Below are positions 1 to 64,000 of a DNA stretch of 64,000 bases, piece after piece; the first letter of the stretch is position 1, and each line of letters begins with the position of its first letter. The position numbers and the translations under genes were made by a program. A model generated the notes under the pieces. The model saw only the letters and a list, made by a program, of their open reading frames with translations, made no database searches and was not told the DNA's origin. Location: NCBI GenBank assembly GCA_049968255.1, contig JBMFRB010000001.1:320001-384000 (forward strand). Direction: 5' to 3'. The stretch comes from Candidatus Sumerlaeaceae bacterium (GTDB lineage: Bacteria; Sumerlaeota; Sumerlaeia; Sumerlaeales; Sumerlaeaceae).

Positions 1-1434
1 GCCCTCTTTGATGAGCCCCATTGCAATGCCTGCAACGGGTTCGCAGATCGGCACGCCCCCATCCATGAGAGCGAGCACGCAACTGCATACGCTGGCCATG
101 GATGAGGACCCATTGGACTCGAGAATCTCACTCACCAGACGAATGGTATAAGGAAATTGTTCACGGCTGGGGATGATGGGCTGAATGGCCCGCTGCGCGA
201 GGTGTCCATGGCCGATTTCTCGTCGGCCCGGCCCACGCACCGGACGAACTTCCCCCACACTGAAGGATGGGAAGTTGTAATGCAGGTAAAAGAACCGCTG
301 GCTCTTTTCGTCCAGGTAGTCCGTTTCTTGCGCGTCCTCGCCCGTGCCCAAAGTCAGCACGCCAAGCGATTGTGTTTGGCCACGTGTAAACAGGGCGCTG
401 CCGTGTGTGCGCGGCAAAACATCAACTTCGATGGAAATAGGGCGAATCTCATCGAGCCGCCGGCCATCGGCTCGAATGCCCGTATCAAGAATCCGCTGGC
501 GCATTGCCTTCGAGTACTCATCCTCGAAGACGCTTTTCATGATCTCCTTCGCCTCGGGATATTCTTCGGCCAGCGTGTCGAGAATTTCGTCGCGCGCTTC
601 TTCCAGAGCTTCTGCTCGCTCCTTCTTTTCGTAGATCTCAGCAATCTTCGCGAATTTCGGAAGTGAGAGCTGACGAATTTTTTCCTCGAGCGTCGGGTTG
701 CGCTCCGGCTTCTGGAATTCGATTTTCTCCTTGCCGGCTTTCGCCCGAAGTTCTTCGAGCGCCTCGCATACCCGCTGAATGGCCTGGTGGCCAAAACGCA
801 GCGCGTCGAGCATTTGCTCTTCGCTCAGCATCTGGGCGCCACTTTCGACCATTGTGATCGCGTTTGCGGTGCCAGCGACCACGAGATCTAGCTTTGATTG
901 CTCAAGCTGATCATAGGTGGGGTTCAATATGAACTGTTGACCATCGAAGCCGACGCGTACGCCGGCGAGCGCCTTCTCGAACGGGATATCCGATATGAGT
1001 AAGGCCGCAGCAGCGGCGCAAAGCCCGATGACATCGGCATTGTTTTTGTCGTCGAAGGAGAGTACGCTAACGTACACTTGCACTTCGCGGAAGAAACCGT
1101 CGGGGAAAAGCGGGCGGATGGGTCGATCAATCAGGCGCGCCCGCAAAATTTCCGGTTCGGTGGGACGCCCTTCACGTTTAAAGTAGCCACCGGGGATGCG
1201 CCCGGCCGCATAGAGCTTTTCTCGATAATCCACCGTGAGCGGGAAAAAATCTATGGGTTCTTCGCGTGGAGGGGCCATGACCACCGACGCGAGAACGACA
1301 GTTCCGCCGAGGGTTGCGACGACTGAGCCATTGGCCTGTTTGGCAAGCTTGCCCGTGCTGAGAATAAGCTGATCTGGTCCAAAGGGAACAGAGACTTCGA
1401 CAGCGGGATTTGTGCCCGCCAGTTGGTTCGACAT
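1..1434 (-). CDS. pnp: Polyribonucleotide nucleotidyltransferase (PNPase), 3' part runs off the window edge
   Basis: Manual translation from ATG at 1434: MSNQLAGTNPAVEVSVPFGPDQLILSTGKLAKQANGSVV...FFPLTVDYREKLYAAGRIPGGYFKREGRP; later RHGSALFTRG, HYNFPSFSVGE, ESNGSSSMASVC. SD GAAAGG upstream; follows rpsO. Absent from the ORF track because there is no stop in the window. Confidence 0.97.
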   Translation of the reverse strand, partial: MSNQLAGTNPAVEVSVPFGPDQLILSTGKLAKQANGSVVATLGGTVVLASVVMAPPREEPIDFFPLTVDYREKLYAAGRIPGGYFKREGRPTEPEILRARLIDRPIRPLFPDGFFREVQVYVSVLSFDDKNNADVIGLCAAAAALLISDIPFEKALAGVRVGFDGQQFILNPTYDQLEQSKLDLVVAGTANAITMVESGAQMLSEEQMLDALRFGHQAIQRVCEALEELRAKAGKEKIEFQKPERNPTLEEKIRQLSLPKFAKIAEIYEKKERAEALEEARDEILDTLAEEYPEAKEIMKSVFEDEYSKAMRQRILDTGIRADGRRLDEIRPISIEVDVLPRTHGSALFTRGQTQSLGVLTLGTGEDAQETDYLDEKSQRFFYLHYNFPSFSVGEVRPVRGPGRREIGHGHLAQRAIQPIIPSREQFPYTIRLVSEILESNGSSSMASVCSCVLALMDGGVPICEPVAGIAMGLIKEG

Positions 1435-1499
1435 AAACCTGATACCTTTCCGTCAAACAAGTGTGACGTGTTTTTTTTTGCGGGCGTCAGGCTTCTCGA

Positions 1500-1581
1500 G
1501 CGGGAGGACACTGTCGGGATTTTACGTTTCGATAGAACTCGTGTGTTTCTACCGAAGCTTAAAAGCCCGAGCGGATCCCGC
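1500..1581 (-). promoter_or_regulatory. Long irregular stem-loop in pnp leader (candidate RNase III processing site)
   Basis: Nested complementary blocks gcggga/tcccgc, tcggg/cccga, tttta/taaaa, tagaa/ttcta, lying between the rpsO terminator and the pnp start, where RNase III hairpins occur in E. coli and Streptomyces rpsO-pnp operons. Confidence 0.5.
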
Positions 1582-1644
1582 GGTTTTGGTCGGCGGGACG
1601 TTTCCCCCCGTCGTCGGCCCTCAACCACGCACTTCGTCATACAG

Positions 1645-1701
1645 CTAAAAAAGGAAAATGATGCAGCGGCAAGGAAAAGACTGCCGCTGCATCATTTTCT
1701 T
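1645..1701 (-). terminator. Intrinsic terminator after rpsO
   Basis: Perfect 18-bp inverted repeat gaaaatgatgcagcggca (1654-1671) / tgccgctgcatcattttc (1682-1699), followed on the minus strand by CTTTTTT. Confidence 0.85.
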
Positions 1702-1751
1702 GATATGGCACCCGAGGCGTAAAAAGGCCTAAGAGTTTTCTGATGCGAGAC

Positions 1752-2021
1752 TTATTTGCGCAGGCCGAGCCGTTCGATGAGCTCGCGATAACGCTCAATG
1801 TCCAGATCACGCAAGTAATTGAGCAGCCGACGACGCTGCCCGACGAGCATGAGAAGTCCCCGCCGCGAATGGTGATCCTTTTTATGGGTTTTGAAATGCT
1901 CGGTGAGATTCCTGATTCGCTCCGAGAGAATAGCGATCTGTACTTCGGGAGAACCGGTATCGCCGGGATGTCGCGCAAACTCGGTGATGATCTGCTTTTT
2001 GCGTTCAGCCGTGATGCTCAT
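1752..2021 (-). CDS. rpsO: 30S ribosomal protein S15
   Basis: 89 aa; [50 protein letters not shown]. Confidence 0.99.
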
Positions 2022-2199
2022 AAGAAATCACCCTTTCAGAGAAATTGCCCGCAGCCCAGTTGAGCGCCGGGTGAAGCGCACCACCGAGCCAAGGGTTCGC
2101 ATAACTTATACGCCATGCCGGTGCTCGGAATTCACACCCAGCGAAAGCTTCATAGCGCCGGGCGTCCTAGGAACGTCCCTTTGCCCGCACTGGCCACGC

Positions 2200-3057
2200 T
2201 CATGAGGCCACCTCGGCCAGCTGCGGCAAAATGGCGGTCAATAACTTCGTAAATTTTTCTTCTACGAGGCGCGCGTTCTCCATCACTTCCTCGTGGGTGG
2301 TAACAGCCGGGACGGTAAGAAGGTTTGAGATAAACGAGATTCCTAAGACGCGGCGCCCCATGTGATTGGTGACAAGAGTCTCCGGAACGGTGCTCATACC
2401 GACAGCATCGGCTCCGTAGATGCTGCGCAGCATCTGAACTTCCGCGCGAGTTTCGTAACTCGGGCCGAGGCCTCCAAGGTAAACGCCTTCGCGCAGCGGT
2501 ACCCCGACTCTGAGTCCGACCTGCTTAGCTTTCTCGCGAAGTTCACGCGAATAGAGCTCGCTGGCATCGGGAAATCGCGGTCCCCATTGCTCGACATTCT
2601 TGCCAATGAGAGGGTTGCAGAACATCCAATTGATGTGATCCGAGATCAACATGAGATCCCCGATTTGAAACTTTGGGTTCAGTCCGCCGGCAGCGTTGGA
2701 CACCAGCACAACTTGCACCGGAAATGCCAAGAGTAATGCGCGCAAAAGCAGGGTCGATTGCTGCGGAGAAATCCCCTCATAAAGGTGACGGCGGCCGTTC
2801 ATGACGAAAAGGGGCGTATTGCTCACCTGGCCTTGAACGAGGATTCCCGCGTGGCCTGCTACGGTCGATGCGCCAAAATGCGGGATCTCTGCATAGGGGA
2901 CCTTTTTCTCGACCGCAACGCTGCGCACAAATCCGCCAAGGCCACTGCCGGCAATAACAAGAACTTTCGGCGACGCATCGAGGCGCTCTGCGAGGAATTT
3001 CGCGGCCTCTTTGACGCGAGTGACATACTCATCGGAAACACGATCACTCTGCCGCAT
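2200..3057 (-). CDS. punA: Purine-nucleoside phosphorylase (trimeric inosine/guanosine type)
   Basis: Motifs IAGSGLG, GRRHLYEG, SNAAGGLN, SDHIN, GPRFP, GPSYET, VGMSTVPE, ISN. Confidence 0.92.
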   Translation of the reverse strand: MRQSDRVSDEYVTRVKEAAKFLAERLDASPKVLVIAGSGLGGFVRSVAVEKKVPYAEIPHFGASTVAGHAGILVQGQVSNTPLFVMNGRRHLYEGISPQQSTLLLRALLLAFPVQVVLVSNAAGGLNPKFQIGDLMLISDHINWMFCNPLIGKNVEQWGPRFPDASELYSRELREKAKQVGLRVGVPLREGVYLGGLGPSYETRAEVQMLRSIYGADAVGMSTVPETLVTNHMGRRVLGISFISNLLTVPAVTTHEEVMENARLVEEKFTKLLTAILPQLAEVAS

Positions 3058-3090
3058 ATTTGCACATCATCTCCAGCGACATTGGGGATC

Positions 3091-3567
3091 CTACTCCTCG
3101 TCCACGTCCGGAGGAATCGTGTCCGAGCAGAAGAGTTCTTTGATTCGTTTGGGGGTTTTTGCAAACATCACGGCCTTGCGAAAATTGCGGTTCTTGAGCT
3201 TAAGCACAAGCTGGGCCAGCACTTTCAGGAAGTCGCCAGCCTGCTTGTCGTTGGCCCCAATCATGACAATGATGTAGACGGGCTTCTCATCCAGCGAATC
3301 GAAATCTATGCCTTTGTGCGAACGCCCAATGGCGATCACGAAATCTTTCACACTGGGGATCTTGACGTGCGGCAACGCAACCTCGATGCCGACGCCCGTG
3401 GAAATCACTTTTTCGCGTTCAAAAATCGCTTTGAGAAGCTCCTCCTTATCCGTGACGAGCGGGGACGTTGCGAGGACGTCCACAAGTTCCCGCAAAGCTT
3501 CTTCCTTTGTCGTGGCTTTCAGGTCCACAATGCGTGACTCGTCAATCATCTTTGAGAAATCAATCAT
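3091..3567 (-). CDS. PTS IIA component (Ntr/fructose-type EIIA)
   Basis: IFEREKVISTGVGIEVALPHVK (phospho-His) and GIDFDSLDEKPVYII; 158 aa. Confidence 0.9.
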   Translation of the reverse strand: MIDFSKMIDESRIVDLKATTKEEALRELVDVLATSPLVTDKEELLKAIFEREKVISTGVGIEVALPHVKIPSVKDFVIAIGRSHKGIDFDSLDEKPVYIIVMIGANDKQAGDFLKVLAQLVLKLKNRNFRKAVMFAKTPKRIKELFCSDTIPPDVDEE

Positions 3568-3749
3568 TTGAGTCTTTTCCTTTGACGTATTGCCGGAAGG
3601 CCGGCGTCAAAAAACGCAATCATTCGCCTGCGACACACCGCGCGCTTTCACGGGGCCATCAACGCGCGATGGTGTCACGAGAAAAGTCGAGACGAGCTTT
3701 GGCGGAGTCAAGCGAGGAGCAGGACGCTGTGCCGCACCGCCTTCATTGC

Positions 3750-6458
<2,709 letters not shown>

Positions 6459-6622
6459 TTATTGGCCGTGCTTGCCATGCTCAGAGTCGCCGTTTTCCTT
6501 TGGGCAAACTCTGCACCCAGCGCACAGCTCGGCGTTTTGCCATGTTTCCGAGAAAACCCCGCGCCTCACGAGGATGCTCACGTTTTTCGCGTTCGCCTCG
6601 TCACTAAGCACGGCTCCGGAAG

Positions 6623-7363
6623 TTAGGATGGCGAGGGCGGCACGGCAGGAATATCATCGGCCTGCTCAGCGGTGTCATCCACTTTGAGGCGTCCCGTCCG
6701 CCGCAGCCACTCGTAGCGCATCAGCTCGCGGATATGGTACCACGTCGTGCGCAACTTGCCATAGCGGATCCACGTCCGCGCACTTGTCTCCACCACTTGC
6801 GGAAGAATCACAAACTTGCCCCGTTCGCGCAGGCGCAGTACAAGATCCACATCTTCGCAAAAACCGAGTTCGCGAAATCCACCAAGATCATAAAAGACTT
6901 GCGTACGGACAAAAATGCCTTGGTCGCCATAGACACGTTGAACGGTAAGAGAACGTAGGTTCACTGCCCACGTGATAAAACGATAGAAAAGGTCATTACC
7001 GCGTAGACGGAAACGAAAAGCCCCGCCAACGACTTCGGGATCGTTGAGTGCGTGGAGCAGCGCCTCGATTGTGTGGGCATCGGGTAGGGTCGAGTCCGCA
7101 TGCAAAAACCACAGTGCCGGTGCCGCTGCATGCTGCGCCCCAAAGTTCATTTGCCGCGCGCGGCCTGGCTGACTGGTAAGAACCTGAACAAACGGAAATG
7201 CCGAGGCGACTCCTGTCGTATTGTCGTCGCTCATTCCATCAACGACAATCACCTGACACCGCGATAGCATTGTTTGACGAGCAAGTGAGCGCAACACACT
7301 GCTCACTGTATGCTCTTCGTTGCGGACCGGAATGACAATGGCCAAGTCGTAGCGGTGCGGCAC
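6623..7363 (-). CDS. Family 2 glycosyltransferase (TIGR04283-like)
   Basis: IVIPVRNEE, VVDGMSDD, GRARQMNFGA, LWFLHADS, YGDQGIFV, EDVDL, TSARTW. Confidence 0.85.
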   Translation of the reverse strand: MPHRYDLAIVIPVRNEEHTVSSVLRSLARQTMLSRCQVIVVDGMSDDNTTGVASAFPFVQVLTSQPGRARQMNFGAQHAAAPALWFLHADSTLPDAHTIEALLHALNDPEVVGGAFRFRLRGNDLFYRFITWAVNLRSLTVQRVYGDQGIFVRTQVFYDLGGFRELGFCEDVDLVLRLRERGKFVILPQVVETSARTWIRYGKLRTTWYHIRELMRYEWLRRTGRLKVDDTAEQADDIPAVPPSPS

Positions 7364-7651
7364 GCTGATAACGTCTCCTTTTCGCGATTTTTCTTCGTCG
7401 TGAATCTTTTATCCTCACTTATAACTATATTCCCAGTTTCTGCCGGCAACGAGTGCAAGCAAACAAGTTCACCTAACGGTGACCTTAGAAAGCAGACTAA
7501 TCGGGGAGTCACCAGAGCTCCTATTTGGTCGTTTGAAAGATTTTGGGCTATCGCCGTAGTCCTTGCTCCACTGTCGGTGAGCAAGTTCAATTGGTCACCA
7601 TGCTTTTCTACCCCTGCCCGAACATTTCCCCCAAAAAAAGCAGTTCGCTGG

Positions 7652-7682
7652 TTGATAGTAGTACTTGTGTTGTCCTATATAA
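7652..7682 (+). promoter_or_regulatory. Possible sigma70-type promoter for the Cys-rich protein gene
   Basis: TTGATA (7652-7657), 18-nt spacer, TATATA (7676-7681) in an AT-rich intergenic region; imperfect match. Confidence 0.35.
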
Positions 7683-7764
7683 GGATGGAGTTGTAAATGG
7701 CTATTTTCTTACCGGGAGGTGGTCATCACTAAGAGAATTTAGCCGCCTGTGGTCGAATTCCGCG

Positions 7765-7835
7765 CGTAGAGGTGGCAGTTCGCGAACCTGACGGCAAGTC
7801 CAGGACGGAATATCAGCCGTGAAGTTCGCTCTACG
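7765..7835 (+). promoter_or_regulatory. Candidate structured cis-regulatory RNA (multi-stem junction) in 5' leader
   Basis: cgtaga/tctacg and gcgaac/gttcgc close a junction holding hairpins cctgac-ggcaa-gt(c)cagg and acgg-aatatcag-ccgt; ends 55 nt upstream of ATG 7891. Confidence 0.45.
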
Positions 7836-7890
7836 AAAAAACTTCGGGGCACTGAGAGCCCCACATAACCATCAGCTATGGAGGAGCATC

Positions 7891-10308
7891 ATGCAAGCGC
7901 ATCTCGCACGGCTTTTGGCCGTGATCAGCCTTCTGGTGGCACCGCTTATTGGCAAGGCACAGGAGAGACTGCCCGAGCCACCACCGCCGCCGGACGTTCC
8001 TGGAGGGCGAATCATCGTCGCGATCCCACCGCAATGTCTTCAAGGGACCGTGATAAAAATTATCGATCCAGCCACGAATGCTGTGGTCGCTACATTGACT
8101 CCCACGGGCACAACCGGGATTTTTGACAGTGGTTGCACGCTCCCGTGTCCAAAGAAATACATCGTGCGCCCCGAAAATCCCAATTGCACGTTCACGCCGG
8201 CCCAAAAAACGGTGGCGGTTCGGTGTTGTCCAAAAGTTACCAAAGTAAAATTCAGTTGTGACTGTGCGGATCAGGGCGGGCGAATTGTCGTGAAAGTGCC
8301 ACAGAACTGTTTGCAGGGCACGACAGTGCACGTCATGGACCTGAGCGGGAATCCCGTGGTGAGTGGCGCACCCGATGCGAATGGGCTTTTCGACACCGGA
8401 TGCAAACTAAAGTGCCCCACGAGCTACGTAGTGAAAGTGAGCAATCCGAATTGCACCTTCATTCCATCGTCGAAGATTGTGCAGGTCTCATGTTGCCCCA
8501 AAGTGTCCACTGCGGTATTTGACTGCAACTGTCCGCCGGCTCGGGGACGCATCGTGGCTAGTGTAGGAGGCAATTGTCCGCCTGGCACAACTATTGAAGT
8601 CTTCGACAATGGAACGCTTGTGGCTTCTGGGCAAGTCAATGCCCAAGGCGTCTACGACACTGGTTGCACGCTGCCCTGTGGGAAGACCTATACTGTGGAA
8701 GCGAAAAACCCACAATGCTCGGTGACACCCAGTCCTCAACAGGTTTACGTGCCATGCTGCCCGGACCTTGCGACAGTCCGTTTTAGCTGTGATTGTCCAC
8801 CGCCGCCGCAAGCTGGTCGCATTGTCGTGCATCTACCTGCAAACTGCACATCGGGGACAGTTGTTTCGGTTCTTGACCCGAGTGGCCAGGTGGTGGCCAG
8901 TGGCTCGCCGACACTCGTGCAAATCCCCACCGGCAATATCGTTGGAGAATACGACACGAGCTGCACGCTGGTATGCGGGCAGACCTACACGGTGACTGCC
9001 ACAAATCCCACATGCACCATTTACCCAGTCGGGGGCGTGCAGGCGACCGCGAACTGCTGCCCCAATGCTACGGTCGTGACCCTTGATTGCAACTGTCCAC
9101 CACCGCCAGTTGACCATGGCCGTATTGTGGTCACAGTCAATGGACCGTGTGGAGCTGGGGCAAACGTGACCATTAGCGATCCGACAGGCAACCCTGTCAT
9201 GAGTGGCACAACCGACAATCAAGGTGTCTATGACACCGGTTGCCAACTCAACTGCCCAGGGACTTACGTGGTGACGGTTTACGCACAAGGTCAGATTATT
9301 GGCTCGCAGCAAGTGAGCGTCGGTTGCTGCCCTGATGTCACAAACATCACTATTGATTGCCCGCAGCAGTCGAACTGCTACCAGCCGCCGACGGGAATGG
9401 TCGCTTGGTATCCATTGGATGAACCACAAGGCGCCTTGTCCTACGTGGATATTGCAGGACAAGTCCAAAATAGTGGGTTGGCGGGCGGCAATCCTGGGCC
9501 ACAGGCAGTCACCGGCATGGTGGGTGGAGCTCAATACTTCTACGGCAGCGCTGCCACCTATATTGATGTTCCTCCTCATCCGGAACTGGACTTTGGCACC
9601 GGGAGTTTCTCGATTGATGCGTGGGTAAATGTGGTGCAGTGCTCACCGAGCCACTTGTACCCCATCGTTGAGAAGTATGATGTTTCGACGCAGACGGGGT
9701 ATTCTTTCTTCATCGTTGGCAACCAGCTCAACTTGACGATCAACGGCACAGTGTTTAGCTCGAACACCATCGCTATACCGTTTGGAACGTGGCACCACGT
9801 GGCTGTGACCGTGAATCGTCCTGTTGGCGGTCCCGCGGTTGGCACTTTCTGGCTCGATGGCACTTCCGTGGGAACGTTCACGCCACCCTCGGCTTCTGTG
9901 AACACTGCCGCAGCAATGTGGATTGGCAGAAACTACCTTGTGGATTCCCAGCAGTCGCCTTATTGCGAGATTGCTATTGACGAGCTTGAGCTGTTCAATA
10001 TTGCGCTGGACCAATCAGCCATTGCCGGGATTTACAATGCTGGCAGCGCCGGAAAATGTAAGCCAAGCCTGGGGCGTCTCCTGGGAAGTAGTTCACCGGG
10101 ATTTGTAACGGTGATGTTCAAAGTTGAGGATTCTGCCGGGAATACGGTCTTCCTTGGTGGTCCTGGTGGCATCGATACAGGATGCACACTCTTCTGCGGG
10201 GCTACCTACACGGTTAAGGCATGGGATCAATCCACCGGTACTGTTTTCACGCCCAAACAGGTGACGGTGCCTTGTTGTCCGCAGCAGGCCTCCGTGTTCT
10301 TCCCCTGA
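7891..10308 (+). CDS. Secreted Cys-rich repeat protein with LamG-like (concanavalin-like) domain
   Basis: SD GGAGGA and ATG 7891; signal peptide MQAHLARLLAVISLLVAPLIGKA-Q; five tandem ~90-aa repeats (GRI.V...C..GT...D..G...DTGC.L.C...Y.V...NP.C...CCP...F.C.C); LamG-like domain (VAWYPLDE, FSIDAWV, WHHVAVT, IDELELFNIAL); sixth reduced repeat at the C-terminus. Confidence 0.9.
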   Translation: MQAHLARLLAVISLLVAPLIGKAQERLPEPPPPPDVPGGRIIVAIPPQCLQGTVIKIIDPATNAVVATLTPTGTTGIFDSGCTLPCPKKYIVRPENPNCTFTPAQKTVAVRCCPKVTKVKFSCDCADQGGRIVVKVPQNCLQGTTVHVMDLSGNPVVSGAPDANGLFDTGCKLKCPTSYVVKVSNPNCTFIPSSKIVQVSCCPKVSTAVFDCNCPPARGRIVASVGGNCPPGTTIEVFDNGTLVASGQVNAQGVYDTGCTLPCGKTYTVEAKNPQCSVTPSPQQVYVPCCPDLATVRFSCDCPPPPQAGRIVVHLPANCTSGTVVSVLDPSGQVVASGSPTLVQIPTGNIVGEYDTSCTLVCGQTYTVTATNPTCTIYPVGGVQATANCCPNATVVTLDCNCPPPPVDHGRIVVTVNGPCGAGANVTISDPTGNPVMSGTTDNQGVYDTGCQLNCPGTYVVTVYAQGQIIGSQQVSVGCCPDVTNITIDCPQQSNCYQPPTGMVAWYPLDEPQGALSYVDIAGQVQNSGLAGGNPGPQAVTGMVGGAQYFYGSAATYIDVPPHPELDFGTGSFSIDAWVNVVQCSPSHLYPIVEKYDVSTQTGYSFFIVGNQLNLTINGTVFSSNTIAIPFGTWHHVAVTVNRPVGGPAVGTFWLDGTSVGTFTPPSASVNTAAAMWIGRNYLVDSQQSPYCEIAIDELELFNIALDQSAIAGIYNAGSAGKCKPSLGRLLGSSSPGFVTVMFKVEDSAGNTVFLGGPGGIDTGCTLFCGATYTVKAWDQSTGTVFTPKQVTVPCCPQQASVFFP
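8005..9363 (+). repeat. Five tandem ~270-bp protein-level repeats (units start near 8005, 8278, 8545, 8815, 9118)
   Basis: Recurring GRIVV, (F/Y)D(T/S)(G/S)C, CCP and CxC motifs; DNA is diverged, so the duplication is old. Confidence 0.9.
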
Positions 10309-10331
10309 TGCAGGCACCAGCTTCGCGCGAC

Positions 10332-10368
10332 GGCGATGTGGTGGGCCACCCACCGCATCGCCTTTTTT
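10332..10368 (+). terminator. Intrinsic terminator after the Cys-rich protein gene
   Basis: 14-bp stem ggcgatgtggtggg / cccaccgcatcgcc (one G-U) followed by TTTTTT. Confidence 0.9.
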
Positions 10369-10543
10369 ATTGATCCGCATCAGAGCCATAAGGTTCCCCG
10401 ATCGAGCTCCGATTCCAAGGCTCAGCAAACTATTCGATTAGCCTTGCCGAGGAGCGCCCGATTTTGTTACGAGCTCGTGTGGGGTTCAGTGTCGGACTTA
10501 ACGAATCTTGCGCGCCCATGTGGGGTGGAAAGGAGTCCTAGAG

Positions 10544-11017
10544 ATGAGTATCGCACATCGCCTCAAGCAACTTCTCGACTCTTCAAATGTTGGCTACAAA
10601 GTGGAGGTGCATCCGCCTGCCTTTACCGCAGAGGAGGTGGCAGAAGCGGCACATGTTTCTGGCTACGAGGTGGCCAAAGTGGTGATTGTCGTGGCAGATG
10701 GGGAACATGTGATGGTGGCCTTGCCAGCAAATCACCGCATAGATCTGAACGCCTTGCGTGAAGCGCTCGGCGCAAACGAAGTGCGGCTGGCACGTGAAAG
10801 CGAGTTTGCAGCAGAGTTCCCCGACTGCGAGATCGGGGCGATGCCGCCTTTTGGCTCGCTTTATGGTCTCAAGCTGCTGGCTAGCGAAGCGCTGCAGCAG
10901 GATGAAAAGATTTTCTTCAATGCGGGAACACACCGCGAAGTCCTCCGCATGGAGCGGGATGATTGGGAGCGCATCGCCCAGCCACAGTGGGGGCAGTTTA
11001 GTCGAGTGGCTCCTTAG
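10544..11017 (+). CDS. YbaK/ProXp (INS superfamily) aminoacyl-tRNA deacylase-like protein
   Basis: SD AAGGAG and ATG 10544; HPPAFTAEEVA, VAKVVIV (conserved Lys), RLARESE, FPDCEIGAMPPFG (GxxxP loop), FNAGTH. Confidence 0.88.
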   Translation: MSIAHRLKQLLDSSNVGYKVEVHPPAFTAEEVAEAAHVSGYEVAKVVIVVADGEHVMVALPANHRIDLNALREALGANEVRLARESEFAAEFPDCEIGAMPPFGSLYGLKLLASEALQQDEKIFFNAGTHREVLRMERDDWERIAQPQWGQFSRVAP

Positions 11018-11167
11018 CGCGACACGGTCACAGGTGGTGGCAGACGGTTTTCGGTGCGCCCCCAGTCACCTAGCGCCAGCGTTCAGGGCGGGTGTTACTA
11101 AGAACGACGAAGCTGATCCACCACCGCACGGCGGTAGTTGCAAGCGTACGGGCTATGTCCTGAGCGC

Positions 11168-11761
11168 TCATTTTTTCTGTGTGGCAAGCGGCTCGAAGAG
11201 TCGTTTGGAGAAGATCGGGGTTGGGTTTGCTGTTGCCGAGTCACTCTCGCGTGACTTTGTAGCCGAATCGGCTTTGACCGGCGGTGAGCTAGACGAAGGG
11301 GGAGCCCAGATCGACGCGCGCTCGACAAACCGCCCTGATGAGTCATAAAAGTAAGCTGTGCTGCCATAATGCACTTCGCGACCGATCATGCGGCCGGCGC
11401 TGTCGTAATAGGTAAAGCCGTCGTACGTGCGCGTCGCTGAGCCCCTGGCGGAGCCACTGGCATCTTTGAATGAGACCTGCGACTTACCGAACGAAGTCTG
11501 CTTACCGAGGGCACGGCCACTCGATGAGTAGAAAGTCGCGTCGCCGCTTCCCACGGATGATGATCTGGCGGACATCACAAAAGCACCGTTCGGCGCGTAG
11601 TAGGTTTGGCTCGATCCTCTCAGTTCTACTTTGCCAGCATTCTTCCCCGAGGCTGCACTATACGTCACTGACTCTGCCCGGGCCAGGGGGCCGGCGGCGC
11701 ACAAGAAGTAAGCAAGCGTGGTCAGACAGACTCGACATAAGGCAGTAGACGCTCTCTTCAT
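11168..11761 (-). CDS. Secreted hypothetical protein with (Y/F)(Y/K)D-x-x-G beta-hairpin-like repeats
   Basis: SD GGAGGT and ATG 11761; signal peptide ending ARA-E; repeats YYAPNGAF, FYSSSGRA, FKDASGSA, YYDSAGRM, FYDSSGRF. Confidence 0.75.
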   Translation of the reverse strand: MKRASTALCRVCLTTLAYFLCAAGPLARAESVTYSAASGKNAGKVELRGSSQTYYAPNGAFVMSARSSSVGSGDATFYSSSGRALGKQTSFGKSQVSFKDASGSARGSATRTYDGFTYYDSAGRMIGREVHYGSTAYFYDSSGRFVERASIWAPPSSSSPPVKADSATKSRESDSATANPTPIFSKRLFEPLATQKK

Positions 11762-11816
11762 GGTCGTGCACCTCCCCCAGTGTTCACTCCGTGAGCCTGC
11801 ACAAAAACACAAAAAG

Positions 11817-11901
11817 TGCCGGGGACGGGAGTCGAACCCGTACGACCGAAACGGTCGAGGGATTTTAAGTCCCTTGCGTCTGCCACTTTCGCCACCCCGG
11901 C
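11817..11901 (-). tRNA. tRNA-Leu (anticodon TAA), CCA not encoded
   Basis: Minus strand GCCGGGG TGGCGAAAGTGGCAGACGC A AGGGA-CTTAAAA-TCCCT, long variable arm CGACCG-TTT-CGGTCG, ACGGG-TTCGACT-CCCGT, CCCCGGC A. Confidence 0.97.
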
Positions 11902-11980
11902 ACAGATTTGTGCTTTTCCACAGCGTTTTACACCAAAGGTGCCCGTCGCGTTCACCGCGAGAGGACAGTGCGGCACGACG

Positions 11981-13006
11981 TCACGGACGCAGACACATGG
12001 CCAAGCGCACTTCTCGCATCGTCTCCTCGGCCACAGCGCGAGCTCGTTCGGCTCCCTTGCGTAGGACTTCGTCCACGTAGTCGGGATTGCGTTCGAGCTC
12101 TTCGCGGCGGCGCCGAATTGGATCAAGCATAGCGTTGAGAATCTCCGCCAGTTCTTTCTTGTTTTGGGTACACCCGCGTAATCCTTGGCGGCACTCTTCC
12201 CAGGAGGTACGGTAATTCTCAGGATCGTAGATTTTACGCAGTTGGCAGACGACGCAGTTTTCGGGCACTCCAGGATCGGTTTTGCGGAGTTTGGTTTCGG
12301 TAGTGATCATTTGGTTAACCTTGGCCACCACCTCCTGGGCTGTGTCACGGATGTAAATCGCATTGCCATACGAGCTGCTCATCTTGCGCCGATCGATGCC
12401 GGGCAATGTACCTGTGTCCTCGCGGATGAGCGCCTGAGGCTCAGGAAAGATCTCGCGGTAAATGTGATTGAAGCGTCGAGCAATCTCGCGCGCGATCTCA
12501 AGATGTGGCGCTTGATCTTTTCCCACGGGAACCAGCTCTGCTTTATAAATGAGAATGTCCGCTGCCTGCAAAACGGGGTAGCCAAGTAGACCATAGGATA
12601 TGTACTCGGCAACATTTTCCTCGCTGTATTTTTGTTCAAGTGTTGCAATTTTATCTTTATATGTGGGTTGCCGTTCGAGCCATCCAACGGGCGTAATCAT
12701 GGAAAAAAGCAGATGCAGCTCTGCGTGTTGTTTGACGTCGGATTGAAGGAAAATTGTGGTTTTCTCAGGATCGAGCCCGACGCTCATATAGTCCACGACG
12801 AGCATTCGCGCATTGCTGGCGATTTCCTCAGGGTTCTTGAAGCGCGTGGTATAGGAATGCCAGTCGGCCACGAAGCAGAACATGTCGTAAGAGCCATCGT
12901 TCTGAATGTTGACCCACTGGCGCAGCGCGCCCTCAAGTCGGCCGAGGTGAATCGGGCCAGTTGGTTGCATACCGCTCAAAAGTCGTGGTTTGCGCATCGT
13001 CGTCAT
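11981..13006 (-). CDS. trpS: Tryptophanyl-tRNA synthetase
   Basis: LSGMQPTGPIHLG, VADWH, FLQSDV, YPVLQAADIL, VPVGKDQ, KMSSSYGN; SD GAGGA before ATG 13006. Confidence 0.96.
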   Translation of the reverse strand: MTTMRKPRLLSGMQPTGPIHLGRLEGALRQWVNIQNDGSYDMFCFVADWHSYTTRFKNPEEIASNARMLVVDYMSVGLDPEKTTIFLQSDVKQHAELHLLFSMITPVGWLERQPTYKDKIATLEQKYSEENVAEYISYGLLGYPVLQAADILIYKAELVPVGKDQAPHLEIAREIARRFNHIYREIFPEPQALIREDTGTLPGIDRRKMSSSYGNAIYIRDTAQEVVAKVNQMITTETKLRKTDPGVPENCVVCQLRKIYDPENYRTSWEECRQGLRGCTQNKKELAEILNAMLDPIRRRREELERNPDYVDEVLRKGAERARAVAEETMREVRLAMCLRP

Positions 13007-13148
13007 TTTCCTCTTTCGCTTGGTTGCATTCAACTGACGTTACGAGAGCCTACGCTTTGGTGGAATCAAGCATCAAACGTGATTTTACCCCGCCCATGGG
13101 GCATACCGAGAAAAATAAAGTGCTGGCCTCGACCGAGTGTGTGGGATT

Positions 13149-13913
13149 TTATAACCGCACTGCAATGCCGCGAGAGGCGAGATATTCTTTGGCTTCGCGA
13201 ATCTTATAGGTGCCAAAATGGAAAATGGAAGCAGCGAGCACGGCATCGGCCTTGCCTTTGGTAATGGCCTCAGCAAGGTGCTCGAGGTTCCCAGCTCCCC
13301 CTGAGGCTATCACCGGAATTCCTACCGCTTCACTGACGGCGCGGGTGAGTTCGAGATCGTAACCATCTTTGGTTCCATCGCGATCCATACTTGTCAGCAG
13401 GATTTCGCCAGCGCCGAAGCGCTCGACGGTGCGCGCCCACTCAACGGCGTCGAGCCCGCGCGGCTTGCGTCCCCCATGCGTGAAGACCTCAAAGCGAAAA
13501 CGGGAATCCGTACTGCGCTTTGCGTCAATGGCCACGACGATGCATTGGCTACCGAATCGGCGTGCAGCATCGCGCACGAAATCGGGATTCTCGACGGCGC
13601 TGGTGTTAAGAGACACTTTGTCGGCGCCAGCCCGCAGGAGTGCTTTGATATCGTCGAGCGTCCGGATTCCGCCGCCGACGGTCACAGGCATGAAGACTTC
13701 GGCCGCAGTGCGTTCAACAACGTCGATCATGATCTGGCGCTTTTCGTAGCTGGCAGTGATATCGAGAAAAACCAGCTCGTCTGCGCCAGCTTGGTCGTAG
13801 GCGATAGCACATTCAACGGGGTCGCCGGCATCAATGAGATTGACGAAATTCACGCCTTTGACGACGCGCCCGTCCTTGACGTCGAGACATGGGATGATTC
13901 GCTTTGTGAGCAT
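13149..13913 (-). CDS. hisF: Imidazole glycerol phosphate synthase cyclase subunit
   Basis: [62 protein letters not shown]. Confidence 0.98.
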
Positions 13914-13957
13914 ATTTGATCCGAATGCTAGGGCACACTGACCCGCGATCAACCTTC

Positions 13958-14000
13958 AAAAAGCGTGCGCCCGTTTTCGGCGAAGGAAAACGGGAGCACG
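13958..14000 (-). terminator. Intrinsic terminator after trxA
   Basis: Minus strand cgtgc-t-cccgttttc / gaaaacggg-c-gcacg hairpin followed by CTTTTT. Confidence 0.75.
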
Positions 14001-14032
14001 GCGCTTAGGAGCAAGCTATGGGAGAGGGGCTG

Positions 14033-14365
14033 CTAGGCGATGTGACGGTCAATGACCTCTTTGAGCATGGGCTTGGGCAATGCGCCCACAATGCGGTCGA
14101 CAAGTTGACCGTTCTTGAACAGCATAATGGTGGGAATGGAAGCGACGCCGTAGCGAGCAGCCGTCTGCTGATGGTCGTCGACGTTGAGTTTGCCCACCTT
14201 GAGTTTGCCAGCGTATTCCTGAGCGAGCTCCTCGATAATCGGCGCGACCATGCGGCAGGGTCCGCACCACGGCGCCCAGAAGTCCACGAGATAGGGCACC
14301 GAGCTGCGAAGCACTTCCGTGTCGAAGGTCGCATCGCTGAGTTCGCTGACGTAAGGTGATGCCAT
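14033..14365 (-). CDS. trxA: Thioredoxin
   Basis: LVDFWAPWCGPCRM, SIPTIMLFKNG; 110 aa. Confidence 0.98.
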   Translation of the reverse strand: MASPYVSELSDATFDTEVLRSSVPYLVDFWAPWCGPCRMVAPIIEELAQEYAGKLKVGKLNVDDHQQTAARYGVASIPTIMLFKNGQLVDRIVGALPKPMLKEVIDRHIA

Positions 14366-14375
14366 AGATTTATCC

Positions 14376-15137
14376 TCAGGTGTAAGATTGAGCTAAAGCC
14401 ACTGCATCGGCGAGAGAAATTCTACCGTCGTACAGTGCTTTGCCCACAATTACGCCGCGCAAGTTTGGCTTATTCAGAGCGCGAAGTCTCGCGATATCCT
14501 CTAGCGCACCTACACCACCGGAAGCAATTACCTCGAGCGAGTCGAGGGCCAGAATCTCCTGGAGGGCGTCGAAATTGGGCGAGGTGAACATGCCATCGCG
14601 GGCAATATCCGTGTAGATCACAGTGAGGTGCGCAATCTCGCTCACGAGCTCGCGCAAAAAATCCACGGCACGTATGTGAAGGATGTGGGTCCAGCCCCGG
14701 GTGGAAAGAAAACCATCACGCGCATCCGCTCCAAGGATGATCTTGTGGCCATGCTCAGCGATCATTTGGCGCAGGAAAGCTGGATCCTCGAGCGCTTTTG
14801 TGCCGAGAATGACATAATTGATGCCTAGATCGAGTAAGGTCTGAACGGTCCGGGCATCGCGAATTCCGCCGCCCACTTCAAGTTCTACTGTCGTGGCTTG
14901 GCGAATTCGCTGGATAGTGTCGAGATTTTTAGGGCATCCCTCAAAAGCTCCATCCAGGTCCACGATGTGAATTCTTCGCGCGCCTTGGGTTTCGTAGGTG
15001 CGTGCGACTTCAGCAGCGTCCACAACGTAGCGCGTCTGACGACTGCGCAGGCCCTGTTGCAAACGCACGCAGGCACCGTTCATGAGATCAATGGCTGGGA
15101 TTACTAAAAAGGGGACGCTCCGACCGTATCCAGTCAT
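14376..15137 (-). CDS. hisA: ProFAR isomerase
   Basis: VIPAIDLMNGACVRLQQG, IHIVDLDGA, EVGGGIRD, YTDIARDGM, IASGGV, GKALYDG. Confidence 0.95.
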   Translation of the reverse strand: MTGYGRSVPFLVIPAIDLMNGACVRLQQGLRSRQTRYVVDAAEVARTYETQGARRIHIVDLDGAFEGCPKNLDTIQRIRQATTVELEVGGGIRDARTVQTLLDLGINYVILGTKALEDPAFLRQMIAEHGHKIILGADARDGFLSTRGWTHILHIRAVDFLRELVSEIAHLTVIYTDIARDGMFTSPNFDALQEILALDSLEVIASGGVGALEDIARLRALNKPNLRGVIVGKALYDGRISLADAVALAQSYT

Positions 15138-15233
15138 GCCGTTTTCACTTTCTCAAAGGATATGGCGGCAGCGTACAAGCCACCGCCAATGCCATGGCAT
15201 TGCCAAGAGCTGCCGTAGACGAGGCCGCCTAGC

Positions 15234-17015
15234 TTACAACTGCTCGTAAAGCTCGACGAGCAGAGCGCGGCGGCTGGGGTGACGCAGCTTGTTCAGCGCC
15301 TTGGTTTCGATCTGACGCACACGCTCGCGCGTGACGTTGAAAATTGCGCCGACTTCTTCAAGTGTGCGCGGGAAATCGTTGTTTCCAATGCCGAAACGCA
15401 GGCGCAGGACTTTCTCTTCGCGATCGCTCAACGTGCGAAGAATTTCATCGATGCGCTGCGCTTTGAGCACCTGGGCAGCCTGATCAGCTGGATCAACGGC
15501 ATCCGGATCACTGATGAAATCACCAAAGGTGGAATCACCCTCGTCGCCGATTGGTGTCTCGAGCGATATTGGCTGCTGCGCGATTTTTAGCACTCGGCGA
15601 ATCTTTTCTGCTGGCAAGCCCATGCGCTGAGCTAACTCGTCGGCCGTGGGCTCGCGCCCCAACTCTTGCACGAGTTGGCGGCTCGTGCGGGTGAGCTTGT
15701 TTATGGTCTCGATCATGTGAACGGGGATGCGGATTGTGCGCGCCTGATCTGCGATCGCACGCGTGACTGCCTGACGAATCCACCACGTTGCATAAGTGGA
15801 GAACTTGTAGCCGCGCTGATACTCGAATTTGTCCACGGCGCGCATAAGTCCGATATTGCCTTCTTGGATGAGATCGAGAAACTGGAGGCCGCGGTTTGTG
15901 TAGCGCTTTGCGATGGAAACCACCAAACGGAGGTTGGCCTCGACGACTTTTGTCTTCGCAGCACGAGCGATTTGCTCGCCGGCTTCGATTTCCTTCACGA
16001 TGACAGCAAGCTCGTCGAAGGTATTGCCCGCTTCCTTTTCCAGTTTTTTTACCGTGCGCTGGGCTTCGCGGACACGTTTGTCGAGTTTGATAAGCTCGTC
16101 GAGGGTAAGACCGTACTTTTTTTCTAGCGCCCTGGCCTCCGGCGAATTGCGGCGGGTTTTCTTGACGATGCGGCGCAGGTCGTCCTCGCTGAGCATGGTG
16201 CTCATGACGACTTCACGAATCTGATTGTTCGCTTCTTCGATCTGCCGATAAACTTCTTTGATGTGCGTGGCAATCTCCTCGATGACCGTGAAATTCAGGT
16301 CAATGGCAAGTAGGTGATCGAGGATTTCGCGGCGGCATTTCTCAATCTGTTTGTGAAGGGTGGATCGTTTTCGCTCCGAGAGCTCAGGATCCTCGAGCTG
16401 ATCCAAGAGGGCAAAAATCTGCGCGTAGTGGTCGAGAATTTTGTCGACGTTATCCAGCACATGATGCATGTAGCGTTGCCGGACCTCGGGATCCGACTCA
16501 TCAATGTGTGGGCGGAGAATGTCATCGAGATTGACCGCGCCGGATTCGACACGCGTGCGAAGTTTGCGCAACTCGTTGGCGGTAGCGCTGGCGCGGGCGA
16601 TGGCTGCGGTGATTTCGTGTCGGCCTTTCTCAATCTCTTTCGCAAGCGCCACTTCTTCATCGCGAGTGAGAAGCGGGACCTTGCCCATTTCCATGAGGTA
16701 GAGTCGGACTGGGTCGTCTATCTTGGCTCCGTCGCCGTCCTCATCGTGCACTCCATCTAATTCAATGGGCTTGTTTGGATCGAGTTCCTCCTCCAACTCC
16801 TCCGCAGCACGAGCCACTCCTGCGGCAATATCCTTGTCGTCGTAGACCTCGATATCGAGCTGTTCGAGCTCCTCGAGCAACGATTCCATATCCTGAACCG
16901 TGGCGTCCTCGGGAAGACTATCGTAGATCTCGTCGTAGGTCAGGTGCCCCCGCTCCCTCCCCAGGTCAATCAAGCTTGCAAGATCATTCGAACGTGAACT
17001 ACGTCCTGGTTTCAT
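15234..17015 (-). CDS. rpoD: RNA polymerase primary sigma factor (regions 1.1, 1.2, long non-conserved region, 2-4)
   Basis: [74 protein letters not shown]. Confidence 0.98.
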
Positions 17016-17495
17016 ACTGATGCTCAGCCCCTTTGCTCAGAAAATTTCTCTCATCTTTGCTTTCGGTGCCCCTTAGGCTGTTTCTTGAGAAATAAAGTAT
17101 TCCCTCACCTCCTTACTCTCTAAGTCGGAGAGAGGTCAGCATAGGACATGGCCGCGCACGAAATTTTCTCCTCTTGCTCGAACTGGGGGAAATTCATCAA
17201 TCTAGGTCGCGTAGCTGGCCTGGACGGCAAAGGTTTCACTCCTCTTTCCAGAGGTTCTGTGGTGATTTTTTTCTAGCAACACGCTTGGCGTTTTTCGCGC
17301 CGAAAAACCCATCCACAAACACATGGCGCATTCGGAAATCTTCTCTTGATTTCCTTTTTTCACGCTTGCTCAAATACGTTTTTGCGTGATGGCTTATTCA
17401 TTATCCCTGGCTTGCATGGCGCTTTCTCAGAATCGTTTGCATGTGTTACACAGAATCGAGTTTCATCCCTTGTTGCGCAATGAGGAGCGAAGCGC

Positions 17496-19412
17496 GTGAG
17501 ACGACCCGTAGTATTCCTTGCCAATCACAGCGTTCCCAAGCCTGTGCGCGAGCGATTTCTCCGCGGACTCAGGCAAGCAGGCTTCGAGCCCAAGCCATTC
17601 GTTGCTGATCCACTTCAACGCTGCCACGCGCTGCTCGAGTTTCTCCGCCACGCAGAAAAAGACTGCATTGCCCTCTTTGTGTGCTTGGATACGTCCGAGG
17701 CCATGTTAGCGCGCATTGTGGCGGGACACGCGCAAGGGCCGGTCTATGCTGTGTTGCAAGCGACCGACGGCGAAAAGCTCGTGCTTCCCCGGGAAGAGCT
17801 TGCCCCTGCTCCGTACGCCACAGTTGTGCCCTCAACTCCTGAAGCCCTGATCAGTTACCTGACGAAAATTTCTGTATCTTCGACGACTGAGACGAATAAA
17901 ACTCGTGCCGAGGTGGGGGGTTCGCCAGCTCATGCGGAAAGAGCGCCTTCGGTCACAGGGCGAAGAACGTTCAGCGAGGAAGACGCAGAATGGTTGGCGC
18001 GTCTCGCAAGCGATTTTCGGCCTCGTTTGCGCGAAGAAATTCGGCAACCTCTAAATGTCGCGAAGCAGGCCTCGCTAGACTTTTCGCACGAACTGCGGCA
18101 GATTATCTCACACGCGCGCAACCTTGCCGAGCGGCGGCGAGATGAGTTCGTCACGCCCCTGCATTATCTGGCCGCTATTGCGGGTTTTCCGGAGTGCGCA
18201 GGATATGAGCTCTTGCAGGAAATGGGCGTAGCCCTTGAAACTTTGGTGGAGCGAGTCCTAGCATCGCTTCCACCGGCGGAGGCGCCAGCACCTTGCACGT
18301 TCGCGCCGAGCGAAGAAGCTACAGCACTCGTGGCCTGCTCGAAACGCGTTGCCCGCCAGCGAAACCGGCGTGCACTCACGACGGTGGACCTTGTCGAGGG
18401 CATGGCGCAGCAAACCGAGTCGTTGGCTGCTACCATTCTTGCGGAATTTGGCGCCACGGCGGAGATGATCGCTGCGCGATTGGCAGAATTATCGATTCGC
18501 GAGGAGCAGCCGCCTGAAGAAGCGGATTCGGGAAAAAGCCCCGCTCCCCTTCCGGTTATTGACGCGGAAAAGGTTCGCCAGCTTGAGCGCAAATTCGTAG
18601 CAACACAGCGTGTACCGGTGGAGCAAGGCGATGCGACGAAGATCCCTGAGCAGGTGAGCCCACCCAAGGCCGAGCCTCTTTCTCATGACGCAACCGAAGT
18701 CGTCTCGGTTTTGAAAAGCCCGAATCAACCGGAGGACATCGATTTGGTAGGCGAACGAAAAACGCCGTTGGTGCTAAAGTGTGATCCGCAAAATCCGCCG
18801 TTGGAGGTGGTAGAAGAAGCAGCGGATTCACTGCTTGAGGGGAAGCTTGTGGCCTTCCCTACGGAGACCGTTTATGGGCTAGGAGTAGACGCCACAAATT
18901 TGTCCGCTCTCGAACGGCTTTATGAGGTGAAAGGGCGAGAACGCACACGAGCGATAGCTTTGCTCATTCACTCAATTTCGCAATTGCGCTACGTCGTGAG
19001 GGATATCCCCGAGGGGGTTCACGCGTTGATGGAGCAGTTCTGGCCGGGTCCGCTGACCATTGTTTTCCGGCGACATCCAAACGTGTTCGCTTCGCTTGCA
19101 CCGGACGACTCGATTGGCATCCGGATGCCAGATCATTATGTGGCCCTTGCGATTCTGAGCATGGTCGGGCGCCCCATCGCGACGACGAGTGCAAACCTAA
19201 GCGGCCAGGCACCAGCCCGCGAGGCGAGTGAGATCCTGGCGCAGCTCGGAACAAACGTCGACGTTATCGTGGATGCCGGGCGAAGCGGAGACCAGCCCGC
19301 TTCGACGGTGCTCTCTGTCATTGAGAAACCTTACCGCATTCTGCGCCCGGGGCCCATTACGGCCGCGCAAATTGAGGAGGTCGCGAGAGTCCCTGTTGTG
19401 AAAGAGCCCTAG
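17496..19412 (+). CDS. tsaC: Threonylcarbamoyl-AMP synthase (TsaC/YrdC) fused to N-terminal PurE-like and Clp-N domains
   Basis: C-terminal ~210 aa: VAFPTETVYGLG, KGR, FWPGPLT, IGIRMPDH, TTSANLSG, ASTV, ILRPG. Middle: double Clp-N pattern. N-terminal ~125 aa resemble PurE by eye. SD GAGGAG before GTG 17496. Confidence 0.88.
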   Translation: MRRPVVFLANHSVPKPVRERFLRGLRQAGFEPKPFVADPLQRCHALLEFLRHAEKDCIALFVCLDTSEAMLARIVAGHAQGPVYAVLQATDGEKLVLPREELAPAPYATVVPSTPEALISYLTKISVSSTTETNKTRAEVGGSPAHAERAPSVTGRRTFSEEDAEWLARLASDFRPRLREEIRQPLNVAKQASLDFSHELRQIISHARNLAERRRDEFVTPLHYLAAIAGFPECAGYELLQEMGVALETLVERVLASLPPAEAPAPCTFAPSEEATALVACSKRVARQRNRRALTTVDLVEGMAQQTESLAATILAEFGATAEMIAARLAELSIREEQPPEEADSGKSPAPLPVIDAEKVRQLERKFVATQRVPVEQGDATKIPEQVSPPKAEPLSHDATEVVSVLKSPNQPEDIDLVGERKTPLVLKCDPQNPPLEVVEEAADSLLEGKLVAFPTETVYGLGVDATNLSALERLYEVKGRERTRAIALLIHSISQLRYVVRDIPEGVHALMEQFWPGPLTIVFRRHPNVFASLAPDDSIGIRMPDHYVALAILSMVGRPIATTSANLSGQAPAREASEILAQLGTNVDVIVDAGRSGDQPASTVLSVIEKPYRILRPGPITAAQIEEVARVPVVKEP

Positions 19413-20569
19413 CCATCCGCATGGTCTGCGCTCAGCAACTTGCGGTAGAGTTGGAGGGTTCGCTCGGCACGGTGGCGCTCGGTAAACTGAGAAACGATTT
19501 TTTTGCGCGCAGCCTCGCCCATCTGGGCTGCCCGTTGTGGTTGCCCAAGGACTTCGATGAGCGCGCGACTTAGGCCGTCGACGTCGTTTTCCTCCACGAG
19601 GAGGCCATCCACACCGTGGGTGATCGTGTCGATAAGCGCCCCTTTGCGCACAGCAATGACGGGGCGCGAGGTTGCCATGGTCTCGAGCGCCGCACGGGCG
19701 CTTCCTTCGCTACCGAGGCCGAGAAGAAGCCCTGCATCCATGGCCGAATAGGTATCGGGCAAATCGTCCGTGCGATAGCCTGCCAGCACGACCCGCCTGC
19801 GATAACGCGGTTTGCGTAATTCTTGGCGAAGAAAATCACGCAGCTCACCTTGGCCGACAATCCAGATGACCGCGTTGGGAACAGCGTCAAGTGCTGAGGG
19901 CGCGGCGGCCAGCAACCATTGAATCCCACGATTATATCCAAGATGCGCAACGAGGCCTGCCACCATGGCATCGGGTTTCTCGCCCATGTCCGCGCGAACA
20001 CGGCGGCGGCCTTCCGGGTTGAAGCAAAAGCGGTCCGGATCTACACCTCCAAAAATGAGTTCAATTGGAACACCGCGATAAGCTTGGCGCAGCAGCTCGC
20101 GTTGGGGGCTCGACACCGTGATGACCGCCGCGGTTGCCTTGCTGAAAAGCCACTGGTGAAATGGATCGCGACGCAAACTCTCGTAGCGATGATAGGTGCG
20201 GATGACGAGTGGACGGCGCTGTCTGATGCCACGCATAGCAATGGCTGCAACCCAGTGATCGTGTGGGAGATGCGTGTGAATGATATCGATCCGACGGGTT
20301 ACACAGAATTCGCGCAACTTGAGAAGAAGCTGCCATTGCGTGCGCGGACTGTAATCTAGAGAAAGTGGGATCTCGCGGGCGAGTCGAACTCCTCGGCTGC
20401 TCGCGACCTCTTCAAATGAACGCCCCAAGATTCCCCCCACCCATGTTTCGCATCCCATCCGCTGTTGCCAATACGCGAGGCTGACAGCAGGTTCGGCAAC
20501 CCCGGTCCAGCGATACGTGGACATGAGATGCAAGATACGAAGCGGCTGTTGAAATGCATGTGATTGCAT
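19409..20569 (-). CDS. GT-B glycosyltransferase family 4
   Basis: LRILHL, DIIHTH, GVDPDRF, IVGQG, EGSARAALETMATSRPVIA, DGLLV; start ATG 20569 (or 20629). Confidence 0.9.
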   Translation of the reverse strand: MQSHAFQQPLRILHLMSTYRWTGVAEPAVSLAYWQQRMGCETWVGGILGRSFEEVASSRGVRLAREIPLSLDYSPRTQWQLLLKLREFCVTRRIDIIHTHLPHDHWVAAIAMRGIRQRRPLVIRTYHRYESLRRDPFHQWLFSKATAAVITVSSPQRELLRQAYRGVPIELIFGGVDPDRFCFNPEGRRRVRADMGEKPDAMVAGLVAHLGYNRGIQWLLAAAPSALDAVPNAVIWIVGQGELRDFLRQELRKPRYRRRVVLAGYRTDDLPDTYSAMDAGLLLGLGSEGSARAALETMATSRPVIAVRKGALIDTITHGVDGLLVEENDVDGLSRALIEVLGQPQRAAQMGEAARKKIVSQFTERHRAERTLQLYRKLLSADHADG

Positions 20570-20734
20570 GTCTCTAATTCGACTAACAGTGTGATGAGGT
20601 AGAGAGTTGCAAGGATGCAAATGAGACATAGAGATCGCCGGCTACGACGAGCGCACGAGAGACGACATCGGATTGCATTTAGCAAACACTCCGGGGGGGC
20701 ACATGATCCGGTGAGCGCTCATCGCTGCGCGACA

Positions 20735-23700
20735 ATGATCGCTCACATTGTACTCGGCATGGCAGTGGCCCTTTTCTGGGGAATCGGTCGAGGCTACGCA
20801 GCCAACGCTGCAGCGAAACCGGTGCCTGCGGCGGAAGCTCATCCGCTGGACCAAATTCCCAGGGATGCGAGCCTTGACGAATGGCTTACGGAAGCGGATG
20901 GCGTAATCCGCGGGCAGTTGGCCGAGCCGAAGGTAAAAGTCAAGACTCTGAAGGCCACTCCCCAGGAGCTGCGGTTCGAATTTAGTGTCGCCCCAGAAGC
21001 AGCGCGAGAGGGCAAAATTGTCATTCCGCTGGTCGTTCCACGTGGTGAGATGACGACCGCAATACTCGAACGAATTGACATCGACGGCAAAAGCACTTCC
21101 GAGGCCGCAACGCTTGGTTTGATTAAGGTAAAAGCGCAAGAACTTGGCTACATCCGCACGTTTCGCGTAGCGACGTTTTCTTTGAGTTTCGAACCACGTG
21201 GCCTTGGAGGGTGCGGGCTGCGTGGCGGCGTTGGGACAATCATGTTTGTTCCTCCTTCGCCGATCCGTGATTTGAGTGCAATCAAGTTCTGGGCTCGCAA
21301 TCGTGTGGGCATTTTCCGCAACCTTGTGCAAAAGCTTGTGGCAAATCCCTCGGACGTGGACCGTTATATCGTGGTGCCCGAACAGGCGATCCCACGAGCC
21401 ATTGCGCCGATAAGTTCCCCTCCACCGGAACTCGAGAAGTCGCCTTTTCGCATGCGTATTCGCGTGCGCACGCCGGGAATCTATCGCATCACGGCAAGCG
21501 ATCTCGAATCGTCTGGGGTGGTGGTGACATGGCTTGATCCGCACCATCTGCGCCTCTTCAATAACGGCCACGAGGTCCCCATGCTGCTGGTGCGTGGCGC
21601 CAACAGCGACGCTGCCACCATGCAGCCAGATGATCTGTTGCTTTTTTACGGCGCAGAAAACACTTCGCGGTTTTCCGCGGACAACGTCTACTGGCTTATT
21701 TACGATGAATCGCGGAGCGCCCAGGCAATGCCGCGAGCTCCCACAGCCGCGCCGACAGAGGTTTGCCAGAGCGCCTCGACCTTCCTGACGAAGACTGTCA
21801 TTGAACAGGACACGAAAGTGCTCACGCGCAGCGATCAGTTTCTCAGCATTCTGGGCTTTCGCTGGATTTGGCATGAAATTCCCACATCGGGCACGTTTAC
21901 CAGTACGTTTGACCTGCCAGGATTTCAACCAACAGGTCGAGCGCTTGCAACTGTGATGAATGTTTTTGTTCATGATCTGGGGCCGGCAACGAGCGTGACC
22001 ATCTGCCTGCGTCTCAACAACGGCGCTGTGCGGCGCTTCCCCTTGGCTTCTGAGCGCGACGAACGCAAAACTTTTACCATCCCTGAGCAAGAGATGCGGG
22101 CGCAGGGAAATCGTTTCGAGATCTGGCTTGAGGTTGAAGACCAGAAAGAAGGGTGCACCTTGCCAGTCGCCGGGACGCAGGCACCCGAAGTTTATTTGGA
22201 TAATTTTGAGATTTGGTATTCGCGTCCCTACTTTGTTGACACCTTGCCTGCCGAGGTGATGTCGCCCTACCGCGAGGACACGCACACACTTCGGCTGATG
22301 GAATACAATGTGGGACTCGCGAAACCGCAGCAGCGCATCTTCATCTTTGACGTAAGTGGACCCACGCCGCAAGTAGTTCCTACTAATATCAGAGAAACAA
22401 GTTCGGGACAGCACATTCTGAATTTCCGTGTACGCGAAGATTCCCCGCGCCGCTACATGATCACAACTCCGGAACAAGCGTTGGCGATTCGGTTCGAGCC
22501 AGCACCCACCTCAGCAGTGGACTTGCGCTCAACAGCGACGCAAGCAGATTACCTCATCATTGCGTATCCTGATTTCGTGGAGCCGATGAAAAAGTTCGCC
22601 CTCCGGAAAGAACGTGAGGGGCACAAGGTTCTGCTCGTGGATACGCAAACGATTTATGACCAGTTCGCCCATGGCCAAGAGACCCCCGAGGCGATCAAGC
22701 GCTTTATTGATTACGCAGCGCGCTATTATGATGCGCCAGCAGGACAACCGCCAGCGAGTTACGTGCTGTTGGTGGGCGACGCAACTAGCGCCTACAAGAA
22801 TGAATTCCACAACAACGTGGTGAATTACGTGCCATCCTTTACGATGAGCACGGACAGTCCCACAGGTGAACAGTGGGCGTCGGACCACTGGTACTCGCGG
22901 CTATTTGGGACGGACGATTTGGCGGACGTGTTCATCGGACGCTTGTCGGTAAACAATCGTAAAGACCTGGAAAACATCCTCGCAAAACTCGAAGATTACG
23001 AGAAACAACGCACCCAAAAGGCGGAGTGGCGAAGTCGCGTAGGCTTCGTAGCTGACCACACGGAGTTCGATGCCCCAACGCGGCGCGTGGCTGAGCTAAT
23101 GCCGCCCGCCTACACCATCACGCGCCTTTCGCTTTCCGAAGAGCCGTGGGAAGACAACTTCTACTTCCCCAGAGAGGTCACAGAAAGCAAAAAGGCAAAG
23201 GTCAGCCCGGAGATGACACGCAAGATCCGTGACCTGTTCAATGGAGGCGCGGCTGCGATTTTGTACTTCGGTCATGGCTCCCCCAATGTCTGGTCCACAC
23301 AGCGCATCTGGTTCGGTGGTGACAGCGAAAACTCCGATAATCTCATGCTAGGCAATCGCGACCGGCTGCCGGTGGTGCTGAATATGACCTGCAATAGCGG
23401 GGCGATTGATTATCCGCTGCCTCGCTGGAATGTATGCATCAGCGAGGATTTCCTGCGTGTACCCAATGGTGGTGCCATAGCATGCTACGTGCCGGCTGGG
23501 CCAGGGATGGCGAGCATTCACGAGATTTTCTCGCGTGAGCTGGTACGCTCGCTTTTTGCTGAACGCATGGAGCCATTGGGACCAGCGCTCATCCTAGCGA
23601 CATACCGCTATCTGGCCGAGGGCAATCCACCAGATTTAGTGCGAATGTTCATTTTGCTGGGCGACCCGAGCATGCAATCCGCTATCGAAGCAAAGGGGGG

Positions 23701-25069
23701 AATGTTTGCAACTGGTCTTGGGAGCGCGAAAGATCTCAGTGTGCGGAGAAGTGCCGCGATGGTGTCCCCTTCGCGCGATGGTCAAACAACCGTCACCATA
23801 TCTCTCGACGTTTTCAACACTTCAGAAAAGCCAATCCGCGATGCTGTCTTCAATGTGACGGGCAACGGTTTCTCTGCGGAAAGTGACGCACTTTGCTTTC
23901 TGCCGCGAGAAAAGCGCGAGGTTGTGATCACCGGGCAGTCTGGCCCCGGAATAACTTCGGTGACTATCAGCGCGCGTTCCTACGGTTGCGAAAGAGATAT
24001 CCCTCTCGAATTACCGGAACCAGTGGCGATTGTCGTGGGCGGCGAAGAAACATCGGCCCCGCTGCGAGTGGTGCCTGGATCTCTTCAGGTTCGGCACACA
24101 GCACAACCTTACTCGGCCGAATTATCGCTCACCGTGGCAAACGTGGGGAAAGCGAAGATCGCCAACCTGCGCGCAATGCTGGTAACAAGTCAGACGCTGG
24201 TCCAAGAATCGCTCACAACTCTACCTCTCCTTTCGCCGGGTGAGAGCCGCCGTATCGAGCTACGGCGGACGTACATTGAATTTCCGGAACGCGAAGAGAC
24301 CAACCTCGTGATCGAAGGCGAATCGGAAGAAAGCAGCCTACGCGTGTCGCTGCAAATGCCAGTGCTCTTAGGCAAAGAAGCGATGGCCGATCTCATCATT
24401 CCCGAAGGCGGCATTATGCCCCATAAGGCACCGGTGGTCGAAGGCGAAACTGTATTTTTCCGCGTGGTGGTGGAAAACATCGGCAATTCGGTGGCGCGTA
24501 ACGTCCGTGTGGATGGTTACGACGGCACAACGACGGGCGCGATGCCTTTGCAGTCGCGAGTGCTACGGCCTTATGAGCCTGTTGACATTGCTCCCCATGG
24601 ACGGGCTGTTTTCACAGTTCGGTGGGATCCCACGCGCAACGCTGGAGTTCACGATTTTCTTTTCCGCACATGGTGCAGCAGCATTGATGCCGAACGCCGC
24701 ATGGATAACAATGAGCGGGTTGTGCGGATGAAAGTGCTAACAAAATCTCGATTACGTCCGTTGGGTGTATCCGTCCTTCCTCTTACGGAAGAAGATCGCC
24801 AGAAGCGTCAACTTCGCCTGCTCGTGCGAATCGCCAATGATGGTGAAGGCCCCGCCCATGGCGTGCGGGTCGTCGTTTATGCGGACCGGCGCACACACGA
24901 CCGAAACGCTGTCTTGGCTGACGATCTCATCGAGGCAATCCAAGGCAAGCAAGTCGTCGAGAGAAGCTTGACCTATCGTTTGAAGGAGGAAGATCGAGGG
25001 CGACGGATCGAGCCGTGGTGCGAGGTTTTCCTCAAGGGATCCCTGCAGCGGGTGCCATGGCCGGAATGA
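20735..25069 (+). CDS. Large secreted C25 (gingipain/PorU-like) cysteine peptidase with C-terminal CARDB-like Ig domains
   Basis: Hydrophobic signal from ATG 20735; PGIYRIT...DPHHLRLFNNGHEVP...LLFYG...DNVYWL; ADYLIIA, IYDQF, YVLLVGDA, SDHWY, FIGRL, YFGHGS (His), MTCNSG (Cys), ILLGDP; CARDB-like VVVENIG and RMDNNE. Confidence 0.85.
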   Translation: MIAHIVLGMAVALFWGIGRGYAANAAAKPVPAAEAHPLDQIPRDASLDEWLTEADGVIRGQLAEPKVKVKTLKATPQELRFEFSVAPEAAREGKIVIPLVVPRGEMTTAILERIDIDGKSTSEAATLGLIKVKAQELGYIRTFRVATFSLSFEPRGLGGCGLRGGVGTIMFVPPSPIRDLSAIKFWARNRVGIFRNLVQKLVANPSDVDRYIVVPEQAIPRAIAPISSPPPELEKSPFRMRIRVRTPGIYRITASDLESSGVVVTWLDPHHLRLFNNGHEVPMLLVRGANSDAATMQPDDLLLFYGAENTSRFSADNVYWLIYDESRSAQAMPRAPTAAPTEVCQSASTFLTKTVIEQDTKVLTRSDQFLSILGFRWIWHEIPTSGTFTSTFDLPGFQPTGRALATVMNVFVHDLGPATSVTICLRLNNGAVRRFPLASERDERKTFTIPEQEMRAQGNRFEIWLEVEDQKEGCTLPVAGTQAPEVYLDNFEIWYSRPYFVDTLPAEVMSPYREDTHTLRLMEYNVGLAKPQQRIFIFDVSGPTPQVVPTNIRETSSGQHILNFRVREDSPRRYMITTPEQALAIRFEPAPTSAVDLRSTATQADYLIIAYPDFVEPMKKFALRKEREGHKVLLVDTQTIYDQFAHGQETPEAIKRFIDYAARYYDAPAGQPPASYVLLVGDATSAYKNEFHNNVVNYVPSFTMSTDSPTGEQWASDHWYSRLFGTDDLADVFIGRLSVNNRKDLENILAKLEDYEKQRTQKAEWRSRVGFVADHTEFDAPTRRVAELMPPAYTITRLSLSEEPWEDNFYFPREVTESKKAKVSPEMTRKIRDLFNGGAAAILYFGHGSPNVWSTQRIWFGGDSENSDNLMLGNRDRLPVVLNMTCNSGAIDYPLPRWNVCISEDFLRVPNGGAIACYVPAGPGMASIHEIFSRELVRSLFAERMEPLGPALILATYRYLAEGNPPDLVRMFILLGDPSMQSAIEAKGGMFATGLGSAKDLSVRRSAAMVSPSRDGQTTVTISLDVFNTSEKPIRDAVFNVTGNGFSAESDALCFLPREKREVVITGQSGPGITSVTISARSYGCERDIPLELPEPVAIVVGGEETSAPLRVVPGSLQVRHTAQPYSAELSLTVANVGKAKIANLRAMLVTSQTLVQESLTTLPLLSPGESRRIELRRTYIEFPEREETNLVIEGESEESSLRVSLQMPVLLGKEAMADLIIPEGGIMPHKAPVVEGETVFFRVVVENIGNSVARNVRVDGYDGTTTGAMPLQSRVLRPYEPVDIAPHGRAVFTVRWDPTRNAGVHDFLFRTWCSSIDAERRMDNNERVVRMKVLTKSRLRPLGVSVLPLTEEDRQKRQLRLLVRIANDGEGPAHGVRVVVYADRRTHDRNAVLADDLIEAIQGKQVVERSLTYRLKEEDRGRRIEPWCEVFLKGSLQRVPWPE

Positions 25070-25773
25070 TTGGCGCGACACAAACGGGCGGGCTTGCCCT
25101 GGGACTGAGATTTGAGCGGTCCATGCTTGAGAGCGCCATCGTCAAAGAGCTCAAGCGAGGCCACACTGCCTTGTCTCCCGACGTGTGGCTCGTTCGGATC
25201 AACAACGAATTGGCTGTGTGGAAAGATTACGGTCGCCGAGGAGCTCTTGGGCGAGCGTGGGGTCGTTACGTAATCCATCGCGAGACGCGTGCTTTGGAGA
25301 TTTTGTCGGATGTCGAGGGTGTTCCGCATCTGCTTGGCCGAGTGGGCACGACAGGTCTCGTGATGTCGTTTTGCAGTGGCACTATTGTGCCGCGTCGAGG
25401 GATTCGGCAATTTTTGCAGCCGGAGTTTTTTGACCGGGCAAGCACACTACTTCACGAAATCCATCGGTGCGGAGTGGCTCACGCCGACATTCGGAGAAAA
25501 AACATTCTTGTGCGACCTGATGGATCGCCTGCGCTCATTGATTTCCAGACAGCTGTGCTGCGCGGTGAATCGTGGTGGCGCAGCTGGTTGTTTGCTTTTT
25601 TCTGTCGCGTAGACGAATGGAATCTTCTGCGGATCAAAGCGAAATCGTTCCCACACTTTCTGACGGAAGAGGAACAGCGCAAGCTTGCATGCCCTCCATT
25701 TTGGCTTCGCGTGGGGCGTTTTTTGCGCCGCGATCTTTACAGACGCGTGAAGCCCAAAACTCGCGAACAATGA
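25066..25773 (+). CDS. Kdo/RIO-like protein-kinase-fold enzyme
   Basis: VWKDY, RETRAL, GVPHLL, GVAHADIRRKNILV, LIDFQTA; ATGA overlap with the peptidase stop (alternative start 25123). Confidence 0.8.
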   Translation: MIGATQTGGLALGLRFERSMLESAIVKELKRGHTALSPDVWLVRINNELAVWKDYGRRGALGRAWGRYVIHRETRALEILSDVEGVPHLLGRVGTTGLVMSFCSGTIVPRRGIRQFLQPEFFDRASTLLHEIHRCGVAHADIRRKNILVRPDGSPALIDFQTAVLRGESWWRSWLFAFFCRVDEWNLLRIKAKSFPHFLTEEEQRKLACPPFWLRVGRFLRRDLYRRVKPKTREQ

Positions 25774-25784
25774 CACGCACTGCG

Positions 25785-27635
25785 TCACTTCACCACGTTG
25801 TTGCGCCAGATTTGCGGTTTTGGCCGACAACCACACGTGGCTTTTTTCAGCTGCTGCAACCGTGCACCGATTTCGGTGATGCATTTTTCCCATTCGCCGC
25901 CATCTGGCTCATTCGGATAAAGAGCCCGACAGAGCTCTTTGAGTTTTTCGACCTCACGCACCACTGCGGCGCGTTCGAGCCGGGAGGCAACGTTCTCAAG
26001 CGCTTCGGAAGTGATAAATTCCATTGGCTCCATTTCCTCGACGGCAAGTGCTCGCAGGAACTGAGCATCCTCGCTATCGGGCTCCGGACAAAGCTCCCAA
26101 AGATCACTCCACGAGACGGAAAGCCCGTCGAGCAGACGATCACGGCAAAGTGCGTACCATTTTTTCACCATAGGATGGGTGAGCCACTCAGGAGGTACAA
26201 GCTGGAGGATGCTGAACTGCAGGTCCTCATTCTCGATGCACAACCGCAGCAAATAGCGCTCCTGCTTGGGGGCTGCTGGAAATTCAGGCACCGGCAGCGT
26301 TTGAGATGTCGCTGGATTTGCGGCGCGTGCGCTTTTTGCGAGTTCGCGCCGGAGGGCTGCTTCATTGGTGCCTAGGATCTGAGCTGTTCGCGCAAGGTAA
26401 GATTGGAGAGCGATGGCGTTGGTAACTTTGCTGAGAATCGGGCGAAGAAAATTGAACGCCTGCACCTTTCCTTGCACCGTGTGAACGCCGAATTGCGCGA
26501 TGGCAGTGTCGAGGAAAAACTCGTAAAAATCACGGGCAGCATCGAGCTGCCTCTGAAATGCCTCTGTCCCAAACTCGAGCAAGAACGAGTCCGGATCATG
26601 ATTGTCGGGGAGCACGACAACGTTGATCGAAAACTCGTGCTCGAGCAGCACTTCGCATCCGCGCAACATGGCCTTTTGGCCAGCCTCATCGCCGTCGTAG
26701 ACGAAAACGACACTATCGCAAAGCCGTCGAAGGGTCCGCACGTGATCAGGGGTAAGTGCCGTCCCACACGTGGCCACCGTATTGGTAAAGCCGTGCTGGT
26801 GCGCGCGAATGACATCAAAATACCCTTCGACCAGAATGGCTGTGCCCTGGCGCGCGATTGTCTCTTTCGCAAGGTGAAAACCGTAGAGGTACTGCCCCTT
26901 CTTGTAGAGGTCCGTTTCTGGGGAATTGATGTATTTGGGCTGGTCGGTGCCAGCATCCGGAAGGTACACACGGGCGCCGAAGGCCACAGGCCGTCCCAAG
27001 TTATCGCATATAGGAAAAATGAGCCGGCTTCTGAAGCGATCATAGAAACTGCCTTTCTCGGGATGGCGCAGAACGACACCCGCGGCTACAGCTTGGTCGG
27101 GATGGTAGCCCGCGTGACGAAGATGATCAAGAAGAGTGGTCCAATCCTCTGATGCCAAGCCGAGACGGAACTTGGCAATCGAGTCCGGATCAAGAGCGCG
27201 TCGCGCAAGGTAGATGCTGATGGGATGATTGGGGACCAGGAGCGTCTTTGAAAGTATTTTGCTAAATAATTGACATGATAATTCGTTTATTTCGTAAAGA
27301 GTTCTTCGGGCGTCCTTGTCTGGCTGCTGGCCTTCGCGTCGAAATTCAGGCATTCGGACGCCGTAGCGCTCGGCAAGCAGGCGCACAGCATCTTTCCACT
27401 CAATATGCTCGACAAGCTCGATAAACCGGAAAACGTCGCCACCAGCATGACAGCCGAAGCAGTGGAAGATTTGTTTGGGCTGGCTGACCATGAACGACGG
27501 GGTTTTTTCACGGTGGAAGGGGCAGAGCCCTTTCCAGTTTGAACCCGTACGCCGGAGCTTCACATAGCCGTTGATGACATCAACGATGTCAATCCGGTCT
27601 TTGAGTTCATTGGCGAAAGCGACGAGCGTACCCAT
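25785..27635 (-). CDS. dnaG: DNA primase
   Basis: GLCPFHREKTPSF, FHCFGC, YDRFRSRLIFPI, PKYINSPET, LVEGYFDV, YDGDEAG, DPDSF. Confidence 0.97.
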   Translation of the reverse strand: MGTLVAFANELKDRIDIVDVINGYVKLRRTGSNWKGLCPFHREKTPSFMVSQPKQIFHCFGCHAGGDVFRFIELVEHIEWKDAVRLLAERYGVRMPEFRREGQQPDKDARRTLYEINELSCQLFSKILSKTLLVPNHPISIYLARRALDPDSIAKFRLGLASEDWTTLLDHLRHAGYHPDQAVAAGVVLRHPEKGSFYDRFRSRLIFPICDNLGRPVAFGARVYLPDAGTDQPKYINSPETDLYKKGQYLYGFHLAKETIARQGTAILVEGYFDVIRAHQHGFTNTVATCGTALTPDHVRTLRRLCDSVVFVYDGDEAGQKAMLRGCEVLLEHEFSINVVVLPDNHDPDSFLLEFGTEAFQRQLDAARDFYEFFLDTAIAQFGVHTVQGKVQAFNFLRPILSKVTNAIALQSYLARTAQILGTNEAALRRELAKSARAANPATSQTLPVPEFPAAPKQERYLLRLCIENEDLQFSILQLVPPEWLTHPMVKKWYALCRDRLLDGLSVSWSDLWELCPEPDSEDAQFLRALAVEEMEPMEFITSEALENVASRLERAAVVREVEKLKELCRALYPNEPDGGEWEKCITEIGARLQQLKKATCGCRPKPQIWRNNVVK

Positions 27636-27879
27636 GCACTAGCCTCAATTTCCATGCGTCGCAGGAATGGGAAGCGACGTCACGGGCAAAAAACTACACC
27701 CGCCGTTGTTTTTGCCGCTCCTGGTCTTTTATTCGCCCCTGCGGGGGTATCTCCGAGCTTTGATCGCTGATTTCGGCAGGGCTCGTTTTTACGCAGGCAG
27801 GCACAGCCGTCGGTGCGTCGCCTTGTGCGGGGTCGAAGCTTACTCCTGAGCAAGGACGTCGGTCTGACGGGGATGGCAC

Positions 27880-27919
27880 AAGAACAAGAAACGGTGAAGG
27901 AGCGGAGGCTCCTTCACCG
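27880..27919 (-). terminator. Intrinsic terminator after HU gene
   Basis: 12-bp perfect stem cggtgaaggagc / gctccttcaccg, followed on the minus strand by TTTCTTGTTCTT. Confidence 0.8.
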
Positions 27920-27942
27920 GTGTAGGAAAGCGAGCACAGAGC

Positions 27943-28221
27943 TTACAGCATCTCTTTAAAGCTCGAAGCCGGCTTGAACGAAACGGTCTTACTGGCTTTG
28001 ATTTTGATTTCTTCGCCAGTTTGGGGATTGCGACCAGTGCGGGCCTTACGTGTTTTCACACTGAAGGTTCCGAAGCCAGGCATTTGGAACTTCTTCTCCT
28101 TCTTAACGGCCTTCATGATCTCATCGAAAGCGGCCTCGATGATGTCCTTTACCGCTGCCTTGCTCAACTCATGCTTGACGCACTTCTTGGCTACGGCGTC
28201 GATGAGTTCCTGCTTCTTCAT
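27943..28221 (-). CDS. hup: Histone-like DNA-binding protein HU
   Basis: MKKQELIDAVAK...PGFGTFSVKTRKARTGRNPQTGEEIKIKASKTVSFKP; SD AAAGGAG before ATG 28221. Confidence 0.96.
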   Translation of the reverse strand: MKKQELIDAVAKKCVKHELSKAAVKDIIEAAFDEIMKAVKKEKKFQMPGFGTFSVKTRKARTGRNPQTGEEIKIKASKTVSFKPASSFKEML

Positions 28222-28329
28222 AACGACTCCTTTCCTCAAGACTGAGCTTGGGTGGTCGAATGCTCGACCACTTCTATGGTTCGTACTTTTGCGGATTAGA
28301 GTGAGAACGTCAGATCGGTCAACCGAAAA

Positions 28330-29169
28330 GTGCCAGAGCATGCAAAAAAACTTACGGGTGCACCAGCCTCAGAAAACGCAAAACTTCGGCTAGATGCGTT
28401 AGTTGTGGAGCGGGGTCTGGCCGAAAGCCGGGAACAGGCCCAGCGGCTTATCATGGCTGGGCGCCTTGTCCACCCCCTAGGCAAGCCCCTGAAGCCAGGC
28501 ATGAAGGTCCCCAAGGATTTCCCCCTTGAGCTTTTAGAAGTGGAAAAATTCGTCAGCCGGGGCGGTTATAAGTTGGAGGCTGCACTTGATCGCTTCGGTA
28601 TTGTGGTACAAGGTCGGGTTTGCGCCGACGTTGGCGCTTCGACCGGCGGATTCACGGATTGCCTGCTACAGCGGGGAGCGAAGCTTGTCTATGCGGTGGA
28701 CGTCGGGGACTCGACACTCCACCGGCGATTGCGGGGGGATGGGCGCGTACGCGTGCTGGACCATACGAACGCGCGCCACCTGAACCCGGCGATTTTTACT
28801 GAGTTGCCTTCGTTTGTCGCCGTGGACGTTTCGTTTATATCTGTTACCAAGATCCTCCCAGCTGTGAGGCGCTGCGTCGCGGCGGAAGGACAATGTGTTG
28901 CTCTGATCAAGCCGCAGTTCGAAGCTACGCGTGAAGAAGTCTCGCGCGGACGTGGCGTGATTCGCGAGCCTGCAGTGCATAAAAGGATTTTGGAGCAGCT
29001 CCTCAGAGACATGCCGTTGCTGGGTTGGCACGCAGTCGGATTAATGGTCTCACCGATTCTTGGTGGGCAAGGCAACCGGGAATATCTCGCATGGCTCGAG
29101 CCAGGTAAGGGAACGGCGGAAGGAATTGACGTTGACCGCTTAGTGCATGAGGCATTCTTGATTCGGTGA
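28330..29169 (+). CDS. tlyA: TlyA family rRNA (cytidine-2'-O)-methyltransferase
   Basis: S4-like RLDALVVERGLAESREQAQRLIMAG; FVSRGGYKL, DVGASTGGFTDCLLQRGA, DVSFIS, LIKPQFE, GNREYL. Confidence 0.95.
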   Translation: MPEHAKKLTGAPASENAKLRLDALVVERGLAESREQAQRLIMAGRLVHPLGKPLKPGMKVPKDFPLELLEVEKFVSRGGYKLEAALDRFGIVVQGRVCADVGASTGGFTDCLLQRGAKLVYAVDVGDSTLHRRLRGDGRVRVLDHTNARHLNPAIFTELPSFVAVDVSFISVTKILPAVRRCVAAEGQCVALIKPQFEATREEVSRGRGVIREPAVHKRILEQLLRDMPLLGWHAVGLMVSPILGGQGNREYLAWLEPGKGTAEGIDVDRLVHEAFLIR

Positions 29170-30122
29170 GCAAGACGTTGTCCGGGGAGAATTCGATGAG
29201 TTCAGAAAAAATTGTGGTGATCGCCCATGCGTTGAAGTCCGAAGCATCCGCTGTGCTGCGAAACCTGCGTAAGTGGGCTGCAGGCAAGGGTTATGACGTC
29301 GTCACAAATCTTGCGGAAGGCATAGAGCCGGGAAGCAGCGCGAGCCGGACGCAAGATATGTTACTCCCTGACGAGGAGTTGACGCAACGTTTCCAGGGCG
29401 CGCGGTGTGCAATCACGCTGGGTGGTGATGGAACGCTTCTCTACGCAGCGCATCTCGTCGCCCCGCTTGGAATTCCCGTGTTGGCAGTGCATCTGGGCAG
29501 CCTTGGCTTTCATACGCAGGTTGAAACGGCGCGGTTGCACGCATGCCTGGACAGCTTTTTGCGCGGCGAGTGCCGAATTGAGCATCGCATGCTTCTGCAG
29601 GTCATTGTAGAGACAAACGGCGGAGCGGGCACGGCCGAGCATCGCCGGAGCGAATTGCTGGCCCTGAATGACGTCGTGGTTTCGAAGAGCGCCTGGGGAC
29701 GAATGGTTCATCTGCGGATTCACGTGGACGATCGGCCGGCGAGCGACCTTTATGCCGATGGTTTACTTATTGCGACGCCGACGGGCTCCTCCGCTTATAA
29801 TTATGCAGCGCGAGGCCCAGTGTTAGAACCGCGAATGGAGGCCATTGTGGTAAACGCCATATGCCCGCATCGCATCAATTTTTCCCCGGTGGTGCTGGAA
29901 AAGGATCACGTCATCAAGGTTGAGTTTCATCCGCGCAAGCCAAGCGAGGAAGCACAGCTTTTGGTGGACGGCCGTCCATGGGGCACCGTGAGTCACCTCG
30001 ACATTCTAAAGATTTGTAGGGCGCCAGTGTACCTTCGATTGGTTGTGTTCGAAGACCGATTCTTTGAGAAACTGCGCGAGAAACTTGCGTGGGGAGGCCT
30101 ATTCTGGAAAGCCGCTTCATGA
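29166..30122 (+). CDS. nadK: NAD kinase
   Basis: TLGGDGTLL, GSLGF, ALNDVVV, ADGLLIATPTGSSAYNYAA, ICPH, VDG. Confidence 0.95.
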   Translation: MSKTLSGENSMSSEKIVVIAHALKSEASAVLRNLRKWAAGKGYDVVTNLAEGIEPGSSASRTQDMLLPDEELTQRFQGARCAITLGGDGTLLYAAHLVAPLGIPVLAVHLGSLGFHTQVETARLHACLDSFLRGECRIEHRMLLQVIVETNGGAGTAEHRRSELLALNDVVVSKSAWGRMVHLRIHVDDRPASDLYADGLLIATPTGSSAYNYAARGPVLEPRMEAIVVNAICPHRINFSPVVLEKDHVIKVEFHPRKPSEEAQLLVDGRPWGTVSHLDILKICRAPVYLRLVVFEDRFFEKLREKLAWGGLFWKAAS

Positions 30123-32767
30123 AACTCATTTTCTCTCTTTGGTGCATAGCTTGGTTGGCGGCCAGCTGCGACGCGGCAATGGCTGCATCGCCAGAGGAAC
30201 TACTCAGCACGGCTACGGCGCGACGAACGGAGGCAACGACGCCAAGCTTCGACAAGAGTGGTATCGGAAATCTCCCTCATCCGCGCGCCGAATTCTCCTC
30301 GAGTTCGGTGCAGTTGGGCCGACGAGGCATTCAGATGCTCGAAGCCATTGGCTGGCTGCCAGACGATTTTTTTCTGTTCTTCGAGCGCCCCAATTACTCC
30401 CCTGAAGAACAAAAAACACTTTTAGTCCGGCGTCACTACTGGATGGGGCAATTCTTTCTCGAGCGCGACGAATATGCGCACGCTCAGGGGGAATTCCGTG
30501 CAGCGCTAGAACTCGATCCTTCAAACTTGCACGTGAAACTGGGACTTGCTGATGCACTAATTGGTGCGCAGCAATTTGACGAAGCCGAGAAAACACTCGA
30601 AGAAGCTCTGGCAACAAATCCCGATAACGAGCGCGTGCTGATCTTGCGCGCGCAGTTGTTTATAAGTCGTGCGGAAGCTGCAGGCTCGCGCAAGGATCAG
30701 GACAAGTGGCTCGACAAAGCTGTGGAAGCGCTTGAAAAGGCAAAGAGCGTTCAGCCACGTAATCTTGATGTGCTCAAGGAGCTCGTCGCTGTCTACACGG
30801 CCAAGCGCGATATTGATCGCCTCATTGGGACTTACCGTGAGATCATCACGGCGAACCCAAAAGATACCTACTCGCTATTTGTGTTAGCAAACTTGCTTGC
30901 GAAGCGGGGGCAACGCGAAGAGGCCGCGAAACTCTATGAGAAGGTGATTGAGCAGCGCCGCAGCTTCGTGAACGCTTACGTTTACCTTGGGCTGCTGCAG
31001 GAAGAGATGGGGCAAACGGCGCAGGCCATTGACACGTACAAGCGCGCATTATTAATTGATCCGAGGAACGTTCAACTTCAGCGAATATTTGAAGCGCTCC
31101 TTGTGCGGGCGACTCAGGGGAGGGGCGCAAGCAAGCTTCTGGAAGAGTACGAAAAATTCGCTAGGGAATATCCCTACTCGACCGACATTCAACTGCTCTA
31201 TGCCGATCACTTGCGACAGGAAAAACAGACAACGGCGGCGATTGCCCAGTACAGACGGGTGCTCGAGCTGGATCTCGAGAATGTAGATGCGCTGATCGCG
31301 CTGGCCAACCTTTTGGCGCAGAACGGCAACTACGACGAGGCAGGCGAGTATTACTCCCGTGCGATGGAGGTGGCTCCGGACCGCACCGAGATTTACGAGG
31401 CCATGGCCACGACATTTGCGAACGTTAAGGATCGGGGGCGCGCTATTGATGTCCTGAAGAAAGCTCTGCGCTTCAACCCCAAGATTCCCCTTCTTTACGT
31501 AAATGTCGCTTCTCTCTTGGAGCAAGAGAAGAAGATCGACGAAGCGAAGAAGATTCTGGAGGAGGGCATTCGCAAGGTGGGCGAGCGCCCGGAGTTTTAC
31601 GTGGCGCTTGGCGAGATTGCCGAACACCAAAAGAGCTATGAGGACGCCATAACATATTTTCAAAAGGCTTGCGAGCTTGATCCCACGAACCGCTTGCTCC
31701 TTGCGCGTTTTTTCAAATTGCTCGCGGACCAAAAGCGTTGGGACGATATCGAAGCACGAGCCCAGCAGCTCGTGGAAAAATTCGGCGATAAGGCAGAGCT
31801 CTTTAGCATTGTCGGCGAGACTTTTCTTTACGAGGGCGAACTAGACCGTGCGGCGCAGTGGTTCGAGAAAGCTCTTGCGGAAGCACCTGATCGCTTCCCG
31901 ATCTATGGACGCCTTGTGCAAATCTACAATGTGAGGGACGCCCACGAAAAGGCTTTTGCCATCATCGAGCGGGCCCAGAAGCGCTTTCCGGACAATCCTG
32001 ACGTGCAACGAATGCTGGCCGACACCTATGTGGATGCCAAGCAGTTCGACAAAGCAATCCCCATCTATCAGAAGCTTGTGGAAAAAGACCTGAAGAGGCT
32101 CGATGGGTATCGCTTGCTGGTAGACGCGTTGAACAAGGCAGGACGCTACGCGGAAGCGCTCGAGGTTGTGGACCGCGCCGAGGCTGTTCTCGGCAAGAAC
32201 GAGGAAACGCGGCTGATGCGCGCAATTGCTCTGTACAATCAAAAACGTTATGAGGCCGCAGAAGGCGTCCTCAAAGAGATGTTACGCACACGCGGGAAAA
32301 ATCGCGACGTTGTGTATTACCTGCTGGGTTCGATTGCTATCGAGCTAAAGCGCTACGATGCGGCAGAATCCGCGCTGAAAAAAGCGATCGAGATCAACCC
32401 GCTCAATGACAGTGCTCTCAACGCCCTTGGTTACATGTATGCGGACCTGGGCAAGAAATTAAAAGACGCGCAGGAACTTATTAGCAAAGCCTTGGACATT
32501 AACCCCAATGCGCCACATATTCTCGACAGTATGGGTTGGGTTTATTTCCGTCAGGGAAAACTTGACCAGGCACGCGAGTACGTGGAAAAGGCGTGGAAGC
32601 TGATGGGCGATGATCCCGAGATTTTGAAACACCTCGGCGATATTTATTTCCGGCTTGGTGAGCGAGATAAGGCTGTCGAGTTCTGGAAGAAATCATTGCT
32701 GCTCGACACCTCGCAGCGGGATGTACGAGCAAAAATTGCCGACTACGAAAAGAAGTCTAAGCCATAA
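30119..32767 (+). CDS. Exported tetratricopeptide-repeat protein (TPRs over almost the full length)
   Basis: ATGA overlap with nadK; signal or possible lipobox (WLAASC); recurrent A...Y..AL..DP motifs; C-terminal ALNALGYMYAD...ILDSMGWVYFRQG...HLGDIY. Confidence 0.88.
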   Translation: MKLIFSLWCIAWLAASCDAAMAASPEELLSTATARRTEATTPSFDKSGIGNLPHPRAEFSSSSVQLGRRGIQMLEAIGWLPDDFFLFFERPNYSPEEQKTLLVRRHYWMGQFFLERDEYAHAQGEFRAALELDPSNLHVKLGLADALIGAQQFDEAEKTLEEALATNPDNERVLILRAQLFISRAEAAGSRKDQDKWLDKAVEALEKAKSVQPRNLDVLKELVAVYTAKRDIDRLIGTYREIITANPKDTYSLFVLANLLAKRGQREEAAKLYEKVIEQRRSFVNAYVYLGLLQEEMGQTAQAIDTYKRALLIDPRNVQLQRIFEALLVRATQGRGASKLLEEYEKFAREYPYSTDIQLLYADHLRQEKQTTAAIAQYRRVLELDLENVDALIALANLLAQNGNYDEAGEYYSRAMEVAPDRTEIYEAMATTFANVKDRGRAIDVLKKALRFNPKIPLLYVNVASLLEQEKKIDEAKKILEEGIRKVGERPEFYVALGEIAEHQKSYEDAITYFQKACELDPTNRLLLARFFKLLADQKRWDDIEARAQQLVEKFGDKAELFSIVGETFLYEGELDRAAQWFEKALAEAPDRFPIYGRLVQIYNVRDAHEKAFAIIERAQKRFPDNPDVQRMLADTYVDAKQFDKAIPIYQKLVEKDLKRLDGYRLLVDALNKAGRYAEALEVVDRAEAVLGKNEETRLMRAIALYNQKRYEAAEGVLKEMLRTRGKNRDVVYYLLGSIAIELKRYDAAESALKKAIEINPLNDSALNALGYMYADLGKKLKDAQELISKALDINPNAPHILDSMGWVYFRQGKLDQAREYVEKAWKLMGDDPEILKHLGDIYFRLGERDKAVEFWKKSLLLDTSQRDVRAKIADYEKKSKP

Positions 32768-32779
32768 AAGGGCGTTACG

Positions 32780-33106
32780 ATGGCCAAGAAGAAGCAGTCC
32801 AGGCAGGCGCCGCCTCCAGCACCTGTAGCGGAAAGCAAACGAGCTGGCCAGCCGCAAAAGGAACGGCGTGCGGCGGCTGGCACTGGCGAGCCGTTGAGGT
32901 TCCGCGATTACGTCCTACTCAACGTTTACTTTGATGCTTTTTGCATCGTGCAGCTTGTGCTGGCGCGATTATTTATCCGCGAAACGCGCGGACTCTATTT
33001 CTTCTTCGGCATGCTGATTATAGGCTTCCTCCTCGTGAGTCTATTCGACTACTGCTACGACAGTTTTTTGGCACAAAAAAGGGCTCAGGAAACTGCTGGC
33101 TCGTGA
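32780..33106 (+). CDS. Small membrane protein (basic N-terminus, two hydrophobic segments)
   Basis: Fills the gap in a co-oriented run; SD AAGGG; hydrophobic YVLLNVYFDAFCIVQLVLA and LYFFFGMLIIGFLLVSLF. Confidence 0.7.
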   Translation: MAKKKQSRQAPPPAPVAESKRAGQPQKERRAAAGTGEPLRFRDYVLLNVYFDAFCIVQLVLARLFIRETRGLYFFFGMLIIGFLLVSLFDYCYDSFLAQKRAQETAGS

Positions 33107-33170
33107 TGTACAGCTGCGTTATCGAACATTGCCACAAGCGACAGAGAAGAGGCCGTAGCCCCCATCCATC

Positions 33171-34559
33171 ATGAACATTCTTTCCACGTCATCCACAACT
33201 GCGCTTATTGCCCCAGGGCCACAACATCTGCGTGGCCAAATTTGGGCACAGCCCTCGAAGAATTACACTACGCGTTTGCTCCTCGCCGCCGCTTTAGCGA
33301 AGGGCAAAAGCGTGGTACGCAACGTTGCGACGAGTGAGGATGCGACAGCGCTCCAGCGCTGCCTAAACGCTCTTGGAGCTCACATCGAGCTCCGGGGGCG
33401 TCTTTATCCCGAAAACGCATCAGGCGGGGTTCCTCAAATTGATGCTTATGTGCGAGGGACAGGCGGGCGATTTCAGCTCAAAAGCGATCAGCCTCTCGAC
33501 GTGGGCAATGCGGGAGCAGTTCTACGCTTTCTGCTTGCTGTGTGTGCCACGCTGCCTCGCGTAAGCTTTGTCACAGACCGGCCGGATTCGCTCGGCAAAC
33601 GGCCAAATGGAGACATCTTGGAAGCGCTGGAGCAGCTCGGTTGTCGTTCAGAATCCGTCAATGGTTGCCTGCCGATTACACTTTACGGGGGGAACCTGCA
33701 CGGCGGGCGAGTGGTCATGAGCGGCGCGCGCAGTTCGCAGTTTGTGAGCGGACTGCTGTTCCTCGCGCCACTCATTGGTGAACCCGTGGAGATTCTCGTG
33801 AAAGACCGCCTGGTCTCCAAGGCACCCGTGCGCCAAACACTCGAGGTGTTAGCCAACTTTGGCATTCGCGTGAGCGCTAGTGAAGATCTCATGCGCTTTC
33901 AAATTCAGCCTCAGCGCTACACCGCAGGCGAATATCGGGTGAACGGCGATTGGCCAGGAAGTGCAGCCATTTTGGCTGCAGCGGCGGCCACAAAGTCGCA
34001 GATCAGCGTGAAAGGGCTGCGCGACGACAACCAGGGAGAAAAACTAGCCGCTGAGGTACTGCGGCAAATGGGAGCACAAGTCGAGTGTGACGAGAAAGAT
34101 CTGGTCACTGTGAGAGGTTGTCCACTTTCCGCAGTAGAATTTGATGGAGACCTAGCTACGGACGCAGTTCTGGCGCTTGTGGGCGCGGCCTGCTTCGCTG
34201 TGGGGCGCTCGCGCTTTTATAATGTGGCCAACTTACGAATCAAAGAATGCGATCGCATCAGTGAGCCCATCGCGGAATTACGGAAAATCGGCGTGCGGTG
34301 TTGGGAAGGTAAAGAGGTGGGCGACAAGGATCCCGACGCCATCATTGTCGAGGGATGCCCCGACGGCTACGAGGGTGGCATCGAAGTTGATGGTCGCGGC
34401 GATCACCGCGTGATTATGCTGCTGAGCATCGTTGGTCTAGGGTGCCGACGTGGACTGCGCATTCGCGGAGCGCAACATGTGGCCAAAAGTTATCCGCTGT
34501 TCTTCGAACACCTGCGTCAGCTGGGAGCGGACATTTCCCTCCGAGGGGAAAACGAATGA
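33171..34559 (+). CDS. aroA: 3-phosphoshikimate 1-carboxyvinyltransferase (EPSP synthase)
   Basis: PSKNYTTR, GNAGAVLRF, SLGKRP, SSQFVSGLL, LRIKECDRI, DHRVIM, KSYPLFF. Confidence 0.93.
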   Translation: MNILSTSSTTALIAPGPQHLRGQIWAQPSKNYTTRLLLAAALAKGKSVVRNVATSEDATALQRCLNALGAHIELRGRLYPENASGGVPQIDAYVRGTGGRFQLKSDQPLDVGNAGAVLRFLLAVCATLPRVSFVTDRPDSLGKRPNGDILEALEQLGCRSESVNGCLPITLYGGNLHGGRVVMSGARSSQFVSGLLFLAPLIGEPVEILVKDRLVSKAPVRQTLEVLANFGIRVSASEDLMRFQIQPQRYTAGEYRVNGDWPGSAAILAAAAATKSQISVKGLRDDNQGEKLAAEVLRQMGAQVECDEKDLVTVRGCPLSAVEFDGDLATDAVLALVGAACFAVGRSRFYNVANLRIKECDRISEPIAELRKIGVRCWEGKEVGDKDPDAIIVEGCPDGYEGGIEVDGRGDHRVIMLLSIVGLGCRRGLRIRGAQHVAKSYPLFFEHLRQLGADISLRGENE

Positions 34560-35215
34560 AAGAGTTTTTTCGCCAAATCGACGCCTGGATGAGTCAGTGG
34601 ACAACTCCGGTTATTCGATGGCTCATCTATTCGTGCATCATCGGCTTTCTGGCGTTTGCGTTTGCCCCACAGGGGTTGGTTCTCCTTTTTGGCGCGAGCT
34701 TTCAATCCACTATCCTTCGCGGGCGCTTGTGGCAGCTTGTCACCTATGCGTTTGTTCACGCGAGTTTCTCCCATCTCTTTTTCAATCTCCTCAGCTTGTG
34801 GATGTTTGGCTCGCGCTTGGAGCAACGGTGGGGGAGCCGAACGTTTTTGCGATTTGTCGTGGTCGTAGTGGTCGGTTCGGTGCTGACGCATCTCGTGCTC
34901 ACACCCATTGTGGGCGAACAGAGGACTTACATCATTGGCATTTCAGGGCTCGTTTACGGATTGCTGCTGGCCTATGCCTATTATTATCCAAACGAGACTG
35001 TCTATGTGCAATTCCTCTTTCCGCTGCAGGTGAAGTACTTTGTCGCGATTCTCGGGTTGTTAGCTTTTCTCTCCTCCGTGCAGGTGAGCGGCGGAGAAAT
35101 TGCACATCTTACGCACCTTGGCGGGTTGCTTTTCGGATATGTTTTTGTTCGCAATCCGCGACTGTTTCAATGGATTCCTGTACCCGACGTGGAAGAGCGG
35201 CGGTGGCGTTGGTGA
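34556..35215 (+). CDS. Rhomboid family intramembrane serine protease
   Basis: ATGA overlap with aroA; WQLVTYAFVH, HLFFN, GISG (catalytic Ser), AHLTHLGG. Confidence 0.92.
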   Translation: MKEFFRQIDAWMSQWTTPVIRWLIYSCIIGFLAFAFAPQGLVLLFGASFQSTILRGRLWQLVTYAFVHASFSHLFFNLLSLWMFGSRLEQRWGSRTFLRFVVVVVVGSVLTHLVLTPIVGEQRTYIIGISGLVYGLLLAYAYYYPNETVYVQFLFPLQVKYFVAILGLLAFLSSVQVSGGEIAHLTHLGGLLFGYVFVRNPRLFQWIPVPDVEERRWRW

Positions 35216-35312
35216 GCAGTGCGGGCGAGCGGCAAGAGACTCAAATTTTTGCGAAAGGCTCATGTACTTTCCGGCGATAGTTTGGTGCGGTTCTTGCTGG
35301 CAGCTTTGATCG

Positions 35313-37001
35313 ATGAAAACTAACGAAGCGAGGCATTTGATGTCGCAGAAACCTTTTGGTTCCCCCTCTCGACGAAATCTCTTTTATCTGACGATTACCC
35401 TCATTGTGATCTCGCTGACTTTCATGGGATCGTTCGCGCGTGCGGTGAAGAAGGCCGACGACGATCAGTTTTGGGAATTCACGGCAATGTTCAGCGAGAT
35501 CTACAATGAGATCCAAAACAAGTACGTGGAGGAAGTCGACTCAAAGAAGCTATTCGAGGGCGCGCTCCAGGGGATGTTCCTCACGCTCGATCCGCATTCG
35601 CAATACATGGATCCCGACAACTACAGCCAACTTGAGAAAGACACCGAAGGGGCATTCAGTGGCGTGGGATTGCACATCACTATCCGCGATGGCGTATTGA
35701 CCGTTATCGCGCCAATCCCTGGCTCCCCAGCAGCCAAGGCGGGAGTTCGGCCGTGGGATCGGATTGTGGAGATTGACGGCAAAAAGACGGAGGGGATCAC
35801 GATCCTAGAAGCCGTCAAAAAGTTGACGGGGCCAGCAGGGACGACGGTCACGATTAAGGTGTATCGTGAGGGCGAGCCGGACTTCCTTACCTTCACGCTT
35901 GTGCGTAAAAACATCAAGGTGGACAGCGTTTACTACAAGATGCTCGACGACAAAGTAGGCTACGCGCGCATCGCAAAGTTCAGCGATGCAACGTCGCGCG
36001 ACTTGCGCAAAGCAATCGAATTTTTCAAAGAGAAGGGCGCGAAGGGCCTTATCCTCGATTTGCGCTTCAACGCCGGCGGCCTGCTGAAGGAAGCCATTGA
36101 TGTGTCGGACCTTTTCCTGCCCAAGGGCAAAGTCATCGTTTCTACGAAAGGGCGAATGAAAAACCAGAATCAGCAATTCAGGTCGGAGAATGATCCCGTG
36201 ACAGATCTTCCGATGATCGTACTGGTGAACAAAGCGAGTGCAAGTGCGTCGGAGATTGTGGCGGGAGCGCTGAAGGATCACAAGCGCGCTGTCGTCGTGG
36301 GCGTAAAGGGTTCGCGCACCTACGGAAAAGGATCGGTGCAGACCATCGAGGAAATTGCTCACTCTTTTGAAAAAGATGAGAATGGCAATTACCGACCGGC
36401 GGCAATCCGGCTGACCACGGCGAAATACTACACGCCGAGCGGCGTGAGCATCGACAAAATCGGTGTGACGCCGGACATCGCGGTAGAACTGCCAAAAGGG
36501 CATGAGGCCGATTTGTTACGTCACGGGATGTATGGCGATCCTGCGATGGATGAGGAAGAGGTCACAACGATGCCGTCAAAATTCACATGGAAGAACTCGA
36601 AGCTCCAAAACGAAGCAACAACCTCGCCCGAGAGTTCCACGAGCGAGAAATCGAAATCCAAGAACTTGGATGAGGAACAAGAGGAGCCGCCCTTGGAAGG
36701 TTCTGCGGTGAAAAGCAAAACGGAAGAAACCACAGCTGGCGAACCGCGCAAAATAATCCCGTTGGATCGCACCTTGTTCCCCGATGCAGAGGTGGAAGGC
36801 GAGGCCAAAAAGAAAGACGAAAAGAAACCAAAGCACAACGGGGAGTTCGTGGATTACCAACTTGAGGCAGCGCGCCGATTGATGCACGCCTACGTGGACG
36901 AGGGGAAGGATTTCTTTGATCCGGAGGCGGGCATGCCGCCGAAAGCATCGGCAGAGGTCTCGAAAGCGGACGCTCCGGCGTCTCCTGCTGAATCGAAGTA
37001 A
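35313..37001 (+). CDS. ctpA: Carboxyl-terminal processing protease (S41A, CtpA/Prc-like)
   Basis: TM anchor; LDPHSQY, PDZ FSGVGL and GSPAAKAG, LILDLRFNAGGLL, SASASEIVAGAL, TYGKGSVQ, TTAKYYTPSG; long acidic C-terminal insert. Confidence 0.92.
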   Translation: MKTNEARHLMSQKPFGSPSRRNLFYLTITLIVISLTFMGSFARAVKKADDDQFWEFTAMFSEIYNEIQNKYVEEVDSKKLFEGALQGMFLTLDPHSQYMDPDNYSQLEKDTEGAFSGVGLHITIRDGVLTVIAPIPGSPAAKAGVRPWDRIVEIDGKKTEGITILEAVKKLTGPAGTTVTIKVYREGEPDFLTFTLVRKNIKVDSVYYKMLDDKVGYARIAKFSDATSRDLRKAIEFFKEKGAKGLILDLRFNAGGLLKEAIDVSDLFLPKGKVIVSTKGRMKNQNQQFRSENDPVTDLPMIVLVNKASASASEIVAGALKDHKRAVVVGVKGSRTYGKGSVQTIEEIAHSFEKDENGNYRPAAIRLTTAKYYTPSGVSIDKIGVTPDIAVELPKGHEADLLRHGMYGDPAMDEEEVTTMPSKFTWKNSKLQNEATTSPESSTSEKSKSKNLDEEQEEPPLEGSAVKSKTEETTAGEPRKIIPLDRTLFPDAEVEGEAKKKDEKKPKHNGEFVDYQLEAARRLMHAYVDEGKDFFDPEAGMPPKASAEVSKADAPASPAESK

Positions 37002-37018
37002 ATCAGCGCAAGGTGGAG

Positions 37019-37059
37019 AAGCCCCTCGCCGGCCAATGTGGTCGCGGCGGGGGGCTTTT
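37019..37059 (+). terminator. Intrinsic terminator after ctpA
   Basis: aagcccctcgccg / cggcggggggctt stem ending in TTTT. Confidence 0.7.
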
Positions 37060-37103
37060 GAAATTGTGAGAGCAGGTTATGATTTTTGAAAAGAGAGGAT
37101 GTG

Positions 37104-38642
37104 ATGACAGGTTCGGGTTCATGGGATGACGTGGGGCCAAAGCAGGACGCCCTACGCGTGCAACCGCCTTCCAGCGCCAAAACGCCTCTCACAGTCAGTC
37201 AGCTCGCTGGCCAAATACGCTATCTTCTCGAACATGAGTTCTCCACTGTTTACGTTGAAGGTGAAGTCAGTGGCTTCAAGATGGCGCAATCGGGCCACGT
37301 TTATTTTTCGCTCAAGGACGAAGAAGCAGTCATAGACTGCGTGATCTGGCGACGCCATGTGCCATCGGTGGGAGAACTGCCCCAGGATGGCGACCACGTG
37401 GAAATTGAAGGTGCGCTGACGACTTACCCGCGTGGCAGTCGCTATCAGGTCGTTGTCCACGCACTGAGGCCAGCGGGACTCGGTCGGCTTTACCAGAGAT
37501 TTATCGAGCTCAAGCAACGACTGGAGCGCGAAGGGCTATTTGCGTCTGAACGCAAGCGCCCCTTGCCAGCACATCCAAGGACAGTGGGGGTCATTACATC
37601 ACCCAAAGGGGCGGCGGTTCGCGACGTCATCAAGGTTTTGCGCCGCCGGGCTCCGCAGGTGAGAATCCTCATTTATCCCACGCGCGTGCAGGGCGAGGAG
37701 GCGCCTGCGGAAATTGCCCATGCCATCCGACGCATGAACGAACTGGCTTGGGCTGACGTGCTTATTGTTGGCCGCGGTGGCGGCTCGCTCGAGGACCTTT
37801 GGGCTTTCAACGAAGAGGTGGTGGCACGCGCCATCGCCGAATCGAAGATTCCTGTGATCTCAGCTGTGGGCCACGAAACGGATTTCACTATTGCGGATTT
37901 TGTGGCTGATGAACGAGCGCCCACACCCTCGGCCGCAGCCGAGATTGTGGCGGCAAATTCGCAAGAGCTCATCCGCCTTGTGCGAGCGAGCCAGCAACGC
38001 CTGCGCAATGCCATGGAGCGCCGCCTGCTGCCTTTACGTCGGATTCGGGATCTTCGCGCGCGACTAGTGCAAGTGCTCAGAGGACGCGTGCGGCAACTTG
38101 CGGAGGCACGCTTCTTTCGCCAACGAGCGGCGCAGGCCCTGCGCAAACGACTGGAAAATTTTAAGCGCGGGGCAATTTTGCAGGAGCGCTTGGTGGGGAA
38201 AATCCGCACAGTGGTGCAACGGCACCGCGCTGCGCTCGAGCGGCTCAGGATCCTTTTAGCTCTGCGCAAGCCGCTGACGCATGTGAACGAACTCCAGCAG
38301 CAAGTGGATGATCATGTAGCCCGGATGCGGGCGAGGATGCAGCTTGCGCTGGCGAGCCGCCGACAGCGTTTTGAGCTGCTCTCGGGCAAGCTCGAGGCCC
38401 TGGACCCGAAAGCGGTCCTGAGCCGAGGCTACTCGATCACTTTCGATGCAGTCACTCATCAGGTGGTCAAGTCAGCTCGCCGTGTGAGGGGGGGACAAAT
38501 GCTTCGCATTGTATTGCACGAGGGAGAAATTGGGGCCCAGGCGCTGAAACGCAAGATTGTGGAAGGGTCCCTCCAGCCTGAGCTTCGCCCTCGAGAGGAC
38601 GAGTTGCCTTTGGATTTTGGAGATTCTGATCTTCCGCGATGA
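37104..38642 (+). CDS. xseA: Exodeoxyribonuclease VII large subunit
   Basis: VEGEVSGFK, SGHVYFSLKD, GVITSPKGAAVRDV, GRGGGSLEDLWAFNEE, SAVGHETDFTIADFVADERAPTPSAAAE, VLSRGYSI. Confidence 0.96.
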   Translation: MTGSGSWDDVGPKQDALRVQPPSSAKTPLTVSQLAGQIRYLLEHEFSTVYVEGEVSGFKMAQSGHVYFSLKDEEAVIDCVIWRRHVPSVGELPQDGDHVEIEGALTTYPRGSRYQVVVHALRPAGLGRLYQRFIELKQRLEREGLFASERKRPLPAHPRTVGVITSPKGAAVRDVIKVLRRRAPQVRILIYPTRVQGEEAPAEIAHAIRRMNELAWADVLIVGRGGGSLEDLWAFNEEVVARAIAESKIPVISAVGHETDFTIADFVADERAPTPSAAAEIVAANSQELIRLVRASQQRLRNAMERRLLPLRRIRDLRARLVQVLRGRVRQLAEARFFRQRAAQALRKRLENFKRGAILQERLVGKIRTVVQRHRAALERLRILLALRKPLTHVNELQQQVDDHVARMRARMQLALASRRQRFELLSGKLEALDPKAVLSRGYSITFDAVTHQVVKSARRVRGGQMLRIVLHEGEIGAQALKRKIVEGSLQPELRPREDELPLDFGDSDLPR

Positions 38643-39403
38643 CACCAGGTGTTCCGCCACTGCCCGAACCTGACGAGCTTGTTCAGCGAAAGTCTGCGCG
38701 CTCCATCCGCTCGATGTTTGATGCCATTTCGCCAACCTATGACTTTTTAAATCATTTGCTGAGCGCACAGATTGACCGACTTTGGCGACGCACGTTGGCG
38801 CGTACTGTTCTGGCTGAGTGTCCGCCGACGATCCTGGATGTGTGCACAGGAACTGGTGATGTTATCTTCGAAATCGCCAGGCAGGCGGCGAGGCGTGGCA
38901 TGCAGCCACGATGCGTTGGGACGGATTTTTCTTACCCCATGCTGCAACGTGCGATGGAAAAGCGTGGCAAGCAGCCGGAATTATCGGGGCAACCAGCCTT
39001 CTTGCGTGCTGATACGCTTGAGCTGCCATTTGGCGACTGTGCCTTTGCCGCCGTGACGGTGGCCTTCGGCCTGCGAAATGTGGAAAATCTGGAACGAGCG
39101 CTGGTAGAACTGGCACGGGTGACTCGGCCAGGTGGGCAACTCGTCGTGCTCGAGTTCTCCAAGCCACGCCTGCCCGTGGTACGGGGACTTTATCATTTCT
39201 ATTTCCACAGAATTTTACCAATGGTTGGCTGGTTGATCTCCGGAACGAAGGCCTACCTCTATCTGCCAAAATCGGTGGCAAGGTTTCCCGAAGGAGAAGA
39301 TTTTGCCGCACTGATGAAAAAGGTTGGCTGGTGTGATGTGAGTTTTACATCGCTCACGGGGGGAATTGCGACACTTTACAGCGGAAAACGACCCGCGTCA
39401 TAA
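38639..39403 (+). CDS. menG: UbiE/MenG demethylmenaquinone methyltransferase
   Basis: MFDAISPTYDFLNHLLS, LDVCTGTGD, VAFGLRNV, RVTRPGG, LEFSKP, AYLYLP. Confidence 0.92.
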   Translation: MTPGVPPLPEPDELVQRKSARSIRSMFDAISPTYDFLNHLLSAQIDRLWRRTLARTVLAECPPTILDVCTGTGDVIFEIARQAARRGMQPRCVGTDFSYPMLQRAMEKRGKQPELSGQPAFLRADTLELPFGDCAFAAVTVAFGLRNVENLERALVELARVTRPGGQLVVLEFSKPRLPVVRGLYHFYFHRILPMVGWLISGTKAYLYLPKSVARFPEGEDFAALMKKVGWCDVSFTSLTGGIATLYSGKRPAS

Positions 39404-39500
39404 AAAGCACAGGGACGGCCCGCGCCGGAGAAACTACAGTGCAACGGGCAGCCCCCTAGTGAGTTGCCCCAAATGTCAACGCCACCGAATGGCGTTGTCG

Positions 39501-39965
39501 TTATGTCGCATCCGCAACTGGCGTCATAGCGAAGCTGATTATAGCTTCGGAGGCAAGTTCGCCGTTGGCGAAGATCTTTCCTGCGGTGCGGCCAAAGTTA
39601 CGTCGCCGGTAGACCTCTTCGACTTCAATACGCAGAACGTCGCCTGGTCCAATGATGCGACGAAATTTTGCTTCTTCCACGCCAGCAAGCAACGCGAGCC
39701 ATCCCTTGCCCATGTGGATTCTAGCTAACACCGCACCCGTCTGGGCCATGGCTTCGATCTGGAGGACGCCGGGCATGATGGGCCGTTCAGGAAAGTGGCC
39801 TTGGAAGAACCATTCATTCATCGTCACGCATTTTACGCCCACGATGCGCTTTTCCGAGATTTCTTCAATCCTGTCCACAAGGAGAAAAGGATAACGATGG
39901 GGGAGAATTTCCCGGATCTGGAGGATGTCGAGCGGGGCCTGGATAGAAAGTTTTTCTTCGCTCAC
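39501..39965 (-). CDS. fabZ: 3-hydroxyacyl-ACP dehydratase
   Basis: LPHRYPFLLVDRI, FFQGHFP, PGVLQIEAMAQ. Confidence 0.97.
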   Translation of the reverse strand: MSEEKLSIQAPLDILQIREILPHRYPFLLVDRIEEISEKRIVGVKCVTMNEWFFQGHFPERPIMPGVLQIEAMAQTGAVLARIHMGKGWLALLAGVEEAKFRRIIGPGDVLRIEVEEVYRRRNFGRTAGKIFANGELASEAIISFAMTPVADAT

Positions 39966-40867
39966 GTTTGGAGTTCCTTTCTGAAAAATCGTGCAAATGC
40001 GGCGTTGGCGCTATGGCCTGAACGCCAAACCAGAAAATGCCCGCGAACCGGCTTGCCAAGCAAAGCGAGATCACCAATGAAATCAAGGATTTTGTGGCGA
40101 ACAGGTTCGTTGGGGAAACGAAGCGTCTCATTGATGATCGCTTTGCGGCCGATGACAATAGCCGAAGCAAGACTGCCGCCGCGGATGAGCCCTTGGCGGC
40201 GTAGCACCTCGATTTCGTGGAAGAACGCAAAGGTGCGGGCCGGGGCTATTTCGCGGATGTACGCTTCGGGGGTAACAACGAAGCTAGCCGACTGCGTGCG
40301 CAGAAGAGGATTTGGGGAAGAAAAGAAAAAGGTCACTCGGAAGTCGGTCGCCGGAAGAACAACAATTTCGGCCTGCTGATAGTGAAACGTGAATGCTTCG
40401 GCAGGGCAAAGGACGGAGAGAGCCGCTTCCTGGTCGACAATCCCCGCTGAAGACAGGAGCTCGGCAAACGGCGCACTGCTACCGTCGAGGAAAGGGAGTT
40501 CGGACGAGTCTAGTTCCACGCGTAGATTCGTGATTCCCAACGCGTACGTAGCGCTCAGCAAATGCTCGACCGTGTGGACTTCTCCCCCATTGCTTCGCAG
40601 CGTTGTGCGACGCAGAAGGTCGTCCTCCGCAACAGCGTCGAGGTCGGCGGGAATCTCGGGTGAACCGGGAAGATCTCGCCGGACAAAGATAATACCATGG
40701 TCAGGAGAGGCCGGCATGATTGCCATATGGACCAGCTCGCCGAAGTGTACACCTTTGCCTTCCACGAAGACCGTGCGAGCAATCGTCCGCTGGCCAATCA
40801 CTATGGGTGTGTTGTTCTGGGGCAACTCAAACATCGATCTCGACATTGGACAAGCTGTGCGATTCAC
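39962..40867 (-). CDS. lpxC: UDP-3-O-acyl-N-acetylglucosamine deacetylase
   Basis: QRTI, GVHFG, TVEHLLSA, ELPFLDGSS, EIAPARTF, RHKILDFIGDLALLG, SGH. Confidence 0.96.
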   Translation of the reverse strand: MNRTACPMSRSMFELPQNNTPIVIGQRTIARTVFVEGKGVHFGELVHMAIMPASPDHGIIFVRRDLPGSPEIPADLDAVAEDDLLRRTTLRSNGGEVHTVEHLLSATYALGITNLRVELDSSELPFLDGSSAPFAELLSSAGIVDQEAALSVLCPAEAFTFHYQQAEIVVLPATDFRVTFFFSSPNPLLRTQSASFVVTPEAYIREIAPARTFAFFHEIEVLRRQGLIRGGSLASAIVIGRKAIINETLRFPNEPVRHKILDFIGDLALLGKPVRGHFLVWRSGHSANAAFARFFRKELQT

Positions 40868-41604
40868 TCGGGCTGACGGTCAACGGGCCGTTTCGGCTTA
40901 GATGAGGATTCTTTAGAAGGTGTCTTGGCGGATGCAGCTTGGCGCTTTGCTGCAGGGGGTAGGGCTGGAGTGGGTTGCTGCGGCTCGGCCTCGGGCTGCT
41001 GAGGTGCTTGCGTCGTTGGCTGTTTTGCGGTGGGCGTCTCTCGCCCCTCAGGTGTGTTTTCCGGCTTCGCTCGTGTCGCTTTTGGCGCCGATGTGTCGGC
41101 AACCTGCTCGTTGAGTTTGCGGATGACTTCATCGGTAATGTCCGCAGCGCTGTTGCCGTAAAGGACCGCCTCACCGCGGAGGATGACGTCGTATTTGTTC
41201 TCTTTTGCCACGTCTTGAATGGCGAAAAGGATGCGCTTCATCAGAGGCTCGAAGACGGTGGCATCTAGCTCGCGTGCTTTGCGTTCGGCGCGATAGGCAA
41301 GGTCGTCCAGTTCATTGCGCAAGCGTGCAATTTCCTTGCGCTTCTTTTCGATTTCTGAAGCGGCGATGACTCCCTCGCTGCGCTGAACGTCGGCTTCGAG
41401 TTCTTTGATCTGTTGGCGCTTTTCATCAATTTGCTTCTGTAAGTCCTCGATGTCCGATTGCACGCTGTCCATGGCTTGATTCACAGCCTTGGCTTTGCGC
41501 GTCACGCGATCCACGTCGACGTAGCCGACTTTCGTTTGGGCCAAGGCATGCAAGGGTAGAACGGACAGGGCAACAGCTAAGCTGAGAATTTGGCAAGCTT
41601 TCAC
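40864..41604 (-). CDS. skp: OmpH/Skp periplasmic chaperone with Pro/Gln/Thr-rich C-terminal tail
   Basis: SD AAAGGAG and GTG 41604; signal ending ALA-Q; KVGYVDV, coiled coil, VAKENKYDVIL...DITDEVIRKL; downstream of bamA. Confidence 0.88.
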   Translation of the reverse strand: MKACQILSLAVALSVLPLHALAQTKVGYVDVDRVTRKAKAVNQAMDSVQSDIEDLQKQIDEKRQQIKELEADVQRSEGVIAASEIEKKRKEIARLRNELDDLAYRAERKARELDATVFEPLMKRILFAIQDVAKENKYDVILRGEAVLYGNSAADITDEVIRKLNEQVADTSAPKATRAKPENTPEGRETPTAKQPTTQAPQQPEAEPQQPTPALPPAAKRQAASAKTPSKESSSKPKRPVDRQPE

Positions 41605-41705
41605 AAGTCGCACTCCTTTTCCAACACGCACATGGTGGGGATACCGTCCAGGTTGGCGCATGTTCTTTTTCGCGCGCCATCTTTCAGCGCACCTCCTCGG
41701 CAGCC

Positions 41706-44171
41706 CTAGAACGCGGAGGTGAAGGTAAAGTGGAACAGCTGTGTTTGGTCGCGTTTGTCGCGAAGGACAGGCACGGCGAGATCAAGCGCGACTTGCGCAA
41801 TAGGCAAGCGGAGGCGCATACCTGTGCCTAGAGATGCTTTGGGCTTGGTGAATTCGAACGGTTTTCGCCCCAACACGCCGACGTCGGCGAAAAGCACACC
41901 GGAGATGTTTTCTGTGAATGGGTAGCGCAGTTCGTTCTGCACGAGAAGCTTCGTCGAGCCGCCGAGCGGGATGTCCTCGTTGCGGCTATCATGAGGCCCA
42001 GCGCCCCACAGTTTGAAGCCGCGCATATCTTGCGACCCGCCGAGGAAGAATCGATCGGCATAGCCGATGTTTGTCGCATCGTAGGGCATAAGCCCAGCCT
42101 GAGTGCGCATGGCCCACACCCAATCGCCGAAAGTCGGTTTATAGGTGGCGTATTGTCCCTCGAACTTGAGGAGGAAGCCATCGGCTGCACCGGTTTCCAC
42201 ACCGCCGTACCAGTAATGGCCGCTCGTCGGGAAGAAGGAGTCGTCGCGATCGTCACGAATAAGCCGGTAGCGAATGGTCGCCGCGACGTAGTCGTTGAAC
42301 TTCTCGCGCGGCTCGTCCTTCTTATCAAAGCTAAACCGATTTGAGTCGAGACGGAACCGCCACGCTTCCTTGAGTGTATCGGTCAAAGGTTTTGTGAACT
42401 CAGCAGTCGTTCCTGTTGCAGTTTGATGGAAACCACCGGTGCGCAGGTAGCGCCGATGGTAAACCGAGAATTGTGCAGCGGTATCGGTCCCCCGCCAGTA
42501 GCGGTCGAAGTAGGTGATATCGAAACTTGTCACCTTTGAGCCAATCGCCCCTGACACGCGAAGATCACGGGCCATGCCGAAAAGGTTACGCTCGATGTAG
42601 TTTGCGTAAATGAAGCCACCTTCGACGTCGCCAAAGCCCACCCCAAAAATGAGGCTTCCGGTGTTGCCCTGCGTCACTTCCACAATCATGTCGCGGACCG
42701 TGGGGTCAGCCGTCATCTGGCTGTGGACCTTCACATCTTCGAAGACGTTGAGCGAGAGCAGACGTTCGCGCGTGCGCACTTCCTCAAAGCGACGATAAAC
42801 CTGCCCAGGCTTTAGGCGGACTTCGCGCTGGATGACTTCATCTTTTACAGGCGGAGTAAAGCGGGAGTACCAGCGCCGGAGCCAGCCCATCGATTCATCA
42901 TCCGGATAGCTCTGCGCCACAATTTTGACGTCGCCCACATAAATCCGTGGTCCCTCCGTCACGATCACATCCACATGGACCACGCCTTGCTCGGGATCTT
43001 TGTGAAATTCAGGCTCGACCTTAGCCGAAAGAAAACCTTCGTCGCCATACATATTTTTGATTTTGTTCGCAGCGGCAGAGAATTTTGCCGCACTGTAGTA
43101 TTGGCCCTGCATCGACAGGAAAGGGGCTAGAATCTCATCGCGAGAGAAAATCGTGTAGCCGCGCGCATCAATGCGTCCCACCCGATAGCGCTGCCCCTCT
43201 TTGACTTCCACGACGGGGCTAACCCATGACTGATTCGGACCGTAAATAAAGTCGCCACGGTTGACCTCAACATCAAGGAAACCACGGCCCACATAGATGG
43301 CCTTTATGGTTTCAAGGTCCTCTTGGAAGCGCGTCTCGTTATAATAATGCTTGAAAGGCCCCCACGACCCCTTGTTCGTGGTGCGCAATTGGATGGCAAG
43401 GTTGCTGATGTTTTTGTTTCCGCGAATGATGAAGTCTTTAATCTTGGTCTGCGTGCCTTCATCCACAGTGATTTCAAGTCGGACGCCGTTGTCGGCTGCA
43501 GGGCGTTCTTCTACACGCACGACTGCGTCAGTGTAGCCTTTTTCCTCGTAGTAGCGTTGGATACTGTCGCGGATTTTGTTTTGAGCCTGAACGCCATAGG
43601 TTTCGCCCTTTTTCACCGGAAGTTGAGCCAATAATTTGTCGGTGGGGATCTTCACATTGCCGTTGATCACGATGTCGCGCACAATGGGGTTAGGCTTGAC
43701 GACATAGCGCAAAATGACCCCGTGTTCGGCGTTGTCGAGTTCGACAAGAATATCGGGCTGAAAGATACCAAGCTCAACAAGACGACGAACATCTTCGCGC
43801 TGTTTGTCGGCGTCAAGTGGCTCGCCAACTCTGCTCTGAATGACGCGGAGAGCTTTTTTCTGCTCCTCGGCTGTGGCCCCCACAATCTCGATCTTCGCGA
43901 TCACAGGCGGACGTTTGCTGGATATGGCCTTTGGAGGCGGAGTAAGCTTAGCAGCCGTCGCCTGATCGTCGGCTTCGGTGCGTGGCCGCACATCAGGTCT
44001 GCCCGGCACCTGCAAATCCTCCGGCGACGATTCGTCACTCTTAGTCTCCGAGTCCAGCGATACCATCGGCGCAGGCGCGCCGGGGAACATAGCTGGTTGC
44101 GCTAACACCAGAGCAGCACACGCGAGAACAAGAACAACGCACAGTAGGCCTGCGCCCCAGAGACGTCTCAT
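41706..44171 (-). CDS. bamA: Outer membrane protein assembly factor BamA (Omp85)
   Basis: Signal peptide from ATG 44171; POTRA repeats; ERNLFG, RFFLGGSQDMRGF, ELRYP, C-terminal FHFTFTSAF. Confidence 0.92.
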   Translation of the reverse strand: MRRLWGAGLLCVVLVLACAALVLAQPAMFPGAPAPMVSLDSETKSDESSPEDLQVPGRPDVRPRTEADDQATAAKLTPPPKAISSKRPPVIAKIEIVGATAEEQKKALRVIQSRVGEPLDADKQREDVRRLVELGIFQPDILVELDNAEHGVILRYVVKPNPIVRDIVINGNVKIPTDKLLAQLPVKKGETYGVQAQNKIRDSIQRYYEEKGYTDAVVRVEERPAADNGVRLEITVDEGTQTKIKDFIIRGNKNISNLAIQLRTTNKGSWGPFKHYYNETRFQEDLETIKAIYVGRGFLDVEVNRGDFIYGPNQSWVSPVVEVKEGQRYRVGRIDARGYTIFSRDEILAPFLSMQGQYYSAAKFSAAANKIKNMYGDEGFLSAKVEPEFHKDPEQGVVHVDVIVTEGPRIYVGDVKIVAQSYPDDESMGWLRRWYSRFTPPVKDEVIQREVRLKPGQVYRRFEEVRTRERLLSLNVFEDVKVHSQMTADPTVRDMIVEVTQGNTGSLIFGVGFGDVEGGFIYANYIERNLFGMARDLRVSGAIGSKVTSFDITYFDRYWRGTDTAAQFSVYHRRYLRTGGFHQTATGTTAEFTKPLTDTLKEAWRFRLDSNRFSFDKKDEPREKFNDYVAATIRYRLIRDDRDDSFFPTSGHYWYGGVETGAADGFLLKFEGQYATYKPTFGDWVWAMRTQAGLMPYDATNIGYADRFFLGGSQDMRGFKLWGAGPHDSRNEDIPLGGSTKLLVQNELRYPFTENISGVLFADVGVLGRKPFEFTKPKASLGTGMRLRLPIAQVALDLAVPVLRDKRDQTQLFHFTFTSAF

Positions 44172-44318
44172 ACTCCAAACCTCAATTCTCGCAATCTTGC
44201 ACAATCGACTTTATGACGCTTGAACTTTCCCACGCACAACTTGAACATTGCCTAAGCCGCCAGCGGGGTATTTTCAATGCTCAAATCCTGCTTTTCTGGT
44301 GCTACGAAACAGCTGCGG

Positions 44319-46343
44319 CTACAGAAACACCGGACTAATTTTGATTCTTTGGCCCAAAGCGCGCCACTGGTCGCGCAGATACTCGTTGATCAGCGTTTCC
44401 ACTTTCCGGTCAAGCACTTCGCGCACGAGTTGGGGGAGTTCCTTGCGGAACTCATCCTGATCAGGCAAACTGCGCTCCGTCAGGTGCCAAACTGCGTAAC
44501 CCATGGGTTCCTTTGGTGGGCCAATGACCGAAAGCTCGATCGTGCCTGTTTTAGCCTGATCGAGTTGCTCGTCGAGATTTTCCACGGGGCCAAACTCGCG
44601 GCGAAGTTCCGCATGTTTGAGCGGCTGCGTGCGCACCACCGTTGTCCCATGCTCGGCGGCAGCGGCCCGCAGTGCGTCGAGATTTACGGCCTTGCTCTTG
44701 ATTGCTTCGGCCTTTTCTCGCACAAGCTCACGAGCTTTTTCGAGTCGGTATTCGCGTTCGACCTTGTCGTGGATCTCTTCCAATGGCGGGGTGTGAGCCG
44801 GATACTCCTGGCGCACCTCGATGACGAGATGCCGATTGGCATCACTGAGCACATCCGAGCGTCCGCCCCGCTGGAGATCCATGACCGCCTCTTGGAAATC
44901 TCCGAGGAAGCCAATCCCCGGCAAGAAAAGAGAGCCTTTGTCCACTTTCTTTGTGAGTTGGACGGGGTGGCTCGTGACCTCGGCAAGCTTGTCAAGACTG
45001 GTGTACTTTTGACTATTTTTGCGGAGTTCTTCTCCAATTTGATCGAAAACTGGCGTGGCTTTCTCGTCGAGCACTCGGTCGCGCACGAGATTGCGGACTT
45101 TTTCCAGCGGCTGGAGCTTGCCTTCTTTGCGCTCTTCGACTTTCACGATGTGGAAACCACGAGCGGTTTCGATGGGCGGGTGCACTGCGCCCGGAGCAAG
45201 GTTGAAGACAGCACTCGTCCACGCGTCGCCATAAAAAACTTTGGCTGTGTTGCGATCAATGAATCCAAGGTTGCCGCCAGCGGTGGTGTTATCGTCGGTC
45301 GCTGTGGTCTCTTCGTCGAGCGCCCGCGGCGGGAGTGGACTTGGCTCGTTGTAGCGGTCGGCAAGGGCCGCAAAGTCTTCTCCCTTCACGATGCGCTGGA
45401 AGATCTCGGTGGCACGGGCTCGCACCTCAGCTGTGCGCGAGGTTAGCTCCTCGGGCGACATCGGATTTTCGGGATCAGGCACGGGGCGGGAAAGGAATAT
45501 CTGACGCACTTTGGCCTTGGGTGGCGTGCGGAAGTCCTCAAGGTGGGCGTTATAATAGCTCGTGATCTCGTCGTCGGTGACGGTAAGACTCGTTTTGACG
45601 TCGTCTTTGCGCACGAGGATGTAGGCGTACTCGACCTGATCTGGCACCTCAAACTTCTTCGCGTTCTTCTCATAGTAATCGCGCAGCTCGGCATCCGTGA
45701 CTTTGACCTTAGGGGCATAATTTTCGGCAAGGAGTTTGACGTAATCGAGAACCACCTTTTCATTTTTGGCTTTGTAGGCCAGCCACGCGTCGTAAACCGT
45801 GACGCGGGTGCGCGAGGCGAGAAGCTCTCGCACGCGGTTGAGGAGCAGGGCATAACGTTGGCGCGCGATGTAGTCATCGAAACTCATGCCTGTGCGTTGC
45901 TCGATGTACCGAATCGCCATGGCGCGCTGCTCGGGGGGGATTTGCTGCTGAAGATCGCGCAACACTTCATCTTCGGTCACGACGATGCCGTTCTCCTGAG
46001 CAAAATGTTCGAGGAGCTTAAGATTGATGGCTTCGCGCACGATCATCGCTTGGTTGACGAGTTCATCCATGGCGCGTTGATCGAGGTTTTCCCCGGTAAG
46101 ATGGGCATAACCTTGCAGGCGGTTGAGCAAAACCTGGCGCGCAACGGCCATGTCAAATTTTCGGATTTCGGCTTTATCACCGAACGTTGAGAACTTGATC
46201 GTGGCCGCAACACCCTCGGGCATACCGCCACGGCCGCCTCGGCTCTGGAAACCGTAAAAAACCACAAACGAAGGAATAACGATCGCCAACACGGCGATCA
46301 TTATGCCGCGCATGAATTTTTCGTGGCGAAACTTACGTAGCAT
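44319..46343 (-). CDS. ppiD: PpiD/SurA-like membrane-anchored parvulin chaperone
   Basis: N-terminal TM (IMIAVLAIVIPSFVVFYG); VTDAELRDYYEKN, VRQIFL, GEDFAALA, GGNLGF, PIETARGFHIVKV. Confidence 0.85.
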   Translation of the reverse strand: MLRKFRHEKFMRGIMIAVLAIVIPSFVVFYGFQSRGGRGGMPEGVAATIKFSTFGDKAEIRKFDMAVARQVLLNRLQGYAHLTGENLDQRAMDELVNQAMIVREAINLKLLEHFAQENGIVVTEDEVLRDLQQQIPPEQRAMAIRYIEQRTGMSFDDYIARQRYALLLNRVRELLASRTRVTVYDAWLAYKAKNEKVVLDYVKLLAENYAPKVKVTDAELRDYYEKNAKKFEVPDQVEYAYILVRKDDVKTSLTVTDDEITSYYNAHLEDFRTPPKAKVRQIFLSRPVPDPENPMSPEELTSRTAEVRARATEIFQRIVKGEDFAALADRYNEPSPLPPRALDEETTATDDNTTAGGNLGFIDRNTAKVFYGDAWTSAVFNLAPGAVHPPIETARGFHIVKVEERKEGKLQPLEKVRNLVRDRVLDEKATPVFDQIGEELRKNSQKYTSLDKLAEVTSHPVQLTKKVDKGSLFLPGIGFLGDFQEAVMDLQRGGRSDVLSDANRHLVIEVRQEYPAHTPPLEEIHDKVEREYRLEKARELVREKAEAIKSKAVNLDALRAAAAEHGTTVVRTQPLKHAELRREFGPVENLDEQLDQAKTGTIELSVIGPPKEPMGYAVWHLTERSLPDQDEFRKELPQLVREVLDRKVETLINEYLRDQWRALGQRIKISPVFL

Positions 46344-46573
46344 CCTTTACAAAACTCCCGTCGGTTCAGAATACGTAAACTCACTCAATCGAGGCCTCGG
46401 CCCCCATGCGCTGAGGACAGCCGTTTTTGGCGCACGCAAGCACGGTCCGTTCTCAATCATGGACGCACGATAGTCCGAAGGGCAATGTCTGCAAGTCAAT
46501 AAAAAGGCTCGTGCGACAATCGCCCGGCACTCCGTGGCATTGCGCCAACCGGTATTGGTGCCAACGGGGACCT

Positions 46574-47662
46574 TTACGCAATGATTGCGCCCTTGTCACC
46601 TGTCGAAACAATTCCTGCGACAAAGCGCTTGTAGGCAAAGAAGTCCTCGCAGTAGGCCGCACCTTCGTCGAATGTGATGACGTTCGCACGAACGAGATCC
46701 GCAAGCGCCTGGTCGAATGTTTGCATGCCATCGTCGCGACCTTTTATGACGGAAAAGATGTCAGGAATGCGGTTTTCTCGAATGAGCTTTGAAATCGTGC
46801 TGTTGACGACCATGATTTCTAGTGCTGCAATGCGGCCGGTGCCATCGGCACGTTTGACTAGACGCTGAGTGATCGAAGCCTTGAGGTTCAAAGAGAGTTG
46901 CTCGCGAAGCAGATCATGCTCGTTTTCAGGGAAGTAGCCAATGATACGCTGCACGGTGTGAACTGCGCTGGTCGTGTGGAGCGTTGAGAACACGAGGTGC
47001 CCCGTTTCGGCTGCTTTGATGGCGACGCGAATGGTTTCAGCATCGCGCATTTCACCCACAAGGATGATGTCGGGGTCCATCCGCATGGCCTGGCGCAATC
47101 CGACGTTGAAGTCGGGGATGTCTTTACCGATCTCGCGCTGACTGATCACCGACTTCTTGTTCACATAAACGTACTCGATTGGGTCTTCGATTGTGATGAT
47201 GCGTGCGGACTCGATATCGTTGACGTAGTCGAGCATTGCGGCCAGTGTTGTGGATTTGCCGGAGCCCGTCATGCCGGTGAGAAGGACCATCCCGCGCGGA
47301 TTGCGAGCAATGGTCTTGAGCACTTCGGGTAGCTGCAGCTCATCAATTGTGGGAACGCGCAATGGGATCAGGCGCATCACAATTCCGAGCTTGCCAGTGG
47401 AATAGAACGCGACGCAGCGAAAACGAATCTCGGTGCCTAGCTGATAGCTAAAATCGCAGCCGCGCTGACTTTCGAGCTCGCGCATGAGGTGGTGCGGCAT
47501 CATCTTGTGCAGAATTTCCTGCATTTCTTTGCGCGGTATGGGCGGCACTTCGACCTTCTTGAGGTCGCCATTGATTCTGAAAAACGGCGCGCTGTCCTCC
47601 ATCAGGTGGATGTCAGAGGCCTTGACCTTTTTCGCACCGAGCAAAAGAGCCTCGAAGTTCAT
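46574..47662 (-). CDS. pilT: Type IV pilus retraction ATPase (PilT/PilU family)
   Basis: ASDIHL, TGMTGSGKSTTLAAM, ITIEDPIEY, DPDIILVGEMRD, AAETGHLVFSTLHT, TISKLIRE, GMQTFDQ. Confidence 0.9.
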   Translation of the reverse strand: MNFEALLLGAKKVKASDIHLMEDSAPFFRINGDLKKVEVPPIPRKEMQEILHKMMPHHLMRELESQRGCDFSYQLGTEIRFRCVAFYSTGKLGIVMRLIPLRVPTIDELQLPEVLKTIARNPRGMVLLTGMTGSGKSTTLAAMLDYVNDIESARIITIEDPIEYVYVNKKSVISQREIGKDIPDFNVGLRQAMRMDPDIILVGEMRDAETIRVAIKAAETGHLVFSTLHTTSAVHTVQRIIGYFPENEHDLLREQLSLNLKASITQRLVKRADGTGRIAALEIMVVNSTISKLIRENRIPDIFSVIKGRDDGMQTFDQALADLVRANVITFDEGAAYCEDFFAYKRFVAGIVSTGDKGAIIA

Positions 47663-47909
47663 TTTTCTTACCCGTCAATGACCTGGTTGTAGAAGTTTGT
47701 GAAGCACGTGAAACGGCACTTCGATAAATCTACCAACGGTGGTTCAAGAAAAAATTCGCACCAGAAGCATCGCACCACCAGCCGCTTGCGAAAAGTGCTC
47801 GACACGGCATGGTCCAGGGATGCATTATTAAGGATAGGACATAAGTGAAAGCACAAGACAAGACCGCTACTCGCGACACTGCGAGCAAGAAGTGAGGTAG
47901 TAGGGATTT

Positions 47910-49151
47910 ATGCCAACTTTTACCTACGTCGCACGAAACCCACAAGGGAAGGTCATCACAGGAAAAACCGAAGCAGCAACCCAGGGCATGGTGGTCAAGA
48001 TCCTCAAGGATCAGGGGCTGACGCCAACCTCTATTCAGCTTGCCGCTGCGACAACCGACACACGCACTGCCTCACGTAAGCAAAAATTGAAAAGGGGGCG
48101 AGTGACGATCGAAGATCTCGTTCTGATTTCGCGGCAGCTTGCGACAATGATCCGCGCGGGCTTGCCGCTCATCGAGGTGCTCAACATCCTCGGCGATCAG
48201 GTAGATAAGCTCACGCTTCGGCTAGTTCTGCGCCAAATCGAGCGCGACGTACAGGGCGGTAGCTCGCTTTACGAGGCAATGGCGCGCCATCCGCGTGTTT
48301 TCAACCAGTTCTTTCTTAGCATGGTGAAAGCCGGCGAGGCGAGCGGTATGCTCGATGCGATCCTGGACCAAGTGGCCATCTATATGGAAAAGGCGGCCTC
48401 CATTAGGCGTAAAGTGAAGTCGGCTACCATGTATCCCGCTGCCGTGAGTGTTTTCGCTGTGTTGATTATGACGCTTATCATGTGGAAAGTTGTGCCCGTT
48501 TTCCAAGAAATTTTCGAGGGATTGGGTGGCGACCTTCCGTTGCTTACCAAAATCGTGATTGCTTCCAGCAACTTTGTGCGCGACCGCTGGTACATTGTGC
48601 TCGCTGCAGTGATAGGCCTCGTGATTGTCCTTATCCAGTGGGGCAAGACCAAGCCAGGCCGTTATCAAATTGACACGTTTAAATTGAAGATGCCGATCTT
48701 TGGCCCACTCCTGCTCAAGGTGGCTATTGCGCGCTTTAGCCGCTCGCTTGGGACGTTGATGCGTGCGGGCGTTAACATCTTAAGCGCTCTCGAAATCACC
48801 GCAAAGACTGCGGGCAATGTGGTGATCGAGGAGGCGGTGACGCGAACCCGTCAGGCTATCCAAAGCGGAGAGGGAATCACAAAGCCGCTGGCAGAGTCGG
48901 GGGTGTTTCCCCCCATGGTGACGCGCATGATCGAGGTGGGCGAAAGGACAGGCGCCCTTGAGAATATGCTGCATAAAATTGCTGAATATTACGAGGACCA
49001 AGTGGATGCCGCCGTGTCGGGATTGACAAGCCTTATAGAACCGCTCCTGATCATCGTACTCGGCTCGATCATCGGAATCATCGTGATCTCGATGTTCCTC
49101 CCGTTGATCAAAATGCTCGAGCTCGTGCAGCAATCTGGCCGTCAAAAATAA
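47910..49151 (+). CDS. pilC: Type IV pilus platform protein PilC (T2SS F family)
   Basis: MPTFTYVARN, RQLATMIRAGLP, AGEASGMLD, YP, ARFSRSLGTL, VGERTGAL, EPLLI. Confidence 0.93.
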   Translation: MPTFTYVARNPQGKVITGKTEAATQGMVVKILKDQGLTPTSIQLAAATTDTRTASRKQKLKRGRVTIEDLVLISRQLATMIRAGLPLIEVLNILGDQVDKLTLRLVLRQIERDVQGGSSLYEAMARHPRVFNQFFLSMVKAGEASGMLDAILDQVAIYMEKAASIRRKVKSATMYPAAVSVFAVLIMTLIMWKVVPVFQEIFEGLGGDLPLLTKIVIASSNFVRDRWYIVLAAVIGLVIVLIQWGKTKPGRYQIDTFKLKMPIFGPLLLKVAIARFSRSLGTLMRAGVNILSALEITAKTAGNVVIEEAVTRTRQAIQSGEGITKPLAESGVFPPMVTRMIEVGERTGALENMLHKIAEYYEDQVDAAVSGLTSLIEPLLIIVLGSIIGIIVISMFLPLIKMLELVQQSGRQK

Positions 49152-49168
49152 CGCCGAATTGGGGATGA

Positions 49169-50179
49169 GTGATGGTAGATCCCGAACTTGAACAACAATT
49201 AGCCGACACGAAAGAGCTGCTCAAGCTCTGGCAAGAGTTCTATGAATACTTCGAAATGGCGAAAAAGGGCGAGAATCTCACGCCTGAGAAAGAGGAGGCT
49301 TTCCTTGAGCTGAAGAGCAAAATCGCTATGCTCCACGACAGCTTCATGGAGGCGCTTACTCACGATCAGAACATTGGCCAGAACATACTGGATATCGTGA
49401 CGCGCTCAATCTCACTGAAGCACCTGAATCGGCAAAACGTTGCCGACATCAAGAAGATGGAAATCGAGTGGCACGAAAGTTATTTGCTGCTCAACGAAAC
49501 AATCGCTCTTCTTTCTGAGAAACGCGAGCAGCTCGCCAACATGAGCGAAGCACAAGTGCGAGCGCAAAAAGCGGCGGGATTTGCCACACAGCGGATTTCA
49601 GCGATTTTGACGAGCATCTATTTCAGAATTGCCGTGATCGCTGTGGTCGTTTTGTTTGCAACCGTTGGTGTTCAGGTGCTTGGGATCTTCGACTGGAACA
49701 CGCTCGGGAATTATCCTGTCTTCCATGCTCCCTACCGCATCGGGAAGAAGATTTACCGCGCCATTGGCGATGCAAACAGTCCATGGCCCAATATTGCGGT
49801 AACCGATGGCGACCGCGCGGCTGTGAGCTCCACAAGATGGGCCGGCAAGCCTGAAGTACAGAATGAACCCAAAGATAAAGTCTTAGCTATGCCGGCGCTG
49901 CGCTCGTCTGGCGTGGCAGACATTCTCAAAAAGGCAACCGAGTATCGTAAAGAAAAAGTCACAAAAGGTTTGGATCAAGCTGACATTCACACCTTTCTGC
50001 TACCAGAGACCGCAGATGCCATCGCCGCTGAACAAAAGTGGAATGATTACATCAGCAAAAACCGTAAAGAGGAAAGCAAGTATCGCTTCGTTCGCAATGT
50101 TAACGTGATAACAATCATTCACAGCGACAACGAGGGATTGGTCAACGACATAAAAGTCAAAATTTACGACCAGCAGTAA
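49169..50179 (+). CDS. Hypothetical bitopic membrane protein downstream of pilC
   Basis: 336-aa ORF 17 nt after pilC; helical N-terminal domain, one TM (IAVIAVVVLFATVGVQVLGIF), soluble C-terminal domain. Confidence 0.8.
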   Translation: MMVDPELEQQLADTKELLKLWQEFYEYFEMAKKGENLTPEKEEAFLELKSKIAMLHDSFMEALTHDQNIGQNILDIVTRSISLKHLNRQNVADIKKMEIEWHESYLLLNETIALLSEKREQLANMSEAQVRAQKAAGFATQRISAILTSIYFRIAVIAVVVLFATVGVQVLGIFDWNTLGNYPVFHAPYRIGKKIYRAIGDANSPWPNIAVTDGDRAAVSSTRWAGKPEVQNEPKDKVLAMPALRSSGVADILKKATEYRKEKVTKGLDQADIHTFLLPETADAIAAEQKWNDYISKNRKEESKYRFVRNVNVITIIHSDNEGLVNDIKVKIYDQQ

Positions 50180-50214
50180 CAAACATCGAGAGAGCCAGTG
50201 CCCACAATAAGATC

Positions 50215-51459
50215 TTATGGCGACTTTTTGCTCTGGCGAAGGCCTAAAGCAAGCGCGACGCTGCCAGCTACCAACGTGAGGTTTGCAAGCGTGGGAATGT
50301 AGCCTAAAGCATGAAGTGTGGTGTGGCGGTGAAAGCTGCTGGCCTGGAAAATGGGAAGCCAACTGAGAAGAAGCGCGATCGTCAGTACACGACTGATTTT
50401 CCCCGCTTGTGCCAAAAGGTAGTGGGCAAGCCATGCAGGCCACAGAATCACATAATGATGGCCCTCCAGAACGGGTGAGACAAGCGGAAGTGCCACGAGG
50501 CCAACAAGCCAAGTCGAACCGAATGTGCAACCGCAGTGCTTGAGTGTGAAGAGCAGCGCAAGGTAGCCACCGCCGGCCAGCATTTCGTACGCGAGGAGCG
50601 CTGCGCGGTAGGCTTGTGGCGAACTCTCGGGCTTGATGTGAAGAAATTCGGTGAGCGCCCGGAAAAGCGAAAAAGAAACGATGTGTGCTAGGTGCGGGAT
50701 CTGCGTAACGATATGAGCAAAGTAATACATCTCATCGCGCAAACGACCAAGTACCGACAACAGAACTAAATAAAGTGCGGTTAGGCCGAGCGCGACGAAG
50801 GGAGGACGCCACCGTTTCCAGAGCACATGTGTTAGAAAAAGCAGCACCGGTTGAATCTTTACGAGACTAGCTAAAACGAGCCAAACCCCTTCAGCATGAT
50901 GCTTTTCATGCTTCTGACTGGAAAACGCGAGTGTGAGCGCAAGCACGAGCAAAGGGCCGACCTGCCCCAGTTCGAGACTCCACGCTAAAGGGGAAAAGAG
51001 TGAGAGACTGGCGAGGATTCCAGTGATAGCCACGCGGCGGGAGATCACACAGCAGCTCAGCTCGGCTGCTTCATCATTCTGGTGCACTAAGGCCCCAGAA
51101 ATCCACGCCGTCGCGGCGATGCAGCCGAGCATGAGAAGTTTCCAAACGATTTCCGCTTCTTCCAGCGGAAACAGTGCTAGCCATGCGGTGCACATTGCGA
51201 GAAATTGAGGATATTTAAAAACCTCCCAATGGTCTCGTCCGATAAGCAGGGACGGCGGCAAGTAAACAGGTTCGCCATGAAAGAACTGATGCGCGGCCCG
51301 CCACAAAACGGTGAAATCTACGCCGTGCATTCCGAACGGTACAATGAGGAAATAGTAACTCAATTGAGCGAGGGCGAGACCTGTCAGACACAAAAACAGT
51401 AGGGGTTCGATGCGAATGGGGCTGGAGTTCGACAGCTGGCGCTTGTTCATCATTCGCAC
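50215..51459 (-). CDS. GT-C polytopic glycosyltransferase (GT87/DUF2029-like)
   Basis: GVDFTVLW, FKYPQF, LELGQVG, LASLVKIQP, SPVLEGHHY; many TM segments. Confidence 0.75.
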   Translation of the reverse strand: MRMMNKRQLSNSSPIRIEPLLFLCLTGLALAQLSYYFLIVPFGMHGVDFTVLWRAAHQFFHGEPVYLPPSLLIGRDHWEVFKYPQFLAMCTAWLALFPLEEAEIVWKLLMLGCIAATAWISGALVHQNDEAAELSCCVISRRVAITGILASLSLFSPLAWSLELGQVGPLLVLALTLAFSSQKHEKHHAEGVWLVLASLVKIQPVLLFLTHVLWKRWRPPFVALGLTALYLVLLSVLGRLRDEMYYFAHIVTQIPHLAHIVSFSLFRALTEFLHIKPESSPQAYRAALLAYEMLAGGGYLALLFTLKHCGCTFGSTWLVGLVALPLVSPVLEGHHYVILWPAWLAHYLLAQAGKISRVLTIALLLSWLPIFQASSFHRHTTLHALGYIPTLANLTLVAGSVALALGLRQSKKSP

Positions 51460-51516
51460 CTAATTGCTTGCGGCGGGCGTTGTTTGCAATTTTCTTCATC
51501 CGTGTGACCGAGTGAA

Positions 51517-52263
51517 ATGACACAGCGCTACTACATTGGTCCGAATGTTCCAGCGATCGGCGAACGCGTGGAGTTGGATCCGGAGGAATCACATCACCTG
51601 GTCCGCGTCATGCGCACCCCAGCCGGAGCCCTTGTGCGTGTCTTTGGAGAAGGCCGGGAGTTCGAGGCGCGGGTGAAAACGTTGCGGCCACGTGTTGTGG
51701 TGCAAATCGAGCGCCAACTAGAATCAATTCCACCATTGCGCGTGCGTCTGCATGTGGCGATTCCTTGGTTGCGCGGCGGACGCACGGAGTTGCTTGTGCA
51801 AAAACTCACCGAACTCGGAGTGCAGGAAATTTCTGTTTACCATGCGGAGCGGTGTGTGGCTCACGGCACAAAAGATAAGGTCGAACGTCTTGAGCGTGTG
51901 GCTATTGAAAGCTGCAAGCAGTGCGAACGCGCCGACATCCCCCTAATTCGCCTGCAGCCCACTTTACGGAGTCTCTTAGAGTATCTGAAAGATCACGCCG
52001 GATCGCGCCTCTTGCTAGCTGAGCGCGCCGAAGCCCCACGGTTGCAGAGCTATCTGCACATGCGCCAATCGGAGTGCGGTGAAGAATTCCTCCGGGACGG
52101 CCTTGCTCTCATTTCGGGTCCAGAAGGTGGGTTGTCGCCTGGAGAGCTCACCGAAGCGGAGAAATTTGCAACGTTTGTGAGTTTGGGTCCCCGTATTCTG
52201 CGTGCAGATTTTGCGCCGCTTGTTGCTGTTGCAGTGATTCTGGCAGAGGTGGGAGAGCTGTGA
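51517..52263 (+). CDS. rsmE: 16S rRNA m3U1498 methyltransferase
   Basis: HHLVRVMR, VQKLTELGV, ESCKQCER, SGPEGGLS, SLGPRILRA. Confidence 0.9.
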   Translation: MTQRYYIGPNVPAIGERVELDPEESHHLVRVMRTPAGALVRVFGEGREFEARVKTLRPRVVVQIERQLESIPPLRVRLHVAIPWLRGGRTELLVQKLTELGVQEISVYHAERCVAHGTKDKVERLERVAIESCKQCERADIPLIRLQPTLRSLLEYLKDHAGSRLLLAERAEAPRLQSYLHMRQSECGEEFLRDGLALISGPEGGLSPGELTEAEKFATFVSLGPRILRADFAPLVAVAVILAEVGEL

Positions 52264-53546
52264 AACGCGGTGGGGCCCACTCCCAACGCATGCTTTTTGC
52301 GGCCACGATTGCGATGCTTGTTGTGGCCCTGGCACTTCTGGCGCATCTGTTGCGGCGCTTCGAAGGCGACATCCAGGCGAATGTACGGGGCCTTCAGCGT
52401 GTGCTCGCCACGGAAGCCCTTTTGCGCGATCCCTCGGATCCTTACGTGCGCTTCGGCCCACTTGAAGAGTTGGTGAGCAAATATGCCGAACACCCCTATT
52501 TGCGCGAGATGACCATCACCAAATACTTTCGCAATCGCGAAGTTGTTGTTTATCCCTTTTACTATCCAGCGGTACGCGAACTGCCTGAGGCCCAGCAGCG
52601 CCTCGTTGCGCGGCGTAATCCTTGGCCCGACAAGCTCGGCTCGGATGTTCTTAGGGTTCCCCTCCAGGCCCGAGGACGCTTGTTAGGAAATCTCTACGTG
52701 CGCATTGACCGTACGGCTTTGCAAAGTTTTCAGCTAGCGATAGGTTTGTTCACGCTTTTGCTGGTCGGTTTTGTCGGATTGTACGTGTCTGAGTTCCGAC
52801 GACAACAAGCCGAAATTTCGCGTACAACTATCGAGCTCGAAGAAAAACGCCGCGAGTTGATGCGGCTGGAACGACTAGCGCTGGCGGGGCAACTGAGCGC
52901 GAGTTTGCTGCATGATCTGAAAAAACCCGTTCTGAACATAAAGAACGAACTGAGCGACCTGTTGGCCGTCAGCGCACACTTACCCCAAGAGGTGCGCAAC
53001 ACTCTCTCGCTGCTAGTATCGCAGGCACAACTTTTTTTCGGCATGCTTCGCGAAACGAACCTTGAACGTTTTGTTCGAGGCGAGGGCGAGCTGGAATATG
53101 CCGACGTCAATGAGTTGATCAAAACAAGCTTGGCACTCGTGCGTTATGAGCGGGGCCAGATAGAGCAGGAGCTTCATCTTGGCGAAAATCTCTCACCGGT
53201 GCTTGTGCAGCCAGTGCAACTCGTCCAAGTGTTTTCTAATATCATTCTCAACGCCTATCAGGCAATGGAGGGACACGGCAAGCTGACTATTCGTTCCGCA
53301 CAAGAAGGCTGCCGCATCTGGGTAGAGTTCAGAGACACAGGTCCGGGAATTTCGCAAGAGGACCTCGACAAAATTTTCGCCCCGTTTTTCTCGACCAAAA
53401 CATCGGACAAGGGAACGGGCCTGGGCCTCTATATAAGTCGCGACATTGTCCGCAATCTCGGCGGTGACATCCGAGTGACTTCTGACGACAGCGGTACAAC
53501 TTTTGTCGTCGAGCTGCCGGTGAACCAAGACGATCAAGAGTCATGA
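52260..53546 (+). CDS. Membrane sensor histidine kinase (NtrB-like HisKA + HATPase)
   Basis: Two TM segments; [16 protein letters not shown] (H-box), [35 protein letters not shown]. Confidence 0.92.
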
Positions 53547-54613
53547 AAATCGACCTTTTCGACTACGAGCTTCCGAAGGAATTGATTGCAGCCGTCCCGG
53601 CTGAACAGCGCGATCAGGCACGTCTGATGGTACTGCGGCGCGAAACCAGCTCTATCGAACACACCATTTTTGCCGAAATTGGGCGTTATCTCACGGCTGG
53701 CGATTTGCTAGTGATCAACGACAGCAAAGTTATTCCGGCGCGTATGCATGGAAAACGAAGTTCGACGGGAGGTGCCGTAGAATTCTTGCTTGTCGAACGA
53801 GTTGGTAGCCACGAGGGACGGGATCGCTGGATTGTCATCTGCCGACCTGCCAAGAAACTGCGACCGGGAGAAACAGTTTATTTTGCGAACAAGCGACTCG
53901 AAGCCACCATTGTCCGATACGTGGACGTGGGTGAGCGCGAGGTGGAATTCAACTGCCCGGATTTATTGCAACGGCTGGGCGAAGTTGGCGAGGTGCCGTT
54001 GCCTCCGTATATCTTGCAGCGACGGCGTGAGCTTTTTCGCAACAAAGCGCTCGTGTTACCGGAGGATTCGGAACGCTACCAAACTGTGTATGCGCGGGAG
54101 CCTGGGTCGGTTGCGGCTCCCACGGCGGGGCTCCATTTCACGTCAGAGTTGCTTGCACACCTTGAAAACCAAGGGGTGCGAATCGCGCGCGTAACCCTGC
54201 ACGTTGGGCCAGGGACATTTCGCCCTGTCGAAGTCAATGACATCGAAGAGCATCGAATGCATGAAGAGCATTACTATGTGCCTCCAGAAACCGCGGAGGC
54301 CATTCGCGCGACAAGGTTGCAAGATGGCCGCGTGGTGGCAGTGGGCACGACAGTGGTTCGCACGCTTGAATCTGCTGTAACGCAGACAGGCGAGCTACGA
54401 GCAGGTCATGGCGCCACTCAGCTCATGATTGTCCCCGGTTATAGGTTCAAAATCGTCGATGCCCTCGTGACAAACTTCCATCTGCCGCGCTCAACACTGC
54501 TTATGTTAGTGTGCGCCTTCGCTGGACGCGAATTTGTGCTGTCGGCCTATCGCGAGGCTGTTGAAAAACGTTACCGCTTTTTCAGCTACGGCGACGCAAT
54601 GCTGATTTTGTGA
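53543..54613 (+). CDS. queA: S-adenosylmethionine:tRNA ribosyltransferase-isomerase
   Basis: FDYELPKELIA, INDSKVIPAR, PLPPYI, YQTVYA, AAPTAGLHF, LHVGPGTF, TNFHLPRSTL, YRFFSYGDAMLI. Confidence 0.98.
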   Translation: MKIDLFDYELPKELIAAVPAEQRDQARLMVLRRETSSIEHTIFAEIGRYLTAGDLLVINDSKVIPARMHGKRSSTGGAVEFLLVERVGSHEGRDRWIVICRPAKKLRPGETVYFANKRLEATIVRYVDVGEREVEFNCPDLLQRLGEVGEVPLPPYILQRRRELFRNKALVLPEDSERYQTVYAREPGSVAAPTAGLHFTSELLAHLENQGVRIARVTLHVGPGTFRPVEVNDIEEHRMHEEHYYVPPETAEAIRATRLQDGRVVAVGTTVVRTLESAVTQTGELRAGHGATQLMIVPGYRFKIVDALVTNFHLPRSTLLMLVCAFAGREFVLSAYREAVEKRYRFFSYGDAMLIL

Positions 54614-54626
54614 GCCTCGGCTAGGC

Positions 54627-55763
54627 TTACGATACCGAAGCGGCGGAGTTCTTGCCAGCAGCCCGCCGTTCTGCGAAGAGAACACATAGCGTGTAGGCAA
54701 GTAACACGGTGATATCGACAAAAAAGACCGACGCGAGCCAGTGTGCCGCGCCGTCGCGAAGAAGCCGGCCGCGAAGTTGCGCGAGAATGAAGCACAGGCC
54801 CCACAGTGCAAAATTGAATGCGAGCACTTCGCCGTGCGTCCAACCGGCAACGAGCAGGCGCTGATAAAGGTGCGTCCGGTGTGCCTCGAAGATGTTCTCT
54901 CCGCGCAGCAGACGCCGCACGAGCGTGTAGCAGACATCCCAAATAAAGGGGCTCAGGGCGATCACCGCGCACCAGAAATCAAAGACGTCGAAGGTAGTTT
55001 GTTCGCGACGTAAAGCCAGCACTGCCAAAGCAAAACCAACAAACTGGCTGCCGCAGTCGCCCATGAACGTTTTGCGTTTTGGGAGTGCGCCAGGCCGATT
55101 GAAAAACTGGAAGAACCCAAATAGCGCACCTGCAAGCGTTCCAGCGGCTGTGATCTCACCCAACGTGTTTGGCAGAGCAAAGCTGGCAGCAGGCAAAACG
55201 AAGGCCACCGCTGCCAACGCACCAAAAATCGCCGCCTGCCCGTCCATTCCATCCATAAAATTAAACACGTTCATAAAGAAGACGATGAAGAAGATGGTGA
55301 AAAGCGCCGCAGCGAACTCGCGCCAAAATGGCGCGGTGCGAGCGAGAAGAGCATCTAGAGGCTCGGGGAGCACAGAGAATCCCACTGCTACGGCTGCAGC
55401 GGCCGCAGCGAACTGGAATAAGAACTTCCATCGAAAATCAAGATGGAGCAGGTCGTCGAGCAGACCACCAACAAATGCCCATGCACCCCCCACAAGCAGT
55501 GTCGTTTTCCAGGGGGCTGGAGAAAAATAGCCTTGCGCATCTAGGAGCAACATGTGCGCATAAAAGGCCCCGACGATTCCAAGTCCCCCAAGACGCGGCG
55601 TGGGAACGGAATGCGACGCACGCCGGTTAGGATAGGCCAGCACTCCGTAACGACGCGCCAAGACCACGCTCGCACGCGTAAGTAACAAAGCCATTCCCCA
55701 GCCAAAGATGCCAGAGGCAAACAGATATGGCACGAACGAATTGACGATGATCATCGTGGGCAT
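54627..55763 (-). CDS. MraY-family (WecA/TagO/WbpL-like) polyprenyl-phosphate sugar-1-phosphate transferase
   Basis: RASHSVPTPRLGGLG, GLLDD, NVFNFMDGMDG, FMGDCGS, AHRTHLYQRL. Confidence 0.9.
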   Translation of the reverse strand: MPTMIIVNSFVPYLFASGIFGWGMALLLTRASVVLARRYGVLAYPNRRASHSVPTPRLGGLGIVGAFYAHMLLLDAQGYFSPAPWKTTLLVGGAWAFVGGLLDDLLHLDFRWKFLFQFAAAAAAVAVGFSVLPEPLDALLARTAPFWREFAAALFTIFFIVFFMNVFNFMDGMDGQAAIFGALAAVAFVLPAASFALPNTLGEITAAGTLAGALFGFFQFFNRPGALPKRKTFMGDCGSQFVGFALAVLALRREQTTFDVFDFWCAVIALSPFIWDVCYTLVRRLLRGENIFEAHRTHLYQRLLVAGWTHGEVLAFNFALWGLCFILAQLRGRLLRDGAAHWLASVFFVDITVLLAYTLCVLFAERRAAGKNSAASVS

Positions 55764-55989
55764 AACTCTTGCGAGTCGAAGGCAATCTGAAAAGAGAAAA
55801 CTTGCCCCCACTTTGCAAATCAACAGTTCAGGTGAGTAAGCTAATCCCTTGCCGGCCAAGAACTTGGGAAAGGCGCACTAAAGAGGTTTTTGGGGCCACA
55901 AAAATCTGAGTGAAAATTCTCTTGCTGCCCCGCCGTACTTTGCTGAGACGGTTATGAACTGAATAATCGCAAAAGGTGAAAATTTGCGC

Positions 55990-56988
55990 ATGGCAAAGAA
56001 AGCACTGATCACAGGCATCACGGGACAGGATGGGTATTACCTGGCTGAGTTTCTTCACGAGAAGGGTTACGAAGTTTACGGTTTAGTGCGTCGTTCGAGC
56101 CAAAATATCGAACAGCGGCTCGGAAAACTGGCGGAATTTGTGCGTGTGGAACACGGCGATTTGACCGATAGCCTTTCGCTGCGCGAAGTGCTGAGTCGCG
56201 TTCAGCCGGATGAAATCTATAACCTTGCGGCCCAGAGCCATGTGGCGTGGAGCTTTAAGACTCCCGAGAGCACTTTCGACATCACCGGCGCGGGATGCCT
56301 GCGCCTGCTGGAGGCCATGCGTCAAACAAGTCCTCACTCGCGATTTTATCAGGCATCTAGCAGCGAAATGTTTGGGCAAGTTCAGGAAGTGCCGCAGACG
56401 GAGAAGACGCCATTCCATCCACGAAGCCCGTACGGTGTGGCCAAAGTCGCGGCCTATTGGGCAACGGTGAACTATCGCGAAGGTTATAATTTGTTTACTT
56501 GCAATGGCATTCTCTTCAACCACGAGAGCGAGCGCCGCGGGGAAGAATTTGTGACACGCAAGATCTCGATCGGAGCTGCACGCATCAAGCTGGGATTGCA
56601 GGATAAACTGGCTTTGGGAAATCTCGAAGCTAAGCGCGATTGGGGCTATGCGCCGGAATACGTGCGCGCCATGTGGCTGATGCTCCAACAGGAGGACCCC
56701 GACGACTACGTCATTGCAACGGGCGAGACCCATTCTGTGCGCGAGTTTTGTGAGATCGCGTTTGCCCATGTCGGCCTCGATTACCGCAATTTCGTGGTCG
56801 AAGATCCGCAGTTCTATCGTCCGGCAGAAGTAAATCTTCTCATCGGAGACGCCACAAAGGCACGCCAAAAGCTGGGTTGGAAGCCGGAAACAACATTCCG
56901 CGAGCTTGTGCAGCGAATGGTGGATGCCGACCTCGAGAAGCAGAAACACCTTCTGAGCCAGAGCGGACTCACACCAAAACCGCGCTAG
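55990..56988 (+). CDS. gmd: GDP-mannose 4,6-dehydratase
   Basis: [56 protein letters not shown]. Confidence 0.97.
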
Positions 56989-57179
56989 CAGGCAGGTGCC
57001 GCCCACGAGACAGTCGCCGGGTTCGTTGATGTGCGCCGCTTGCGGTTTACCATCCAGAGTACGCAATGGGCGCCGATATGGCAGCAAAACGCGAACCGAT
57101 CAAAACAAGAAACGCTGCGGCTGTGCACGCGGCTTTTTTCTGGGGAACGGTTAAGTTCGGACGTTTCGCTCCCAGTCCT

Positions 57180-57746
57180 TCACTTCTCTAGAGGTGGCTC
57201 GTTCGCCTTAGGCCCCCGAGCAGCAGGCTTGCATTCTGGAGCAAAGGTGAGCTGCGTCGGCATGCCCACGATAAGCGTCCCACCCGGGCGCGACGACGAA
57301 GTGTGAGGAACTATGATTGGTTCGATCACGCGTTTGCCTTCTGGATAACCAGAATCAAGTTTTGACGTGATTCCCAACTGCCCATAATGATAAGATAGGG
57401 CGGTTGATCCGGACGGTAGGCCGGTTGGCCTGGCACCGAACGTCGTGGTGCAAAAGCCCTTTAATGTACCCCCATATGCATGCTGCCATATAATGGGTGC
57501 GCGAGGAACAGGCGGGTTCTCCCGGGGATTCAGGAAGAGACTTGTGGACTTTGGCGCATATCCGACGACCCACGAGCGCGAAGCATAGGCTGAGTACCAA
57601 AAACTTTCGTGCATAATACGCGATTCGGGAATGGGCGGAACAGCCTGTTCACTGCGGCTAGCAACCTCTTGGGCCCCCACAAGTGAAGTAGCACAAGTCA
57701 GCCCTACAACTAGCGCGTTGCACCATGAAAGATTTGTCCTCATCAC
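57180..57746 (-). CDS. Secreted hypothetical protein
   Basis: SD GAGGGAAGGA; signal-like MRTNLSWCNALVVGLTCATSLVGA-Q; starts 13 nt after the upstream gene. Confidence 0.65.
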   Translation of the reverse strand: MMRTNLSWCNALVVGLTCATSLVGAQEVASRSEQAVPPIPESRIMHESFWYSAYASRSWVVGYAPKSTSLFLNPRENPPVPRAPIIWQHAYGGTLKGFCTTTFGARPTGLPSGSTALSYHYGQLGITSKLDSGYPEGKRVIEPIIVPHTSSSRPGGTLIVGMPTQLTFAPECKPAARGPKANEPPLEK

Positions 57747-57759
57747 GCTGGTCCTTCCC

Positions 57760-58602
57760 TCATGTGTTCGGGTTATTTGCCGGTGGCGCTATAGGGGCCA
57801 AAGGCGGCAAGCTGGAGGGCGCTGGCGCGGCCGGCGTTGGTGCTGGCGTTGCCGCGGGCGTGGGTGCCGGAGCCGGTGTTGGCGCCGCTGGTGCAGGCGT
57901 CAAAATTGGCACCTGAACTTCTGGCGAGAACGGACTTTTCTCTGCCGGCGTTGGAGTGGCTTCTTTCGCTTCAGCAGGCGCCGGAGTCACCAGTTGGCCC
58001 TTTGGCACAATCACCATTTCGCTCGGCGGCAAAGCCTGGGGTGGCTCGGGCGTTGGCGTCACCACGCAGGTAATGGGACTCACCACTTCGGCCCCGGCCA
58101 CGCCAGGAGCGTAACGCTGCGCCGCATAACTGGCTTCCGCACTGAGGATAGCTGTGGCTGGCGCTTCGACATAGACGGGCAAGGTGGGCGCAACTGGCTG
58201 CGCGCCCGCGAAACCTTGCGGCCAGAAGTAGGTGCCATAGGGCAGGCTCGTGTAGATATCAGTTCGAAGGAAAGGCGCCGATGCGTAGACATAGTTCGTC
58301 GCCTGCATGACGTTGCCCGGATAAGGCGTGACGGCCGGAACAAGGACACGCGTGACCGTCTGCGGCATGTAGATAATCGGTGGCCCCGCAAATGCGGGCG
58401 AGCGCAAATATGGCGTTCCAACGGGAGCCGCAGCGGCAAGCCCTGTACTGTAAGGGCCTAGGGCTTGTCCGGCTGGAATAGGAGTCACTGCAGGAGCGGG
58501 ATACATGCGAAGGTCGCTGCCCCGCGGCGTCATGCGCGGTGACTGCGCAAACACGGCACTCGCAAGCGCCGTCACACCCACAATCACGATTGTTCTCTTC
58601 AT
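57760..58602 (-). CDS. Secreted Pro/Ala/Thr/Tyr-rich low-complexity protein
   Basis: SD GAGGA; signal MKRTIVIVGVTALASAVFA-Q; C-terminal TPAPAAPTPAPAPTPAATPAPTPAAPAP. Confidence 0.8.
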   Translation of the reverse strand: MKRTIVIVGVTALASAVFAQSPRMTPRGSDLRMYPAPAVTPIPAGQALGPYSTGLAAAAPVGTPYLRSPAFAGPPIIYMPQTVTRVLVPAVTPYPGNVMQATNYVYASAPFLRTDIYTSLPYGTYFWPQGFAGAQPVAPTLPVYVEAPATAILSAEASYAAQRYAPGVAGAEVVSPITCVVTPTPEPPQALPPSEMVIVPKGQLVTPAPAEAKEATPTPAEKSPFSPEVQVPILTPAPAAPTPAPAPTPAATPAPTPAAPAPSSLPPLAPIAPPANNPNT

Positions 58603-58622
58603 TGTTACAGCCTATCCTCGAA

Positions 58623-58750
58623 CAAAATGGATGCTGATATTCTTGTCCGTCCTACGCCGATGACCTGCCCATTGCGGCCAGGACGGACGCATTTTGCCAC
58701 CTTATTTCAGCACCGTCGCACTCTTTGTGCGGAGCTTCGGTGTTGAAAAT
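58623..58750 (-). promoter_or_regulatory. Structured leader upstream of the Pro-rich protein gene
   Basis: Stems caaaatg/cattttg enclosing gtccgtcct/aggacggac and gccg/cggc; a second hairpin ttcagcaccg...gcac/gtgc...cggtgttgaa. Confidence 0.45.
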
Positions 58751-58791
58751 CAATCCTAAACCTTTCGCGGCCACGGAGAAGTTTCGCGAGT

Positions 58792-60027
58792 CTAGAATTC
58801 GAGCTTTAACCGGTGCGAGAGGAATTCGAACAGCTCGTTGCACAGCTTATCCCAGTCGAAGTGTCGTTCAGCGGCTAGGCGCACTTGGGCACCGAACCGG
58901 TCCCATTCACCGCGCAGTTGGAGCATGCTACTCATTCCCTTGGCAAAACCGTAAGCGTTGGGCTCCGTAAGGAGACCAATCCTATATTTGCGGAGAAGGC
59001 GCCCGGTGGCTCCGACATCGCATGCAACGATGGGACGACCGGCCGCCACATAGTCGCTGAGTTTGTGAGGATAGCGCGCACGGTTCAACGCAATGTTAGT
59101 CAACGGGAGCAGCAGGACGTCCGCGGCGCCAAGGTAATCGGCAACGCGCTGGAACGGCTGGCGTCCCACGTGCAACATTCGACCGCGAAGAGTGTCGAAG
59201 AGCTCTGGCGTAAGCTTCTCGAAATCTGAGCCAACAACAACGAGGAACGACTCTGGATGCTCGGCAGCGTGGCGAGCAAAAGCTTCGAGCAAAAGCTGTT
59301 CGTCGGTGTGAAAGTTTGCAACATAAACAAAAAGGGCCGCTCCCTCAGGCAAATCGAGACCGCAACGGCGGCGCGCTTCCGACTTGTTCGCTGGCCGGAT
59401 CGCATCGAGAGGCGCTCCGCTGTGCATAACGAAGGATCTTTCTTGAAGCTCGGAACGCTCGACGAGGGGATGACGAAGAAACTCAGAAGAAATAAGAGTC
59501 ACGGCGTCAGCAATGCGCCATACACGGGGCTCCCAGAATTGCTCTGCTGCGAAGACAAGCCGTCGCAAAGCGCGAATGGGGCGGGGAAGCGAGCAAAAAG
59601 CCGCCGAAGGAATCACGCAGGCTTGATAGAGCCCTTCAGGACCACTCCACCAATCGCTCCAATCCAAGACAACACGTCGGCTCGTCACTTGCCCCAACCA
59701 AGCAGGCACAATGCAATCCGGCTTGTGCGAAAAAGCATAGATAACATCGTAAGGCTGGCGCAAGACTTGGAGCGTGCGCCAAACGTTGTCGAAGAGTCCC
59801 CAGCCTTCCTGGCGCTCATTGAAAAAGGTGCGATAGGGGAACTCGATGAGGCGCAGAAGTCCACGCCCTACCACCTCTTCGTGAAAATCAGGCCGATATT
59901 CTTTGCGCTCGCTGACGTAGCCGAGATCTACGTCGTGGCCGCGCGCTGCCAATCGCTTGGCGATTTCCAACGCGCGAAAGTAGCTTCCGCGCTCGGGGAG
60001 ATTGTGAGTCAGCAACAGCGCCTTCAT
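58792..60027 (-). CDS. GT-B glycosyltransferase family 4
   Basis: ATGA overlap with the upstream gene; LAARGHDV, DWSDWW, AADVLLLP, PHKLSDYVAAGRPIVACDVG, FDW. Confidence 0.88.
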   Translation of the reverse strand: MKALLLTHNLPERGSYFRALEIAKRLAARGHDVDLGYVSERKEYRPDFHEEVVGRGLLRLIEFPYRTFFNERQEGWGLFDNVWRTLQVLRQPYDVIYAFSHKPDCIVPAWLGQVTSRRVVLDWSDWWSGPEGLYQACVIPSAAFCSLPRPIRALRRLVFAAEQFWEPRVWRIADAVTLISSEFLRHPLVERSELQERSFVMHSGAPLDAIRPANKSEARRRCGLDLPEGAALFVYVANFHTDEQLLLEAFARHAAEHPESFLVVVGSDFEKLTPELFDTLRGRMLHVGRQPFQRVADYLGAADVLLLPLTNIALNRARYPHKLSDYVAAGRPIVACDVGATGRLLRKYRIGLLTEPNAYGFAKGMSSMLQLRGEWDRFGAQVRLAAERHFDWDKLCNELFEFLSHRLKLEF

Positions 60028-60830
60028 TGTTTCGTGCTCTTGTGACAGATGAGGGTAACAAACCATGCATAGCGCCGCAACGGAGGAAACAGGCAAAAGG
60101 CAAGGCGATCCAATACGTGGAGTGGTCGCAGAAATGCCCAGAAAAGGAAGGGGACGCGTAAGCCATACTGCCAGACAAACGCCAGAAAAGAGAAAAAGTA
60201 ATCGTACCGTTCGCTTACCAGGGGAAAGAGCCCTCGGACAAGCTGCGTCTGCGCCTGGTCAAAGTACTGTGCGATAGTTTGCCACTCACGGGGTGCAAAT
60301 GTTTTGCGGTACACACGAACCAGGGGATGGCGCGCGAGTGGTTCGGAGAACACTGCGACCCCAGAGAGGCTCATCACCCGTTTGCACTCTTCAAGGGCCT
60401 TCGGGAGGTTTGTGTGAATCAGAACCGCACGCGTGGCGATTGCGGGCACCAGATTCGACCGAAAAGGGAGGAACTCCGCTTTGCATGCGATAAACGAAAT
60501 TCGCGAAAAGGCTTCAGGGGGCAATAACTCTTCGACAAGACGGCGCAGGAGCTGAAGGCGCGAGAGCGAGAGATCGCAGGCAATCACGCGATAGCCAAGC
60601 TGCAATAACATAATAACTTCATAACTAAGACCCGCTCCAAGTTCCACGACAAGCGAGCAGTTATTATATTTGAGGAGCTCTAGAAAGAAACGCCGGTCGG
60701 GAACAAGGTAAAAGTCTTTTTCCGCTAGCAGAGTGGCGCACGCATCAACGAGTGGGTCACCGAGATTTGTGGGATCGAGATTCTCATCCCAATACCTGCG
60801 CTGGTCGAGTGGTCGTTCTTCAGCTTTCAT
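60024..60830 (-). CDS. Class I SAM-dependent methyltransferase
   Basis: VVELGAG, VIACDLS, AEFLPF, VLIH, ECKRVM..GVAVFSEP. Confidence 0.82.
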   Translation of the reverse strand: MKAEERPLDQRRYWDENLDPTNLGDPLVDACATLLAEKDFYLVPDRRFFLELLKYNNCSLVVELGAGLSYEVIMLLQLGYRVIACDLSLSRLQLLRRLVEELLPPEAFSRISFIACKAEFLPFRSNLVPAIATRAVLIHTNLPKALEECKRVMSLSGVAVFSEPLARHPLVRVYRKTFAPREWQTIAQYFDQAQTQLVRGLFPLVSERYDYFFSFLAFVWQYGLRVPFLFWAFLRPLHVLDRLAFCLFPPLRRYAWFVTLICHKSTKQ

Positions 60831-61350
60831 TTTCCGTTGCCTTCGCAATCAGCGCGGCAATCTGCTTGCGTTGCGACCGCCAGGCTTTGTCGTCGAGACG
60901 TAAAGCAAGAAACTTTTCGAGAAGCGACTCCCAGAACTTGTCAAAGTCCTCCAGCAATTGGAAACGCACAATCAAGTACTCCCCCCCTGAACCAGCACTT
61001 GCCGGTGACGGAAGATGCAGGCCGCTCACGAGGAACCGTGCTGCATGAAAGCTAAAGGTGTAGGTGACATTCTTGAAAATGAGACGTATGTGGGCCCGGT
61101 GAACTTTCTTGTTTTCGCGAAATGCGCGCAGGGCCTCTGGCGATTCGAGCGGCATTGTCCCTTTCAGAACGACTGACGTGGCCTCGCCATAGTCGTTGAC
61201 CAACTCGACAGGGGATTCGAACCAAATTTCAAAAGGCTCAAAGCCATCGAGGGCAACAGTGCCATTTCCCTTGAAGCTCAGCCAATAAAGCCACGTAGCG
61301 AATTCTCGCCCGAGAAACTCGGACGCCTGTAGCGCTTCAACTAGTCCCAC
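60820..61350 (-). CDS. Hypothetical protein (FLGREF.TWL.W family, RdgC-associated type)
   Basis: GTG start with SD GGGAG; FLGREFATWLYW, SPEALRAFRENKKV, FLALRL motifs, recalled from deltaproteobacterial RdgC-linked hypothetical proteins. Confidence 0.7.
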   Translation of the reverse strand: MGLVEALQASEFLGREFATWLYWLSFKGNGTVALDGFEPFEIWFESPVELVNDYGEATSVVLKGTMPLESPEALRAFRENKKVHRAHIRLIFKNVTYTFSFHAARFLVSGLHLPSPASAGSGGEYLIVRFQLLEDFDKFWESLLEKFLALRLDDKAWRSQRKQIAALIAKATENES

Positions 61351-61538
61351 GTCGCTTTACGCTCTCCCTTGTGAGCAAAGTTGCCCAAATCAAGACGCGC
61401 TCAGAGGGCACAAACAAGCCGAAAAGTATTGCAAGGATGCGTGAAACGACCAATGTAGCACATGTTCCGGCTGCTCTGCTCCCCTCTCGCTGCGGCACGC
61501 AGCGCCTGCTTCGTTCCCACCAAGTGAAACGCGCGGAA

Positions 61539-62708
61539 TCAACGCAACTTGAGCGTGCTCAGCCCAAGAAGGGCGAGGAGTCCCGCTACAATCCAAAATC
61601 GGATGATAATTTTGGATTCAGGAATACCTTTGCGCTCGTAGTGGTGGTGGATCGGTGACATGAGAAAAACGCGACGCCCCGTGAGCTTGTAAAAGCCGAC
61701 TTGAATAATAACAGAAAGAGCTTCGATTACAAAAATACCGCCCACCAAGAGAAGGATCAAATCCTGCTTTGTGATAAGCGCGACCGTGCCAATAAGGCCG
61801 CCAAGCGACAGCGAACCAGTGTCACCCATAAAAACCTGGGCGGGATAACAATTGTACCAGAGAAATCCCAAACAGGCACCAATGAGTGCTCCGATGAACA
61901 CGACAACCTCGTCGGCGCGTGGGATGTGCGGAACCATCAAGCGCGTGGCCAGAGCCTCGCTGCTGGCCACATAGGTGAAGATCCCATAGGTCATGGCGAC
62001 GATCGTCATGATGCCAATGCACAGCCCATCGAGTCCGTCGGTGAGATTGACCGCATTCGAAGAAGCAGTGAGGACAATCACAGCATAAAGCAGAAAAAAC
62101 GCGCCGAGAAAGGGATAGAGGCGCTTGAAAAAGGGTACAAGCAGATATTCGTAGCCTCTCCAAGGCCCAACCACGCTGCCGGCTTCGCGATAAGAGTATT
62201 TCACAGGTAAGACGTCGGTGTGGCCGAAGTAGTAGAGATAAAAACCGACGAAAAGACCAAGAATCACCTGTCCAAGGATTTTATTGCGGGCACTCAGCCC
62301 ATCCCATTTGCGCTTTGTCACTTTGAGATAATCGTCGAGAAAGCCAATCCCACCAAAACCAAAGGCGACGAGCAGTAGAAGCCACACGAGCGGATTCGTG
62401 AGATCACAGAAGGTGAGCACTGGGACCGTTAGGGATAGCAGAATGAGCACACCGCCCATGGTGGGTGTTCCTGCTTTTTTCCCATGCATTTGCGAGAGGT
62501 CAGGCGCGCCGTGAATTGTTACCGTCCGAATAGGCTGCCCAGCCTTGAGGGCTCGCAGCACAGCGATAATTCGGGGCCCCGTGACGAGCGAAAGAAGTAG
62601 AGCAAAGATCAGTGCGACGGCGGCACGAAAGGTCGTGAACTGGAATGGATTTACGTAGATTCCAGCGAGTTGGTGCCTGTGGAGATAATCCAAGAGGTGG
62701 TAAATCAT
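61539..62708 (-). CDS. mraY: Phospho-N-acetylmuramoyl-pentapeptide transferase
   Basis: KAGTPTMGG, IGFLDDY, SNAVNLTDGLDGL, VFMGDTGSL, MSPIHHHYE. Confidence 0.98.
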   Translation of the reverse strand: MIYHLLDYLHRHQLAGIYVNPFQFTTFRAAVALIFALLLSLVTGPRIIAVLRALKAGQPIRTVTIHGAPDLSQMHGKKAGTPTMGGVLILLSLTVPVLTFCDLTNPLVWLLLLVAFGFGGIGFLDDYLKVTKRKWDGLSARNKILGQVILGLFVGFYLYYFGHTDVLPVKYSYREAGSVVGPWRGYEYLLVPFFKRLYPFLGAFFLLYAVIVLTASSNAVNLTDGLDGLCIGIMTIVAMTYGIFTYVASSEALATRLMVPHIPRADEVVVFIGALIGACLGFLWYNCYPAQVFMGDTGSLSLGGLIGTVALITKQDLILLLVGGIFVIEALSVIIQVGFYKLTGRRVFLMSPIHHHYERKGIPESKIIIRFWIVAGLLALLGLSTLKLR

Positions 62709-64000
62709 TGGGCAGAGCTAGTCACAGCTCCTTTCAAATAATCGTAAACGCGTTCAAGTTTCATAAGGCGCGACCCTTTGATGAGCAAGAGGTCCCCCGG
62801 CTTCAAAACAGCCGCAAGGTTTTGCGCAAGTTTTTCTGTGTCGTCAAAGTGCTCAGCACTGAGACCAGCTTTTGCCGCAGCCTGAGCAGTCACCTGGGAT
62901 CGCGGGCCGTAGCAGAAAAGCTTTGTCAACCCGACGTGCGCTGCCACGACGCCCATTCGTTCATGATACATGTGCTCCCAAGATCCCAACTCAAGCATAT
63001 CGCCAAGCACGGCGTAGCGGCGACCGGGGACACAAAAATCCTGGAGGCTCAGCAATGCGGATTCGACCGCTGCTGGACTGGCATTGTAGTAATCTTTGAC
63101 GATAAAAATTCCGCCTAGCTCTTCCACTTGGCTGCGATTGTGGGCAGGCTGGAACTCCTCGAGTGCAGCGACAATGTTTTCCAGCGGCTCGTTGAAATAC
63201 CGAGCGATCGCCGAGGCAGCAAGCGCATTCACCACGTTATGCTGGCCGAACATTCGCAGTCTCACCGAGAGCGATGCTTGATCCTGAATTACGAGTTTGA
63301 ACGCGTAGCCAAAAGGAACTAGCGGCTCGATTTGCTTGGCACGCACGTCGGCTTCTGGTGCCAAACCAAATCGCATGACCTGACGTCCCGCGCCGAATTC
63401 GCGATAGGCGCGTTGGGAGTTTGGATCGTCGGCGTTCAAAATTAAACACGCCGTGGGCGAGGCGTAGCGCAGACTCTCAACCTTAGCCAGGTAAAGCTCC
63501 TCCGCTGATTTGAACATCCCGATATGAGCATTTCGGATGTTCGAAAGAACAACACAGTTGGGCTGAACGATTTCCGTGAGGCGGCGAAGCTCGCCAGGCG
63601 AGTTCATCCCGAGCTCGATAACGGCGGCCTTGTGTGAAGGTTCCAGGCGAAACAGTGTCAGCGGCACTCCGACGAGATTGTTGAGATTTCCTTCTGTGGC
63701 AAGCGTGGGCCTCGTCCGCGAAAGAAGTTTTGCCGCCATCTCTTTGATGGTTGTTTTGCCGCTTGAACCGACAAGTGCTGCGACTTCCACGTGCGAAACT
63801 TTTTGCCGCCAAAGTCGCGCTATTTCGCCAAGCGCATAGAGAGTATCCGGAACCACAAGTTGCGGAATGCTTCGCGGCGTTGGGACAACATGATCCACAA
63901 CTACAGCGCAGGCGCCGGCTTGCACAACTTCGGGGACAAACTGATGCGCGTCGAATGCCGTGCCACGCAAAGCAACAAAGAGCTCGCCCCCACGCAGGGT
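62705..64000 (-). CDS. murF: UDP-MurNAc-tripeptide:D-Ala-D-Ala ligase (5' end beyond the window)
   Basis: ELFVALRGTAFDAH, GSSGKTTIKE, GNLNNLVGVPLT, IELGMN, DYYNASP, LGDMLELG, KGSR; ATGA overlap with mraY. Confidence 0.96.
   Translation of the reverse strand, partial: TLRGGELFVALRGTAFDAHQFVPEVVQAGACAVVVDHVVPTPRSIPQLVVPDTLYALGEIARLWRQKVSHVEVAALVGSSGKTTIKEMAAKLLSRTRPTLATEGNLNNLVGVPLTLFRLEPSHKAAVIELGMNSPGELRRLTEIVQPNCVVLSNIRNAHIGMFKSAEELYLAKVESLRYASPTACLILNADDPNSQRAYREFGAGRQVMRFGLAPEADVRAKQIEPLVPFGYAFKLVIQDQASLSVRLRMFGQHNVVNALAASAIARYFNEPLENIVAALEEFQPAHNRSQVEELGGIFIVKDYYNASPAAVESALLSLQDFCVPGRRYAVLGDMLELGSWEHMYHERMGVVAAHVGLTKLFCYGPRSQVTAQAAAKAGLSAEHFDDTEKLAQNLAAVLKPGDLLLIKGSRLMKLERVYDYLKGAVTSSAQ

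Follow-up and report, generated by a model that had tools for sequence, protein, structure and literature searches.

TsaC is a universal enzyme, usually essential where tested, and normally occurs alone or joined to a SUA5 domain. The TsaC/Sua5 proteins are defined by the K-x-R ... S-x-N tetrad together with the PTET and PGPLT motifs. More elaborate arrangements are represented by HypF and the TobZ-type carbamoyltransferases, where a YrdC-like adenylate-forming domain also lies within a multidomain protein and passes the adenylate on to its partner, a Kae1-like transferase domain. The 638-residue protein described here likewise places a TsaC domain in a larger chain; its partners, however, are different, namely a dead PurE domain and a Clp_N domain, with no known catalytic hand-over. 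Its gene (638 codons plus stop) occupies positions 17496..19412 of the forward strand of the window, i.e., the whole 64,000-nucleotide stretch of Candidatus Sumerlaeaceae bacterium DNA that was analysed.

The reading frame opens with a GTG codon, at a start position that is aligned in five relatives, and a Shine-Dalgarno-like GAGGAG (17482..17487, +), read from the sequence, stands 8 nt upstream. Scans for promoters and terminators did not exceed what shuffled sequence would yield and offered nothing of use in the upstream spacer of 480 nt, and no Rfam match appeared in 16900-19600 at E ≤ 1. The first-pass annotation had described the product as a degenerate PurE, a Clp_N and a TsaC domain in one chain, and this identification is borne out by both profiles and predicted folds. 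The full-length predicted model (pTM 0.44) gives no confident packing of the domains. In the ESM Atlas, the search by structure returned only TsaC/Sua5 clusters, and the search by features no usable match. The fusion recurs in independent assemblies, including the single-contig genome G006, and an assembly artefact is therefore ruled out as its source. A split gene in G001 is also ruled out, both pieces stopping at contig ends.

The C-terminal part of the protein (residues 422-638; 18759..19409, +) is a TsaC/YrdC catalytic domain of the Sua5 N-domain type. Pfam PF01300 matches residues 446-619 (E 5.5e-54, 182.8 bits against a cut-off of 25.1), and the NCBIfam equivalog TIGR00057, L-threonylcarbamoyladenylate synthase, reaches 192.3 bits against a cut-off of 123.2. 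All the motifs are in place: PTETVYG (455), K479-G-R481, WPGPLT (516) and S565-A-N567. Residues 422-638 align over the entire catalytic domain of E. coli YrdC/TsaC (1hru, E 1.5e-22) and of the solved Sua5 proteins 2eqa (Sulfolobus tokodaii) and 9d3h (E about 1e-38), with K-x-R and S-A-N falling on those of the latter two. Compared with these enzymes, the protein lacks a SUA5 C-terminal domain, for which PF03481 gives 0 matches in the whole source genome (G000), and is extended at its N-terminus by about 420 residues that include two folded domains. The intact core motifs and the missing Sua5 C-terminal domain are thus as originally reported.

The genomic context points to a functional enzyme. 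In G000, which is 95.75% complete, PF01300 finds the fusion gene and an 833-aa HypF, itself an example of the multidomain arrangement mentioned above, and nothing else; no second tsaC or sua5 is seen in this sequence, although one might lie in its missing part. No PF01300 gene beyond the fusion and hypF was found in G000, G002 or G006. TsaD, a TsaB-like gene and TsaE are all present in G000. Since the source genus has no other TsaC, the 638-residue protein is most likely the organism's working TC-AMP synthase, as judged from motifs and gene content. The same cannot be said of the whole group: K-x-R/S-x-N residues are lost in 22 of the 32 aligned Clp_N fusions, including the close relatives P0005, P0007 and P0015, and the scaffold is clearly able to persist without catalysis.

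The N-terminal domain (residues 1-128; 17496..17879, +) is much harder to recognize from its sequence. PurE enzymes carry the active-site motifs GSxSD, SAHR(T)P and GAGGAAHLPG, and their C-terminal helices help build the octamer. On the 638-residue protein, Pfam AIRC (PF00731) scores 11.9 bits (E 0.17), below the 30-bit gathering cut-off. Among the orthologous N-domains of relatives, the profile reaches E ≤ 10 in 5/9 of a first set, with 2/9 above the cut-off (34.1 and 30.2 bits), and E ≤ 0.01 in 12/25 of a second set, with 6/25 above the cut-off at 38-180 bits (top 179.6). The AlphaFold model of residues 1-130 (pLDDT 81.3, pTM 0.77) is matched best in VIA-align by PurE 3rg8 (Z 16.5, rmsd 2.2, 126 aligned), followed by PAICS 4ja0 (Z 16.0), 3lp6 (Z 13.6) and LarB 7mj0 (Z 12.2), the fold being common over 124-129 residues; generic flavodoxin-like folds remain below all of these, at ≤11.2. 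The Foldseek matches shown are all PurE, PAICS or LarB (E about 1e-5). The predicted fold is hence best matched by PurE, in agreement with the layout that had been proposed by eye for residues ~1-125.

In contrast to PurE, the domain has lost the catalytic motifs: LANHS, VADPLQ and CLDTSEAM stand in the places of GSxSD, SAHRTP and GAGGAAHL, a loss already remarked on in the first reading. The domain ends near residues 128-136 and the structural match stops at position 132 of the 155 of 3rg8, leaving PurE's C-terminal helices without a counterpart. A four-copy complex prediction of the domain, made without controls, scored 0.13 and 0.00, where the mark is 0.42, and counts neither for nor against oligomerisation. 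The weak NCBIfam LarB match in the protein (E 0.14) falls in the TsaC domain (561-598) and is noise. As for a canonical purE, a stand-alone PurE (203 bits) is encoded elsewhere in G000. The second AIRC match in that genome is LarB, whose gene adjoins a 403-aa ORF read by eye as larC.

The central domain is a double Clp_N repeat of two four-helix halves (residues 195-335; 18078..18500, +). PF02861 scores 36.1 bits against a cut-off of 20.7, in two stretches, and the NCBIfam ClpB and ClpA N-terminal models align to residues 197-341. In the predicted full-length model, eight helices form two sets of four (198-257 and 273-331) with pLDDT >90, which agrees with the double pattern first seen at residues ~195-330. 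The same double repeat characterizes the N domains of ClpC, ClpB, Hsp104 and mycobacterial ClpC2; sequence matches of the insert are to ClpC2, the Hsp104 N domain, ClpC1 and ClpB, and the best solved structure is ClpC2 9p2p (E 1.2e-5). The identity to the N domain of the genome's own Clp ATPase is 25% (E 1e-13). Unlike in Clp/Hsp100 proteins, no AAA+ ATPase follows, no AAA family being found in the Pfam and NCBIfam scans, and the domain is instead embedded between two enzyme-derived domains. A Clp ATPase identity is ruled out by the lack of AAA+ modules after the N domain.

A gapless BLASTP alignment places L222 and V297 on the glutamates of the GPEH and GTEH motifs of the genome's own Clp ATPase. 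The corresponding ClpC residues, E32 and E106, sit within its GTEH motifs. According to PMC12583610, E32/E106 are the pArg-pocket glutamates of ClpC, and its N domain is a known pArg reader and McsB contact. Judged by this alignment, both pocket glutamates are lost in the 638-residue protein, which accords with the alteration of the GTEH motifs noted earlier. T-E-H or P-E-H is kept in repeat 1 by some basal members only, and in repeat 2 by none.

Two conserved helices lie in the otherwise variable linkers. The first is amphipathic, FSEEDAEWLxRLxxDFRPRLRE (residues 159-183; 17970..18044, +), with a mean identity of 66% vs 18% in the flanking linker; residues 161-174 are helical in the full-length model, and a similar motif occurs in the two-domain PurE-TsaC fusions of family f12. 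The second, IDxEqVxxLexkl (residues 350-371; 18543..18608, +), has a pattern similar to the first, is aligned across 32 members and is helical at 357-371 in the model. Mean pairwise identity amounts to 47% for the PurE relic, 56% for Clp_N and 18-22% for the linkers (six relatives for the first and last figures). At the sequence level, the PurE relic and Clp_N are thus conserved well above the linkers.

The distribution of the fusions places the protein in a broader lineage. At least 48 of the 60 class genomes outside family f1, the family of the three-domain form, encode PurE and TsaC halves in one frame, 416-712 aa long (a count made by eye, by matching contig and frame length in the tables). 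All of the 11 two-domain fusion ORFs scanned contain AIRC and PF01300 and lack Clp_N. The best 120 database matches to one two-domain fusion all carry both domains; the named ones among them are Sumerlaeota/BRC1 and the rest plain "bacterium". In these fusions, which belong to the same gene lineage and follow the order PurE, acidic linker, TsaC, the PurE part is intact (up to 203 bits) and is the only PurE in several families; compared with them, the 638-residue protein has gained the Clp_N insert and its PurE part has fallen to the 11.9 bits given above. In G074, from a sister class, purE and sua5 (324-aa frame) are adjacent on the same strand as separate genes.

The Clp_N-bearing form is found in 12/13 f1 genomes: 10 by the full-length profile, together with G001 (the two contig-end pieces) and G009 (weak); it is absent from G005, which lost the whole fusion. 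The profile gave no match to such a fusion in 60 genomes of other families. The long-linker fusions of families f9, f11 and f14 (511-712-aa frames) show no Clp_N at E ≤ 0.1 in 7/7 scanned, and in the genomes of these families the profile found Clp ATPases only. The architecture had been called unrecognised. In the genomes searched, the three-domain form is confined to f1; it is nevertheless no isolated oddity, being a family-specific elaboration of the PurE-TsaC fusion that is nearly universal in the class. Neither fusion was found described in the literature searched, a search in which "PurE" coincides with the English word "pure" and which left subscription-journal papers and supplements outside; a passing mention, as in comparative-genomics tables of t6A genes, may exist. 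The protein is a variant of a known enzyme that is new as far as that search reaches.

Trees of the TsaC domain, built as quick searches with support by SH-aLRT alone, place all fused domains in one clade (90 with 36 rows, 100 with 49 rows), separate from the stand-alone Sua5 proteins of the same phylum, which form another (95 and 100). Within the former, the Clp_N fusions are one group (89 with 12 rows, 95 with 25 rows). Together with the restriction to f1, this indicates a single insertion of Clp_N into the PurE-TsaC linker, in one family. The branch of the 638-residue protein is short (0.04-0.05). In contrast, f1 members coexisting with Sua5 have end branches of 0.13-2.28 beneath internal branches of 0.35-0.83.

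The profile scores vary with the rest of the genome. In genomes with no other PurE, the fused one reaches 184-203 bits; beside a separate purE it scores 135-181 or 72-117 bits, and the f1 genomes searched give <35 bits; among metagenomic Clp_N fusions, PurE scores range up to 179.6 bits. This last value belongs to the intermediate P0025, which joins an intact PurE of class-I type (GSGTD, SAHRSP, AGAGGAAHLPG) to Clp_N and TsaC. Through such intermediates, the N-terminal relic can be traced by sequence to a real PurE. For fused TsaC, the score is 166-193 bits in the absence of another TsaC vs 71-161 bits where Sua5 coexists, and within f1 the fused TsaC beside a stand-alone sua5 has lost K-x-R/S-x-N. 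Among the genomes searched, every assembly of at least 81% completeness that contains such a motif-less f1 paralogue also has a stand-alone Sua5. Since the PurE-TsaC fusion is near-universal in the class, the PurE part is explained as an evolutionary relic and not as a newly recruited carbamate/CO2 module. None of the analyses lent support to the earlier suggestion that the architecture oligomerises TsaC or senses a nucleotide or CO2.

Taken as a whole, the data are probably explained by a working TC-AMP synthase that carries a relic PurE, fused in the class ancestor, and a single Clp_N insertion. The C-terminal TsaC domain would convert threonine, bicarbonate/CO2 and ATP into TC-AMP, which TsaD-TsaB-TsaE would then use to modify A37 of tRNAs to t6A. 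The class ancestor would have joined purE to tsaC, and a ClpC-type N domain would have entered the linker once, in f1. After a separate purE gene had taken over purine synthesis, the PurE part would have lost its active site and kept its fold, so that the PurE relic and Clp_N would persist as non-catalytic structural or partner-binding modules. The fact that 22 of the 32 Clp_N fusions are retained despite the loss of their catalytic residues, and that G005 dispenses with the fusion altogether, could also suggest that, as seems to be the case for its paralogues in sister genera, the protein as a whole has no catalytic activity and acts as a regulator or adaptor, while t6A either comes from an unrecognised enzyme or is not made. 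This is highly improbable for the present protein, whose TsaC domain has a full set of motifs, a score exceeding the equivalog cut-off and a short branch in the tree, with only hypF as another PF01300 gene in G000, G002 and G006 and with TsaD, TsaB and TsaE present; the motif-less paralogues, moreover, occur beside a stand-alone Sua5 in the sufficiently complete assemblies. The PurE-fold domain might otherwise have been re-used as a small-molecule sensor (of a nucleotide, an AIR-like ligand or CO2/bicarbonate) that controls TsaC allosterically. The relic is under purifying selection, as the identities above indicate, and both parent enzymes, PurE and TsaC, handle N-carboxy (carbamate) chemistry. 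Furthermore, the SAHRTP substrate loop is replaced in the protein's subclade by a conserved KP(L/F)VADPxxR, with K33, P34, D38, P39 and R42 invariant in 6/6 sequences of the closest subclade. However, this motif is confined to that subclade, more distant members having unrelated residues there, and conservation of the relic may serve folding or an interface only; a sensor function is therefore improbable.

The rival that concerns Clp_N adds to the preferred explanation of a working synthase with a relic PurE and does not replace it. The insert could be a docking module for McsA/McsB, binding McsB or arginine-phosphorylated partners such as TsaD, whereby t6A synthesis would be switched by stress or proteostasis signalling. 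The mcsA-mcsB pair is present in G000 directly downstream of tsaD. The order tsaD, a UVR-motif protein (mcsA-like) and mcsB, on one strand with small gaps, is Pfam-verified in G000, G002, G003, G006 and G008 and follows from coordinates in G001, giving 6/13 f1 genomes vs 0/62 others (by eye). Conversely, at least 22 genomes of the other families have mcsB next to a gene for a Clp ATPase, vs 0/13 in f1. The fused Clp_N also resembles the N domain of the genome's own Clp ATPase, which carries GPEH/GTEH, and in Bacillota a cluster of 116 proteins joins Sua5 to an LMW phosphatase domain. To this is added the role of the ClpC N domain in reading pArg and contacting McsB, as given in PMC12583610. 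On the other hand, the E32/E106 equivalents are hydrophobic (L222, V297), T-E-H/P-E-H survives in repeat 1 of some basal members and never in repeat 2, and the gene order is circumstantial, the genomes being kin and the adjacency missing in 7/13 f1 genomes. Such docking is thus unlikely. The proposed link of t6A to Clp/pArg proteostasis keeps a circumstantial basis in the mcsA-mcsB pair behind tsaD, seen in f1 alone, and is weakened by the loss of the pArg-pocket glutamates.

A bolder form, a little less likely again, is that in this one Sumerlaeota family the t6A pathway is wired to protein arginine phosphorylation, the captured ClpC-type N domain docking McsB or McsB-marked partners. The mcsA-mcsB pair would have left clpC and settled behind tsaD, and the dead paralogues that accompany a normal Sua5 and PurE would serve the circuit as adaptors or regulators instead of being junk. 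If true, t6A synthesis would be under the control of a stress-signalling kinase, and in Bacillota the Sua5-LMW-phosphatase fusions would echo this link independently.

Collectively, TsaC is joined to PurE throughout nearly a whole phylum-level class, with a chaperone-type N domain added in a single family. This series would run from adjacent genes to a bifunctional fusion, then to the Clp_N insertion and, after stand-alone genes turn up, to the disappearance of one activity or both. Natural records of a fusion enzyme becoming a pseudoenzyme scaffold are seldom so complete. That the fused gene is retained even in genomes with other sources of both activities speaks for a non-catalytic role not yet described, and the 638-residue protein offers the t6A field a concrete case for regulation or assembly of the pathway. 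In the databases, the two-domain fusions bear one of two names, "N5-CAIR mutase" and "threonylcarbamoyl-AMP synthase", with little system, and for a given lineage either may be wrong.

The three-domain ORF (17496-19412, plus strand; 638 codons) opens with a GTG start, with GAGGAG lying 8 nt upstream. Its neighbours, namely thioredoxin, hisA and rpoD upstream (all minus strand), and a convergent GT4 glycosyltransferase (minus strand) followed by a C25 peptidase downstream, are unrelated to it and oriented differently. The 480-nt spacer preceding the ORF matches no Rfam family, and promoter and terminator scans of it gave no convincing signal. The C25 (gingipain-type) peptidase gene (20615-25069, plus strand; 1484 aa) also encodes a CARDB domain, and 15 nt at its start are shared with the start of the glycosyltransferase gene, which is transcribed divergently.

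The composition read from sequence in the first-pass annotation, a degenerate PurE-like domain followed by Clp_N and TsaC, stands in full, on Pfam and NCBIfam profiles for the latter two and on a fold match for the first. Pfam places Sua5_yciO_yrdC at residues 446-619 (E 5.5e-54) and Clp_N in two stretches (36.1 bits vs a cut-off of 20.7); the NCBIfam TsaC equivalog TIGR00057 scores 192.3 vs a cut-off of 123.2, and the NCBIfam N-terminal models of ClpA and ClpB match residues 197-341. The full-length AlphaFold model, built from 32 sequences (pLDDT 83.7), contains three well-folded blocks (1-128, 195-335 and 422-638), disordered linkers at 131-156, 175-187 and 373-419, and short helices between the blocks at 161-174 and 357-371; with a pTM of 0.44, the mutual placing of the blocks is not predicted. 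The middle block has two four-helix sets, eight helices in all, and its solved matches are ClpC2, Hsp104-N, ClpC1-N and ClpB-N. Solved structures of Sua5 and of TC-AMP synthases align with the TsaC part at E about 1e-38, both K-x-R and S-A-N being matched. The two linker helices flanking Clp_N (17970-18044 and 18543-18608) share the pattern acidic-x-x-hydrophobic-x-x-L-x-x-x-F/L, and the two-domain fusions of family f12, which join PurE to TsaC without Clp_N, have one linker helix of this acidic-x-x-hydrophobic-x-x-L type; the Clp_N insertion may have duplicated the helix.

The N-terminal domain is barely recognisable by sequence, its AIRC score being only 11.9 bits. Orthologous domains score 20-34 bits in one set of relatives and 17-180 bits in another, and because they reach such values, homology to PurE holds by transitivity. 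The fold check proposed earlier agrees: the 130 N-terminal residues, modelled separately (pLDDT 81.3), match PurE best (3rg8, Z 16.5), followed by PAICS (16.0), 3lp6 (13.6) and LarB (12.2), whereas unrelated flavodoxin-like folds reach Z 11.2 or less; in Foldseek, every match among those listed is PurE, PAICS or LarB. The domain thus descends from PurE but has neither its score nor its motifs. The loss of the motifs noted in the first-pass annotation is borne out by the motif alignment, in which they are absent, and the C-terminal helices of PurE are also missing.

In score and motifs the protein belongs with TsaC, and the best reading is a working TC-AMP synthase carrying a PurE relic that is probably not an enzyme. 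In its own genome (G000; 95.75% complete), PF01300 finds only this gene and HypF, so that the suggested search for a second tsaC or sua5 yielded none, while the canonical purE also sought was found elsewhere, as was larB, adjoined by an ORF read as larC by eye. The genome also has TsaD, TsaE and a TsaB-like gene. Among six relatives, mean identity is 47% in the PurE relic, 56% in Clp_N and 66% in the first linker helix vs 18-22% in the linkers. Conservation so clearly above that of the linkers implies that both accessory domains are retained for some purpose. Lineages having a separate purE plus a separate sua5 also retain the fused gene. Across the whole genome, purK does not rise above the cut-off (best TIGR01161 match 33.7 bits vs 318.4, in a 468-aa frame). 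Motifs that we take to be of class-I type occur both in the stand-alone PurE of this genome and in the fused PurE that is intact in relatives.

The fusion of PurE to TsaC extends across the phylum, represented by 75 species genomes, 73 of them in one class. The query was P0025, a 653-aa metagenomic protein with an intact class-I-type PurE, Clp_N and a TsaC domain. Outside the window's family (f1, 13 genomes), its PurE and TsaC parts match one open frame of 416-712 aa, and at least 48 of the 60 class genomes there carry the two-domain fusion (contig and frame length matched by eye). All 11 two-domain ORFs scanned contain AIRC and PF01300 without Clp_N, and both domains occur in each of the best 120 of 2583 database matches to one such fusion. 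Where database relatives have a name, it is Sumerlaeota, Sumerlaeia or BRC1. G074, which belongs to another class, has sua5 as a gene of its own (324-aa frame) after purE and on one strand with it, an arrangement that resembles a precursor stage before fusion; in G073 purE and sua5 lie on different contigs.

Among these genomes, the Clp_N insertion is confined to f1. A profile of residues 1-428 gave full-length matches only there, in 10 of 13 genomes and, as two contig-end pieces, in G001; G009 has a weak fusion match from the single-sequence query and PF01300. In G005 (92% complete) no fusion gene was found and stand-alone Sua5 and PurE are present; the fusion seems dispensable in this genome. 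In the 60 genomes outside f1, the profile's only matches are N domains belonging to Clp ATPases about 800-900 aa long. Among 1.84 billion representatives it matches 27 full-length clusters, followed by unrelated proteins in which Clp_N is repeated several times in tandem. Ranking next for the Clp_N part are P0022, P0026-P0028, P0030 and P0035, with 6-11 such repeats and no ATPase; P0022 ends in a TIR domain. TsaC-domain trees, which came from rapid searches and have no bootstrap values, gather the Clp_N fusions into a single group (SH-aLRT 89 for 12 rows, 95 for 25). This group is nested in the clade that takes in every fused TsaC domain (90, 100), and stand-alone Sua5 of the same phylum forms a separate clade (95, 100). 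Since the Clp_N fusions are one group within the fused clade, a single insertion event would be enough. The inserted domain shares 25% identity (E 1e-13, gapless) with the N domain of the genome's own Clp ATPase, whose first repeat has an unusual G-P-E-H, and P-E-H occurs at the corresponding position in several fusion members; this is a hint of a local origin.

The fused domains differ in their state of preservation. As the sole PurE (f2, f10, f12, f15 and part of f7), fused PurE scores 184-203 bits; beside a stand-alone purE (itself about 185-219 bits) it scores 135-181 bits in f9, f11, f14 and f16 and 72-117 bits in f6, f8, f13 and one f7 genome, and in the f1 genomes searched it stays below 35 bits. 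Fused TsaC gives 166-193 bits as sole TsaC vs 71-161 bits beside a Sua5 of about 320-430 aa. Eight f1 genomes have Sua5 (G003, G004, G005, G007, G008, G010, G011 and G012); in the seven of these keeping the fusion, K-x-R and S-x-N are gone from the fused TsaC and branches are long. G000, G001 and G002, the window's genus, together with G006, have no Sua5, an intact fused TsaC and short branches. Both TsaC motifs survive in 9 of the 32 Clp_N fusions aligned and are lost in 22; the remaining one, P0025, has K-R-P with S-A-N. It would follow that fused domains, PurE and TsaC alike, decay where a stand-alone gene makes them redundant. The PurE part of metagenomic Clp_N fusions reaches 179.6 bits. 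P0025 has Clp_N together with intact PurE, so the Clp_N insertion came before PurE decay.

A further feature of f1 concerns arginine phosphorylation. The mcsB gene, whose presence the first-pass annotation proposed to check, was found outside the window on contig 8 (locus L106, 3398-7252, minus strand), where tsaD (434 aa), a UVR-motif mcsA-like gene (179 aa), mcsB (355 aa) and RNase PH (253 aa) run head to tail, the first three being separated by 90 and 18 nt. The tsaD-mcsA-mcsB order was verified in G002 (where rph is also in the cluster), G003, G006 and G008, and deduced for G001 from its coordinates; a count by eye gives 6 of 13 f1 genomes with this order vs none of the 62 others. With Clp ATPase matches taken at E<=1e-15, mcsB and a Clp ATPase gene adjoin each other in at least 22 genomes outside f1, a lower bound, and in none seen in f1. 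The family with Clp_N inserted into TsaC is thus the same one whose mcsAB moved beside tsaD, and the ClpC N domain is described in PMC12583610 as the pArg reader and McsA/McsB contact. A tie in f1 between the Clp_N-TsaC protein, or the t6A pathway, and McsA/McsB arginine phosphorylation would fit both points; however, a simple pArg-reader role is opposed by the replacement of both pocket glutamates (L222 and V297), and we consider the tie improbable, a lead and not the chosen explanation. The protein has a true Clp_N domain, but it is no Clp ATPase and its pArg pocket is not preserved. The genome has three LMW phosphatase (PF01451) genes, on contigs 2, 4 and 9, none of them near the fused gene. 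Phylum-wide, the Pfam match of TsaD is split in two near profile position 100 in many lineages, f1 included (frames of 373-1063 aa), which suggests an insertion; in the remaining lineages the match is in a single piece, with frames mostly of about 340-465 aa.

Both the two-domain and the three-domain architecture are already in sequence databases under routine names, and neither was found described in the openly available papers searched. The enzyme itself is ordinary; out of the ordinary are the phylum-wide fusion, the apparent stepwise decay to putative pseudoenzyme scaffolds and the mcsAB-tsaD linkage. Other TsaC/Sua5 fusions occur in Bacillota among ESM Atlas clusters: Sua5 with LMW phosphatase and Sua5_C (116 members), and Sua5 with RpiB (clusters of 50 and 69 members).
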